A DNA stretch of 64,000 bases, taken from assembly GCA_012026655.1 (NCBI GenBank), contig JAAILG010000133.1, forward strand, positions 62,001 through 126,000, given 5' to 3'. Origin of the DNA: Hydrolagus affinis (taxonomy: Eukaryota). Below the pieces are notes generated by a model. The model was not told where the DNA came from. It saw only the letters and a program-made list of their open reading frames with translations, and did not search any database. A program made the position numbers and the translations under genes. This document shows positions 1-64,000 of the stretch, in pieces (position 1 is the first letter of the stretch; every line of letters starts with the position of its first letter).

Positions 1-1089
1 ACTTATTCCTGGATACACACTGTCATCTTGTGGTACAAGGGCAGAACAGCATGTCGATGGAGGTCTAAAACATGAACTATTTCTTCCCATTGGAATTTCG
101 CAGGAATACCAGTACCCTAGGGATTGTACCAGAGTGCAAATATTAATTGCAGTTTTTATTAGTTTTTATAATTCCTTTTGATGGAATCTGTGTTACAAGA
201 AATTGGTGTTGGAGATCCCATTTGGTAGTCATTTGGGTTGTGTTGAATTCACCTTGACTGCTAAGAAAGTCATTTCACCTGAACCAAACGGCCGGTCTCA
301 TTATAATTAATAACAGCCTGTGTGTGTGGAACACAGGGGCTATTACTGTTTCCCAGCGCTTGCTGTAGAGCATATATTGTCTGTAAATATTCACTGATTG
401 AGTGTCTGACACATGTGGAAACTCATCACTGTGTGTAAGATCACAAACCAAACCACTGGGAGTTCCACATTCGTAAGGAAGCTTCTGATAGTCTTAACTG
501 ACCCTTGTATCTCCCATTCAGATATTCCAATTGATCTGCCTGTCCAGCCTTTGTGTGCTGACATCCTCCCGATGTGAAAGGCTCTCTACAATTGTAATTT
601 TGTTGTTGTTCTGTGGTATCATCACCCTCTGTGTAAGCTTCTCTGGCGTCAGCATTCCATCCTCCCAGCCCTCACTCAGCCTTTATTTGCGATAGGTATT
701 GAAGTAATTGGCATCACGCAGCCATAAAATACAGATTGAATCTCCCAGTGAACTGTTTTGAGGATTATGTGTATCGATCACTTGTCTCTGGAGATGCACC
801 AATTCCAATAATACGATGGAACATCTTTAATGAGAGTTCAATGGTTCTATTTAAAAGCAGATTACTGGAGACAGACAGAGCAATGCAGACAGGCACTAAT
901 GTAGCAGAATCCCCAAAGAGCCCACAGTTAAACCTGCAGATAAATTGCAGGGCCCTATGTTCCACATGCAGGTGATAACCTGGAATCAGTGTCTTTGATT
1001 TGTTCACAATGGATACTCACCTCTCAGATGCACTGTTGAATTCTTGCTGTTCACCCACAAATATACAGTCAATTGTCCTACTCTTCTTC

Positions 1090-1205
1090 ATCCTGCCCCG
1101 ACCTCTTCCCCCTGCTCTTGTTCCTACCTGACTGTACAGCGCCTTGGGACGTCCTCTCGACGTGAAAGGCGCTATATAAATGTAAGTTTTGTTTGATTGA
1201 TTGCT
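1090..1205 (+). mobile_element. L2 LINE 3' end (type A tail), preceded by a short SINE fragment at about 1050-1075
   Basis: C-rich 3' UTR then CAGCGCCTTGGGACGTCCTCTCGACGTGAAAGGCGCTATATAAATGTAA plus T/G tail; same end as the L2 at 56110-56855. Confidence 0.8.
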
Positions 1206-2289
1206 GTTATTTTGGGATTGTGTGGTTAAGTTGAGGTGCCACCTGCCATGTGATTGAGAGGGGCGTAAAGGGACCTCCCGTTATACTGTAAGTGTTATTA
1301 TTTCTGAGTGAAGAAGATGTGTGTATGTAGGCAGTTGTCCTATAATGGGGCTGTGTTGGCTTCCACTGTACATACAATAACTGAGTGGACAAGGAGCTCG
1401 ATCTCTCAAATAAAGTACGCTCCTTTAAATCAAGTAAATAAAGTGAAAATAGGAATTCCTCAGAGCAATATAAATTGTAGTTCACACAGCCAGCAACCAG
1501 TTTCAGATTAGAACCAGCCGGGGATTTGGGCAGCGATATCTGTCAAATAGAATTAATTGTAATTGTACTAATTTTCCTGTAATGGATTAATTATAATAGC
1601 ACTGGGGAGTCACAGGAAGCCCTCCATCCTGTGAGACATCGCTGACCAATCTCTCTGCCCCCACAGTCACTCGTGTTACTGTTACCACATGTTTATTAGG
1701 GAGGAAAAACATCCCTTCATTCTATAATAACACAAGAAGAAAACACCGACACTCGGTGTAAAAAGGAATCCCTAAAATCCTGTACGTTGATGTGGACAAG
1801 AAGTTGTCTAGTCCGGTCTGCTCTCCCCACCCAAGCATATTTGTAGATCACCCTCAGGCTGTGTGAGGATCATCATTCCAGCTGGTATAGGGGGACAGAG
1901 AGAGATAGGCAGAAAATATCATTTAGTGTTGAGAAGACGGGATTGGTGTAAAAATAGCAAAAAAAACATAATGAAAGTTATATCTGTTAAATCAAGCGCA
2001 GCAGAAAAAGAGCTGGGTATAATTGTTGAGCAAATATTGAAAGTATAATTTAATTCAACGTTAGCAATTACTAAGCCACATGGAAAATCAGGGTGTAAAT
2101 AGATCCTCCCAGTAGATATCCACTGGCCTGCCGTCTTGGGAAGGTCTGATTCTGTCTTTGAGACATTGATTCTCACAGGAAGGCGCTGTAGAGTACAAAT
2201 TCTCATTGATTCTTGTTTGCTGTCAAATTTCGGGCAGGAATGTGGTAGCCAGATAGCCCAGTGTGACCACAGGCACAATCGAAGAGGAT

Positions 2290-2535
2290 GGTTCTTCAAG
2301 TGGGACCTGAAAATGGGGGGAGGAGTGGGGGCGGGTCAAGGCGAATGGGTTGACAGACAGATTTCTATAGCTTCGAGCATAATGGCTGAAAGTATGGCCG
2401 CCGATGCTGGGGCAGATGGTCCCAGTGACCAGGAGGAGGCTGGAGCCAGTTGAGCGGAGACAGAGGGTAATAGTACAGGGAGAGAACAGGTTGGAGAAAT
2501 AGAGGGTTAACACGGGTGTGAAGGGATTTAAATAC
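2290..2535 (-). mobile_element. Degraded L2 ORF2 C-terminal fragment
   Basis: Minus frame LRSTGSSLLLVTGTICPSIGGHTFSHYA resembles LRSAGSSLLHVSRPTCPTIGGRAFSLSA of the L2 at 56.5 kb. Confidence 0.7.
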
Positions 2536-4338
2536 AAGAGTCAGGATCTGGATATCAATCTGCTCTGTGACAAAATAAAAGTGTGTTTAGCTGATTTCCA
2601 CTCGCCCATTCCCTCACAATTCCAGTCAAATCCTTTACTTCGGAAGAGCTTCTGAATGCTTGATTCTGTTTTTCCCAGCTGCCACCAAACAGAGAAAAAT
2701 GTCCATTAGATTGGCGAGAGGGCAGCTCCTAAAGTAATTGTGTCAATAAAACCAAAGGTTTGAAGTGAAACTCAGCCTTTATACTAATACAGTAGTAAGA
2801 ATCCAAGCTGTATTTGAGTTCAGTGGGAAAAACCCAGGAAAGTACCATACTGCTACCTTGTGGTAACACGGCTCCATTGCAAGGTTTCTGAGCTCCAGAA
2901 GAATGTTGGCTCATTGCAGTCCACACTCCTCTCAACTGATACAGCAGATTTAATGTCCAGAGCTCTCACAGATGCCTCCTCCACTCTATACTGTCAGCCC
3001 CTGTCCAGCCAGGACTTCCTGCATGATATCAATGCTTTGAGGTCCTGTTTTTACACCAAGATATTTTACTACATTTATTTTATCAGTTTCCTTTATGATT
3101 TAGAAACACAGTGTTATTTTCTTCCTTGATTATTTTCCACTCTCTCAGTTATAAAGCTCAGCCTACTTCATGTTCCTGGACTTTCTGCACCAATCTGTGT
3201 TGTTGAGTGTCTATAAAGTATCGTTCATATGAGGCCTTTGCTACCTCTCTGACTGTTTTCTATGGTCCTTGCCTCTTCCTGAAGTCCAGGAATTAACTGG
3301 ACCCATGGCTTTTCGAATGTACAAGCGTTATACAAATGTGATTTGTTATTGTATGCATTGTAATAACAGCTTGCATTTTGAAATGGTTCCTTCACACGGT
3401 ATAGTGTCTCAGAGCACCCAACAATGGCAGGTGACTGTAATCACGGAGAAAGGTATTGTATAACAATATACATATCTCAATGTTATATGGTATCTGGCAG
3501 TCATCTCCCTGGGACATAAATAGATTTCTCTGAGTACTGTAATACTCTTTGTTTCAGAATTCCACCTTTGCCCCACCAGGTTAGACCCTGGAGTTAGATC
3601 CCCTCAGTAAAGGTCAGTAGTAGATAGTTTGAGCAGTACCCAGGACTAGCGCTGTGCGGCTTCATGGATTACAGAATTGCAATTACCATTAACACTTCTC
3701 TAATATTATCTCTCTAATTCATTACCCCATTTATAACTTCCACTTTGATCCCATAAGCTTTCATTTCAGGCCTGAGTTTGGGAACCTTATCAAGTGTGTT
3801 GTAAATGTGAGCGATGTAATACCAGAGGGACCTGCTTCTGTGTGCTCAATGGCTTTTCCTCATCCATGACCTTCCTTATGTTCTTATCTAATCTTCTACA
3901 AACTCTCTTCTATCCTCAGTGAATTTGGAGGAATTAGCAATGCCTGACCTGCCTTTGATAAGCACCTGCTGGCTTTAGGTTTATTGCATTTCTCTCCTGA
4001 GATGCTCTTGAGTTGCTATCTTTACAAGAGACCAACACTTTCCAATTAGCTGTTGACTTAATAGACTTGATTCCGCCAAATTTCAGAAGCTCATCATAGA
4101 GCATTATCACCCGATGCCATTGCCAGCTCTAGAATGGAGTGCTGCAGACTCACTTTACTCTGTAAAAACACATCATCTTCTTCCCCATCAGCATCTATTT
4201 CATTGGTTCACTGAGGATAGACATTATTCATTCCAAAGTGGCAGTCAGTTAATGAAATAGACCACATTGGATTGATCAGACCTTCAGTTATCAGTGATAT
4301 GCTTTTGCATTTTCCTGATTGTCCAGGTAGGGCAGAAG

Positions 4339-4476
4339 GGACGCTGCTGTGCGCACTTGGCTGTCACATTTCACCCACAAGATATACAGTCAGTTCACTT
4401 TACAGTACATTCTGTGAAGCGCTTTGAGATGACTAGAAGACGTTAAAAGCGCTATATCAAATGCAAGGATTATTAT
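4339..4476 (+). mobile_element. tRNA-derived Deu-type SINE, 3' half
   Basis: GCTGTGCGCACTTGGCTG...CACTTTACAGT...GAAGCGCTTTGAGA...AAAGCGCTATATCAAATGCAAGGATTATTAT. Confidence 0.85.
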
Positions 4477-4585
4477 GTTTGTATCTTCTGGTATGTGTGT
4501 GTCTGTGGACATCAGACTTAACTGTTATTCTCTCCCACGGTTGAAGAGGCTATTAACACTCAATATCAAAGCTCACATGCGCAAA

Positions 4586-4700
4586 TTATAATAATAATAA
4601 TCCTTGCATTTGATATAGTGTCTTTTCACATCTTCGAGACATTTCAATGCGCATTACAGAATATACTGGAAAGTGAATTAACTGTATTTTGTGGAGCAAA
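4586..4700 (-). mobile_element. Same SINE family, 3' fragment, tail-to-tail with 4339-4476
   Basis: (ATA)n ATCCTTGCATTTGATATAG... is the reverse complement of the SINE tail. Confidence 0.85.
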
Positions 4701-7700
4701 ACTGTCCATTGACTGAAGTACCAAAGGACACGTGTGGGACCAGATTTCTGTAGAAGGGAAAAGGGAATCAAATCATCAGGAGATGAGGCAAAACATAATT
4801 TACTTCATTCGGGAGCAGTAAACAGCTAAAGGCAAAATTTCTGTCTAATAGTCTCCTGCAACAATAAAACCATTTCAGTGGAACGTGACAGAAGTGTTTG
4901 GTGGAATGTTAACGCCTGATACCTCAATGTGATTTCAACACAGCTTCCAAACTCTTTCCTGGGGCTGCCTGCTGGGACCTATTAGGGATGTATGTTGCTC
5001 AGGCCCTGCCAGCTCACCAAATACCTACAAAACAATTCTGTTATACAACACTAATTTTTGCTCTGAATCAGATGGACAAAGAACCAGCTAGAAATAGGTG
5101 AAAAAAAGCACATCATAGTACATTTGTTTGAACATAAAGATGAGCTGTTCTGAGTTGCCAGTGGTTTTAATGAAGTGTCACAGAGCTGTACCTTGGTGAT
5201 TCACCAGGGATTCCTAGAAGAGGGAGATACAATTAACATTGGTGTCACAAAGCCTTTCTACTTATGACATCAACAGGGAATTTCAATCCTACTACTGCAG
5301 AGCTTACACTGTATTTACAGTAACAGGGATCAAGGAATTAAAGCTAGCCTCATGACCAGTGATTAACATGTGCAGGTTTCTAAACTTCCACACAGGGACT
5401 GAGTGGTGAGCAGGAGAATAAGTGATCCGAATGGATTAACTTTCAATAACAGAATATAGCCAACAGTCTGCGGTTTCCTTCCTTGACACGCTGGAGGCCG
5501 CAAGAGTTTTTCATTGTTCTGCACCACTTAAATTAAAAAATTTCAGACTGAGTCTAGATTAGAATTTGATGTTCGAAATATTAGCCAAATCTTCAACTTC
5601 TTTTTTTCTCTGTGATTTGTTTTGTCCTTTTGTTGTCAGTGTGGACGTCAGGCTTAGCCCATGCGTTGAAAGCTACACTATACTCGAATGTGACAATAGC
5701 CGTTCGCTGTAATCCTCCAGAGAGAGACAACACCCACACTCACATACACCCGCACTCAATCTGACTGAGACCATCAAATGTTTTTGCCATTGAAGATTTA
5801 CAAGCTGACAACCCTGCAAACTGATTGAGACCCCAATGGAGTAAAGGGTAAAGATTTAAGGCTTGTCTCACTTTGATTGTATCAGTTCAGGAGAAAGCAT
5901 TAGCAAAACACATACATTTCTTGGGAAAATAATGTAATTGACCCTTTCACATCATATCTGATGTACGTCTTGGTGTAGAGAAGGAGACTTGTAAAACTTA
6001 AGTCTATTGGATTAAATAAAACATTTGGTGATTTGACTTAAGGCATGATATTAGAATAGCTTGTCTGCAGCCCACAGCCCAGTTTAACAGACTTTCCACT
6101 ATATATAGTCTAACTTCTTGGGAATGACAACTATTCCTTGTAAAAACTGAAGCATCACTCAAGCTATGTGTAGTTTACTGTCAGGTCTGAGAAGGAATGA
6201 GTTTGCCGGATACTCACTTCACGTGCAATTAAAGCAATGTACAAATAAATGACTGAGATGAAGATGAAATATCTTTTAAAGAAAAATAACTTTGGAAGAC
6301 TCAGCCACAGAAAAATGCAACCCATTGAACTCATAGAAATGTTGAACCAATTCCTTTTAACAATGTTGTAGTTTCTTGCTTAATCTAAGTTTAGAGTTAC
6401 TGCCTGGCTGACAAAATAGGCAAAGATCTAAATTGATATGCGCTGCATTTCCATGTTAAGAATTTTTTTATCAATAACTGATCTGAGCAGATTAGAGACT
6501 CCAGCCAATGTGGAGTCATTCCCTATACCAAAGGAGGGCAGCAAGGCACATAGTGTAAGGTCTATCCCTGTCACCTGCCTCATCGTCTTGGTTTTACAAT
6601 CATTTGGTATTTTGTCCAAGTGGCTGTTCATCACGAAAGACCTGAGTTGATGAGTGTCATTCAAGGACCAACATTGCTGGGAGATGTTTTTATATGTATT
6701 TTCTGACATGGTCACTGGCTAAACACTGGGAATCAGAGCTATAGAAATTCATAGCACAGAGAGAAGGGCTATTTGACCTGAGTGATTCAGCAATCCATTT
6801 AGTCCCAGCCTTCAGACCTTTAAACAATACTTTAATTTGGGAGAAATTACACCAGGATCCAGGTTCATTTAATTTATGTAGCATTTCAGAATGTCTAGAA
6901 TTGAGCAAATTCTTAAGCACAGACTGAATTCTCAAACAGTTTTATTCTGCAAGTTTATTTTAGGAGCTACAGAAAAAATGGCTTCACAGTTGAGACTGAA
7001 TTCAATAATTTAGCAAAATTCCAGACCTTGTGAAGCAAATCTAGATCCAAATGGCATTTCTTCCTATATATTTTTCCCTTTTAGATACTTATCCAATTTC
7101 CCTTTGAAAGCTAATGTGGATTATGCCTTGACCATGGCTCCAGGCAGGGCATCCCAGCCACAAACAAACTGACTTAGTTTCCTTTTCCATTTAGTTTGGA
7201 AATGCTGCTGCCCATTCCAACCCCTCACTGGAGCTCAGCCACCAAACTCAACATGGCCATCGTTGAGGTGTGTGGAGGCCATGGCTGTCCGGCATCGAGG
7301 GCGCTACATAAATCGAAGTTGTTGTTGTTGTTGGCCTGGCTTGTGTTGATATTGATTTGGAGAAAGATAAGTTAATACCTTTAGCATAACATCCCTGGTA
7401 TATCTGAGGACGTCTGAAAACTCTAACCAGATGGGCAGTTACATCGCTTCAAAAAGAAGTGCAATAAATAAATATCCAGGCCAACAAATGATGGGGGAGA
7501 AATCATGTGAAGGATGAACACTCTTACAATACCTTGAACACAGCAGCAAATAAACACAGGATTTATTATTTGATATTGGAATCAATCACCCAATGTTAAT
7601 TTCCCACAGGGAGCTGGGTATAAGATTTCAAAGGACTGATAGCTTTGCTGCCTCGTTAACTTTGCATTTGGATTTATCTTTTGAATTGATGCCATATTTC

Positions 7701-8051
7701 ACTCGGCTGTACTCTGAGAGGTGATTTGATGCTCTGCTATTCACATAACAAATATAAGTGGTCGTGACACTGGCCCCATTATTCTGTGTTGTTGAAGCCT
7801 CCTGCAGACTAATGGCTCAGGTCTGATATTTTAAAAGACATTTACAGTTTCTATGGCAACAGAATGCTGATAACATCCTTCATATACTCTGGGGATTGAG
7901 GGACACAGCTGTGGTTTAGCAGAGTAATGGGAAGTTTAAAGAAGCTGTACTGGTGACAAGCTCAGGATGGAAGAATGATTTGATTTGTCTTTTTGATCTG
8001 GTGTGTACCGCGTTGTGCAGAGCAGGGATTTGTGCAGAGAGGCGGCAGTCA

Positions 8052-8079
8052 GTGTGTGTGTGTGTGTGTGTGTGTGTGC
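8052..8079. repeat. (GT)n microsatellite
   Basis: Direct reading. Confidence 0.95.
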
Positions 8080-10769
8080 GTCTGTGAAACCTGAGGGTAA
8101 CTGTTACTCCCATCCACTGCTGAGCAGTTAAAGGGGAAATCGGGGAGAACGTGAAATGAAGATCAGCAGCCATACATCAGTAAACGTTGGTGAGGTGGTT
8201 TGGGGCCCAAATTTGCAGCAATTCCCATTGTAATGAGATTCTTTAATAATTGAGTCCAGGAACCAGATGCAGATCTTGCAGCAGCACATGAGAGATCGAT
8301 TCCTTCCCAGTTAAGTTCCCAAGGTTGTAGTTTAGACCCCACTATGTTATTGCTTTACCTGTAAAAGGCTTCCATGTCTGACTACCTAACATTAGCTTTT
8401 TGGGCATTTAGTGACTGCATTGCAGACTTCAACTAGAAATGTTTGTTTCACTGTGAGCAAACGGGATTCAAATTGAGAACTGTCCTGTCAATCTCTGAGC
8501 TTGCATTCTGACCTTAAGCAACAACAAAATTACATTTGTACAGTACAGCGCTTTCACATCAGGAGGATGTCCCAAGGGGCTGGACAGACAGTAAACTTAC
8601 TGGAGATAATGGTAAACTCCACTAAACATATTAATTGCCAAGAACAGTGCAAATGTACTGGCTGTGCTTTGAGATGGAGCTGAGTGAGGTAATAATGTTA
8701 GCTAGATCTGGATGTTTGGGGTTGTAACAAGTCTAATAACTCCTGTATAATCTGACAACATCCTAATTGGTACATTGTGTTAGAACTATATGTTTTTCCA
8801 ATAGCTTCAACAAATTGCCTGCCATGCAGAATAATATGGGAGGAATACATGAATTTAAACCAGATGATTCAGCTGCAATCAGAAGCTGCTGTCAGACATC
8901 ACAAGGGGATTAGGTAAAGCCACATGATGGGGCGCGGCGGAGGAGGAGTCCTAAGTCAAACCTATTAGTAGGTGCGTAGGTCTCAGAGGTGAGATGTCCT
9001 AACCCACTACTCCACACAGGCACCTTCACAACAACAACAGAATTATATTTCCAAAGCATCTTTCACATCGGGAGGACGTCCCACAACTGTGTAGAACGGG
9101 AACACTGGTGAAATGGTAAAGCCTGTTATCAGCTTCCACTCTGATGTCAGCTGTGAAGACTGTGGAAACCACTGAATGGTACCAGGAGCTCTCACTTTGT
9201 TTCTATCGCCTTTTCTAAGCCGTCCTGTCTCTTCAAGACTCCTGCTATATGGGATAGCGAGTGGAAGCACGGAATCACACTTTGGGTGGAGAATGAGGGA
9301 CGGGAAAATGTATTTGCCAATTGTTTCCTTTAAGCAATCACAGGACTACAGCAAAAACCCAGACAGTCAAAGCACGATTACACCTTAAAAGTGCAAATAA
9401 TTGTGCAAGTTCACCATATGCCCGGCTCAGTTGCCATTCACTCTGATATGATTTAATATTAACTGAGATCGAGATGCTCAGTGATGCTAATGGCAGATTT
9501 CAGTGATGTGAGCCAAGGCGGCCTTTCCAATTCATAAAATATTCGTTACCATCACTGCATTCAGCACAAAGGTCGTGGAAATCACCTCAACCAGTGACTG
9601 AAACTCATTATCTTCCAATTACTTCTCATTTGCAATCCTGCAATTCAGTTTATGAGGCGGAGAGAGTGTTAACCTGTGGACAAATAACCACCACTTTATA
9701 TGAAAAAGAAACTAACAGCCAATCATTTCAGTAGACCTCAATTTGGGTATCAATTTTTCTTTGAAATAAATTGCTGCTGCGGCTATTATTTTACAACAGA
9801 AAATCATCCAAGTTTCCTCTCTAATTAAAAAGACCTTTTATAATATAAAATACTGCTTCCTTTTACTGAAGTATTTGTCTTCTTCCGGGACCAACCTCTA
9901 ACCCTCTCTGCCCACATCGATGCTTTCAAAGTGTCTTCAGAGAGTTACTAAGCTCAACATAATAAATCCCGGTTATAAATGACTTACTGGGTTTGCACTA
10001 ACAATCCACCATGGGGGGATAGCATCTTGATGGTACCATAAATCATAAGCAGCCCATCTGCCTAACCTATGACTGTTTTCTAGCCCAACTCTAGTAAACC
10101 AGTTACTCCATTTATGAAATTGTAAAAGAAACAATTTCTACTGCTTGAACGTGGAATTACTTTATACTCCAGCTGCGGTCAGATGTTTACTCTATTGATC
10201 TTTTAAGAACAACTCTGCTATATATATATATTGACAAATTTAAATTCAGGCATCGAGATATCGGTCACGTAAGACTTTTAATGCAGCCATAATTACTTAT
10301 TGGCTGTGTATTGACGCAGCGACCGCTGAATATAATTTAGATCATCAGGAGGAGCGCCTGAATTTGTCTTCTGTGAAGGGGCATTGCATTCTCAAAGTCA
10401 GACATTAAAAAAATGTGGTCTGTTGAATTGCCATGTGAAGGGTAGAAATGGGAATCTGTTTATGCACATTGGTGTCTCTGTGTTACCCTCATTCCCACAT
10501 TGTATGCTTCACAACAGCTGGTTCAAAGCTTGGACCAGATCTTGTGTTCTGAACTTGCCAATGTAACGTCTATCTTTGGCATATTCCCCTTTTATTCACT
10601 GTAGTCTTGAGCTGAAGGACAGCGCCAAATGTCAGTACCACTGCCAACAGCCGCCTAGCTTTGGTTATGTGGCATCAATCCTACCCTCAGTGGACAGCCA
10701 CACACAGGAGCTTACCATGCACATCACAGCGTTGAGCTGTGCTTTTTAAATGAATTGTTTTTTAAATGA

Positions 10770-11000
10770 GCAACCACCCTTCCTGGCAAATTGTTCCAGT
10801 TGTTAATTTCTTAATTACTCTCTAGCTGAAGAATCTTTTGTGATCCTGTGAGTTGTCCACTTCCAGGATTGAGTTGTTTTGACAGGCTGATTGTACCTCT
10901 ACTCATTGGTCGGGGTGAAAATATATAGTTTAGAAATAGTTTCGTCAAACCACTCAGGGATTGAAGTATCAATGAGAAGGGTTCTCAAACTGCTGTCTCA
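10770..11000 (-). mobile_element. Old CR1 LINE ORF2 C-terminal fragment
   Basis: Minus strand TGGAACAATTTGCCAGGAAGGGTGGTT = WNNLPGRVV, the CR1 WNxLPxxVV motif; similar remnants at about 7080-7160 and 47650-47900. Confidence 0.6.
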
Positions 11001-12414
11001 AAGCGAAGCTATCCTTTCTGCTGCTGAACCATATAAAATGCCGGTTTCCATTGTCATTGTGAGTGTTTGCTGGATATTATGCTGTGGTAATGGCTGGGAT
11101 CTAGGGTAGAGGTGAAGTAGGCCAAGAATACTTAGAGCAGAGAAAACAAATAGAGGAAATATGTTGCATATTTGCTTTAACGACATAAGTGGTAATTGAA
11201 TATAGATGTGCAAGTATAAAAGGATTCTGGGAAGAGTGACTTGCAGATTTGAGAGAGAGTGTGAAAGAGGTTTATTTAAAAGAGAGTGTCTTGTAAAGTT
11301 TGAACTGAAGGACTGAGTGAATCTACGTAGTGTTTTGTGGATTCAATAACATCACTAAATATTTGGAGAAACAGATTCAGTGGCTGCAAACACTCACATT
11401 TTGGGGAATTATTGAGACTGCCAGAATAGGAACTCTGTAATGGTACTAATACCACTTTAGCTTCTTTAATCTCATTGTTTATTCACTCAGAAAATTTAAG
11501 CTACAATTCTGAGACGAAGCTGAATAGCAGGTACTACTTTGCTACACCGCGCCCCCTCCCCTTCCCCTGTCTGGATGTAGTTTTTTTATATAACCTTTAG
11601 AGTGTCTAAAATTTGGCAAATTATTGAATTCAGTCTAAGCTTTAAAGCCAGCCATCTGTAGTTCATTAACTAACTTACAGAAAGCTGGCTTCAAAATGAA
11701 GTTTGTGTTTAAGAATTTGCCAAATTCTAGATGTTCTGAGATGCTACATAAATAAAGTAAACCCGGGTGGAATTCCCCCACAAAAGTATTTAATGATCAA
11801 TCCGTAGAATTGTCCCTCGGTGGTGAACATTAATAAATGGCTAATTTTCAGAGGATGAGGAGGAAACCAGAGACAGGTCACTGTGGAGGAGTTAGTTGAG
11901 ATAACACGGGTCCTCGCGTTGGAAATCTTAGTCCTGGTGTGTTCAATAAGTGTGCAGACACACTGGTCACCAAACCTCATTAAAACACTCCGAGATTCAA
12001 CCACATGAAGGCTTGAAGTATTTAATGCAGTCGGCACTGCTCCAGTATTTCCCAGCTGTTCTTGCTTGTGTGTGCTTGTATGATCTGAATAATTTATCAG
12101 CAATATTAACTGCAGTGGGTTAACATGCAGACAGTTATGTTGGCTGCACATATGCCTCACATTCAGCCAAAATACGGCCATATGCTTCTCAGCCCATTAC
12201 CACTTCTCCTTCCCAAACAGCGATGCCGACTCTTTCTCAGGATGAAAACCAATGTAACCCTTATCTGCTTGCAGTAGTGGGGTGTGTAACATTATCCTCA
12301 CTTACTTTTCTTCCTGCTCCAAATTTACTCCCAAATTCAATGAATCAGCTGCTCACCTCATTGCTGTTTACAGAACATTGCTGGTACAGATTAGCTTCTG
12401 TATCTGGTTCGCAT

Positions 12415-12482
12415 TCAGCGCCTTGGGACGTCCTCCCGACGTGAAAGGCGCTCTATAAATGTCATTTTGTTGTTGTTGTTGT
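12415..12482 (+). mobile_element. Heavily 5'-truncated L2 3' tail (type A)
   Basis: TCAGCGCCTTGGGACGTCCTCCCGACGTGAAAGGCGCTCTATAAATG...(GTT)n; further short copies at about 562-610(+), 8518-8585(-), 9028-9085(-), 20578-20645(+), 38400-38448(+), 47290-47345(+). Confidence 0.85.
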
Positions 12483-13751
12483 CTCAGTAATAACACTCAT
12501 TGCATTTCAAAGTGGTTTGATTTTGCATCGTGATTCAAGACATTTTATTTTAGGGGAACAGTGCTGTATGAATGCACAAAGTTGTTGTTGGACCCCAGAC
12601 AGTCTGTGAAGAGCAAGTGTCTGGATTGGTCAGTCTCCGTTCCTGGCCTGGCCTTGTCTTCATTCTGGTGGCCAGCTGCAGATCAGCACCACTGGCTGCT
12701 GATCAAGCACTTGGAAGAGACATAATAACTCCTTGGGATCTATCAAGTGGGTTGATGAGAGACAAAAACATACCTTATTCAAAATGTCATGTCAAAATGG
12801 GAACATTAGAATAGAATCGCAAAGCAACATTATTAATATCAGGTTTACAGTTTTCCAGTTTAATTGTAAGACCCATGAGAGAGGACAACTTTCACATCAG
12901 ATAATAGGACATCAGTAAGCCCCATAATAGAGTCACAGCAAGTCATTGCATAGGGGACAGCAAGCCATATGGTTGGTTGTTAAATATGAATTATAATAGT
13001 AATAATAATCCTCGCATTTGGTACTCTTGTGGAAAACACACTTGACATTGTCAATGAGGAACTGGTCCAGTGAGACTTTAACAGTCTAATAAGTAATTGG
13101 TCTAAGTAGTTAACCAGCCAAACTATTTATCTCATTCCTGTTCCAATCTAATTTGCCTGTTGAGATTGAGCACAGCGACTGCAATTGGTCAAGTCAGCGC
13201 CTGGATTATTTATTTCAGTCAGGTCACCATTTCATTTGTTTCTGGATTTTCTTCTATTTAATAGAAGTCCAACATGGAACTAATTTCATTTTATGGGGTA
13301 GTAAGTGATTAAATTGATAATTCCATCACGTGGCCACAATATTCTGCAATTCTTCCAAAATTAATCCAATTAAACTGCCAGACCTGTGACTGGCTGCTGC
13401 CCTAGGACTGACATTGGGATTGTGTGTGGACTACATGATACTCCAATAAAACTATTATTTTCTGTACTTACCCAGCCTGAGACCTGTAAGCGTGGCACAA
13501 ATGTGTTGCATTAGTTAACTGTAAAATTGTTTTGTGATTCTCAGCTCATTTATGCAAAGAGTTAGTATCTCATGTATCTCAGGCTAGTAATGCTAAAAGT
13601 ACTGAGTTTAAACTAAATATTGAAAGCAATTCAGAGAATCAATGGCGATTTCCATCCTCTCAGCACTGACATATACTGGTGGAGGACTGCGCTCTGCTGG
13701 TCACACATACACACAACAATGTGGAATCCTGTGTGAACAAGACAATGGGCA

Positions 13752-13890
13752 ATAACAACAACAACAAAATGATATTTATAGAGAGCCTTTCATGTCGGGA
13801 GGGCGTCCCAAGGCGCTGAACAATCAGGTCAGGACCCGAACGGGGCAGTGGGGGGGGAAGGGTCAGAGTAGGAAGAAGGAGACTAGGAGA
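13752..13890 (-). mobile_element. L2 3' end (type A)
   Basis: (AAC)n...GGGCGTCCCAAGGCGCTGAACAATCAGGTCAGGACCCG plus G-rich UTR. Confidence 0.8.
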
Positions 13891-16800
13891 GGGGGAATAT
13901 TAAATATAAAACCAGAACAGCATTGTTCTCCAAATGCCAAAATAATAAATCGCCAAATGATTTGCCAGTATTTATACCTGGTTCTGTGCCTGCATCCCCC
14001 CAAGTGATAAGCATCATAGCAGCATAAATGGCTGAATAGGTGAGTGGCTCAGAGGCCCTTGCTGGTGATGTTCTGCTTTCTCGCCAGCTCTCTGCCTCCA
14101 ATCAGGTCTCTGACCTCTTTTGCTTTGGACATTCCTATTAGTATCAGGTCACTGTGTCAGCCTTGCCTTTGGCACAGTGGCCATTCCAGCACATTTCTCT
14201 ATCAAGACAGTTCTGTTATTTGTTGGGTCCATTTAAAGACCTAAAGTATTGGAACAAATTTTTAGTTAAAGATTCTGTTCCTCTCCACCCCTTCTGACTC
14301 GCTCCCCCATGTTTCTTTAAATCCCCAGTCAAAACCTACCTTCCTTCCGCGCCAATGATCACCATCCCTTTCCGTCTCCAGGACATTCATCCACCGCCCC
14401 CACCCCACCACCCACACTCCCACCCACATCTGAACTGTTTGACAAAGTACAAGGATCTAGTGCCTTCAGCTCAGCATGTGTTTACTCGCAATACTCTCAG
14501 ACACTGGGTTTGGGGAGTGAGTGTGGCAGATCGGGACAGAGCACAGGTTTTCCCTGGCACCTTACCTGTTGGGAATTTTCAGTCCTGGAGTTAAGCCAGG
14601 AAGGAGGAGGATATTCTGACCGATGTGAGGTGCAATCCTTGTGGTTTGTAATGTACACCAGATGGTGTTTCCGCAACACACTGAAAGAGTTGAGAATTCC
14701 AAAGTGTTCTGGGTGGCAAAGGGTTGATAGGCTGTCAAACCGAGAAGTTCCTTCAGTCAGTATAGATGTCTAAGCGTTTGTCATGTGCTGAGCTCAGCGT
14801 GGTGAACAGAATGATTTCCATCTGCTGAGGTTCTGCAGTGGCCAATCTGCATTTTCCACTTACTAAATGTGGAGACAACTTGACACTGTACCACAAGGAA
14901 ATAACTCCTGATGGAATACCATCTCCAGCTGACAAACTGGGCCTGAGAGTTATTTATATAGCACTCTACAATTAGATCTCAAACTAACGAGGAATCTTTT
15001 GCTTTTCATTTTGCAGACAACTTCTGGCCAAAAGATGTACAGTAATACAATATAACACCATCCACTTTTACATCCTGTGTTAAAATGCCCAGTGAGCATC
15101 TCGACCACAGCCCACCTTTACTTGCGTTTTAAGACTATACTGCATTGCACAATAGGGATGTGCAGAAAATCTACCCTGGCAACAAGTAATCAACAGCTCA
15201 CATCTCACACATAAAACAATGAGTTTGGGCGGCCGGTTCATTGGAAATTTGGATGAATTTGTAGAAAATTTAGATTAGGAGAAAAACATACCCGAGGTTA
15301 TACAGCGAGAGAATGAATTAGCGTATCATGGCAGCGGTGCTTTGCTATGAGAACAATAGCATCTGCTGCAGCATTTCACTGAGTACTGTATTATTGTATA
15401 ACCACCCACAGCTGAAACCTGATGAGCAGGTGCCAAAAACACAGACTTGATACAAATCAGAAGTGAAGTCAGAAATGGCATAATATGCTGAACGTGCATC
15501 TGTCTAACCAGACTTGGCTTGATTTCTGACATCTTATACAAGTTCCTTGCCAGACCATCAAACAAATAGGCCTGTTTCAATTTGTATCACAGGAAAATGT
15601 TCCACAAAAGATGCACAGTATTCTATAAACTGCTTTATGATTGACGGAGCACGGCTTTGAATTCAGTGCCAACTGCAGTCAGCTTCAGGCAGCCCCAGGA
15701 CACCAGATAATATTCTCACTAGTTTGAATTGAGATTTTACCGAAAGTGAAGATTTGCTGTCTTCATTTTCAATTTAAGATTATTCAAGCGCTAACCTGAA
15801 AGTTTTATTCCATTTTCCTCTTCACCTGTTTACAGATCTTCCGTGGATGTTGTCGAGAGAGTTAGGATGACGTCCTGTTCAGGACTATTTTTTCCTCATT
15901 AAAGTTCATAAATTTCTCCCCTAAGTTGATAAATTCCCCACAGATTTCTATGAACACCTCCATCATATTCAATCCAACCTGAAGACATGTTTCACTTCAC
16001 ATTATCTTACGTTTTTTTTCCCAAGATATTGTTAATGTAGTCTTTATAAACATTAGTGATCTCACAGAGATCTGTAACCTTCCCTTTGTATGTTCTAGGT
16101 GACAATTTCAGCTGCATCCCCAACGTCACAGTGATCGTGAAGGCAACCTTGTGCATTATTGTCCATTTCCTTGAAACCATACACTGCGCCTCCAAGGGCA
16201 AACATGGCTGCTCCGATCACCCACTGACAGAAAATTCGCTGAAGTCAAACTCATTCTTTATGACAACTTATAGAGCAATAATGTGATTTTTTAAAAATAA
16301 TTTATGTTGGCACCATATGATTAATTTCATTGTTCTACTGATAAATGTATATTGAGAGATTATTATTTTATTATTATAACATTTAACATAGTAATTATTC
16401 TATTTATTATGCAATTTATATCACGCCTTTTATGATGGGAGTATTTCTCAAAACATCTCACATGATTTACTGTAAAGTGGAGTGACTACATTTTGTAGGA
16501 GAATGCGGCTGCCAATTTGTGCACAATTCACAAACAATTTGTCCCACAAACAATGAATTGAATGGCCAATTTTATTAGAGGATTGTTGGCCAGGATACCA
16601 GCAGAGAGAATGATAATGATAAAACACGTACTCCGGTAATTGGCTCGCTATACAAGAGTAATTGTTTTGTTGTTGTTCTAATTGCATTTTTAAAAAGCTT
16701 TCTGCAGTTTAATGTGAGTGGAGACTGAAATAGGTCCCTTCCGCACCAATGTACCTTTGTCAGTTTCTGAAAGCAAAGCCGGCGATGCTTTTTACTGCTT

Positions 16801-17513
16801 CAGCTGTATTCAAGGTGATTTTGTGGACAATTATATACAACTCCTTTATGTGGTGCAATCAGTGTTAGTGTCAGTCAGGTCAGCCCGGTTCTCAGTGTAC
16901 GATGAGTTTAACAAGAATAACTTTCACTTATATAGCGCTCTTCACATGGGGTAGCGTCCCAGAGAGCCAGGGCCACGAGAATATTACAGAGCTCCATGCA
17001 GTATATTCCTTTCTCTACATGAATTCCGTCTCCAATTTGCTGCACGTAAGTTCTGGAGCTTATTTTTCCAGCCATAAATATAAATGGGAAAATGTATGGA
17101 AAGTGATGGGAGCAGCAGTAACCCATGAGATCTGTTCTCGATGTGTTTGCGAGGCAGGGACTTGATCCTCTCCTCAGTGCACGTCAAACCTCAACAACAA
17201 CAGCAAAATCAAATGTGCCTGGGAGTGTAATCACACTTAGCAAATCCTTGTCTGGAGTCAATTACTTTTGTTAACTTGTTCCCTCCTAATAGCACAGAGA
17301 TCATTTTACATGGTCAGAATCAAATTGATCCAATTTACTTAAGGAATGAGATGCAGTCAGCAACTAAGAAATGAAGATATCGTTATATATTAGTTATGGT
17401 TCATTCCATGGCATCACTTTATTAATTTACAATGTGGGGACGATAATTGTTGTCTCTTAGTGCCAGCACCATATCAGACCCACTCGCTCAGCACATACAG
17501 CTTTGATCACACC

Positions 17514-17872
17514 CAACAACAACAACTTATACTTATATAGCGCCCTCCATGCCAGGAAGCGTCTCAGAGCGCTTAACAGTGTCAGAGACTGACTCCACGC
17601 TGGGTGGGTGGGGGGGAGGTTGGCGGGAGGCGGCAGCAAGCACAGTCGAAGAGGAAGGTTTTCAGGTGAGACATGAAGACGGGGAGAGAGGGGGTAAGGC
17701 GGAGGAATTGTTGGAGATTGGTGTTCCAGAGTTTGAGAACTTAGTGGCTGAAAATGCAACCTCTGATGGTGGGACGGAGGGTGCGAGTGACGAGCGGGAG
17801 GCGCCGTGTGGTGGTTTGGGGAGTGAGGAGGTCGGAGAGGTTAGGGAGGTGCCAGGAAGCGAGTAGATTTGA
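17514..17872 (-). mobile_element. L2 3' fragment, second subfamily (type B tail)
   Basis: Minus strand ORF2 end (RPTIRGCIFSH, FSxxxPxLSNS-like) then AAGCGCTCTGAGACGCTTCCTGGCATGGAGGGCGCTATATAAG(TTG)n; short type B tails also at about 7285-7332(+), 25186-25250(-), 37417-37470(-), 58029-58092(+). Confidence 0.8.
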
Positions 17873-18415
17873 ACACTCGCTCAGCAGCACAGTGTTGATC
17901 AGACCCACTCGCTCAGTGCAACATTGCCTCTGCACTTTCTCAATGATTCCGACTTCACAAGAGCTGTCAGTGCAGCAAGATAGAATTTTCAGTTGGCCTT
18001 TGAATGGAATTTGTGAATTTTATGTCAATTAGTGTGTGTTAATGAGCAGCCCTGCGCTGTATACCCACACTATGAACTCAACTGAGACTGGTACCAATAA
18101 TCAGCAAAACCTGCACTGGATTCAGCCTGAGTCTCCCAAGGATGAAGGATACGAGTTGAGTTCAAATCCATTGCAACACTTGCCACATTCGGTAATTTTA
18201 GCTCCGTCCTGTTGAAATAATCAAATCAAACTAACATTGGGGCAGTCAGGTACATAGTGCACTTTGTCTGTCTCACCTTGATTTTAAGAGTCTGTACCAG
18301 CACTTGTTTTAAAGTTCCAAAAGCCATGGAGTACAGTCATTGACGGGATAAAACCTATTTAAAAATGTTACATCTTTCATTCCCTCCTTTGGATTTGGAA
18401 ACTATTTTACTAATA

Positions 18416-18623
18416 CAGTAAAAGCCCATTTATCCGGCGCCCTCGGGATATGGCCAATGCCGGTTAAAGCGCATGCCGCATATTCGGCCGAAAACACCCC
18501 CAAATTTTTTTTAAATGCATTGTGCCGGATAAATTCCGGTTAATCGAATGTGGACCGTTTTTTGAGGTGCCAGTTATACGGAAGTTATGATTGATCGGGT
18601 CACAGATAAACAGGTTTTTACTG
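18416..18623. mobile_element. Tc1/mariner (pogo/Tigger-like) MITE, 208 bp
   Basis: TIRs CAGTAAAAGCCCATTTATCCG / CAGTAAAAACCTGTTTATCTG (17/21), flanked by TA on both sides; internal CCGG(T/A)TAA repeats. Confidence 0.85.
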
Positions 18624-21600
18624 TAATACATTATAATATTAAGGTGAAACCACAAATGTAAGGTTTATTATCAGTGGCTTTACAACACAAAGCTCCTTAT
18701 ATGTTGTCAATTTGGTTCTTGACTCCCATTTCTTATTCATTGTATTTTGTAAAGTGCTTTGAGACATTTCAAGCCTATAAGTGTGACTTGTTGTTGAAAC
18801 AAATCCAATTATAGAATCATAGCAATTTATGGTCCAGAAGGACACCATTCAGCCCATCAAATCTGCACCAGCTCTCAGAGAAAGCTGTCTATTCAATCGC
18901 ATACATTACTGTTCAGCTCTCTGCATGGAGGGCAGAGTGAGCATAGTGTATCTGCAAAACGTCCTGTCCACTGATGTCATCAAACACCCAAACAAGAAAA
19001 AAATCACTGATACTTAAAACTGCTTAACCTGTCTGCTGTGTAGATCTAAATGATTTTCAAATGTAATCAGTGGCTGAGCAGAGGGTAGGATGTTTGTGTG
19101 TGAGGTACCCAGAGGGCACAATTAAAAAACTAATTACATAATCAATGTTGATTTCCATACTTCTCTAATGGCCCCCGCCGTGCATATACCACCTTGTATT
19201 TTTCACACAGAATTAACAGCAGTCGATTGTGTGGGAGTTTTGTTTGCAATTGTTAATGACAACAGGATTGAGATGATTTCAACCACTTTCTCCATTTGGC
19301 CACAAGATGGCCTGGTTGGGTTTTCAAATCTATCTGCAGAGTAGATATTTGGGTCGGGGAATGGGGTTGGTGTGCTTGTTTAGTTGTTCAAAGGATGTTA
19401 TATTTATTAATCTAGTTTGGAAGCAGAATTAGTTTTTTGGTTTGAAATTAAAACTGCTATAGGATTTTTCGTTTATTGCTCTGCAGAAGGTGATTTTTTT
19501 AAAAAAAACTTAGTTTAAATTGCTTTGTTTAATTACTTTAGCAACATAGAAATCCACCACAAAACAGGGAGCCATTCGACCCATTAGAGGGGGTGTTTTC
19601 AGTTCCAAGGAAGCTGTCTATCCTAACCCCAATTAAAATTGGAAATTTGAGAGATATTTATTGGAATGAAAAACCAGCTGAACCTCTCCCTGCTCCCGGG
19701 TCTTCCTGCCATTACTGTGAGGGGTGGGAGCTGTGGGACGTTTGCTCAAGTGCTCGGTTAATTTGCCATCAATGACTCATCTGCCTGTATTGCAGCTCAG
19801 CACGTTCCCATGTGGGATAAACTGAGAACAGAAAACACTTTGGGGGGAAAATCATGTACTTGAACCTGACAGCGAGTCACGGCACCCCAGTTAGCTCTAT
19901 GATAATCTGCAAGGTAGCCATACTGTTCTTTTTGAACACAGTGGGTTACAGAATACCTACAGAGTATCCTTGGGAATGTATAGTTCATACAGAAGTGTTT
20001 GCAGGAAAAACTCTACCATCCCCAGTAGAGGAGCTGCAGCTTTCTGTATTGATGTAGCAATTGAGAAGAGAGGGCAGTTCACTTTCCATTATGAAAGACT
20101 AGCACACGAGATTTGATTAATTATGTACATCCAATGTTTTGGGGACCTACTTAATAATGCAAAGTACATCTGTCTATATTTTGTTGAGATGCAGACACAC
20201 AGATTCCACCGCCCCCGGGCTTCACAGCGGCCCAAGCCAGATAAACAGAGCTGAGATAGCAGCAGTGCGGGAACAGAGAAATGTTCTGAACAGTTGGTTT
20301 GTGACATTGTGAAGCTTCTGATAATTAACTCTGGATCAAGAGAGGATTAGCATTGACTTGCTGGGATAACTCTGGTAATGTCAGATTCCGTTACTCCATA
20401 ACAGATTGAACTAGTATAAGATATCCGCCGGCTATCCAAACATTCTGCTTGAAAATTGGAGTAGTGGCTTTGCATTAAAAACTTATTTATCAATTTTGTA
20501 TTTTATTTTGACCATGATTAACTTCGAGGTATTATTATGGGCTTTCATGTTCCAACACATTACTAAATGTCCTGAATGTTCAGCACCTTGGGACATCCTC
20601 CTGACTGAAAGACGCTCTATTAGTGTAATTTTGTTGTTGTTGTTGTAAATCTGTGAAGCAATGTGCAGTAGGAGAATTAGCCTGTGAGAGGGCCCTATAC
20701 AGGTTTTAGTGCCTTTGGGACCAGAGAGAATCTATGGCAAGTGATACTCTGGGAGATTCAGTGAGCCCCATGATGAAGATGAGTGTTTCTTGACTTTTGC
20801 ACCTGAGTTCCAATATGTTGCCACATAACTTCCCATCTAAGTCACTAGATCGCAATTATGCAATCGCTGCATCGTGCAGTAAATCCTGTGAAACTTTCTG
20901 AGGCATGTTCCTGAGATGAAAGGCGTCGGATCAAATGCAAGGATTATTTTAAATATGAAACTACCTCCCTCCTGAGTTGAAGTCACACGTAATAAAATAA
21001 TAAACCTTGCATTTGATATTGCGCCTTATCACGTCTTCTCATTAAGAAGATTAAAAATGAATATATGTGATTTCAGGCAGCTTTATAATAAAACTCAAGA
21101 TGGATTTTTCTTTTAAGGATTTGCAAAAAAAAAAAAAACATTAAATCACCAGGCCATCACAGATGAGAACATAAAACTAAATGCAGTTGCACTGAGGGAT
21201 TAGTTCCAAATTCATTTACTGACAGAGCTTCGATCCTTCAGGATTGCCATTAATCAGCCACCAACAGGGCCATTAATCGTCCTCATATCTAATTTCAAAA
21301 TTAAATCATCCAACTGTTCCATAATCCACAGGAGATACTGAGACGGACATCAGGTACGCAAGCCATCTTCTTGTTCTCACTGACCACAAACATCTTACCT
21401 TTGTGGCATTGAATGAAATTAAGTGGCAGTAAGAGATCCTCACATGGCTTAGACCTCATGTGCATAAAGGATTATTTAGGTTGAGGAGATTGAGGAGAAT
21501 TCTTAGATTCATGTCCTAATTTCCAAACCGTTTTTTTCTGCAGCGATTAAACCCACTTCAAAACCATGCATTGGGCTAGGGCACAGCAAGATCTCCCAAA

Positions 21601-23360
21601 GCAGTCACAAAGCTAACCAGCAACTTAATGTGGAGGATTCTCAGCCTCAACAATGTCACTCCTCCATCATTATCCATGTTAGCATCGACCTGCACAGGCC
21701 AAGATAGAAAACCAGCTTAACCACTCTTCCAACATAACGCTCCTCACACTTCCGCATTGGAACATCAGATTGGATGGGGAGCTTGAAGTTCCCAATGAAC
21801 TCACAACCTTGAGACCCAGAGAAGAAAGTGACTCCGGCTGAGGCAGGGCTTGGTTGGCAGCACTTGTGCAGGTGAGAGAAAAGGGTTTGCCTTTTCGAGC
21901 TGTTTTTTTTTCCTGATAACCATGTACCCTGGCAGATCAACGGGCAGTGCTCGTGTTCATTGTTCTCAGCAAATTGGTACACACATGAAAACTGGAGATA
22001 ACTAGATCACTGCACCGCGATATCTTACTGCCTCTCAGTGCAGTGATGAATTAACAAAATCATTGAGCGAAACAGAGAAACCTTACCCAAGGCAGTGACA
22101 AGTGCCATCCGTGTGTTGATGTAAAAAGACTGCGATCATCACATAAAACAAACACTCCAATTGCTGTTCGGGTCTCACCCACACTCCTGAAAATGTCCCA
22201 GAACTATCTTGTCATGACACTGTTTCCATTGAATCATTTGTTGTTGGGAAATGACAGAAACTCGGCGGATTTATTATCGCGGATGTAATTTTTCAGTTTA
22301 TCACCTTTCCTGAGGGAGAAACTAAGTCGAGCCCAGCACATTACAAGCTGTGGCTGAGATGATTTATTTTGCAATGTTACTGTACTGAGCACAGTTTACG
22401 AACAGATCCGCTTAATTCTGAGAGGTCAAACTGGCTGTCATTAAATTCAACCCTAATCCCAGCCCAACCCAAGCTATCACACCATTTTACTGAGACAGTC
22501 ATCAGAGAATCATAATAAAAACCTGTGTGTTTCTCGCACTAACCAGACACCCTAATGTATAACTAACTATCAGTGAAGGGCCACGGAATTGCTGCCACTT
22601 TACGTTTCTTTGGTGGACGTTACTAATCGTGCAACACACATTAACAAGTGAAACATCAAAGCATAACAATATTGTGTAAATAGCCAAGGGAGGTTTTACA
22701 GGTACAGAAACATCACCATCTGCTTTTATACATTACAGAAGATAATAAAACAACTGATCAGCATAAATCATAACTTTGCTGCAAGACTCAATTCATATTG
22801 ACGCTGAATGCTTGATATTGTAAGTAATCCCTAATGCAAGTCTGGAAAGCACACAAGCAACAAAGTGAAAGGATTAAATTATATTTTAATATGTATCAAG
22901 AGTTATACATTGGCAAAACTACCCAAGCTACATCAGCCTGCTGCCTCACCATAATACTAATAATAACCCATATGTTTGACACAGCGCCTTTCATTGTGCT
23001 TCACAGAATATAATGTAAACTGTAAGGACTGTGTATTTTCTAGGCCAATTTGTGCGCATCAAAATGTGAAGTATGGTTGGTGGAGCAGCCACTTACCGTG
23101 AACGGGATAGACCACAGCGTCTGACACATTCCATTCTGTTTGAATAGTTCCAACGGTTAGATCTGGTTCTAAACCATTCATGGTAGAAAGGATTCGATTC
23201 CAAATAAGGCCAAGCTTTTCAAGTGAACACAGATAACAGAGGGCTAGCCATGACATGCTGAGCAGTCACACAACACAGGGAGATTGATGAAGATTGATGA
23301 AGGCAATACTCAAGCAGCTGGTTGTTGTTTTATGGTACAAGTTGGTTCTCAAGTTGAAAC

Positions 23361-23470
23361 AATAATAATAGTAATCCTTGCATTTGATATAGAGCTTTTC
23401 ACATCTTATCGACGTCTCAAAGCACTTCACAGAATATCGTGTAAAGTGAATTGACTGTATATTTGTGGGC
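23361..23470 (-). mobile_element. SINE 3' fragment abutting the Penelope-like element
   Basis: AATAATAGTAATCCTTGCATTTGATATAG...ATTTGTGGGC. Confidence 0.85.
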
Positions 23471-23658
23471 AGATTCTGGAAATCTGAAACAAAAACAGAA
23501 AGCAAGTCAGGCAGCATCTATGGAAAAAGGAAAAGTGAGTCGACGTTTCGGGTCCAGATCTGACAAAGGATCATGGACCCGAAACGTTGATTCACTTTTC
23601 CTTTCTCTCCATAGAAGCTCCCTGACCTGCTGAGTATTCCCAGCCATTTTTGTTTTGT
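23470..23658. mobile_element. Palindromic Penelope-like terminus with degenerate hammerhead core
   Basis: Inverted arms GTCAGGCAGCATCTATGGA...GTTTCGGGTCCA / TGGACCCGAAACG...CCTGAC; core CTGACAA-A-GGATC..GACCC-GAAACGTT at 23560-23588. Confidence 0.7.
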
Positions 23659-25311
23659 TACCTCTCTTGCAACCCTGTCTCCTCCAGCCTCTACACTGGA
23701 GGTCAACCTAGACTTTGAGCTCCTTCTGACCCAGAGCTGAGAGTGCTGACAACCAGACTGACAACCGATGAGTAAGCTTTCAGCAGGTTCACACCGCTGT
23801 GTGGAACTCTGCCTGAATCCTCTCCGTCCCTCCCTCGGCTTTCAAAAGCCATTTCAAATATGTTTATGCCATCAGCCACCTGACCCAGTCTTGCACTCGG
23901 CTCAAGAACTCACTCCATCCCTTTCTGTGAAGCACTTTGTGACCGCCACCTGTGTGAAAGCCGCTGTTTTAAGCACAAGCTGCTGTTGTTCAAATCTTGT
24001 GATGGTAAAATAAACCAGATTAGCTTCTGAGAAAACATTTTCGTTTGAAGTGCTCGCCGAGTTCAATCTATTTTCTGAAGTGAAGAGAGATGTAGTTTTT
24101 ATGTAGCAACAATTCAAGGGGATTTACATGTTTGGCGATCCATCTATTCCCTGCTATTCTCCATTGTCGTGCCAACTGCCTTCTCCAGGGTCCATGCCAT
24201 CTCAAGCCAGCCTTACCACACACAGTTGGCCTAGTCAAGATGTGAACATTTAATTTGTTCTATTGTGATATTAGAAAAATCTGGAGTTGCGTTCAGTTAG
24301 AGATAGGGTAAATTCTGGATATTTGGGACTTTGACAGACCATTTTGCCCCAAGTGGATGTTGACAATGGCTTTTCCAAATATACTCATGAGCCACGTGGA
24401 GCACATTTCCCCATTGAAACAGCCAATAGCCTGTTACGTAGCAACCTCTCAGAATAAACGTTATTCCAGCTGTGGAGGTAAATGCAAGGGGACAGTTTAG
24501 CAAACTAATTTGATCTTTGTGATATTTCACGCTGTGCAGTGTTTGAAATATATATGAGAGCTGCATTACTAAACCCATTTAGCATACGTCAAATTAACAT
24601 TACAGTTAATTTGAGCTCACATAAATTACACAGCTCCACAACTGTTCAGAATTAGGTGAAATTTTAATTAGAAATCCCATCAAGATTTTACGATTGTTCA
24701 TCTCAGTGTAATCTCTTTATCTTTAGCCCTTTTAGAACATTCATTATCTCAAGCAGGACAGTAGTGGAGATGCCACAAGTTGTCCTTGAGGCCTTGAATG
24801 AGGAGGAAAGGATTTCTCATTCTAGTTTTGTTGTGTGTTTGTGTGTGTGTGCGTCTGTGTGTGTTGGCAGGGAGGGGGGCATCCAAGTCATAGACATTCA
24901 TGTTCTGATTAAAAAGAAGGAAACGGGTGTAACTGTAGGAAAGATTGTGACATAAATGGCACTGTCTGGTGCCTAACAGATTGCTGTAAATTGATGTAAT
25001 GTGTTAATGCAGCCTCGGGATTCAACGGATAATCAATGATCATCAAGCATCACTCTCGTGTCTTTTCAATCCTTGATTGGATTTCACCGAGTAGTGATTC
25101 ACTTACACGGGACCATTAGCTGCAGGATAGGTTAACCACAATCTATCGGGACCTGTCAGTTGTCAATTCAATAAACTTAAAGCCATCAACAACATCAACA
25201 ACTTCGATTTATATAGCGCCCTCCACACCGGATGGCATCTCAGAGCGCTTAATATCTGAATGTCAGTGGTTCATATATCAGCCACAGAACGGTGGCCATT
25301 GTTATTCCCTC

Positions 25312-25635
25312 ATAATAATAATAATCCTTGTATTTGATATAGCGCTTTTCACATCTTATCGATGTCGCAAAACGCTTCACAGAATATACTGTAAAGTGAA
25401 TTGACTGTATATTTGTGGGCGAAACGCGGCGGCCAATTGCACACAGCGGTGTCTCACAACCAGTCGTGGATTCAAAATGACCAATTTTTATTATTGTGGT
25501 TATTTTTGGGGAGATTATTATTAGATGTGTGGAGTAAGGAAACTTGCCCAAGGTTTTGCCCTGATCTGCCTGGATTCAAACACAGGTATCACGTTTGTAA
25601 GGCGAGTGCTCTAACCACTGAGCTACAGGAGCTCC
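25312..25635 (-). mobile_element. Full-length tRNA-derived Deu-type SINE
   Basis: Minus strand head TGTAGCTCAGTGGTTAGAGCACTCGCCTTACAA (A box), degenerate B box, central GCTGTGTGCAATTGGCCGCC, L2-like tail and (ATT)n. Confidence 0.9.
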
Positions 25636-26742
25636 ACGTGACAGTGATTGGAATGGGACTGGAGTGAGTGTAGGCTGTTCTGGAGTTCTGGCACAGGTAC
25701 CTGCAGGCTTCTGTGCTCAAAAGTTCTCTCATTCTTTAATTCCAGCTGTTTACCAGAAACAGATCCAAAATTCACCCAAAAACCTAATTGGAGTGTTTAT
25801 CCTGCAGAACAAGTGGGTGCAGTAGCTTAGTCTAATTTCAAACCTGTAATTGATTTTTGTAGTTGCATTGATGAAGGTCAATCCTGTAGTTTGGTTTGGG
25901 GTTTGTGATAGGGTCGTCTAATCCCCGGGATTACTTCCAGCAGGTGTCCAGCATTCACTACGGCCTTGTGGTAATGGAGATAAGGTTGGAAGCTACAATG
26001 TCTTGGTTTGACTAATCCAGATGGCCTCTTGCTCACAACCCCGAACATGCACTGACATCCGGCCCATTTTAATGTTTCAGGAGATGTCCTGAGAAGCTGT
26101 GTTTATGATGTTATGAATTTAAGAAGTGACTAACTCCTGTGTTAACTAGAAAGGCTAATTTTTCCAATCGCATATTAAATATATAAATCTACTTCCTGAT
26201 CAATTAACCTGACAAGGTCAAAGATACTAACCGAGTTCTGGAACACTGATTTTTTTTCCTGTTTAAATCAAACCAGGTCATTATGATTGCAACTGGATTG
26301 AAATTAGATTTAACATTGGCATTTTAGAGTAAATTATAACTTAGACGTAAACATTAAAAACTTCCAGACTGGAAGAGTCATTTGTTAGCCCCACAAAATG
26401 ACTGTTGTGGACTTTGTTGTGCTAATGGCACAGTGTTATTTATACTGTAGTTAATGTTGACTCAACACCTTTTGATGGTGTTTAGACACTAGAACAGCCA
26501 AGTAAATGTTGGGAGATAATGCTGTGATTTGATTCCAAGCCCCTACTCTGCAAACCACAGTCAGAGAACCATGGTGAGGATTGGCCTCCCACACCCACAT
26601 CGGCTGCCACGTAAACCGCAGTGTGGAACGTGGCTAATTTCAAAGGAACGTTTCATGTGCTTGTGCAGAGTTTCACGTGGAGAGAGCTGGTCGCTCTTCC
26701 GTCTCTTTGATCAATTTAAACAAAGGACCCAGCATTGCTCAC

Positions 26743-26810
26743 CAGCTGCACACTGCACACAGCTCACCTCCAGGTAATCAGCTACACACTGCACACAGCT
26801 CCACTCCAGG
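26743..26810. repeat. 36-bp tandem duplication
   Basis: CAGCT(G/A)CACACTGCACACAGCTC..CTCCAGG twice (26743, 26779). Confidence 0.85.
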
Positions 26811-27791
26811 CACCATGTCAGAGCCGCCAGTGTAACACAGGCTTCCTGCTCCCAAAACCAACATACTTTGGGTGACGATGCCATGACATAAATGAGGGTT
26901 AAAATCTTGCTCTAAATGCAATGCGTCTGCTTGCTCTGTCACTAGATCTAACCATAGCCCAACCCTGTCAGAACGTGAGTTGCTGCTTTTGCTCCATAAA
27001 GTCAGACTCCTGCTATATCAGTAAGTGTTATACATTCCCGGATGCTACCCCCACTTGAACTACAAGTCGTTGTTGTTGTTGTTGTTGTTGTATAGACTTG
27101 GCTGCTCAGCACCTCTGGGTGGGAAAGTCACTGATTGATGTGCAGGAACTCTGCTTAATCCTAATTCCAGAAAGGCTTAAGTTAGCGAGAGCCAAGAAGT
27201 GACTTGTGGGGAGCCCCAGAGTGCAGAGTAATCTAAGACAATAACAATTCCACATGATTTTACTGAAGAGCTGCTCATTATGCTGTTGGCATCAAATCTA
27301 AATATGCATTTAAAATGATACAACAGAAACCATGAAACTACAGAAAATGGGAAAGTGTTTTCACATCACTAAATTATAACCCCTAGTTTTTTAATTCAAA
27401 TTTCTCTATAATACCAGTACAAATGGGCTGTATCACACATTCTTGTACACATAGTGAGGAGAATGGGGAGATTGTTTGATGGTTGCTAATGTAAGATTAT
27501 TGCCTGCAGCAAAGTATTAGAATCAAGTGTTGTAAAGAAGGAAATTTGGTTCTTGTAATTTTGAAGGTCATAGCTTTTGTAAAGATAACACATTACATTG
27601 CTACCTTCCTACTGTCAACATCCAAATGTCAAACCATATTATTTGTACTGGAATTGTTCCAAATCACGCTACGATTTTGATGCAAATACATTTAATATAA
27701 ATGAAAGTACATCTTGCTGTAGTTTTCTGAAAAGCTTGGATTTGCCAGGATGTCTCTGTGTTATATTGGACACCAAGTAGAAGAGCATGTT

Positions 27792-27960
27792 ACAACAACA
27801 ACAACAACAACAACAACAAAATTACATTTATAGAGCACCTGGAGGACCAGGAGGACGTCCCAAGGCGCTGAACAGTCAGGTCAGGACCCGAGCAAGGAAG
27901 AGGGGCAGGGTAGGGGCCTGGAGGGGAGGGAAAGGGGCAGGGTAGGGCGGTAAGGGTAGG
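27792..27960 (-). mobile_element. L2 3' end (type A) with (AAC)n tail and G-rich UTR
   Basis: GGAGGACGTCCCAAGGCGCTGAACAGTCAGGTCAGGACCCGAGCAA. Confidence 0.85.
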
Positions 27961-28574
27961 GGTTACACTCTGTGGTCAAGTTCTCAGTTGATATAAAATT
28001 TATACAATCATACAAGAGGTTTGGATAAATGGAGAAGTCTCCCATTTGATCTCATCCTTCCACATTCCCAATGATGGCATCTATGGGCTTCTTATTGCTG
28101 GTGCAAACCTTTAAAGGCATTGACTGTTTTTTCACAAAGTGGAATTACAAAGTGCAATGGTAGCTTGATCGGGAAAGCATGAATTCATTGCAACAACAAT
28201 CGTCCTGCTCGATTCCTTATCCCCAGCGCTTGTTTGTGATCCCTGGCCTCCGTGTACTAAATGATAAATGTTATTCTCAGTGCGGATCGAGACTGAATAC
28301 ATTACTGTTTTTTGGCAGCGGTTATGGGGAGTGTTACGTTTGCCTCTCTCAAGGTTCTCTTAGCTTCTGGCTTGGAGCAGGAGCTGGGAGGAGAGCAGGC
28401 AGCAAACCATTTGTTATAAAACCGTATTTCACCATGTGTGGCCATGCAGCCAATTTGAGCTCTCTGAGAGAGACAGATAGCACTCTCTCTTTCTTGGGTT
28501 TCCAGGAATACCATCCACATTCAGTTTAAATATGTGTAATCAGAGTGGAATAAGTCATTACATGTAACAAGAAT

Positions 28575-28797
28575 AAGAATAATCCTTGCATTTGATACAG
28601 TACATTTCACATCTTCTAGACGTCTCAAAGCGCCTCACAGAATATACCGTAAAGTGAATTGACTATATTTGTGAGCGAAATAAGGTAGCCGATTGCGCAC
28701 AGCAGCGTCCCACAAACAGTCGTGGATTGAAATGACCAATTTACTATTGTTTTTTTAAGATTTATTATTAGGCGTGTGGAGTAAGGAAACTTGCCTG
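28575..28797 (-). mobile_element. SINE, 5'-truncated
   Basis: Matches 25312-25635 from the tail to GGAGTAAGGAAACTTGCC; other partial copies at about 32452-32600(-), 33272-33380(-), 36008-36100(-), 37510-37628(+), 38268-38370(-), 50360-50480(+), 51895-52000(+), 62495-62640(+). Confidence 0.85.
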
Positions 28798-30025
28798 AAG
28801 TACTCCTTGTACTCCTTGCTCTGCAGTGTATGTTATGTAGGAGATTCTAATACCATAATAAACCATAATCCCATTCATACCAGTGGCACTGTGTGTGTCT
28901 GTGTGTCTGGGGAATCTGTAGCTCTGTGTGTGTCTGTCTGTGAAGCGGTTACACTGTGTGTGTTTGTGCAGCAATGGCGCTGAGTCTGTGCATGTCCTTT
29001 GAAAGGGAAGATTTATACTGCAGTCACCACAGTGTAACTGTGCTTATTAATAAGGTGAAATTATTCTGATTTAACCTTGCATTAATGTGCCCGTTTGCTT
29101 AATGAGTAGGTTTGCTTCTCATCGGGTGAAGCTAATTTTGCTGTGTCCGACCCATGGATATCAAGTAAAGGCAAAGCTGATCATTATTTTGGCTGTTGTT
29201 TCTTCAGCAAGTTATTGAATAAGTTCAGGTGATAACGCTGTCTGGAGTAGCTGTCTGTCAGGCTAGGCAGGAAATGTAACATTTGCTGCTTCCTGAATGT
29301 TACTAGAATCTATAGTGTTCCGGTATCAATTATTATAGAGCAGCATAAAATGTAAAAAAGATTATGGATTAGTGATTAGCAGCTTTTAAATGAATGCAAT
29401 GAACCATGTAACTCAGTCTGCTCTTATAGCCTCACCCTTTCACAAGCTTCAGCTTTATTATGACACTTTGTCTATTAAGTCTGTGATTTTTTTTGTAGTG
29501 AGTTAACATGCTTCAAGATTCTACAATATCCAGTTTTAAATCTCTACCTGAATGTAATGTACTCTAAAATAAACTTGCTGACATATCCCTCTGTCACATC
29601 TTGGAGAAGCAAACCACTCCCCACCCCAACCACCCCTAACCTCCTCCACAATGTGACTTAATGCTGAGAGACAGAGAAGGAATACATTATATTTCTAATT
29701 TATTATTATCATAATAATCATCTGTGCATTTAATACAGTGCCTTTCATATCAGGATGACAGTTTCAAAGAGTTTCACTGTATTTTATTGTGCAGGGTAGG
29801 GATTGTGTTCTGTAGCTGAACGCGGCAGCCAATTTGCACAGAGATAGCTGTGTCCCACAAACAGCCACAAAGTGAATGAACAATTAAACAAAATGGCTGA
29901 CCTCAAGTCAGGTTGTCGTGCAAGTACAGACGGCTGTTGATATACAGGGCCTCCAGCGAATAAGCCAAACCTCATTGTCAGAGGCTGCCTTATGATGAGA
30001 TTCCACTAGACTGGCCACATTTACA

Positions 30026-30130
30026 CAAACAAAAACCAAACTTGCTGGGAACACTTGGCAGGTCAGGCAGCATCTATGGAGAAAGGAAAATGAGTCAACC
30101 TTTCGGGTGCACGACCCTTAGTCAGAACTG
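30026..30130 (-). mobile_element. Single-arm Penelope-like terminus with degenerate hammerhead core
   Basis: Minus strand CAGTT-CTGACTA-A-GGGT CGTGC ACCC-GAAA-GGTT-GACT...GATGCTGCCTGACCTGC; homologous to the 23.5 and 50.8 kb copies. Confidence 0.7.
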
Positions 30131-30307
30131 ATCTCTCTGATGGTGACGTGTGGACTCCACAGTGTTAGGTGTTGGAATTAGTGAAAGCATTTCAATGTGC
30201 GCTGTGAATGGCTGAGCTGGAACTTTGGTCTTTTCGTGTACAAGTCTCCAACTGGTCCTGAATGGATTTAATGCTTTGAATATATGTAACCAGATACCAG
30301 CAGTAAT

Positions 30308-30868
30308 CAGAGGTGTTTTTAAGACTTCAAACTACTCGGTGCAATTTTCTTAGGGGGCCCGTCAATGGTTATTAGAACTTTCGTGCCTGTGATCCAAGTT
30401 AGAAGCGAGACTCTCTTTATCCGGACCGGTATACAGTATGGTATGCGCTGAATCACTGCACTATTAAAGTCACACAACATAAACATTATGGCCGCGCCTT
30501 ATGCTTACTTTGTGGTCAAGTTATATCTGCTAACAAATGAGCATATTTCTTTTGTAAGTGAGTCAAAATTTTATTTTGTGCAAAAATTAACTTTGGGGCA
30601 GGTGCAATGCCTCTTTAGGCGGATGGACTGCCTTCTCCGCCGGGCTGGGGAGAGAGCTCTGGTTTAGCTGGGCTGATGGAGGTATAAAGGGAATATAAAA
30701 TGAAATACTCTGGGGAGAGCTCTGGTTTTCGCTATATTTAACAAAAGACAAGAGCACAGCACATTCAAAGCCTCCCACCGATGATTTTTTGCAATACTTT
30801 GGGGGCCCGCAATACGAGGGGCCCGTCGATGCATTGCGTCGATTGCACCAACGTTAAAAACGCCTCTG
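30308..30868. mobile_element. Non-autonomous hAT DNA transposon (MITE), 561 bp
   Basis: 15-bp TIRs CAGAGG(T/C)GTTTTTAA (14/15); 8-bp TSD GCAGTAAT (30300-30307) / CCAGTAAT (30869-30876); subterminal GGGGCCC motifs at both ends. Confidence 0.85.
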
Positions 30869-33800
30869 CCAGTAATTACTTGATTCAATCAAATCTAAGT
30901 GCAGACATCTAAGAAATACAGTTCCACCTATGATTCCCCAGATAGTTGGCTTGAAAGCTGTGAGCTGAGCTTTTAACTGTGCCCCTCAGAACTCCAGCAT
31001 AAGTTAATTTTTTCAGAGCTGCCTTCAGCACAAACACAGCCAGAATTAATTATCTTCCAAATCTTCAAGCAATCTACAAAGCAAGGAGGGTTCTGTGGTT
31101 TGGTAACCAAGAGAGATTTAAGCAATTTTTCTGTAATTGAGTCAAATTTATACAAATATTTTGTTGCAACCCTGTTTAATGATTAGAATGAAATGAAAGA
31201 GAAATGTATCAAAATGGTTCATAATTGAATTTGGTATTGTGTTTATCGTGGGCCTCACTTCACTTTAAACCTGTATAGTGTAGGAGTATTCTATAACATT
31301 TAGCAGTAGAATTCTGATAGATTGATTTAGCAGAATTTACTAATACAGTAATGTTTAATTATTATTTAATGGTTTAAAGTGCTCACCTTGTAAAACCCAG
31401 CATATTTAATAGCATTTTAAAATCATTGCAGTTGTTAATAATTTACACAATGCTTGGGAATTCTTTAATATTTATTTTAATGTTTGATTATTTTTAAGAT
31501 CGCACCTTGGAGAGTGAAAACTTATTTAATTTCCTTTGTCTTTAGGGGAAGATCTACTGACCAATACAGTGCCAAATCTTTTAATCCCCAAATCCCTTTA
31601 TACCTCTACCAGCCAAAAGATCTGCCAAGATCTAACACACTGGTGGACACTATATAAATGCAAGTTGTTATTGTTATTCATATCTTTGAACAAACACAGC
31701 TACTGCTCAGTTGTGTTTCCTTGCTTAATGTGTTGCCTTCTGAAGTTGGCATTAGCAGCTGCAGGCAGTTGATAGACAGAGTCTGCCTACCGTGACCTGT
31801 GAATGTCTAATGGAACAATTTATGTACCAGTCTTGCATGTGATCCCTGAGCGCAAGATAAATTAATAAGATTGAAGACTTACTGCTAACGCGGTGTCTCT
31901 GCTTATTAATTCACTTTAGGCATATGTAGTTTATTTGGTGCTGAATTGATGTTTTTTCAATGGATATTTGAAGGACAGTAACTGTATAGAAATTTCGCCA
32001 GGTAGAGCAATCAAATACCATCAGTTATTTTACTGGGGGCCAGGGAAAAGCGTAAAAACCAAAAGGGAATCCGTCATTAGCCATTAAAGTGCTGCACAGC
32101 ATTCTCCCATTGGGGGCAGTGGCTGCTCCCATATTCGATGCAGGAAAAATTGATCTGAGTCACGCGTGGGACATTGTAGTGACTTGTCAATCAGCTGAAA
32201 TTTTTTTTACAGCCAATCTGAGGCCAGGGGTTGTAGAGCAACCTTGAATGCAAGGCAACTCTGTTTGTGAATCTTCTTTAAACTGCTTCACATTCCTTGT
32301 AAATAGATGTGAGGACCGACTATTAGTTTCTCTGCCATCCACCCGTTCAATGACAAAGGTGAACTTATGTAATGGACATCTTTAACACCCTTGTTTTGGG
32401 AACCAAAGAACCAATGTATATGCTAGGAGGAATAACATGACCACAGATATTAATAATAATAATAATCCTTGTGTTTGATATGGCGCTTTTCACGTTTTCT
32501 AAACATCTCAAAGCGCTTCGCAGAATATACTATAAAGCCAATTGACTGTATGTTTGTGGGAGAAATGCAGCAACCAATTGAACACAGCAGTGTCAAGATC
32601 ACTTGGTGGAATTTATTTTTCACATTTGCTCAAATTATTACTAAGAAACAGCTTGTGAGTGTTAAAGTTGATGAGCTTCTAAGAACCCCAAGTTAACTTG
32701 TGGCTAGCACAGTCTGTCTGAGCCAGCGAGAATAGTTTATTAATGTGGTCCCTGATTAGTGAAGCAGCCATATGCAAAGTGCGGTGTATCAGAGAGTGCG
32801 AGAACAAGGGAATACATGACAAATAATCTACACAAAGCAACTGTATATTCTGAAGGTACAGCAAGAGGAAATGGGCTGGTGCTCTGAGGAGATGGTCCGT
32901 TCCAAGAGGAACTCGGAGTTGAGTTCAGGGTAGTTTAGCACCAACTGACATACACAGTTTAAGTCTTCACTTTCCCATTTCACAGGCAATTAGAGGAGAG
33001 GTGAAATATGTTACAAACCACTTTGAAGCCCATGCGATCAAAGCTCTTGACCTTTCTGAATGCCATTTCCTCTTTGGCTGATGATTTGGAACTCTCAGCC
33101 AGTTGGAGTGAACCTTCGGGTGACTCCTCATTCCCCACAATGTACACACACGTAATCCAAATCCTATTTAAGTCGCAGCTCAAGTCCCCTGTCAACCAGC
33201 ATCACAGCAAAGATATACAGAGAGACGTTGCCTTCGACTAAAACAAAAACAAATCCATTCTCACACAATCGTAATAATAACACTTACGTTTGACACAGCA
33301 GCTTATCACAGCTTTGAGATGTCTCAAAGCACTTCACAGAATATATTGTAAAGCGAATTGACTATTTATTTTGTGGGAGGAACACAATAACATCATAACA
33401 TTCAGCTCACAGTTCCTCTCTTTACAGTCTCAACTCCTAGACCCACATCGACCCTCTATACTGAGCCTCATCAGCACATCAAGGTCCTTTGAGAAACAGA
33501 AGCCTGCAGAAGGAATTCCAGCTTTGATCACCGTAAGTATTTCTGTTCACTGGTCTTGGCCTTTGAGTGTAATTCAATTGTTCGGATGATGTCAGTAATG
33601 ACCCTGGCCTTAGTGGTCATGCTTTCTTGAGTGTGACTTTACTCAGTCTCTGTGGCTGGGGTGACGTTTAGAGTGTGAAGGAGATCACTGAGCAGGAATC
33701 TAATGGCTTTTGGTACTGGCCAGTGTGGCCGAGTTTATAAAGGAATGAACATTCCAGTATTTGGGATTTAAGTGACATTGTATAGTACTTTGTAGTGAAT

Positions 33801-34371
33801 GTTGGCTTTGTTTGATTCCATTACTGTTAGTTGCTTTCTATACCAAATGACTGTTATTTAGAAGATCACGCAACCTCTTACTCTTTTTTAAACTGGAACC
33901 TGTATATTATTAGTGATTGTGAATGACTTGGTTAATTTCTGATCTTGTGTATATGAAGCCATTGCGAAAGATCCGCAGAATTTGAAAGAGGGCAGAATTG
34001 AAAAGTCCTGAAAGTTCCCCCTCTCGCTACCTTTAGAACATGTTTTCTAATAACTCAAAGCAATGAAAGTCTTTCTTGCAGCAGCATCCTTTAATTTACA
34101 ATAGATTATTTCTGATGTATGACTTACAGTCTTCTGTTCAAATATATTAAATCAAACATGCTAAAGGGACAGGCTTGAAGTTGTAGGTGAAAAAAGGCAC
34201 ATCATAATTTCTCAGCTAATTCCGTGCATCTGTCAGAAATGTTCAAATGAAACAGTGGGCCACTGTCCTTCAGTGGGAACCACTGAATGGTGGTTTGGTC
34301 TTGTGTCAAAATGGCAAGTGGAGAAGATATACAAAGGTACCGTGGGTTCTGGTCCATCGCGTCACCTGCTG

Positions 34372-34518
34372 TCAATGCTTGACGTGTTTTATCCAGTTTC
34401 TTATTACCCACTTTTGACCAGAACATTTCTGCATGGCAAGTCTCAGGCCAAAGTTTGCATCTTTCCACATCTCTACTTCCAAGCAGCGGCCAGTATCTCT
34501 GTTGATAATTGGTCCATT
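34372..34518 (-). CDS. GALNT9: GALNT9 last coding exon (147 nt incl. TGA), ricin-B lectin gamma repeat
   Basis: ctttctgttatag|AAT GGA CCA...AAG CAT TGA; NGPIINRDTGRCLEVEMWKDANFGLRLAMQKCSGQKWVIRNWIKHVKH*. Confidence 0.95.
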   Translation of the reverse strand, partial: NGPIINRDTGRCLEVEMWKDANFGLRLAMQKCSGQKWVIRNWIKHVKH

Positions 34519-34842
34519 CTATAACAGAAAGCACAGCAAGGCATGGACATCGTTCCCTTCAAGCTTGTTGTGTACTGGGGATGATGGGATCAGGGCAATG
34601 TGGTGCTGGTGAAAATACCAATGCTGGAGAATAAATGGGACATGCTTTTACTAACGCAAAAAAGCTTGCATTTAATACAGTGACTTTCACGTTTAATGGG
34701 TAGAAAGCATCTCAAGTACATCCCAGGATATGCTGTAAAGTGTTATGTTGATAGTCACTGGCCCCTACCCCCATTTGCCCAGTGACCAACCCCACCACTG
34801 TGAAGTACCCACACCCGCTATGAAAGATGTTGTATGTGGTAC

Positions 34843-35010
34843 CTGTGTAAAATCCCACAGCTTCTGCTTGAGTCTTGAAACCTCTTCACATTTCCTGAGA
34901 TTTGGGGGTTTACTCCGTCCATCATCTATGAGACAGTTGGTGTCGGGTAGGAAGGTGATTGAGCCGAGCGCCCCCAGCTGCAGTAGCCCTTCAGTGGTGT
35001 AACGTACCAG
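34843..35010 (-). CDS. GALNT9: GALNT9 coding exon (168 nt, exon 10 equivalent), ricin-B lectin beta repeat
   Basis: tgttttccag|CTG GTA CGT...ACA CAG|gtacca; LVRYTTEGLLQLGALGSITFLPDTNCLIDDGRSKPPNLRKCEEVSRLKQKLWDFTQ; translated by hand. Confidence 0.95.
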
Positions 35011-36099
35011 CTGGAAAACATCCTTCTTTCAATGTCCCTGAGTCTCAGCAAACCTCAATAACCCTAACCCACAACAAACATGTCAGTGTTGTTCTAGAAC
35101 ATCTTCCCTGCAATGCAGGTTCTTTAAAAGCCAACCTTTTAATTTCTGAGAATTTTGTGTTTCAGTGAATAACAGTGAGATTTTATTACAAGTCCCAGTT
35201 TATTACGATGTCTGAAATTACGGCCTACTCTCAACCTGTGAGAATGTCTGGTCCCAAGATTTAAGGGCCGTACAGTATTTGGCAAATTAAATCTGAACTT
35301 AGTTCGGAAACGGTTTTTTCGCAGTTTGGTTAAAAAAGAATTTGGCCTCTGGATTGATACATTATTAAGGAATTTGCCATAATTCTGTCCCACATTAGAG
35401 TTTAAGACAAAGTGGCTCCACGGGTTAAGACAAGTGCGGCAGAGTTTTCTCGGTTGATTACTTTGGTGTTTCCCAAAGCCGCTAGATGGACTTGTGAGTC
35501 ACGATCTGATATTTCCTCGTGAGCAGCCTCAATGAATGCATCAATTAGCACATTGATTAATGCATCAAGTCCGGTTGTGATGTTACCTCATAGACATAAA
35601 CTGCCTGACATTGGAGCTGTATTGACTGAGGATTTGGGCAGGGATCCCAGAACAAGTCAGATACACCAATATCTCCAAACATCTGAGCTGCCAGCTAGTG
35701 ACAAAGCCTGGCTGCCCTGGCTCCCCATCACTCTGTTTCAATATAAATAATACACCAATGACCAGGAACGTGAAGCTAAATGTATTACTTTGAAAGGCAG
35801 CCATTTTGCTTTTAGATCATTGCCAAATATTTGTTGTGTAATAAATAACACAGATAAAGGAGTTGAAGTGCAACTTCAACAATTTTGCATCTTGCAGCCA
35901 GAGAAACTGAATGTTCCGGAGTCAATCTGACTTTCAGTCACCTTCTTACACAAAGAAAATACATAATGTTGAAAATATTCTGTTTAGCGTATTTATAATA
36001 GTGATCCAATAATCCTTGCATTTGATATAGCAAATTATCACATCTCAAAGTGCTTCACAGGAATTACTGTAAAGTGTAGTGACTGGAATTGTAGGCAAA

Positions 36100-36712
36100 C
36101 ACAGGGTGGGGAGGAAGGAGGGTGACCAAAGGCATAGTCAAAGAGGAAGGTCTTGAGACTGGTCTTAAATGAGGCAAGGAGGCTCGCCAATGGTGGGACA
36201 AGCTTGGTGGGGAAAATGAAGCAGGCCAAAGTCTGCTAGGCAAAGGGAAAGGGCAGGTTGCTAGGTGTTTAGAAAGTCGCAGCAGTAGGGAGGAGCAAGG
36301 CCATGGCAGGCTTTGAATGTGAGGACCAGGATCTTGAACTGTATATTGAATGTGCGCAGGAGAGTTTCAGCAGCCTGCGGAGTGAGACAGTGGCGGAGCC
36401 GCCCAGTGTTGTGGAGGTGGGGGATGGCAGAGCAGGTCATGGCATGGATGTGGGGTAGAAAGGATAGTAGAGGGTCAAACAAGACACCAAGGTTCCGCAC
36501 TGGCGCAGAGAGGTGGAGTGTGTATCCTCGGATAGTGGTGTGATCAGCGCCTGAGGTGTGGAGGCGCTGACGCGTGCCAATCAGAATGTATCGGTCTTGT
36601 TGATGTTCAACTGAAGAAAGTTATCTCTCATCCACGACTTGATGTCTGACAGACATTCTGTCAGGACAGTAGTGGTCCTGGAGTTAAGGGTGGAGGCAGT
36701 GATAGAGTAACG
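36100..36712 (-). mobile_element. L2 LINE ORF2 fragment with internal deletions
   Basis: LTECLSDIKSWMRDNFLQLNINKT, RNLGVLFDPLLSF, IQFKILVLTFKACHGLAPPY, FKTSLKTFLF: typical L2 RT C-terminal motifs. Confidence 0.9.
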
Positions 36713-39700
36713 ATGTATGTGCCAGTCTCTCAGGGTCTCTGAGACATGAGGATCCTCAGTTGTTAGCATTAAACTTTGGTCATTACTCTTTTATGGTGCT
36801 TCTGTTTGTTGTTTTGAAGAGCAATTTCTGTCAGTGGGATGCATGGATCCCAACTATCTGGCTTTAGGGTTTCTATAAAAAGGCCATGTGTAGTACAACG
36901 GATCAGGAGAGGCCGAGAGAGCAGGAGGGAGAGGGGCAAGGAAAGACATTTGCCTCAAAGTATCACTTCCTCAGGAGTGAACTGAAATGATGAGATTCAT
37001 TGGAGGAAATCCTCATGTATGCTTGAAGCAAATGAAAACTGTAATCTCCTGGTCGGAGGCTGATAGAAATTCTCCTCGGGAATTATTCATAAGAAAATGT
37101 AATTAATCAAAATAACACAAACTTGTCTTTATCGAGATTTGCATGCCAACACATTATGCAATTGGCACAGTTTAATATGAATACCAGCTCCCAGTATAGA
37201 ACAGTGTTTAGACATTTAATTATATGAGCCTAAGGGTGTGTACTATCTATCTGGAAAGTGGAGGAAAAAAATTATCCGAATCCCATTAATCAACAGTGTG
37301 ACCACTAATGTCAGATTGAGAGATTTCCCAGAGTAGAGGATGGTGGGGGGCAATTAAAATCTCAATCGTTCCACTCCCGTCTTTTGAATTGCACTTGGAT
37401 AAGATGCCTTTACCACCACAACAACAACAACAGCTTCCATTGATATAGCACCCTCCACGCCTCGGAGCACTTGAGATAAACTAACATTAAATACACGGGG
37501 AAAGGGCGAGTAGCTTCTTCCACAAAATATAGTCAATTCATTTGACAGTATATTCTGTGAAGCACTTTGAGACATCTTGAAGACATGATAAGGCGTTATA
37601 TCAAATGTAAGGATTATTTTTATTATTATTGCTGGTGGGAATGGACAGCTCCAGTGGTGGAGCTAGCACCAATACACGTCTGATGTGCTGAACAGCTTCC
37701 TTCTGTACTGTGAACTCGAGGGCCTCTAAAACATGGCCTATAGTCCAGCCCAAAGCAATGTCTTGGGATTATTGCTCCAAACGCAACCTGAGCATTAGAG
37801 GCAAATAGTTCTGGGGAAAGGAACAACGAGCAGCAACCTGAATTAAAGCCCTAAATCTGACTAACAAGACACAACAAGAGTTTGTGTTCTCTGAACTACA
37901 GTTAGGCTCTGCCAGAGTGAGTATCAAGAGAGCTCCGATTTTTAGTGTTGTGTTATTAAATTACATGTTAAGTGAAGTACTGTAAAGCATAGGAATCTTT
38001 TTCACTGTTCGCTTGTGTTTCACTCAATCCTGCTCAACGGCACATCCCTTCAGGGCACCTTTGTTTGAGTGTGCAGCACAATTGCAGCCATTGGAAATTG
38101 AGATCTCCACTTTTGTTTGTTTTTATTCAAATGCAACGTTCTGGAGAGTGATGAATCTGCAGCAAATATTCTCTGTGTTAGGAACCAGGTTCTCACTCAG
38201 TTTCTTTACACAAAAGAGGTTCACGGTATTGAGTATTTTCTGTTCAGCCCAGTTATAGAACAGTGATATAATAATCTTTGCATTTGATACAGTGCCTTAT
38301 TGTATCAAAAATCTCAAAGCCCTTCCCAGTAATTGCTGTAAAAGTGTAGTGACTGTCTATTTTATAGGTGACGGAAGTCCACTTGAACAGACCAATATGA
38401 CAATGCGCTTTTCAGACGTCTCCTGACGTGAAAGGCTCTGTTGTTGTTCTCTCACGAGGCGGTGAGTGGTTTGGAGGCTGATCTTTGGGCACTGATCACT
38501 GAGAGAGTTTGTGATGGTGGCGGTGGCCGGGAGGTAATCTCACTGGTTTCAATAATTTAGAGTCGAGGCAGTGCTGCTGGGTGACATGGCCTGTCAATAA
38601 TTTACTGACTTTCTTTGTAAAGATTAAATAGGAAATCCCTTACGTCAGGCACTCATTTCAGAGTTAAATCTTACTGTGCACCTGAGCACAGTGCTGTTTC
38701 CTTCATTTGCCAAACCTGGGACCTACCTCAAAACCTCAACTGTAAATCAGGTTTGCTTTTCCCAACTGCTCTTATAAGAACCATCCTCACACTCTATACA
38801 GAGCCTGCAGCATCTCAAAGCTCTTCCAAGACGACTGCTGTGAACAACCTTGCCGAGTTTCCATATGGCCTTTGGAGTTGAAATATGACATGGAAAGCAC
38901 AATAGGAACAAGGAGTTATAGGAAAGCTGCTCCAGAGATACACCAGTAAAGGTCAGATTCACCTCATTATGTAGCATACACATGTACCTGCCCACCGTGT
39001 GAACAAAGACAAGTTGCTATTGGCGGCTCTGGGCAATGCTGCAGATGATCCCAGGGGGCAAGTGGGCCAGCAGCTGTTATTAAAAGCTACAACATTCACC
39101 TGACACTTTTTGTTTGATATGAATTGGAAATACTTACTTTGATATCTTGTAGGATTTGTATGAAGCCTCAGAAACTCTACTGGGGTTTTGTGCTCTGCGT
39201 TTGATGAGGTGAAATCAATATTTTCCTGTTTGACTTTCCTTTCGCTGAAAGCAAGAGCATGCCTTGCTATATATTATATTAATATTATTTACGACTCAGT
39301 GTGATGGCCCCCAATCAACCTGTCAATCACACTGTCACAGTGGGACAGCGCAGGCAGATTGCGATTCACAGTCTCAGGCTGATGTTACTGAACGTGAGTG
39401 GTGAGGGGGGCACAAACTGGATCAGACTTTAAACCTGTGCCTGTTTGTCGTGGCCTAGAAATGGCAGAGGTCACTGCGAGGGATTGAGCAGCACAAAACA
39501 TTGACAAACAGAATATCATGACTGGGATGGGGAGAGGCCACACACGGGAGAACTCTAATTGAAAGCTTACACAAGCTTAACTGCAGGATCATGAATTTCC
39601 CGGTCCGTCCCTCACACAGTCAAGGCAATTGCAACGTTCCGCTGTGTGACTGTGTGCAGTAACGTGGATTTGAAATCACAAGATTGCAATAGGACATAGG

Positions 39701-40856
39701 AGGCTGTTTCTCCTCTCCAACATACACATGGCTCATATACTCCACCCTCACTGCCTGCTGCATCCCTCAATAGTTTGACTCCCTGAGTATCTATCCAAAG
39801 TAATCATCTGGTTTGAATTGATGGCTTTTAGCCCCTTTACTGAGTACTGTATCTGGTTGAGGGTGAAGCCTGTAGATTATACCGTCCAAAGATCTGATAA
39901 CTTGTATTTCATGAGCCTGTAAACAGAGTCTGTAGATAACCAGTTCAGTGAAGACAGAAATGGATATCTCAGACTGTCCGGTGCTGAGAGACAAGGCTGA
40001 TTTTCAGTGTCCAGCAAATCTCTAGTAGCTTTTCAGGGATTCAGTGAATCGCTGACCTCAGCAAAGGATTTATTTTGACTTCCTACAAGTTGTTTTGTCT
40101 CTTGTAACAACCAGGTACCACACAAGCAAAGCCCTGGTGGTGAGGAAACTAGAGCAGTCAAAGTAGAAAAATACAGTGGATTGAATAAATACTGTACAGA
40201 TTTCTGAGGCTACAAAGAAGGGGAATGCAATGAGATAGACAGTTTGCATGACTGCAGACTTCCATCAGGATTTGTTACTCCAAAAACAATGAAATCATCT
40301 GTAAAAGAGGAGAACCTGACTATGCACTCTCTGTTTGATGTCTACTCCCCAAACTAACAGGCCTCTGTCACCCAAAGAGGTACCGAGGGCCTTGATGGCA
40401 GCTCTGAGATTTGTTTGTCGATGTGTATTATCACAGCAACGGTATTGAAGCAAACATCAAGCTTCCTCCTTCAATGCAAAGTTTTCCTCTTTTCATTTTA
40501 TATTCTCTTTGAGGTCGCCTCACCCCCCCCACTTCCCATCGTTCCTTATTCTCTGTGGCAAATACAGATGTGCAGACTTTCCCTGGGCCACAAGCTGGTT
40601 AGTCTGACCGTAGTGATAAGGGACCAGTTTCTCTTTGGGATTTAGACTGTGTACGACAGTTTGAGAAGCTCGCAGGTGACTACAGTAATTTGTAAAGTAG
40701 ACACATGCACATCCAAGGAGGCCTGTTCCTTATCAAGTGGTCTCTGACCACCCACAATCTATAAAGGGAAACCCAGGCTGGTACTTGTTGCTCCTTTTGG
40801 GCTTGATGAGAGGGAAAGTTTAAGTGACAGATTGTCTGGCAGAGTGTCAGGCCTAC

Positions 40857-40952
40857 CTGCGATGTCATTCCATGACATGGGTACAGAATCGCTTTGTCGT
40901 CTTCCTCAGCGCCTTGGTCCAAACAGTATCCACTGGCCTTGTTGTTCCTCAC
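40857..40952 (-). CDS. GALNT9: GALNT9 coding exon (96 nt, exon 9 equivalent), ricin-B lectin alpha repeat
   Basis: tttgtcccacag|GTG AGG AAC...TCG CAG|gtaggc; VRNNKASGYCLDQGAEEDDKAILYPCHGMTSQ. Confidence 0.96.
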
Positions 40953-43072
40953 CTGTGGGACAAAATAAACAAGGCATCATTCTTACTGTCAATAATCAGT
41001 CCATGCGTGTGATGCAGTGTCTCGTCACATTGTCAGAATGTCTCAAAGCTTCTGGTAACGTGTAGTGACTGTGTGTTTTAGGGATTTATGCCATTCATGC
41101 CAGCAACGTGATATGATAAGTTATTATTACAGTTCTGGCTGAGTCTTTGATTTAATGAGTATATCAGAATCAATCGTAAGTCTGTCAGCCTTGCTCTGGA
41201 GGAGGTGAAAAGAGAGTGTGTTTGTCACAGTAAATCTACAATGTTGTAAAAGCAGAAATGCAAAGTGTTCTGAAGGAAACCCAAGGAGAATGAACAGCAG
41301 AGACTTTCCTGGAGTTATTACTGGGGACGCTGCTCTGCCAGCAAATACTGGCTGCTTGACATCTTCCTCAGATTGCCTAACACAGTCGGACAACAGAGGT
41401 TCAGTCGAGACTCCTCTTCTCCTCACTGCCGTTAGCTACTCTCAGGTTGTTAGTGTTTCATTTATAGAAACATTAAACCCATTGCAGTACTGTCCACAGT
41501 TCTCCAGCCACTCCAGCCTGGAGTGGAATGAAGGCTGCTCTGTGACCCAGGACTGGCCTACGGCTCCTTATTCTGTGTCTGGTGGAGATTGAGAACTGTC
41601 CTGATAAGAATCGTCTGTGAGAAGCAGGGAATCACCACAGACTGGTGCAATAAGCTTCCAAATATTCTGCAGGGAAATTAAACACAGTGTCTGCATCGCC
41701 TGATCGTTTTATACCTTCAGGCAAAACTCAAGCAAGCTGCCCAGACGCTTACACCAACTTCACAAATTATTGATTCACTTCATTAAACGTTGCCCTCTGA
41801 GCTGAGGGAAAGGCAAAACTTTCTCTGGGAAAGAGAACAAGTCAGTGGAGTATGGCTTTTCTATCGCGTGATGGCGGAGAGGGCTTTCAGAAACAGGACA
41901 AAGGCTTGTTAGAACTGAGCAGGAAGAAAGGCGTTTGGGGTTAAACACATTCACTAATGATTGTACACATTAACCATGCTGTGTATCAAGTGGAGTTATT
42001 AGCCTACACCCCATGATGTGAAATCCACAGACTGGCTGGCAACCTGCCCCAGACACAGCCCAAATCAACACACCATCTGATACTGTAACAACTGAAAGGA
42101 ATTGTACCGTTTGTTTTGCTGGATCTTCCAGAAGGGAAATCGCCTTCCATTTCATGGCGCTAGAATACAAGATTGCAAGCAATTTAACATTCTCCCAGTG
42201 GGTTAGAAACTTGTCAATCTGCCTAAGATGCTTAAACAAGCAATTCATGACGTGAGTACCAAGCCTGCTCTCCCTCAGCCAAGTTATTCTCCTTCAAGAC
42301 TTACTGATTTCAGACTCTAATGATCATTTTAGAAAGAAACCTGCAGATGGGGTGGCTGGCAGCCCAGTGTAGGAATGTTCTGTTGAGCCACAGAGATGGG
42401 GTGTGAGACAATGGCTAACATTGAACACATGGTGAGTTTTCAGTTGCAAATCAGACAAGGGAAGGATGAATATTCAGAGCAACATCTGTGCTGCTGACAA
42501 TGAACCCACTGTTCCTGGTGCACGCGGAGAGTTTGAGGACAAATTGCCAAACTCTTCTCTAAATTAGATATGTTGGGTGATAATGGAAACTATAGGACCA
42601 GATTCACCCAGAAATATCCTCGATACTTGGGATGAAATCAGCCTCGTTTTCCATTCCAGCTGACGTCAGCAAGGATAAGGATGAGTCCAAAAGACTCAAA
42701 AAGTTACTTGCCCTTGCTTGGCCAACACACCCCTGTTTGTTAAAGAACTATTTGTAGGTCAGGATTCTGAGATCTTCATCTAAACCTCTCATGATCTAGG
42801 TCCATGCGGGAGGCGAGGTGCCAGGGGCGCTCTGGAGTTTAACCTTGTTTTACCTTTAAGGAAAGGAGATCCATTATTCAAAAACCTTTTCTCCAGAAAA
42901 CAAACTGCAGGCTGTAATGCAGAAGGCTCACAGGAAACCAGAAACAGAAGGAGGCATTCAGCCCATCAAGCCTGTTGCACCAGTTTGTTACGACCTTGGC
43001 AAATCTATTAATCCCAATTAAAATGTGTTGACAGTGGGGGAGTTGGCACCTTGGACCCGTGTTCTCAGATAC

Positions 43073-43210
43073 CTCTCCATAGGTGATGGTGTTGTTGTAA
43101 ATCCTCATTTCAGGGTAAACGTTGTCCAGATACCACTTGAAGCTCCGACACTGGAGTTTATTTCGGAGCGTGATTCTCTCGGACACGTCGCCAAAATCAA
43201 CCCCAGGATT
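43073..43210 (-). CDS. GALNT9: GALNT9 coding exon (138 nt, exon 8 equivalent)
   Basis: ttgacag|AAT CCT GGG...GGA GAG|gtatct; NPGVDFGDVSERITLRNKLQCRSFKWYLDNVYPEMRIYNNTITYGE. Confidence 0.96.
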
Positions 43211-43816
43211 CTGTCAATGTAACAAAGAGAGAAAATATTGATATAAAAGTGCCTTGCTCTCTGTTGGGCTTTGTTTTTACATTTTACATCGACTTGATTT
43301 CTGTTTGGTGTATTTCCCCACTCTGTCAGCTTGGAGTCAAGACAAAAGATTGACAAACTGTGCACAGCGACGAGGAGCTGAGGAGCCGGTTTTGGGCGAC
43401 AGACACCATCCCCAGAGGGACAGTTCCCTGTGTCTTCGCTTCTCCTGTAGGAGGAGCTCTAGGCCTCCGCTCAGCATCACTCTACAGTCATTTTATTCTT
43501 TGCACCATCCTAAAAAATGACAGCCCTGGTAAACATTCCTATTCTGTTCATACAAAGACATCTATAATTGGAGCTACGCTTTGGTGACCTCGATGTGGTA
43601 ACACGCATGCCGGAAGCCCACGGTTATGTCTGTTATGTGAGTGTTTTCCACGTTATTTCTTTAGGCTGAGGGTTATTTTTTACCCCCACACACATGACGA
43701 GAATGTGCTAAGGGAATTTTACAACCTGTGAGAGAAGGTAGTGATGTAACTGTCTGTGACTCAGAGATCATCTTATCTTCAGCTACGTGACAGTGACTGT
43801 ACCCTCCATTACTTAC

Positions 43817-44002
43817 ATTCATTGGGATATTCCAGGCCATGTACACATGGGACTTGAATTCATCCATCCAGACTTCTGCTGCCCGCAGCGAGTTTCTCTT
43901 GGCGTAGTAGTCAATGTCATTGTTGTAAGGCTTCTTTGTACGTTCGATGTGAGCCACTCTGGAGCAGGGCAGGACCTCCATGCTGCCTCCACACTGCCAG
44001 AC
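43817..44002 (-). CDS. GALNT9: GALNT9 coding exon (186 nt, exon 7 equivalent)
   Basis: cttccctccctcag|GTC TGG CAG...ATG AAT|gtaagt; VWQCGGSMEVLPCSRVAHIERTKKPYNNDIDYYAKRNSLRAAEVWMDEFKSHVYMAWNIPMN. Confidence 0.97.
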
Positions 44003-44749
44003 CTGAGGGAGGGAAGTCAGAAACATTGCTGTCTTACTGGCTTCATACAAACCCCCCGCCTTAATACTGGACGCCAGTCTTGAAGTCAATACCGCATCTG
44101 AAATCTTCAGATCAGAAGCCACGAATAATGTCCGCAAGACACACACACGCGCGATGAAACCAAGAGACGAGCCTCGTTCCCAGAGAGTAGTTGTAGAGGT
44201 CAGCATTATGTGCTTCAGCACCAAACACAGCAAATCCTTCGCTCTTTCCTTCCGAGAAGAACCTTTGTGAAGAGCTTACAGCAATTGCCAGAGGCCGCCT
44301 TCACAGCAACAAAAGCCGCCCCAACCTGTCATAGATACTCAAGGATGAGCCTGTCAGTGTCATTCCTCATCGCAATCCAGCTCCTTCACACTCACTTCAC
44401 ATCAACTAATAGATATGTATCATAGGTTTTATCTGATCTAAACTGTTATGTTTCAAGGAAAGCAAGGAGCCCTGGGACACAGAGATTCCTGCACTGCATT
44501 AACTAGATAAGCTCGCTCGCTCAGGTTCATTTATACCCATAGCCACGAGCCCAGTGCCCTGGTGGCTTAGCCTCCAGTGACTGTCTCAAACAAGCAGATC
44601 AGCATTCTGCACGATGCATTTGGAGCTTTGGGAGGAGCGTGTAAGCAACAGTGACGTGCGTGAGAGTCCTGAAAGATTCCCAACAATGCTCTTTACTTTG
44701 CCTATCTGGCTCGGTCAAGGCTTGTCTGCCGGCCAGCTCCTATCAGCCG

Positions 44750-44769
44750 CAGAGAGAGAGAGAGAGAGA
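44750..44769. repeat. (GA)n microsatellite
   Basis: Direct reading. Confidence 0.9.
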
Positions 44770-47700
44770 AGTAGAATGTGATTTGCTCCAAAGCTAAATA
44801 GCAAAGCTTGGAGCCACCAAAGGTATCATTTAAACCAAAAGACCAAGTAAATTGTGTAGCTGCAGCTAACATCCACGTGTGTGACCCGAGACCCATTCTA
44901 TTACACAATCTCAGCATAAATCAGGCAAATCAAGGCACCCTCAAGCTCCCAGCAGATTGAACTCACGCCATTTTCCTGAGGATTACTGTACACAACTCAT
45001 AGAGACTCAGACAGATACATATTGGTACAAAAACAACAGAGGATGAGTTCATGGCTGAGGTTAATCCTCGGATTCCAGCCATAGAAAGTTGCTAATAATG
45101 TAGTGTAGGGAGGAGCAGCAGGCATGGAAAAGGCTGCTGTACTGGCAGGACTGACATTCTGACCAGCTCTGGGTCACTGCCAGAGACATGTGGCATCAGG
45201 GTCAGATCTTGGTGTGCCACATGTGGTGTGGAGCTCAACCAAGAGAGCTGCAAGGCTGGTTGCAAATCCCACTGGAGGTTAGATATTCAGTGTGTGTGCT
45301 TTCATATTCATATTCAGGTAGTAGAGCCCACAGAAGTGTGTGGAGCAGGACAGCGGCAATCAGCGATAAAAGCTTTGCCCTTGTCAATCCTTATCATTTG
45401 AGCATTCATTAAGGAGCAGTCTCTGTGTCCGGGGATTGGATTGCACCATGTGTGCTGTATTCATTGAATGACTATTATAGACTCAGCATATTGACTGACC
45501 TGCCTCTACCACCTAGATTCTCAGAACAAATCAATGCACAAGAGCTCAGTGCTAGGGTGAGTGTGGCGTCAACAGACTAGCCAGGCTTACTGAAATTACA
45601 TCTTTCACTGGCCCTCAGCTGTGTCTTTCTCGAATGCCTCAAATATGGTTTTGAGTGGAAATTACCTGAGTTCTGATAGAGAGAAATGTGCCGGACACAC
45701 CCGGCTGTTTGTGGAACGTACAGAACGCAGAAATCACGTGCTGTGTTTGCGTACAACATATACAGTCACTAGACTTTACAGTAAAGTCTTGTGGAGCGCT
45801 TTGAGATGTAATAATGCATTATCCTGATGCATCAAGGATTATTAAACACAACAACTATTGGCTGGGAACTATTGGTCACTACTCTGACATCGCAGGTCGT
45901 GTATCAAACCTGGGAGGGTTTGATGACCCGCTGTACTGGGGAGAGGCTTGTTTCTCGGTAATATCTGGCCATCTAAAAGATGAATTAAGTGCCAATCCGA
46001 CAATACCCATCTGAAATTCAGAAAGGTTAATGCTTTTTGATTAAAGTTGGTTGCTGAAAAAGTTCAGAATCTTTAATCTCTCCCTTGACGTTTATTGGCA
46101 GAGAAATATTGCTTGTCTGTCTTCAAATGGAGAGTTCTCGCTGCACAATGCACGGGTCGAATGGATAATGTGAAAGAATGACTGAGATTCTTCCCCGTGA
46201 CATCAGGGAAATATAATTTTAGCAATAAAACTGAAGATTAGATATTCAGGATGTTACATCTTTGAGCAATATATGGGCCATTACTTGTCAAGAGTTTTTA
46301 GAAAAGTCTCCTGTTAATAATTGAGATTTGGGATGTACTTTTACTCATTTTTTTAGCTTAGCTTTTAGTTGCCATGGTAACCCAATGTTTGCTAAGAGAT
46401 CAGATAGGCAGGAGCCTAGAGCAGAGAATGAATTTGGGTGAGAGGTGTTGCCTCCTGACTGAGTGTCCAGATCATGGTCCCACCCTATCATTGAAGTATT
46501 AATTGGAGGGGAAACAGGGAGGGCAGGTGAGGGGTATAAACACAGGCACAGACTGGGAGGACAGAATAGTCGGTTTGCAGGCTGTCTTTGCTTTATGTTA
46601 TTCTAAATATCCAATGGTTTCATCGCTGAGGGAGGGAAGTCTGTTTATATCCAGTTTACCCTGGGTTATACCTCCCCCACCCCCCACGCACACACACATA
46701 CACACGCACGCACTCCTTCTCCAACTTCACTCACATCGATTGGATGCCCACATCATTGTTAATGGGACAAACTGGCCACCCACATCACGCTTTAATTCCA
46801 GGGAGCTTTGGGATGTTTGGGATCTTTCTGTGAAAGTGAGCGCAAGTTGTGGCTGTGAGGAAGTGTAACAAAGCCTGCTTTCAGATGACACAGTCACTAC
46901 ACCTTACAGTAAGCGCTTTGAGACTTCCCTCTTGATGAGAAAGGTGTGTATCGAATGTGAGGATTGTTTCTTGTTAGAATACTAACAGGCTTGAGCAGGC
47001 TCCTGGCAGTACCTCTCATAGCTCCCAGCAGGGTAGAGGGAAGATTAAATTAAATCAGATAACAAATGCCGTTTTATGAATAATGGATCCTTATTCCAGG
47101 CTAATGCTTTTACACACGCACAAACACACACACCTACATCCGCTTTCATAACTCATGCTTTTGTTAATATTTGATTCCACGCATAGGGTGGAACAATGAG
47201 GTGACAGAAACTCCATCACCTAGAAATTCATCCACCGATAGATACGCACTGCGACTTACTCTTACGCAGTCTCCGCGGGAAAGACCCTGTGCCTTGGGAT
47301 GTCCTCCGACGTGAAAGACGCTGTACAAATGTAATTTTGTTGTTGATTTTATTGTGTGTGTATGTCTAGAGCTGGGCGTGAACCTGATAGAACAGGGTGG
47401 GGATGGTAAAAGCTGGAACGTGTTTTAAAGACCCACAAACATACTATAATACCATCTGGCAAGCAAACCGTGTGGGAAAGCAGGCCATTATACTGCACAA
47501 TCTGGTGGCACAAATCATTCTCGGGGCTTACAGGACATTTTTGAGGCAGTGAATGCAAGTTAAGTAGCTGGGTGGAGAGGACAAGCAAATTGGCAGAAGA
47601 CAGTCCGGGCCAAGCATATCAGGTCCTTACCCCCTGCCAACATGTGAACCATCACAAGAGAGGTTCAGATGAAGTTCCTTCGCCCCATTTGATCTCACCT

Positions 47701-50700
47701 TTCCAGAGACCCCCCCCACACAGCGAGCAGTTTCTTAACGTGCCTTGTGTCCTGCCCACAACTGCCCTTCCTGGTAACAGCTTCTAGCTGTCCACAAGCC
47801 TTGGGCACATCACTCTGAGCACTGAGAATGGGCTCCAATGATACAGGCGTTTCAGTCCCCTCTCTAGTCTCTGTCTGTCTAATGTTGGGTCTGGAATAAC
47901 TTTCAATTATTCATAACACAGCAGACTGTTGAAAATGAAGATACTCAAACTGAGCCCTAGTTAATGCTCACGGGAATGTTGACAACTGCACATTTAGATG
48001 TCCAAAGGCAGTAGCTATTCTCAATGCTGATTAGCAACCTGACATTGTGGTGGAGTCAGAGCATGGCACATTAACAGCTGGTAAAGTGGAAACTCAAACA
48101 CCATTAAGGGGATCCTCGCAGCTACAATAGTGCAGTGTCTGATTTAAAACACCTCCTTACAGGACGATCAGAGACTCAGTCCTGCTGTCACTGATGCCGT
48201 TTAGAGTGGTGTCTCTCAGCCTCTCCATCACCTCATGTTAATCTAGTTTTTAACCTGATTTCCAATTCCCTCATTTACTTTAGTTTAATGTAAAAAAGGC
48301 CACAAATCTTCCTCCACCGGCTGTGTCAGCCCCTCTTCTCCTTCAGGTGCTTAAACTCCTTATTTCTCTATTGGGATTATTATTATTAGGATTAAAGGTC
48401 CTGAGCTGCGTGCTCCCTCTCCCCAGGACCGTAGCCACTGGACAGTCCTTAACACCTGCAGACAGGCCAATGTGGATTGAATTGTTCTACAGTTATCTGC
48501 AGCTGTGATCAGAAAATGGCTCACATTAAATCTTTCTCTGTCCAGTGTCCCTCCACCAACGACATCAAAATTATAGTTGTACAGCGGCTTTCAAACCGGG
48601 ACACATAACGCACACTGTAAATAAATGCACTTTTGCTAATAGTGTGAGATAACCACTTACATTTTGTCATCCAATGAGATGGCGAACCCACACTGAATTG
48701 TCGGCAAGCGCAGAGTGTAATCTCGGGCTAGAGAACCGTCTACCCCGGGGGAAAGTGGAATAAATAATCCTCTCACTGTTGTCCTCCTCACCATCGCTAG
48801 CCCCCTTTTTTTTCCAGATCAGACTCATAATGCACTCTGCTGTTCCGTCCTGCACTGCTTCACTGCCTTGGGCAAGTCGATGTGTCAGGCTCGATTCCCA
48901 ACAACATGCGCACACTGTGTACTGCGCGGTGAATCACAGAGCTTCAGTCTGTGGGAGAAGCTTTGCAGGTACATGGCCTCAACTGGCGTTCAGAATGGTT
49001 TATATCAGGCTGTCAGCCTGGTCAGCCTCTTGTGAGAGAAAATGAACCAAAGCTGAAAGGGTTCCAGTCAAATCTATATTTCATGGTTGGTTTGCAGACC
49101 ATGAAATGTAAATAATTACTACAAGAAAACTCTTAAATCAAGCTTTCAGTGTTGTTGGGGCTGCTGTTGTGCTTACACAGCCAATACGCCAGAGGTCGAT
49201 TAAATAACTCAGCTGAAGCTACATCGTCAGCTATATATTTGCAGCGCTTCAACAAAACCTGACGTGAGATTCGTGTAACACAAGACACTCTGCATGTGAT
49301 ACCGTGTATGCCATGCCACACAGTATCCGCCCTCTGCCTCTCTCGGTTCGCGCTGCTAATGTGGACCTGGAGCTTTGAACTGTAGCTGGTGTGGCCGGAT
49401 CACAGGGTAGGCCCTGTTTCCCTCAGTGGGAGGATGACACCTTTTATTGGATGTTCTGCCTCGGAGAGAATCTGGCTGCTTATCGACTGCTGAGCCCAAC
49501 TTATTGCAGCTCCCAGCCACAACAGGCTGTTTGCTTTTCATCATGTGTGATTTATCTCCCGCATTCTCACAATCACCGCAGACTATTTCAGTCTGGTTTT
49601 TTTTGTTTGCCGAGCTCTGTAGGCATTGGAAAAGCTGTGTTCTGTGCTCTTCACATCGGGGGGTTTATTAAGTGTTTTTTTGTTTTGTTCGGAGTATGCA
49701 AAGTGATTAGCTATCCCTTGTGATTGTCACACTTATATATTGCCTCACACAAAAATATATAAGCAATTTTGCTCCTTTTATCTCAAGCACTTTCAGACAT
49801 CCTTGTGACATGAGAGGCTCTAAATCAATGTAAATTGTAATGTATTGTAGCCGCCATTATCTGCTGGTTATATCCAGCCCAAACTGAGATACTTCCTTGC
49901 CAATCCCTGGCGAGCAGTGATGCATTCTCAGGTGATTTAATATAAGCCACTTTAAAATCTAGTCATTTTTTCAGTAATTAAAAAAAGTTGCATAATATTT
50001 GCTCTGTTTAATCGGCATCATTCATGAAGACAATTTTACATAAGAGACCCAGTCTGTCTTTAATTATAATAGTGTTCAGGCTGACACTCCAACACAGAGC
50101 TGGGGGGGATTCACTCCATTATCAGATGCCATATTCCAGATGAGATGTTAAAACAATGTAAAACTAGAGAAGCGGATAAACGGATGTCCTGTCTGCCTGT
50201 CCAGGTGACAATAAAGGTCCCCCATGGCACTACATGAAAGGAGAAGGGAATTTCTCCCGGCTTCCTGACTAACAATCCACCCTCCCCCCCACACCCCCCC
50301 CCCACGCCCCCGGGTGCAATTCATTATACACTTCATGGTTGTTTGGGACACTTTGCTGGGGATAAATTGGCTTCTGCGTTTGCCTTCAAAATACACAATC
50401 AGTATGCTTTACAGTATACTGTGAAGTGCTATGAGATGTCCTCCTGACATGAAAGGTACTGTATCAAATCCAAAGATTATTGTTAACATTAAACCACGCC
50501 TGAAAGACCAGGTACAGGCATACAGCACCCCCCACCACCCCGAACAAAGCAGAGAATCCCTGTCACTTCCAATTCCTTTCTCTAAGCTTTGGTTCCTTTG
50601 GTTTGCTGGGAAAGCGTTGGTAATGTTGCTGCTTGTGACAAATAAGGATGCCCCAGTCAGTCTCTGTCGGAGCTGTCCTGTCAGAACCACAGAGAGACAC

Positions 50701-50719
50701 CAAACAAAACACAAAATAC

Positions 50720-50946
50720 TACAGATGCTAGAAATCTGAAACAAAAACAGAAGTTACTGAGGAAACTCAGCAGGTCAGGCAGCATCCATGGAGAAAGGAA
50801 AAGGAGTCAATGTTTCGGGTCAACAATCCTTCGTCAGAACAGAACAGTTCTGACGAAGGGTTGCAGACCCGAAATGTTGACTCCTTTTCCTCTCTCCATG
50901 GATGCTGCCTGACCTGCTGAGTTTCCTCAGTAACTTCTGTGGTTTT
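50720..50946. mobile_element. Palindromic Penelope-like element with two opposed hammerhead-ribozyme cores
   Basis: 94-bp inverted arms 50747-50840 / 50847-50940 (6 mismatches, 6-nt spacer); each arm has CTGACGA-A-stem II-GAAA. Confidence 0.75.
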
Positions 50947-52027
50947 TCCCCCTTTGTGGCCTCTCCAGGAGACGATCCTAACAAACTGTAAACCCCAGAA
51001 CACTGGCTCTCACACTCCGCCGTCACAGTGTGAGCGGCTTGTGATCAATGCAAATGGATGGCCAAAGGGTAAAGAGAGAGCCACACAGATGTGTGAGATG
51101 CAGGCCTGCCTTTCCATCTGGTCAGCTGCAGTGCCAGTTTCACTCACTGTCTCAATAGACATATGAGAGCTCCTGCGTTCAGGTGGGAGCCTTCGCAACC
51201 GAAGGCTATTAATTACAGAGGGGTAACTTGGACAGTCCAAGCCACATTACTGATAGATTCAGTGCAATATACCGCCTCCCTAATGATCATCATTGATTTC
51301 AACTTCATTGTTTGGCCTTCGTGTTTTCCCTCTTACTGTCTCGCTCTCCTCAGCGAGGTGGAGACTAGAACTAAGGCAGCCTGCGATGCCGCCCCCCCAC
51401 CCCCCAGCTGTTCAGGGTTTGCCTGTGAAGGGTTTTGGGGGCCCCCAACCTGTGGCTCAATTGTTTCAGTCTTGTAGATTCTCAGCAAATCTTTCACATT
51501 AAGACAGAATTCATTGACCCACGTCCAAAGCACTTTATCGGAATACTTGATGTAAATCCATTCAAACGCAACGTGTTTCAGGTCACACCTCGGAAACATC
51601 ATTCAACACTCAAATCCTCTCAGGGATTAGCCCTCCCTTAAAGCATGCCTTTAGGTGGCTGGTAACGTGTTAATATTCTATTTATCTCATTGTTAATGTG
51701 TCAAGATATCATTCCAAAGGCATAAAGAAAGATGCTTTATGTGCGCTGTGTTCCTGCTGTGATCTGCCACAGCATCCTGCCTGATGGGAAAGGTGGGGTT
51801 CAGTGCAACTTTCAGCTAGGATAATCATTATTCTCACCTACCACATCGTGCCAATAATAATAATAATAATAATAATCCTTCCATTTTATATCACACACAA
51901 AATATACAGTCAATTCACTTTACAGTCAATTCTGTAAAGCGCTTTGAGACATCTCGAAGACGTGGTAAGGCACTATATCAAATGCAAGGTTTACTATTAT
52001 GTAGCACCCTATCATGTGGGCTCATGC

Positions 52028-52589
52028 CAGGCAGCCACCACACCCTCATCCACGCCTTCATGACATCCCGGCTCGATGATCCAAATGCCCAGCTGGTCAG
52101 CCTTCCCAATTCCTCCCTCCACAGGCTGCAGATAATCCAGAACTCTGTGGCCCGTGCCATCTACCGTTCCAAACTCCGTGATCCCATCTCCCCCATCCTT
52201 GCCCGACTGCATTGGCTCCCCATCATCCAGAGGATCCAATTCAAGATCCTGGTCCTCACATTTAAAGCCCTCCACAACCTCACCCCACCCTACATCCATG
52301 ACTCACTATCCCCTTACTAATCTGCCCACCCCCTCCATTTAGCTCTGGCCTGCTCCACGTCCCCCGACCCACCCACCCAATCATTGGTTGGTGAGCCTTC
52401 AGCCACTCTGCCCCCAACCCGAAATCCCTCCACCTCGCCCCCTACCTGGCCTCCTTGAAGGACCCATCAGCAACTCCTTCCCTCCCCACCTCTGTCCTCA
52501 GCTTGGGTCTGAATCAATAACTGTCCAACGCCTTGGGACGTCCCCCTTACATGAAAGGCGCTATACAAATGTCATTTAGTTGTTGTTGT
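52028..52589 (+). mobile_element. L2 LINE 3' fragment
   Basis: TLIHAFMTSRLDDPNAQLVSLPNSSLHRLQIIQNSVARAIYRSKLRDPISPILARLHWLPIIQRIQFKILVLTFKALHNLTPPY then type A tail. Confidence 0.92.
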
Positions 52590-53233
52590 ATCCTGTTGTC
52601 TCGCTGCCTGTTTTAGCTGTTTCCCTAATGCAATGAGACGCAAACTGACAGCAGCCAAATCCCTGCCAATGCATCCTGCGCTTTCCTCGTCATCGCACAG
52701 ATTTGCAAAGAAAAAAAAAGCAAAAGGTTTTAATGAAAATATGCTAATCTAATTGGAAATCGACATTTAAAATTATATCAAGAACTGATCAATACTAATA
52801 GCAGACACTGATAAATGTGATCCCAACAACAGAACACACGTTTAATAAAACCCAATTGGTCTCTTTAGTGCAGCATGCCTTGCCCTAATTCATTACTCTA
52901 CAGCAACAATTAACTCTTAATGGCTTTCTGTCATTTGGAAGAGTGAATGTGAAGCTTCAATTAGACCTGAGCAAATGCGAACTGTGTCCGTTCTCTTCAC
53001 ATCAGGCTGGCACAGAGGGTAGGCACTATGTCTGCTTCCAGTCATGTGATGGTGGTAACATTATCCAGCGTTGATCTATATCACTGTACAGTACAATTTA
53101 CAATCCCATTTACATGTATGCACCATCTTTCACGAGCACAGTCAAGTCAGGCAGGTTTTGAGACAGGAGGGAGAGAGTGAAACGGCAAGCCTCCAGGATG
53201 GAGTTCAAATGTGGAGGCAGAATCACAGGGCAT

Positions 53234-53234
<1 letters not shown>

Positions 53235-53265
<31 letters not shown>

Positions 53266-53542
53266 CCTTGCATTTGATATAGCGCTTTTCATGGTCTTCT
53301 AGATGTCTCAAAACTCTTCACGGAATCTACTGTAAAGTGAATTGATTGTATATATGTGGGCGAAACGCAGCAGCCAATTGCTCACAGCAACGTCCCCCAC
53401 AAACAGTCTTGGATTGAAATGACCAATTTTTTTTGATGGATTATAATTAGGCGTGTGAAGTAAGGAAACTTGCTCATGGTTTCGCTCTGCCAGGAATTGA
53501 AACCAGGTGTTGTAAGGCGAGTCCTCTGAGCTACAGGACTCC
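53235..53542 (-). mobile_element. Near full-length SINE with long (ATT)n tail
   Basis: Collinear with 25312-25635. Confidence 0.9.
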
Positions 53543-54561
53543 ACAATTTGGATGCTGGAGAGAGTATGCAGCGCTGGTCTATATCACAGCCTGCCTGGGT
53601 TACTCCTCAAAATAGCTTGAGCCATTCCAGATCCCAATGTTCACTTACAGCTCCTCAGAGCTTCATTCCTGCTCATCCAGAGACTGTCTGTGGGTGTCAG
53701 GGCCCCAGTTACACTGCTTGTGGAGGGCCCCGGAATCACAAGGGAACTGAGTCAGTCAGTCACAGGGAACTGAGTTCTGGCCCAGTGCAAAGTCACTGAA
53801 CCTCATTACAGTCAGTACAGGTTGCAATGACATGAAAGCCTGAAAGAAAATGAAAATTTGTTCCCACTTGAACTCTTAAAGACTTTAGCTGTCACAGCTG
53901 GTAACAGCAATGTTTGCGCGATGTGCGACAGCCTCCTGTACAAAACACTCGCTACACTTTCCCCACAGTTCACGGCTGCAATTCAATTGCATTTATTATT
54001 TTAAATAACCTTTTTTTCTCGGTCAAAATATATATGTAGTAAATTAAAGAGTCAATAATAATCCTTAAAATCCCTTGATTTGATATCAAGTGGGGAGGTC
54101 AGTCCGAATAGGGTTTGATAAGATTTACCATAATGTAAAGTATAGAGACTGTGTATTTTGCAATAAAACATGGGAAGTAAACCTGGCACAGCACACGTCC
54201 CACAAATAGCTGTGAAGTGAGGGTGAGTTAGGTTGTTTTGGTAATTTGTGTACAGGCTCTGCTCTGAGAGTCTCTGAGCTGTGCAGTGCAGTAAATTCAG
54301 ACACAGCTGAAACCACAAGGCTTCTAAAGCACCCGAGGTTAATGGCTTTTACTACTGTTAATTCAAATCCATTGAGCTGAATCACTCTGTCGTCCTTTCC
54401 CCCAAAAGATAGACATTAACAGAAACTGTCTATCATTGGACAATTTCCATCAGTTTATCAACGTTTGATAGTGGAAGGCTTTGAACTGTTTGAAAAACTA
54501 ACTTCATGAAGAGGCATTGGTCTTGTACTTTGGTTATCTTAAGAAAAGACTTTATTATTTT

Positions 54562-54836
54562 GGTTTGAACCTCTCCTGGCAGGGCAAATCCTTGGCAGGT
54601 TTCCTTACTCCATACGCCTAATAATAATTCCACAAGAAAGAAAATAATAATATTGTAATTTGGTCACTCAATCCACTACCGTTTGTGGAATGCTGCTGTG
54701 GGAAATTGGCTGCCATGTGTTACCCACAAATATACAGTCAATTCACTTTACAGTATATTCTGTGAAGCGCTTTGAGACACAGTCTAGAAGTCATGAATAG
54801 TGCTGTATAACATGCAATGATTATTATCATTATTAT
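54562..54836 (+). mobile_element. SINE lacking the 5' half of the tRNA head
   Basis: GGCAGGGCAAATCCTTGGCAGGTTTCCTTACTCC...GAAGCGCTTTGAGAC...(ATT)n. Confidence 0.85.
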
Positions 54837-56109
54837 CAGGTCTGCAGTGGCTCTCAGAGCAACGTGTTTGTTCAATCCCACTGCCATATATTAGCCCCAC
54901 CCACTCAAGCCTCTATCTTTACCTGGGCAAAAGTCTCTTTTATATTTTGTTGATTTTTTTCTGTTGGGAGCAGTGGAGGACACACTGAACCACCCGAGCT
55001 CAGCACTGACGGGGAATAAAACTAGAGTGTTTTTAATAGCCACTCTCTATTGCTCGTGTGCAAGTATTTCATTTTGTACTAGCCTCTCACAGGCCAGTAG
55101 AGCTAGACGGTTCCGGTTGAGAATCATTTATTGGTGCGTGGAAATTATATTTCGAGCCACCTTCTTGCGTTGGCAGCAACTTGCATTAAAACCTGAATGA
55201 TGCTCAGTCTGACAGGTCCGTCAGTTACTTTTAATAATTATAACACCTGCATTTTATCATCCAAACAGGGCCTTGAGTTGTGAACTGAAACACAGAGGAG
55301 TAGCACCCCCACCACACACACACACACACTTCAAATAGTTGAGGATGAATTGTTCCAATGTGCTGATCACCCCCTCACAGAGCCTGACAGGCACAGCCTG
55401 CTACCTGCCCAGCATTGTGTCATCTGGAAAGCCTCCTCTGCCTATCAGATCGGGCCTTGTTCGTACAACAACAACCTTATATATATAGAGAGCACCTCTC
55501 AGGCAGGGTAGCATCACAGGGGTTACCCACATTGCATGTTTGCAGTTAAACCCATCTCAGAAAGCAGTCCAATACATTAATGAGAATTCAACGAGGGAGG
55601 GAGGGAGGGAATGCTGAGATATTATTAAGGATGGTTGAATGGCAGAAAAGTGCAACATGAAAGCCTTCCGCAGCAGCTCCTGCTGTGCGGGGCTCAGTGC
55701 CCTGTCCCTGTCCACCCTCCTGCGCTCGAGACCCCAGGCATTACCAGTGAAGACCGAGGGCCCTGAGATCCCGGGGAGCTGTCCCTGTCATGGCCATCTC
55801 ACTCCCAGTGAGTATTAATGAGGGCCTAAAGTCATCTGTTAAAGGTTAATGGTTTCTGAGCATTTTTAGAAATGTTTTCAAATGGCAGCACCTCAAGCTT
55901 TTCAATGTGCAACTGTTATACTGAGGCCCCAATAATCTGCCGGTCACATCGACTAAAAAGCTTTTTGTGCCCTCCTTCCCTGCCCACTTGCCCTCCTTCC
56001 CTATTGCATTCATTTTAAATTCATTATGATTGGGGAATGAACTGAATATACAACAACAAATGATAATAAGACCTACCTCTTCAACAATAACCTACGTTAT
56101 TTGCTGCTC

Positions 56110-56855
56110 TGTGAACTTGTTTGACCCTGAACTATCCTTTCTCCGCCACATCTGCGTCATGACAAGCACTGCCTTCCACCACCTCCGTAACATTGCCAGA
56201 CTTCACCACTGCCTCACCCCCTCAGGCTGCCGAAATCCTCAAACACGCATTTGTCACATCATAGCTCGACAATGAGAAACCCTCTCCTCGTCGGCCTTCC
56301 CAGCTCTTCCCTTCACAAGCTGCAGATCATCCAAAAACTCTTCAGCTCGTGTCCTCTCCCGCACCAAGCTCCGTGATCACATCACTCCCACCCTCGCCCG
56401 GCTCCATTGGCTCCCCATCCCCCAGAGGATCAAATTCAAGACCTTCATCCTCACAATCAAGGCCATTCACGGCCTTGCCCCCTCCTATCTCTCTGACCTG
56501 CTGACTCCCGATCAACCTGCCCGTCCCCTCCGTTCAGCGGGCTCCAGTCTGCTCCATGTCTCTCGCCCGACCTGCCCTACCATTGGTGGACGGGCTTTCA
56601 GCCTCTCTGCTCCATGCTCTGGAACCCCATCACACAATCCCTTCTCCTCGTTTCCTCTCTTGCCTCCTTCAAGGCCAGTCTCAAGATCCTCCTTTTCGAC
56701 CATGCCTTCAGCCGTCCTCCCACCTCTCCCCTTGCCCTGCCCTCCCCCCTCCCCTGCCCCTCCCCGTTGCTCAGGTCCCGACCTCTGACTGTTCAGCGCC
56801 TTGGGACGTCCTCCCAATGTGAAAGGGTGCTTTATAAATGTAATTTTGTTGTTGT
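56110..56855 (+). mobile_element. L2 LINE 3' fragment (longest in the window)
   Basis: LFDPELSFLRHICVMTSTAFHHLRNIARL...LHWLPIPQRIKFK...FKASLKILLF, C-rich UTR, type A stem-loop and (GTT)n tail; frameshifted. Confidence 0.93.
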
Positions 56856-57720
56856 TTGATGTATTTAACAGAGGAACACAGCAATGCTTGTCCTATGTTC
56901 TTCTGTTAAATAGTGAGGCTGCTGTTACAAGCGGTGACATTTACGCTTCCCTCTCAAGGCTCTGTATCTGACCTGGCATCATCATAGCTGCACAGGTCTC
57001 TCCCACAGCGAAATCAAGTTCTGCTTCTCTTGGGCATAGTGGTGGCCCTTGTCACTTGAAAGAGTACACAGCTGAAAGAGAACGGTGATTTTCTTAACAG
57101 CCTCCAGCAATCGCAAGGTGAACTTAGTAAAGTCTGACAGCTAGAAATTACTGCCCGGATTTACTGTGCAACCTGCAGCCAGTACAGCTTAATAAACTGA
57201 GCAAACGACAGGACTAAAAGGTCCAGAACATTGTTTGTCAATGTATTAACTCTGGTCCAGCCGGTGTATACAGTGAGGCCCTCCCAGTGAAGTCTGGATA
57301 GACTCTTTTTAGGAACATCCGGCCAATTGAGTCTGTTTCATAATTTTCAATGTCGGCAGATCTGTTAATGTTCCATTAGTAGTTAATACCTTTCCCGCTC
57401 ACTTTGCTGTGTTTGAAGAACATGAGCAGGCAGTGACTGAGGCCCCGAGGAGGTTCAATCTCCTCACAATAGCTCAATGGGGAGAAGTGACATTTGTTGT
57501 AATAGTTTAATGAGTCTCTAAATTTATAAAGTTTCAGTCTATTAGGTGCAGCCATCGATTTGTGTAACCGATATGAGTAATGAATCCAACTGGCTGTATC
57601 CTATTGGCCGGGGATGATGAATCAATAAGCATTGTGCTGATTCCATAAAAGACAGACAAATATGAAATCTATAGTTCAATCCCTGCTCTCTTCTCAGACA
57701 GTGTTGTTTGTCTTACTCAC

Positions 57721-57838
57721 CCGCATGCCCAGCTCAATGTTCTCTCCCCCGTAAACCTCCATCCCCGCGTCCAGGAGGCCGATCTCCTCAAAGTACTGCC
57801 GGTGAACCACGAATGAACAGCCAATCATAGCAGGGGTC
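57721..57838 (-). CDS. GALNT9: GALNT9 coding exon (118 nt, exon 6 equivalent), Gal/GalNAc-T motif
   Basis: cctggcacccag|G ACC CCT GCT ATG...ATG CGG|gtgagt; TPAMIGCSFVVHRQYFEEIGLLDAGMEVYGGENIELGMR; not in the ORF track; phase matches the previous exon. Confidence 0.96.
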
Positions 57839-57855
57839 CTGGGTGCCAGGAGGAA

Positions 57856-58156
57856 AGAACATAAGAACATAAAAAGTAGGAGCAGGAGTAGGCCATTCAG
57901 CCCCTCGAGTTGACCCCGCCATTTAATAGGACGTCCTCCCGACGTGAAAGGTGCACTATAAATGTAATTTTGTTGTTGTTGTTGTTAATAAGATCAAGGC
58001 TGATCCTCTAACCTGATCCGTTATTGGGAAGCGCTCTGAGGCGCTGTCCGACGTGGAGGGTACTGTATAAATCCAAGTTGTTGTTGTTGTTGCATCCTAA
58101 TTCCATTTACCCGCCCTGCCCCCATAACCCTTAATTCCTTTGGCGTTTAGAAAAAA
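57856..58156 (-). mobile_element. CR1 LINE 3' end interrupted by two L2 tails (57929-57985, 58029-58092)
   Basis: Minus strand CTCGAGGGGCTGAATGGCCTACTCCTGCTCCTA...(TTATGTTC)2 tail; CR1 sequence resumes after each insert; related CR1 tails at about 18810-18875, 42940-42985, 60265-60315. Confidence 0.8.
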
Positions 58157-58508
58157 CTGAGAGGAGAGGAGACAGCAACTGTTGGGGTGGGGGAGGAGGG
58201 GTGGTTAGTCATTCCATGAAAAAGACATTCCACGAAAATTATTTGATCGAATTTTTCTCGATCTCGCTCAAAAGAAAATGTATAATTGCTTGTTGCACAG
58301 AGCTGTATGCGTCTTCATTTGAACCCATTTCCCTTTAAAGTTCAGTTTTCTTGATAGGCATTTAGTTTGAAAGGTCTTGATCCAAGATTTATGGTGTGTA
58401 GTAATGGTGTTTAAATACCCAAAACTGATCTGAGCATCAAAGGAAAGGTTAGGTTCCTCCATCACATTGTTACCACAGCAGGGTTTGTGCTCTGCTTCAC
58501 ATGATGTT

Positions 58509-58794
58509 TAATAATAATAATAATCCTTTGATTTAATGCCTTACATGTGTTTTAGACGTCTCAAAACGCTTCACAGAATATACTGTAAAGTGAATTGACT
58601 GTATATTTTGCGAGCGAAATGTGGCAGCCGATTGCGCACAGCAGTGTCCCCACAAACAGTCGTGGATTGAAAATGACAGATTTTTTTTTGAAGGATTACG
58701 AGGCATGTGGAGTAAGGAAACTTGGCCCAGGTTTCACCCTGCCCGGAATCGAACCCAGGTCTCTTGCTTGTAAGGCGAGTGCTATAACCATTGA
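58509..58794 (-). mobile_element. Near full-length SINE with a perfect B box
   Basis: Minus strand CTCGCCTTACAAGCAAGAGACCTGGGTTCGATTCCGGGCAGGG head, then family body and tail. Confidence 0.9.
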
Positions 58795-59836
58795 TTAACT
58801 GGTTAACCACCATGTTTCTGGTGACTGCGTGAAGCAAATGTCTTTTAAAATAATTTCTAGCGTTAACTTGTGCTCATCAGACAGGTTCTTACTTCAATCA
58901 AAACAATATATTCTGCCACGTTCTGGTATTATGCAATGCATTCCTTCGTCACTGTATTTTGTGTGACAATGTGTGTGTGTGTGTGTGTGTAGACTTGTTG
59001 ACTAGTTTGTCCTGCGAGCCTGCAGCTCTGTCCTTGAAGCCTTGGCTGATGTCTTACAGACTGTGTGCCTGTGTTACAGTCCTGCAGGGCAAGCAGGCAG
59101 GAGGACAGCTTTAACCTTGCCCTCCGTCCTCTCTGATCATTGGCTTTAACAGATCCACCAATCCGGGGAAATCCCCAATCTGGGAACTTTGTTATTTAAC
59201 GGGTCGGATATGAAAACACAGTAAACCAATGCTGGAGGATCTCAGTTCCACCATGTTACCACTTTCAATTAATTGCTGCTCGTGTCATTTATTTCCTCTA
59301 ACATCTTGCCAAGAAGACCTCAGAATAAAAGCTATTAGGCAATCAGAGGAACATACGGAGTGCGGTTACGCACCAGCGCCTTTGCGAGATGATGGATGTA
59401 CTTTGGCAGGGCTGCCCTGGAACACCCCCCCTCCCCCCCCCAGCCCCCTCCCCCACACCCCAATCTGGTTCAGGCCCTTTCTCTCATTGCCTCCAAGTCA
59501 CGTACAAACCTGCAAAGATCAATGAGGTCCATGTTCTGGTAATAATAAATTGCACTGCAGTTTGCTGCAACAGGGTAATTTTCTAAATGTATTCATTCTA
59601 ATTTTTAACAAACAAATCATCAGGAAGCTTGCATACAGTAAAGAGGCTGGCTGGCTGGTATTGCTTGGATAGAATAATTATCGTTTGTCTTTAGAACTAC
59701 TCCCCGCCACCAATCCTTCAAACCATGTCTGAGGAAACAATGGGTGGCAGAGTTTGGTAAAACCCATTGAATGCTATTTTTCTATTCTGGGTGAGAATCA
59801 GTCATTCCAGTTTCACACCCATTCACCATCTCCCAA

Positions 59837-59904
59837 CCCGCCCGCCCGCCCGTCCGCCCGCCCGCCCGTCCGCCCGCCCGCCCGTCCGCCCGCCCGCCCG
59901 CCCG
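59837..59904. repeat. (CCCG)n tetranucleotide repeat with 16-bp higher-order period
   Basis: (CCCG)4 TCCG (CCCG)3 TCCG (CCCG)3 TCCG (CCCG)4; 17 units. Confidence 0.95.
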
Positions 59905-60027
59905 GTGTGGCAGTGACCAGAGAGCTCTAGCTGTCTTCTGACCAAAGTACCGTGCGTTTCAGATGTCAGCCGTTTGTTTAATTCCCTTTTGGCAGCTGTG
60001 ACTGATTATTTCGGGTCGGCCTCTTAC

Positions 60028-60225
60028 CTGATTGGTGCCGCCTCATCACCCTTGTCCAGCCAGTCCTGTGGTGGGATAATATACATACACCACAGGCCCC
60101 AGTTGTAGCCGTGGGCTGCGTTGGAATATTGCTGCACCTCAAATGTGTTGTACTTGATATTGTCTATGGCTGGCAGGATGATGCGTGTACGATCCGCTTT
60201 GATTCTGCTGAGCACTGGTTGCACC
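60028..60225 (-). CDS. GALNT9: GALNT9 coding exon (198 nt, equivalent to human exon 5), catalytic domain
   Basis: ttccattctctgtcag|G GTG CAA...ATC AG|gtaaga; encodes VQPVLSRIKADRTRIILPAIDNIKYNTFEVQQYSNAAHGYNWGLWCMYIIPPQDWLDKGDEAAPIR, matching recalled vertebrate GALNT9. Confidence 0.96.
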
Positions 60226-60377
60226 CTGACAGAGAATGGAAGAGGAAATGCGGTTAAGTATCAGTTATAGGAACAGGAGGAGGCCATTCAGCCCGTCAAG
60301 CCTGCTCTGCCATTTTTCTTTCATCCAGGCCAGCCTGCAACTCAGAACCATCTGCCTTTTCTACATACATCTTTGTT

Positions 60378-60800
60378 CTGTAGCTCAGTGGTTAGAGCAC
60401 TCGCCACACAAGTAATGATAATAATCCTTGCATTTGATATAGCGATTTTCACATCTTATCGACGTCTCAATTGCTGGGTTCAATTTCCCAGCAGGGTGAA
60501 ACGTTGGGCAAATTTCCTTTCTCCACACGCCCCTGTTTACCCAGCAGTAAATAGGAAACTGGTTGTTAATCAATTGGCAGATTGCTTATCTGGGGGGTAA
60601 CAATCCTTCAAAATAATAATAATAATAAATTGGTCACTTCAATCTTCGACTGTCTGCGGACACTGCTGTGCGCAATTGGCTGCCACATTTCACCCACAAA
60701 ATATAGTCAATTCACTTTACAGAATATTCTATGATGTGCTTTGAGACACCTCAAAGACATGATAAGGCACTATATCAAATTCAAGGATTATTATTTATTA
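60378..60800 (+). mobile_element. Full-length long-variant SINE with a nested antisense tail in its tRNA head
   Basis: CTGTAGCTCAGTGGTTAGAGCACTCGCC [60413-60470 antisense tail] CTGGGTTCAATTTCCCAGCAGGG...tail. Confidence 0.85.
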
Positions 60801-63509
60801 TCCTTATACTTGCTAAGTATTCATTTGTTTCCTTCTTGAACATTATTACACCTTCCAATGAGCATTTCTATACCAAATGGAAGGAGTATTATTATTATTA
60901 TTATTATTTCCCCCCACTGAACCAAAGTTAATGGTTCCAAAACCATTGTTACCCTTCATCTCGGTGGGAATGTTTATTTCAAAAGCGACTCTGTGTGCGC
61001 GCGTATATAAGTGTATGTATGTGTGTGAAACTAACTTTAACTGTTCTCAACCAGCTGTGATGTTCAGCTTTGTCCAGCTTTGAAGCAGGCAATCCATCTT
61101 TTCTTGCCAGTTATCTATACATTTCCAAATGTGCACCAGACACCAAATATTTCTTCCAAATCTGAAGGATTTCAATGTGGAGTTTCAGAATGCACAGCAG
61201 AGGAAATGTTGGTGATGTGTGTTGTATTCAATGCTCTTTACAATGCATTGTGAGTCCAAGGAGACCCAGTAGATCGTCAATTCTGTGTTGGGGATGGAGT
61301 CCAGTGGCAGAACATCAATACCAGCCCATCATCCTCTCACGGTATTGACAACCTGCCCAGGTTGGACATCCTAGATCATTTCCACAGTCGCCAATTGGAA
61401 TGTCATTCATCCTTTAGCACTTAAACCTGCAGTCCAGACCCAAAGATCAAGCAGTTTTATGCAGGAAGGGCCCACAGGAAAGAGTTTACTGTGAGACTGA
61501 GTGTTCCTTTATACAGCATATCTCACAGGCAAAGCCTCTCCTAACTCCAGCAATCTCTGGCCGGCGGAGAGGAGAGGGACCACTGGTCTATGTAATTCTC
61601 TGAAAGCTTCATGACTCAGCTCCACATCTTAGGAACATAAAGAGAGTAATTCTGCTTGTCTCTTGCCTAGTGCTTGTGAGCTTTGAACGTCGATGGGAAG
61701 AAACACAAATTATTTTTAGCTGCATTCTGTACTTTCTGATTTTAACAAAACGGTCCAATTTTTCCAGACCAAACGGCAAGTGAAATCGCAAGTTTATGTT
61801 ACAGTTTAAGGCTGATAATGAATGACTGGCAGCTGAGCTCCCCAGTGCATACCATCAGCATCTGTTTCCCCCTGAATTAAGAGATAAAAACAAAGTAAAG
61901 AAAATTAAATTACCCATAACTCTCCATTTACCTAATCACCAGCCCATCATAACAAGAAGAACCCGAGGCAGCTCTGCAGTGAGAAACCTTCTGTCGTGTG
62001 TGCTCCTTAGCAGGGCTGTTCTGTTGAGGGTTTCTGCATTCCAGCTGCCTCTCTGTGGGGCTTATACCAGCTCCTACCCCATTCCTTATTAAGAAATACC
62101 GCTAGTTATACCCCAACAGGGAAATAAATGATCTCCAGGGTTTGAATTTTCCCAGTTGCTGTGTAATACAGAACGAGCGGGGCAGCGTTCACACGGACGG
62201 CACAGAGACTGGAATATCTCATGGCTTAACTCCATCAGACACGAAAAGGTACATCATAATCAATACCCATTCTTTATAGTTTTCCAATAGTGAGAGCAGC
62301 CTGTCAGTTCAAGGACAGGTTAGTAAAGGACTTGGCAGGTCAGATGTAATCATTTATTTGGATTACATTTTACATCAGAATGGGTCAATTTCATACTTTT
62401 GCACAAATGGATTGCATGTTTGGCTGAGAGAGGAACCTGTACGCCTTGTCACATTGCTGCAATGCGGGGAAGGAATAAGTGAGTGATTGGTTAGACTGCT
62501 GTGCGCAATTGGCTGCCACGTTTTGCCCACAAATATATACAGTCAATTCACTTTACAGTCTATTCTGTGAAGCGCTTTGAGACGTCTTGAAGACATAAAA
62601 AGTGGTATATCAAATGCAAGGATTATTATTAGTATTATTGTCTTGTGCCATACGTTGGGTTGTGTGAGGGCTTTGGGCTGGGCTAGCTCAGCAAGGAACT
62701 AGAGGGTGCCTGTGATCTTTACTACACAAGAGTGTGCATTGGGAATACGGCCGACATTTAGCCAGCTACATCAAGCATAATATCTAAATATCCTGGGTGC
62801 TGTCACTGAATTGTTAAATGTGGAGATGGCTGTATGCCACAGCATTGTTGTACTAGTTAATTAGGGCTATTTTTGCAGAGGTCTGAACTAGTTCCCATTA
62901 GAGGGAGAATACACCTTTTGTTCTGGGGAAACATTAACGTAATTGTCTTTGTACACAGTCCCAGTCTCACTTTGCAAATAAGCAGAGTGCTTGGTGGGGC
63001 CATGGGTTCAGCAGAACGAGGCATTATTATAATGGATGGAATGTCATTGAAAATGCCAACAAAACAGTCACCGATTTATTTGTGTTCATCAAAACCAGAG
63101 CTCTATTCACAAGCCCCACTGCAAGCCCTTCTGCTCCTTGCAAATTACTGTGCTTATGTTAACTACAATTGAGTAAATGCATCAAAGCATGTGGTCTTTA
63201 AAAGGTAGGTACAGCAACTGCCACTCTCTATCTGCACAGCTTTCCTTTTAACTCAGAACAAAGCAGAACAGCTCTCAGTAGATACCAGCCAACAGCTGAA
63301 TTTCTCCCCAAATGATCATCGTAAAGAAACTGGTAGCTTGTTCTCTGTCGGGTGGTGGGGGCTGTGCTATTTTTTCTTGTATTTCCTAGAGGCACCACCC
63401 CCCTCCCCCCCACCCCCCTGACACACACATTGAGGGCCACGAGGTTCAGAGGATGAGACATTGAGACATAACTAATGTTTCTGAGTCATTGGTTCCTTAG
63501 CTGCGTGTA

Positions 63510-63640
63510 ACTGTATATGTGTGTGTATGTGAGAGAGACTGTACATGTGTGTGTGTCTGTCTGTCTGTGTGTCTGTGTGAGAGAGATCGTATGTGTGTGT
63601 GAGCATGTGTGTGTGTGACTGTGAGAGCCTGTGTGTGTGC
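63510..63640. repeat. Compound TG/GA/TCTG simple repeat
   Basis: Direct reading; similar TG-rich tracts at 28888-28970 and 58970-58990. Confidence 0.85.
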
Positions 63641-64000
63641 AAGCAATACTTTATACCAGGCACAGCTATCAAATGAATAATCCAAAGACATATTCTAAAA
63701 ACAGCAAAGCATTGGCACATCACCAATTAAATTATTAATGGTGACTTTCCCCATCGCTGCAGGAGACGTGTAACACTTAAAGACACTTGATTGGAACAAA
63801 TTGACTTTGGAGGCAAACGAACATACTGAGAAGCTTCATTAATGAACAGCAGAACAGAAGAGAGCTCCCTGTTCACCTCCGTGTGTGCAACGCTTCTCTC
63901 CCCGACCCCCTCAGTGCGATGGTGACACAGGCCATCAGCGGTTCACTGCTGTATGTGCAGCTTGTGATATGTCAGTCAGTTTCCTCGGGGGTGGTGGGTG

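What the first reader, a model, noticed from the sequence alone, without database searches (positions are those of the whole stretch)
50747..50940. Intronic 94-bp palindrome made of two opposed minimal hammerhead ribozymes
Seen: arms 50747-50840 and 50847-50940 are reverse complements (88/94) around a 6-nt spacer. The plus arm reads AGTT-CTGACGA-A-GGGTT gca GACCC-GAAA-TGTT-GACT. That gives the hammerhead boxes CUGANGA and GAAA around stem II, an extra A after A9, a tiny stem III (family consensus AACGTT, palindromic) and a 4-bp stem I (AGTT/GACT), with predicted cleavage after GUU near 50878. The minus arm has the same core. Established: Penelope-like retroelements carry such minimal type I hammerheads, which cleave as dimers, and they often form inverted termini. 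Inference: this is a non-autonomous Penelope-derived unit. Transcription from either strand includes one ribozyme plus its antisense, so in GALNT9 pre-mRNA the ribozyme would be sequestered in a long hairpin that could be an ADAR or Dicer substrate.
Basis: partly seen in the sequence, partly recalled or inferred. Interest (0 to 1): 0.8.

Follow-up and report, generated by a model that had tools for sequence, protein, structure and literature searches.

The report
Dead Penelope-type double-hammerhead hairpin insert
This is a decayed, back-to-back pair of end fragments of a Penelope-like jumping gene, each carrying a small hammerhead ribozyme motif, inside an intron of a sugar-transferase gene; this layout is already described for such elements, so it is ordinary.

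Summary
Arms 50747-50840 and 50847-50940 are reverse complements (88/94) around a 6-nt spacer, and each starts 3-4 nt upstream of CUGACGA-A-stem II-GAAA. The predicted cut is after 50878 on the plus arm and between 50809 and 50808 on the minus arm.

Only the plus arm passes a strict minimal-hammerhead descriptor, which 1 of 200 shuffles of the window matched. The minus arm, the one in host-gene sense, has an A·C mismatch in stem II. Rfam finds no hammerhead.

The element belongs to a very abundant family in this genome and in its RNA. Family-majority letters restore the palindromic ACGU stem III and the broken stem II pair.

The same motif class in 120 metagenome contigs lies 78-222 nt downstream of an RT plus GIY-YIG ORF in 28 loci. 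Its helix I covaries, and it forms similar tight head-to-head palindromes (arms 93-109 nt, spacers 5-7 nt).

Head-to-head 5'-truncated copies, with an optional 30-40 nt tail at one end, are a published Penelope hallmark. This locus has that tail on the left arm only.

I found no sign of transcription of this locus, of cleavage ends or of A-to-G excess. No RT ORF was linked to the family in this genome.

Verdict: a new member of a known kind, of low interest. The first-stage scan had noted this family many times elsewhere in the same genome.

The parts
50741..50840 (-). Left arm: a 5'-truncated 3'-terminal fragment of the element, with its sense on the minus strand. It runs from the hammerhead 5' edge to the short 3' terminus.
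   Evidence: nhmmer 50842-50738. Family loose ends with heterogeneous flanks at about 50740 (table 7).
50702..50740 (-). Optional 3' 'tail' extension, present on the left arm only.
   Evidence: Family pieces start at 50702-50707. Summed depth roughly halves in 50707-50743 compared with 50744-50780 and drops about 70-fold before 50707. There is a second set of heterogeneous loose ends at 50706. The c2 left arm shares the first part of the tail. Published tail lengths are 30-40 bp (PMC8557442) and 31 bp (PMC3846280).
50805..50841 (-). Minus-arm minimal hammerhead motif, in host-gene sense, with the predicted cut between 50809 and 50808. Stem II has an A·C mismatch and stem III reads ACAU.
   Evidence: it fails the strict descriptor. 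The family majority differs at 50827 and 50811.
50841..50846 (.). 6-nt spacer (turning point). AGAAC is directly repeated across the junction.
50846..50882 (+). Plus-arm minimal type I hammerhead motif with intact core boxes and the predicted cut after 50878. Stem III reads AUGU.
   Evidence: It fits the covarying helix I of the motif class.
50847..50946 (+). Right arm: a 5'-truncated 3'-terminal fragment ending near the short terminus. The end is uncertain by about 6 nt.
   Evidence: nhmmer 50844-50948.
23487..23661 (.). Second copy (c2): an asymmetric head-to-head pair. The right arm starts at the hammerhead edge but reads CTGACAA (G8 lost). The left arm is truncated inside the stem II loop.
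30028..30131 (-). Third copy (c3): a single arm starting at the hammerhead edge, with a decayed core (CTGACTA, GAAAGG).

Best explanation
Window 50702 to about 50946 is a dead insertion made of two heavily 5'-truncated 3'-end fragments (partial pseudo-LTRs) of a Penelope-like retroelement family. The fragments are joined head to head. Each arm begins 3-4 nt upstream of a minimal type I hammerhead and runs about 100 nt to the element's 3' terminus. The left arm also carries the optional tail of about 39 nt.

Inferred: the pair arose in one integration event by the element's own machinery. That could be reverse transcription primed on both cut target strands, or self-priming or template switching when the cDNA had just passed the hammerhead. 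It has decayed since, with about 6% divergence between the arms, much of it at CpG sites.

Inferred: in any transcript that spans it, the ribozyme strand pairs with its antisense copy in a hairpin of about 100 bp, so no self-cleavage is expected here. The hammerhead is a relic of the parent element's RNA and has no function at this locus.
For: Shown at this locus:
- The palindrome and motif anatomy are as described.
- There are five arms in the window, with different turning points in c1 and c2 and one single arm. The pairs were therefore formed independently, and the palindrome is not a fixed unit.
- The family is very abundant. At 80% likeness or more, 7196, 2804 and 1032 contig pieces were laid in three DNA runs, and 8060 of 13.9 million RNA reads.
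- Family-majority letters restore CpG in stem III (50811, 50875) and the G-C pair at 50827. They vary the stem II loop (50822, 50864, 50865). No high-share variant is listed inside the core boxes (with 112 rows not shown).
- Some copies continue upstream of the hammerhead into a shared sequence (loose ends at 50840 and 50845). The arms are therefore truncations.
- The family has two 3' termini 34 nt apart. The tail sits on one arm only here and in c2.

Shown on related DNA:
- The motif class found 120 metagenome loci.
- In 28 of these loci the hammerhead lies 78-222 nt after the C-terminus of an ORF homologous to the L005 ORF. That ORF has RVT_1 (E 5e-5) and GIY-YIG (22.7 bits against a cut-off of 22.6), and its nearest atlas clusters are RT + GIY-YIG.
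- Helix I, which was not part of the search pattern, covaries: score 0.362 against 0.116 in shuffles, 0 of 500 as high, and 0.066-0.121 in the slid controls.
- All 7 loci with two exact motifs are head to head.
- 14 of 104 testable motifs have an inverted partner within 150 nt, against 0 of 104 in the control. The arms are 93-109 nt with 5-7 nt spacers.

Literature:
- PMC4209133 (text read) gives the minimal-hammerhead features and mentions opposite-strand pairs.
- PMC8557442 and PMC3846280 (passages read) describe inverted 5'-truncated copies, a tail at one end, palindromes at inverted junctions and a self-priming model.
- PMC11167929 (main text read) shows that a Penelope-like protein cuts and extends both target strands and starts reverse transcription internally, 85-92 nt beyond the hammerhead cut.
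Against: - No RT/EN ORF is linked to this family in this genome. None of the 150 longest ORFs of the window hits an RT, and tblastn with the L005 ORF gives nothing better than E 0.33.
- There is no convincing target-site duplication: 47 of 500 shuffles align as well.
- Rfam reports no hammerhead even at E up to 10.
- Stem II is 5 bp, shorter than the 6-8 bp typical of the 2014 families.
- No stem II covariation is seen among the four window arms that keep both strands of stem II.
- No empty orthologous site was recovered, because no contig bridged the locus.
- The metagenome loci come from other, unnamed organisms, so the Penelope link is by motif class, not by homology of the shark family itself.
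Confidence: 0.8

Rival explanations
1. The palindrome, or the unit of about 100-140 nt that starts at the hammerhead, is itself a non-autonomous mobile unit. It would be a retrozyme-like or SINE-like parasite of Penelope elements, copied as such from master copies, and not a by-product of truncation at each insertion.
For: - Four of the five window arms begin within a few nt of the hammerhead 5' edge.
- Several fold-back joints in other copies also have the sense arm starting at 50837-50847 (table 5).
- In metagenome families, 25 of 102 copies share no more than 20 nt upstream of C3 with any relative, and 345 of 517 within-family homology breaks fall there.
- A 2026 preprint argues that animal retrozymes derive from Penelope pLTRs (10.64898/2026.07.22.740005; abstract and Results part 1 read).
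Against: - c1 and c2 turn at different points and c3 is a single arm.
- There is no tandem array here.
- Part of the family continues upstream of the hammerhead.
- BLAST breaks may partly reflect divergence of the region upstream of the hammerhead and not true ends.
Confidence: 0.12
2. It is a DNA-transposon MITE whose terminal inverted repeats happen to contain hammerhead-like boxes.
For: The shape is a near-perfect palindrome of about 200-260 bp. The flanks show a weak similarity that could be an old duplication.
Against: - The whole element is the inverted repeat, with no internal unique part.
- Single-arm and asymmetric copies exist.
- The outer ends come in two lengths.
- The flank similarity is not significant: 47 of 500 shuffles do as well.
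- The motif class sits behind RT + GIY-YIG ORFs elsewhere.
Confidence: 0.03
3. The hairpin has been taken over by the host as an RNA gene or regulatory element, such as a miRNA precursor, a Dicer or ADAR substrate with a role, or an intronic ribozyme switch.
For: The hairpin is long and stable. There are sub-threshold Rfam hits to miRNA precursor models, for example MIR831 at 63.2 bits against a gathering score of 100. Family members are present in RNA.
Against: - All Rfam hits are below gathering scores and fit any long hairpin.
- There was no RNA depth on the unique flanks in the run laid.
- No read-end pile-up was seen.
- A>G plus T>C make up 51 of 145 variable places in RNA, against 31 of 84, 32 of 86 and 31 of 76 in the DNA runs.
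- The arms are decaying at CpG sites like neutral DNA.
Confidence: 0.03

Closest known systems
Minimal hammerhead ribozymes of Penelope-like elements (Cervera and De la Pena 2014, PMC4209133)
   Same: Both have CUGANGA and GAAA boxes, an unpaired nucleotide between A9 and G10.1, a G10.1-C11.1 pair, a helix I of 4-5 bp, a missing or tiny helix III with palindromic 15.2-16.2 (ACGU in the family majority), mass dispersal as single motifs, and pairs on opposite strands.
   Different: Stem II here is 5 bp, against the 6-8 bp of the families they describe. The opposite-strand pairs they mention are 100-700 bp apart, whereas here the two C3 positions are 13 nt apart. In this copy stem III has decayed to AUGU and ACAU.
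Inverted pseudo-LTR arrangement of EN+ Penelope-like elements with an optional tail (Arkhipova et al. 2013, PMC3846280; Craig et al. 2021, PMC8557442)
   Same: Both show a head-to-head inverted 5'-truncated copy, a 30-40 bp tail at one end only, a short palindrome or repeat at the inverted junction, and variable or absent TSD.
   Different: Here both copies are truncated to about 100 nt, so nothing lies between them. There is no ORF and no direct pLTR.
Poseidon element PAc of Anolis (PMC11167929)
   Same: In both, the hammerhead lies a fixed short distance upstream of the insertion's 3' end. In PAc the cut is at +26 and reverse transcription starts at +111 to +118, with a second start that defines the tail. 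Here the distance from the cut is about 68 nt to the short terminus and about 100-107 nt to the long one. No reads end at the cut site in public RNA-seq in either case.
   Different: Sequence homology and ORF overlap were not tested here. The 3' region here is U/G-rich and not AC-rich.
Animal non-LTR retrozymes (PMC7229834; preprint 10.64898/2026.07.22.740005)
   Same: Both are short ORF-less units with a type I hammerhead, probably mobilised by Penelope-like enzymes, with many monomer derivatives.
   Different: Retrozymes are defined by head-to-tail tandem units that give circular RNAs. Here there is no tandem copy, and the hammerheads face each other on opposite strands.

Membership tests
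Hammerhead ribozyme, type I, Penelope-type minimal form | Conserved core C3-U4-G5-A6-N7-G8-A9 and G12-A13-A14, with A15.1-U16.1 and H17 | tested here: met
   Both c1 arms carry the core. The other window arms have lost G8 or G12-side letters. No high-share variant in the boxes is listed for the family (which is a partial listing).
Hammerhead ribozyme, type I, Penelope-type minimal form | Stem II closed by G10.1-C11.1, with an extra unpaired nucleotide between A9 and G10.1 | tested here: met
   The plus arm has 5 bp including one G·U. The minus arm has one A·C mismatch, which the family majority repairs.
Hammerhead ribozyme, type I, Penelope-type minimal form | Palindromic 15.2-16.2 that allows a dimeric helix III | tested here: inconclusive
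   The family majority and c2 read ACGU. This copy reads AUGU and ACAU, so the feature is met by the family and not by this locus.
Hammerhead ribozyme, type I, Penelope-type minimal form | Helix I supported by covariation | tested here: met
   In 96 distinct motifs of the class, the four inner pairs show 9-52 two-sided changes. The covariation score is 0.362 against 0.116, with 0 of 500 shuffles as high. The shark plus arm forms 4 pairs and the minus arm 3. Covariation within the shark family itself was not testable.
Hammerhead ribozyme, type I, Penelope-type minimal form | Recognition by curated Rfam hammerhead models | tested here: not met
   No hammerhead family was reported at E up to 10 or at gathering scores. 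That the Rfam models are built on canonical hammerheads with a helix III is my recollection, not a call.
Hammerhead ribozyme, type I, Penelope-type minimal form | Self-cleavage at H17 | not testable with these tools
   No pile-up of read starts or ends appears in the RNA run (table 6). This is weak negative evidence from a polyA single-cell library.
Penelope-like element (EN+), insertion product | RT with a GIY-YIG endonuclease ORF belonging to the same family | tested here: inconclusive
   It is absent from the window. It is present next to the same motif class in 28 of 120 metagenome loci. It was not examined for the shark family genome-wide.
Penelope-like element (EN+), insertion product | Head-to-head inverted 5'-truncated copy | tested here: met
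   c1 and c2 show it. All 7 double-motif metagenome loci are head to head.
Penelope-like element (EN+), insertion product | Optional 30-40 bp tail, often at one end only | tested here: met
   The family termini lie at about 50706 and about 50740, 34 nt apart. The tail is on the left arm only in c1, and a partial tail is on the left arm only in c2.
Non-LTR retrozyme | Head-to-tail tandem units with one hammerhead per unit | tested here: not met
   The region has no direct repeat family and no tandem repeat. All three window copies are single or inverted.
MITE / DNA transposon | Constant terminal inverted repeats with fixed-length TSD | tested here: not met
   The outer ends are variable, a single-arm copy exists, and the flank similarity is not significant.

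The most novel reading that the evidence does not exclude
The 5' edge of the hammerhead may be a preferred stopping or turning point for Penelope reverse transcription. Hairpin inserts of about 200 bp with two facing hammerheads and a 5-7 nt spacer would then be a regular product of integration across distant animals: this cartilaginous fish and the unnamed hosts of the metagenome contigs. That would give the folded hammerhead a structural role, as a roadblock, a self-priming site or a dimer contact between two template RNAs, beyond or instead of self-cleavage. It would also make every such insert a ready-made long double-stranded RNA source in host introns.
Probability: 0.3. Interest if true: 0.5.

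Novelty: new member of a known kind. Interest (0 to 1): 0.25.

Why it matters
In itself it matters little. It is one decayed copy of a very abundant retroelement family, in a layout that the Penelope literature already describes.

It is useful as annotation. Long perfect hairpins of this family will recur in introns of this genome and should be masked before miRNA or ribozyme calls are made.

The one point worth a specialist's look is the regular turning point just outside helix I. I saw it both here and in unrelated metagenome contigs. It could inform the still unsettled integration mechanism of Penelope-like elements and the debated role of their hammerheads.

Tried and rejected
- **Rfam.** Scans of the locus at E up to 10 and of the whole window at gathering scores gave no hammerhead. 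They gave only sub-threshold miRNA-precursor hits, which any long hairpin gets. I rejected these as evidence for a miRNA.
- **Mis-spaced pattern.** My first box pattern had the wrong gap and found nothing. It was corrected.
- **TSD search.** The best flank alignment is gapped, is not adjacent to the right arm end, and is matched by 47 of 500 shuffles. For c2, 427 of 500 shuffles match. I count this as inconclusive.
- **Autonomous element in the window.** The 150 longest stop-to-stop ORFs gave only a weak Ricin_B_lectin hit. tblastn with a Penelope ORF gave nothing.
- **Other local checks.** There is no tRNA-like head and no tandem repeat. A profile search found no further arms beyond the five.
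- **Empty orthologous site.** The DNA runs laid had no contig bridging the locus.
- **Editing.** I found no A>G/T>C excess at family level. The test is weak because family variation dominates and the locus itself had no RNA reads.
- **Viral-contig scan.** A 17-mer of the arm gave 23 chance hits, none a family member.
- **Peptide motifs.** A regex for GalNAc-transferase peptide motifs, meant to place the missing exons, found nothing.
- **Earlier notes.** A search for a Penelope ORF in this genome found none.
- **Papers.** Lunse et al. 2016/17 (PMC5785218) is not held. I know it only through the reference list and text of PMC6765202.
- **Supplements not seen.** I never opened supplementary files. 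The supplementary figures of PMC4209133 (vertebrate motif families) and the supplementary tables of the 2026 preprint (one Chondrichthyes species) may already list this family, which would lower the novelty further.
- **Literature on this family.** My searches for a description of it in cartilaginous fish were only. Neither listed such a paper.

Full report
**Observation**

The sequence at 50700-50990 holds an inverted repeat. The repeat finder reports arms 50723-50840 and 50847-50964, 118 nt, 86% complementary, with 6 nt between them. Beyond about 50940 the identity between the arms drops to about 57% by my count on the alignment. The right arm therefore probably ends near 50941-50946.

As RNA, the 291-nt region folds into one hairpin at -190.2 kcal/mol, against -72.2 +/- 5.0 for 200 shuffles.

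**Motif**

The plus arm reads as follows:

| Segment | Letters | Coordinates |
|---|---|---|
| Helix I, 5' strand | AGUU | 50846-49 |
| Core box | CUGACGA | 50850-56 |
| Extra nucleotide | A | 50857 |
| Stem II, 5' strand | GGGUU | 50858-62 |
| Loop | GCA | 50863-65 |
| Stem II, 3' strand | GACCC | 50866-70 |
| Core box | GAAA | 50871-74 |
| Stem III and H17 | UGUU | 50875-78 |
| Helix I, 3' strand | GACU | 50879-82 |

The minus arm has the same boxes (50837-50813). It differs in three ways: an A·C mismatch in stem II, a stem III that reads ACAU, and only three helix I pairs.

The two boxes alone are not beyond chance: 5 matches in the window against 3.7 expected. A descriptor that also asks for a G10.1-C11.1-closed stem II of at least 4 bp finds only the plus arm. 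It found a hit in 1 of 200 dinucleotide shuffles of the window.

Rfam reports no hammerhead at E up to 10 and nothing at gathering scores. The miRNA-precursor hits are all far below their thresholds and are what a long hairpin gives.

**Family**

The window holds five arms in three insertions:
- c1 is this locus.
- c2 (23487-23661) is an asymmetric head-to-head pair. Its left arm is cut inside the stem II loop, and its right arm starts at the hammerhead edge but has lost G8.
- c3 (30028-30131) is a single arm starting at the hammerhead edge, with a decayed core.

The differing turning points and the single arm show that the pairs formed independently.

I laid one RNA run and three DNA-contig runs on 50300-51400 at 80% likeness. 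This gave 8060 RNA reads out of 13.9 million read, and 7196, 2804 and 1032 contig pieces. All of them fell on the element, apart from a second small repeat at 50411-50484.

Where the family majority differs from this copy:
- It restores CpG in stem III (50811 T>C, 50875 T>C).
- It restores the G-C pair broken in the minus arm (50827 T>C).
- It makes pair 10.5 C-G in about a third to a half of reads (50862).
- It varies the stem II loop (50822, 50864, 50865).

No high-share variant inside the core boxes is among the 40 rows shown; 112 rows were not shown.

Loose ends at 50840 and 50845 share an upstream sequence in part of the contigs. Longer copies therefore exist, and the arms here are truncations.

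Heterogeneous loose ends at 50706 and 50740 mark two alternative 3' termini 34 nt apart. The fall in depth before 50707 and its halving in 50707-50743 mark the same two termini.

In c1 the left arm runs to the long terminus and the right arm to about the short one. In c2 the left arm again is the longer one. c3 ends at the short terminus.

**Is it Penelope?**

The window has no RT or endonuclease ORF. The 150 longest ORFs gave only a weak lectin hit, and tblastn with a Penelope ORF gave nothing.

I therefore tested the motif class elsewhere. These hold 127 exact motifs.

L005 carries an inverted motif, then a 595-aa ORF, then a direct motif 133 nt after the ORF. The ORF has RVT_1 (E 5e-5, below Pfam's cut-off) and GIY-YIG (22.7 bits against a cut-off of 22.6). 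Its nearest atlas clusters combine RT and GIY-YIG.

Thirty-three of the 120 loci have a homologue of that ORF. In 28 of them it lies on the same strand and ends 78-222 nt upstream of the hammerhead. The other 87 loci have no hit, and 61 of their 91 motifs have at least 600 nt of upstream sequence. Many of these are therefore truncated or too divergent.

Helix I was not in the pattern, yet it covaries across 96 distinct motifs. The score is 0.362 against 0.116 in shuffles, with 0 of 500 as high, and 0.066-0.121 when the partner is slid. The shark plus arm fits it with four pairs.

These are the features that Cervera and De la Pena list for Penelope minimal hammerheads: the extra nucleotide between 9 and 10.1, G10.1-C11.1, palindromic 15.2-16.2 and a helix I of 4-5 bp (PMC4209133, parts 1-2 of the text read).

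**Layout**

All seven metagenome loci with two exact motifs are head to head. Of 104 motifs with enough flank, 14 have an inverted partner arm within 150 nt upstream. None of the 104 does in a reversed-sequence control.

The tight pairs are:

| Locus | Arm length | Identity | Spacer |
|---|---|---|---|
| L097 | 97 nt | 98% | 7 nt |
| L043 | 109 nt | 96% | 5 nt |
| L036 and L107 (same locus) | 93 nt | 89-90% | 5 nt |

These figures are, and they match the shark locus closely.

Within families, 345 of 517 homology breaks on the 5' side fall within 20 nt upstream of C3. Twenty-five of 102 copies share no more than 20 nt upstream with any relative. The 3' breaks cluster at 60-89 nt and at 110-139 nt from C3.

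The literature already describes these traits for Penelope-like elements:
- strong 5' truncation;
- an inverted 5'-truncated copy at the 5' end;
- a 30-40 bp tail, often at one end only (PMC8557442, passages);
- a 31-bp optional tail on one inverted pLTR;
- palindromes at inverted junctions;
- a self-priming model and solo pLTRs (PMC3846280, passages).

The Anolis element PAc cuts and extends both target strands. It starts reverse transcription internally, 85-92 nt past the hammerhead cut, with a second start that defines the tail. Its hammerhead needs the protein to cut, and no public RNA-seq reads end at its cut site (PMC11167929, main text read).

**Mechanism**

The best reading is a single Penelope-type integration that produced two facing, heavily truncated copies. 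Whether this came from priming on both cut strands or from self-priming is inferred and not shown.

At the RNA level, the hammerhead secondary structure is worth -6.7 kcal/mol for the plus arm and about -2.6 kcal/mol for the minus arm. The hairpin is worth -184 to -187 kcal/mol. The antisense partner is also transcribed first and lies immediately adjacent. The ribozyme should therefore be buried in any transcript that spans the element.

No sense-sense dimer can form in cis. In this copy a trans helix III would be A-U, U·G, G·U, U-A at best.

**Host context**

ORF pieces at 60027-60260 and 42881-43213 on the minus strand match polypeptide GalNAc-transferases of known structure, with E values of 1.5e-6 and 7.6e-13. 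A piece at 40683-40976 weakly matches the ricin-type lectin domain.

The element therefore lies between exons of a GalNAc-transferase gene read from the minus strand. The paralogue was not tested, and I did not locate the exons that must lie between those two pieces.

In host sense, the hammerhead strand is the decayed minus-arm copy.

**RNA evidence**

The unique flanks (50522-50669 and 50966-51400) have zero depth in the RNA run. Transcription of this locus is therefore not shown.

Family reads lie on both strands in similar numbers, and 81% of what was laid runs on into unlike sequence. This fits copies embedded in many other transcripts.

No place passed the tool's test for clustered read starts or ends.

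A>G plus T>C make up 51 of 145 variable places in RNA, against 31 of 84, 32 of 86 and 31 of 76 in the three DNA runs (my sums). All of this is weak negative evidence from one polyA single-cell library.

**Comparison and novelty**

The element works like, and on present evidence is, a Penelope-derived insertion carrying Penelope-type minimal hammerheads. It is not a retrozyme in the strict sense, because there is no tandem. It is not a MITE.

Earlier notes of this scan list 87 findings with the words hammerhead and Penelope in this same genome, including one on this window's other copies. Other notes call the genome a cartilaginous fish. I did not test the taxon.

I found no paper describing this particular family. 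Supplements that I could not see may hold it.

The only aspect that may go beyond the literature I read is the regular turning point just outside helix I, seen in distant hosts. The statistics for it here are modest, and the families are not independent.

**Verdict**

The functional speculation is unsupported. This is a new member of a known kind, of low interest.

Noticed in passing
window 50411-50484: A second, unrelated high-copy repeat of about 75 nt lies beside the palindrome. Summed contig depth is about 4950 in X1, and RNA depth is 196-357 (table 2).
   Followed up: no
window 50706 and 50740 (RNA run X14): RNA loose ends just outside the two 3' termini have unusually uniform flanks (agreement 0.67-0.69; 508 and 521 reads). 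DNA contigs at the same places are heterogeneous (0.41-0.43). This is probably one or two highly expressed transcripts holding a copy.
   Followed up: no
window 60027-60260, 42881-43213, 40683-40976, 34768-35028 (minus strand): These are exon-like ORF pieces of a polypeptide GalNAc-transferase, covering the catalytic and ricin-type lectin parts. The pieces for the residues between the first two were not located.
   Followed up: partly
L005:1060-3609: A near-complete Penelope-like element on a metagenome contig. It has an inverted hammerhead, an RT + GIY-YIG ORF of 595 aa, and a direct hammerhead 133 nt after the ORF.
   Followed up: partly
L097:2039-2239; L043:3409-3631; L036:1587-1777 (same locus as L107:4204-4394): Tight double-hammerhead palindromes with 5-7 nt spacers in unnamed metagenome hosts. 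L097 sits in A/T-rich DNA, and its symmetry seems to extend into that DNA.
   Followed up: partly
window 50841-50850: AGAAC is directly repeated at the turning point. Either copy can pair with GTTC of the right arm, which looks like a microhomology slip at the junction.
   Followed up: no
window 50902-50989 (plus) and 23269-23517 (minus): In sense orientation, the arms open a reading frame at an ATG about 25 nt after the predicted cut. It starts MLPDLL in both c1 and c2. In some Penelope elements the pLTR holds the first codons of the ORF (PMC3846280, PMC11167929). I did not test whether that applies here.
   Followed up: no
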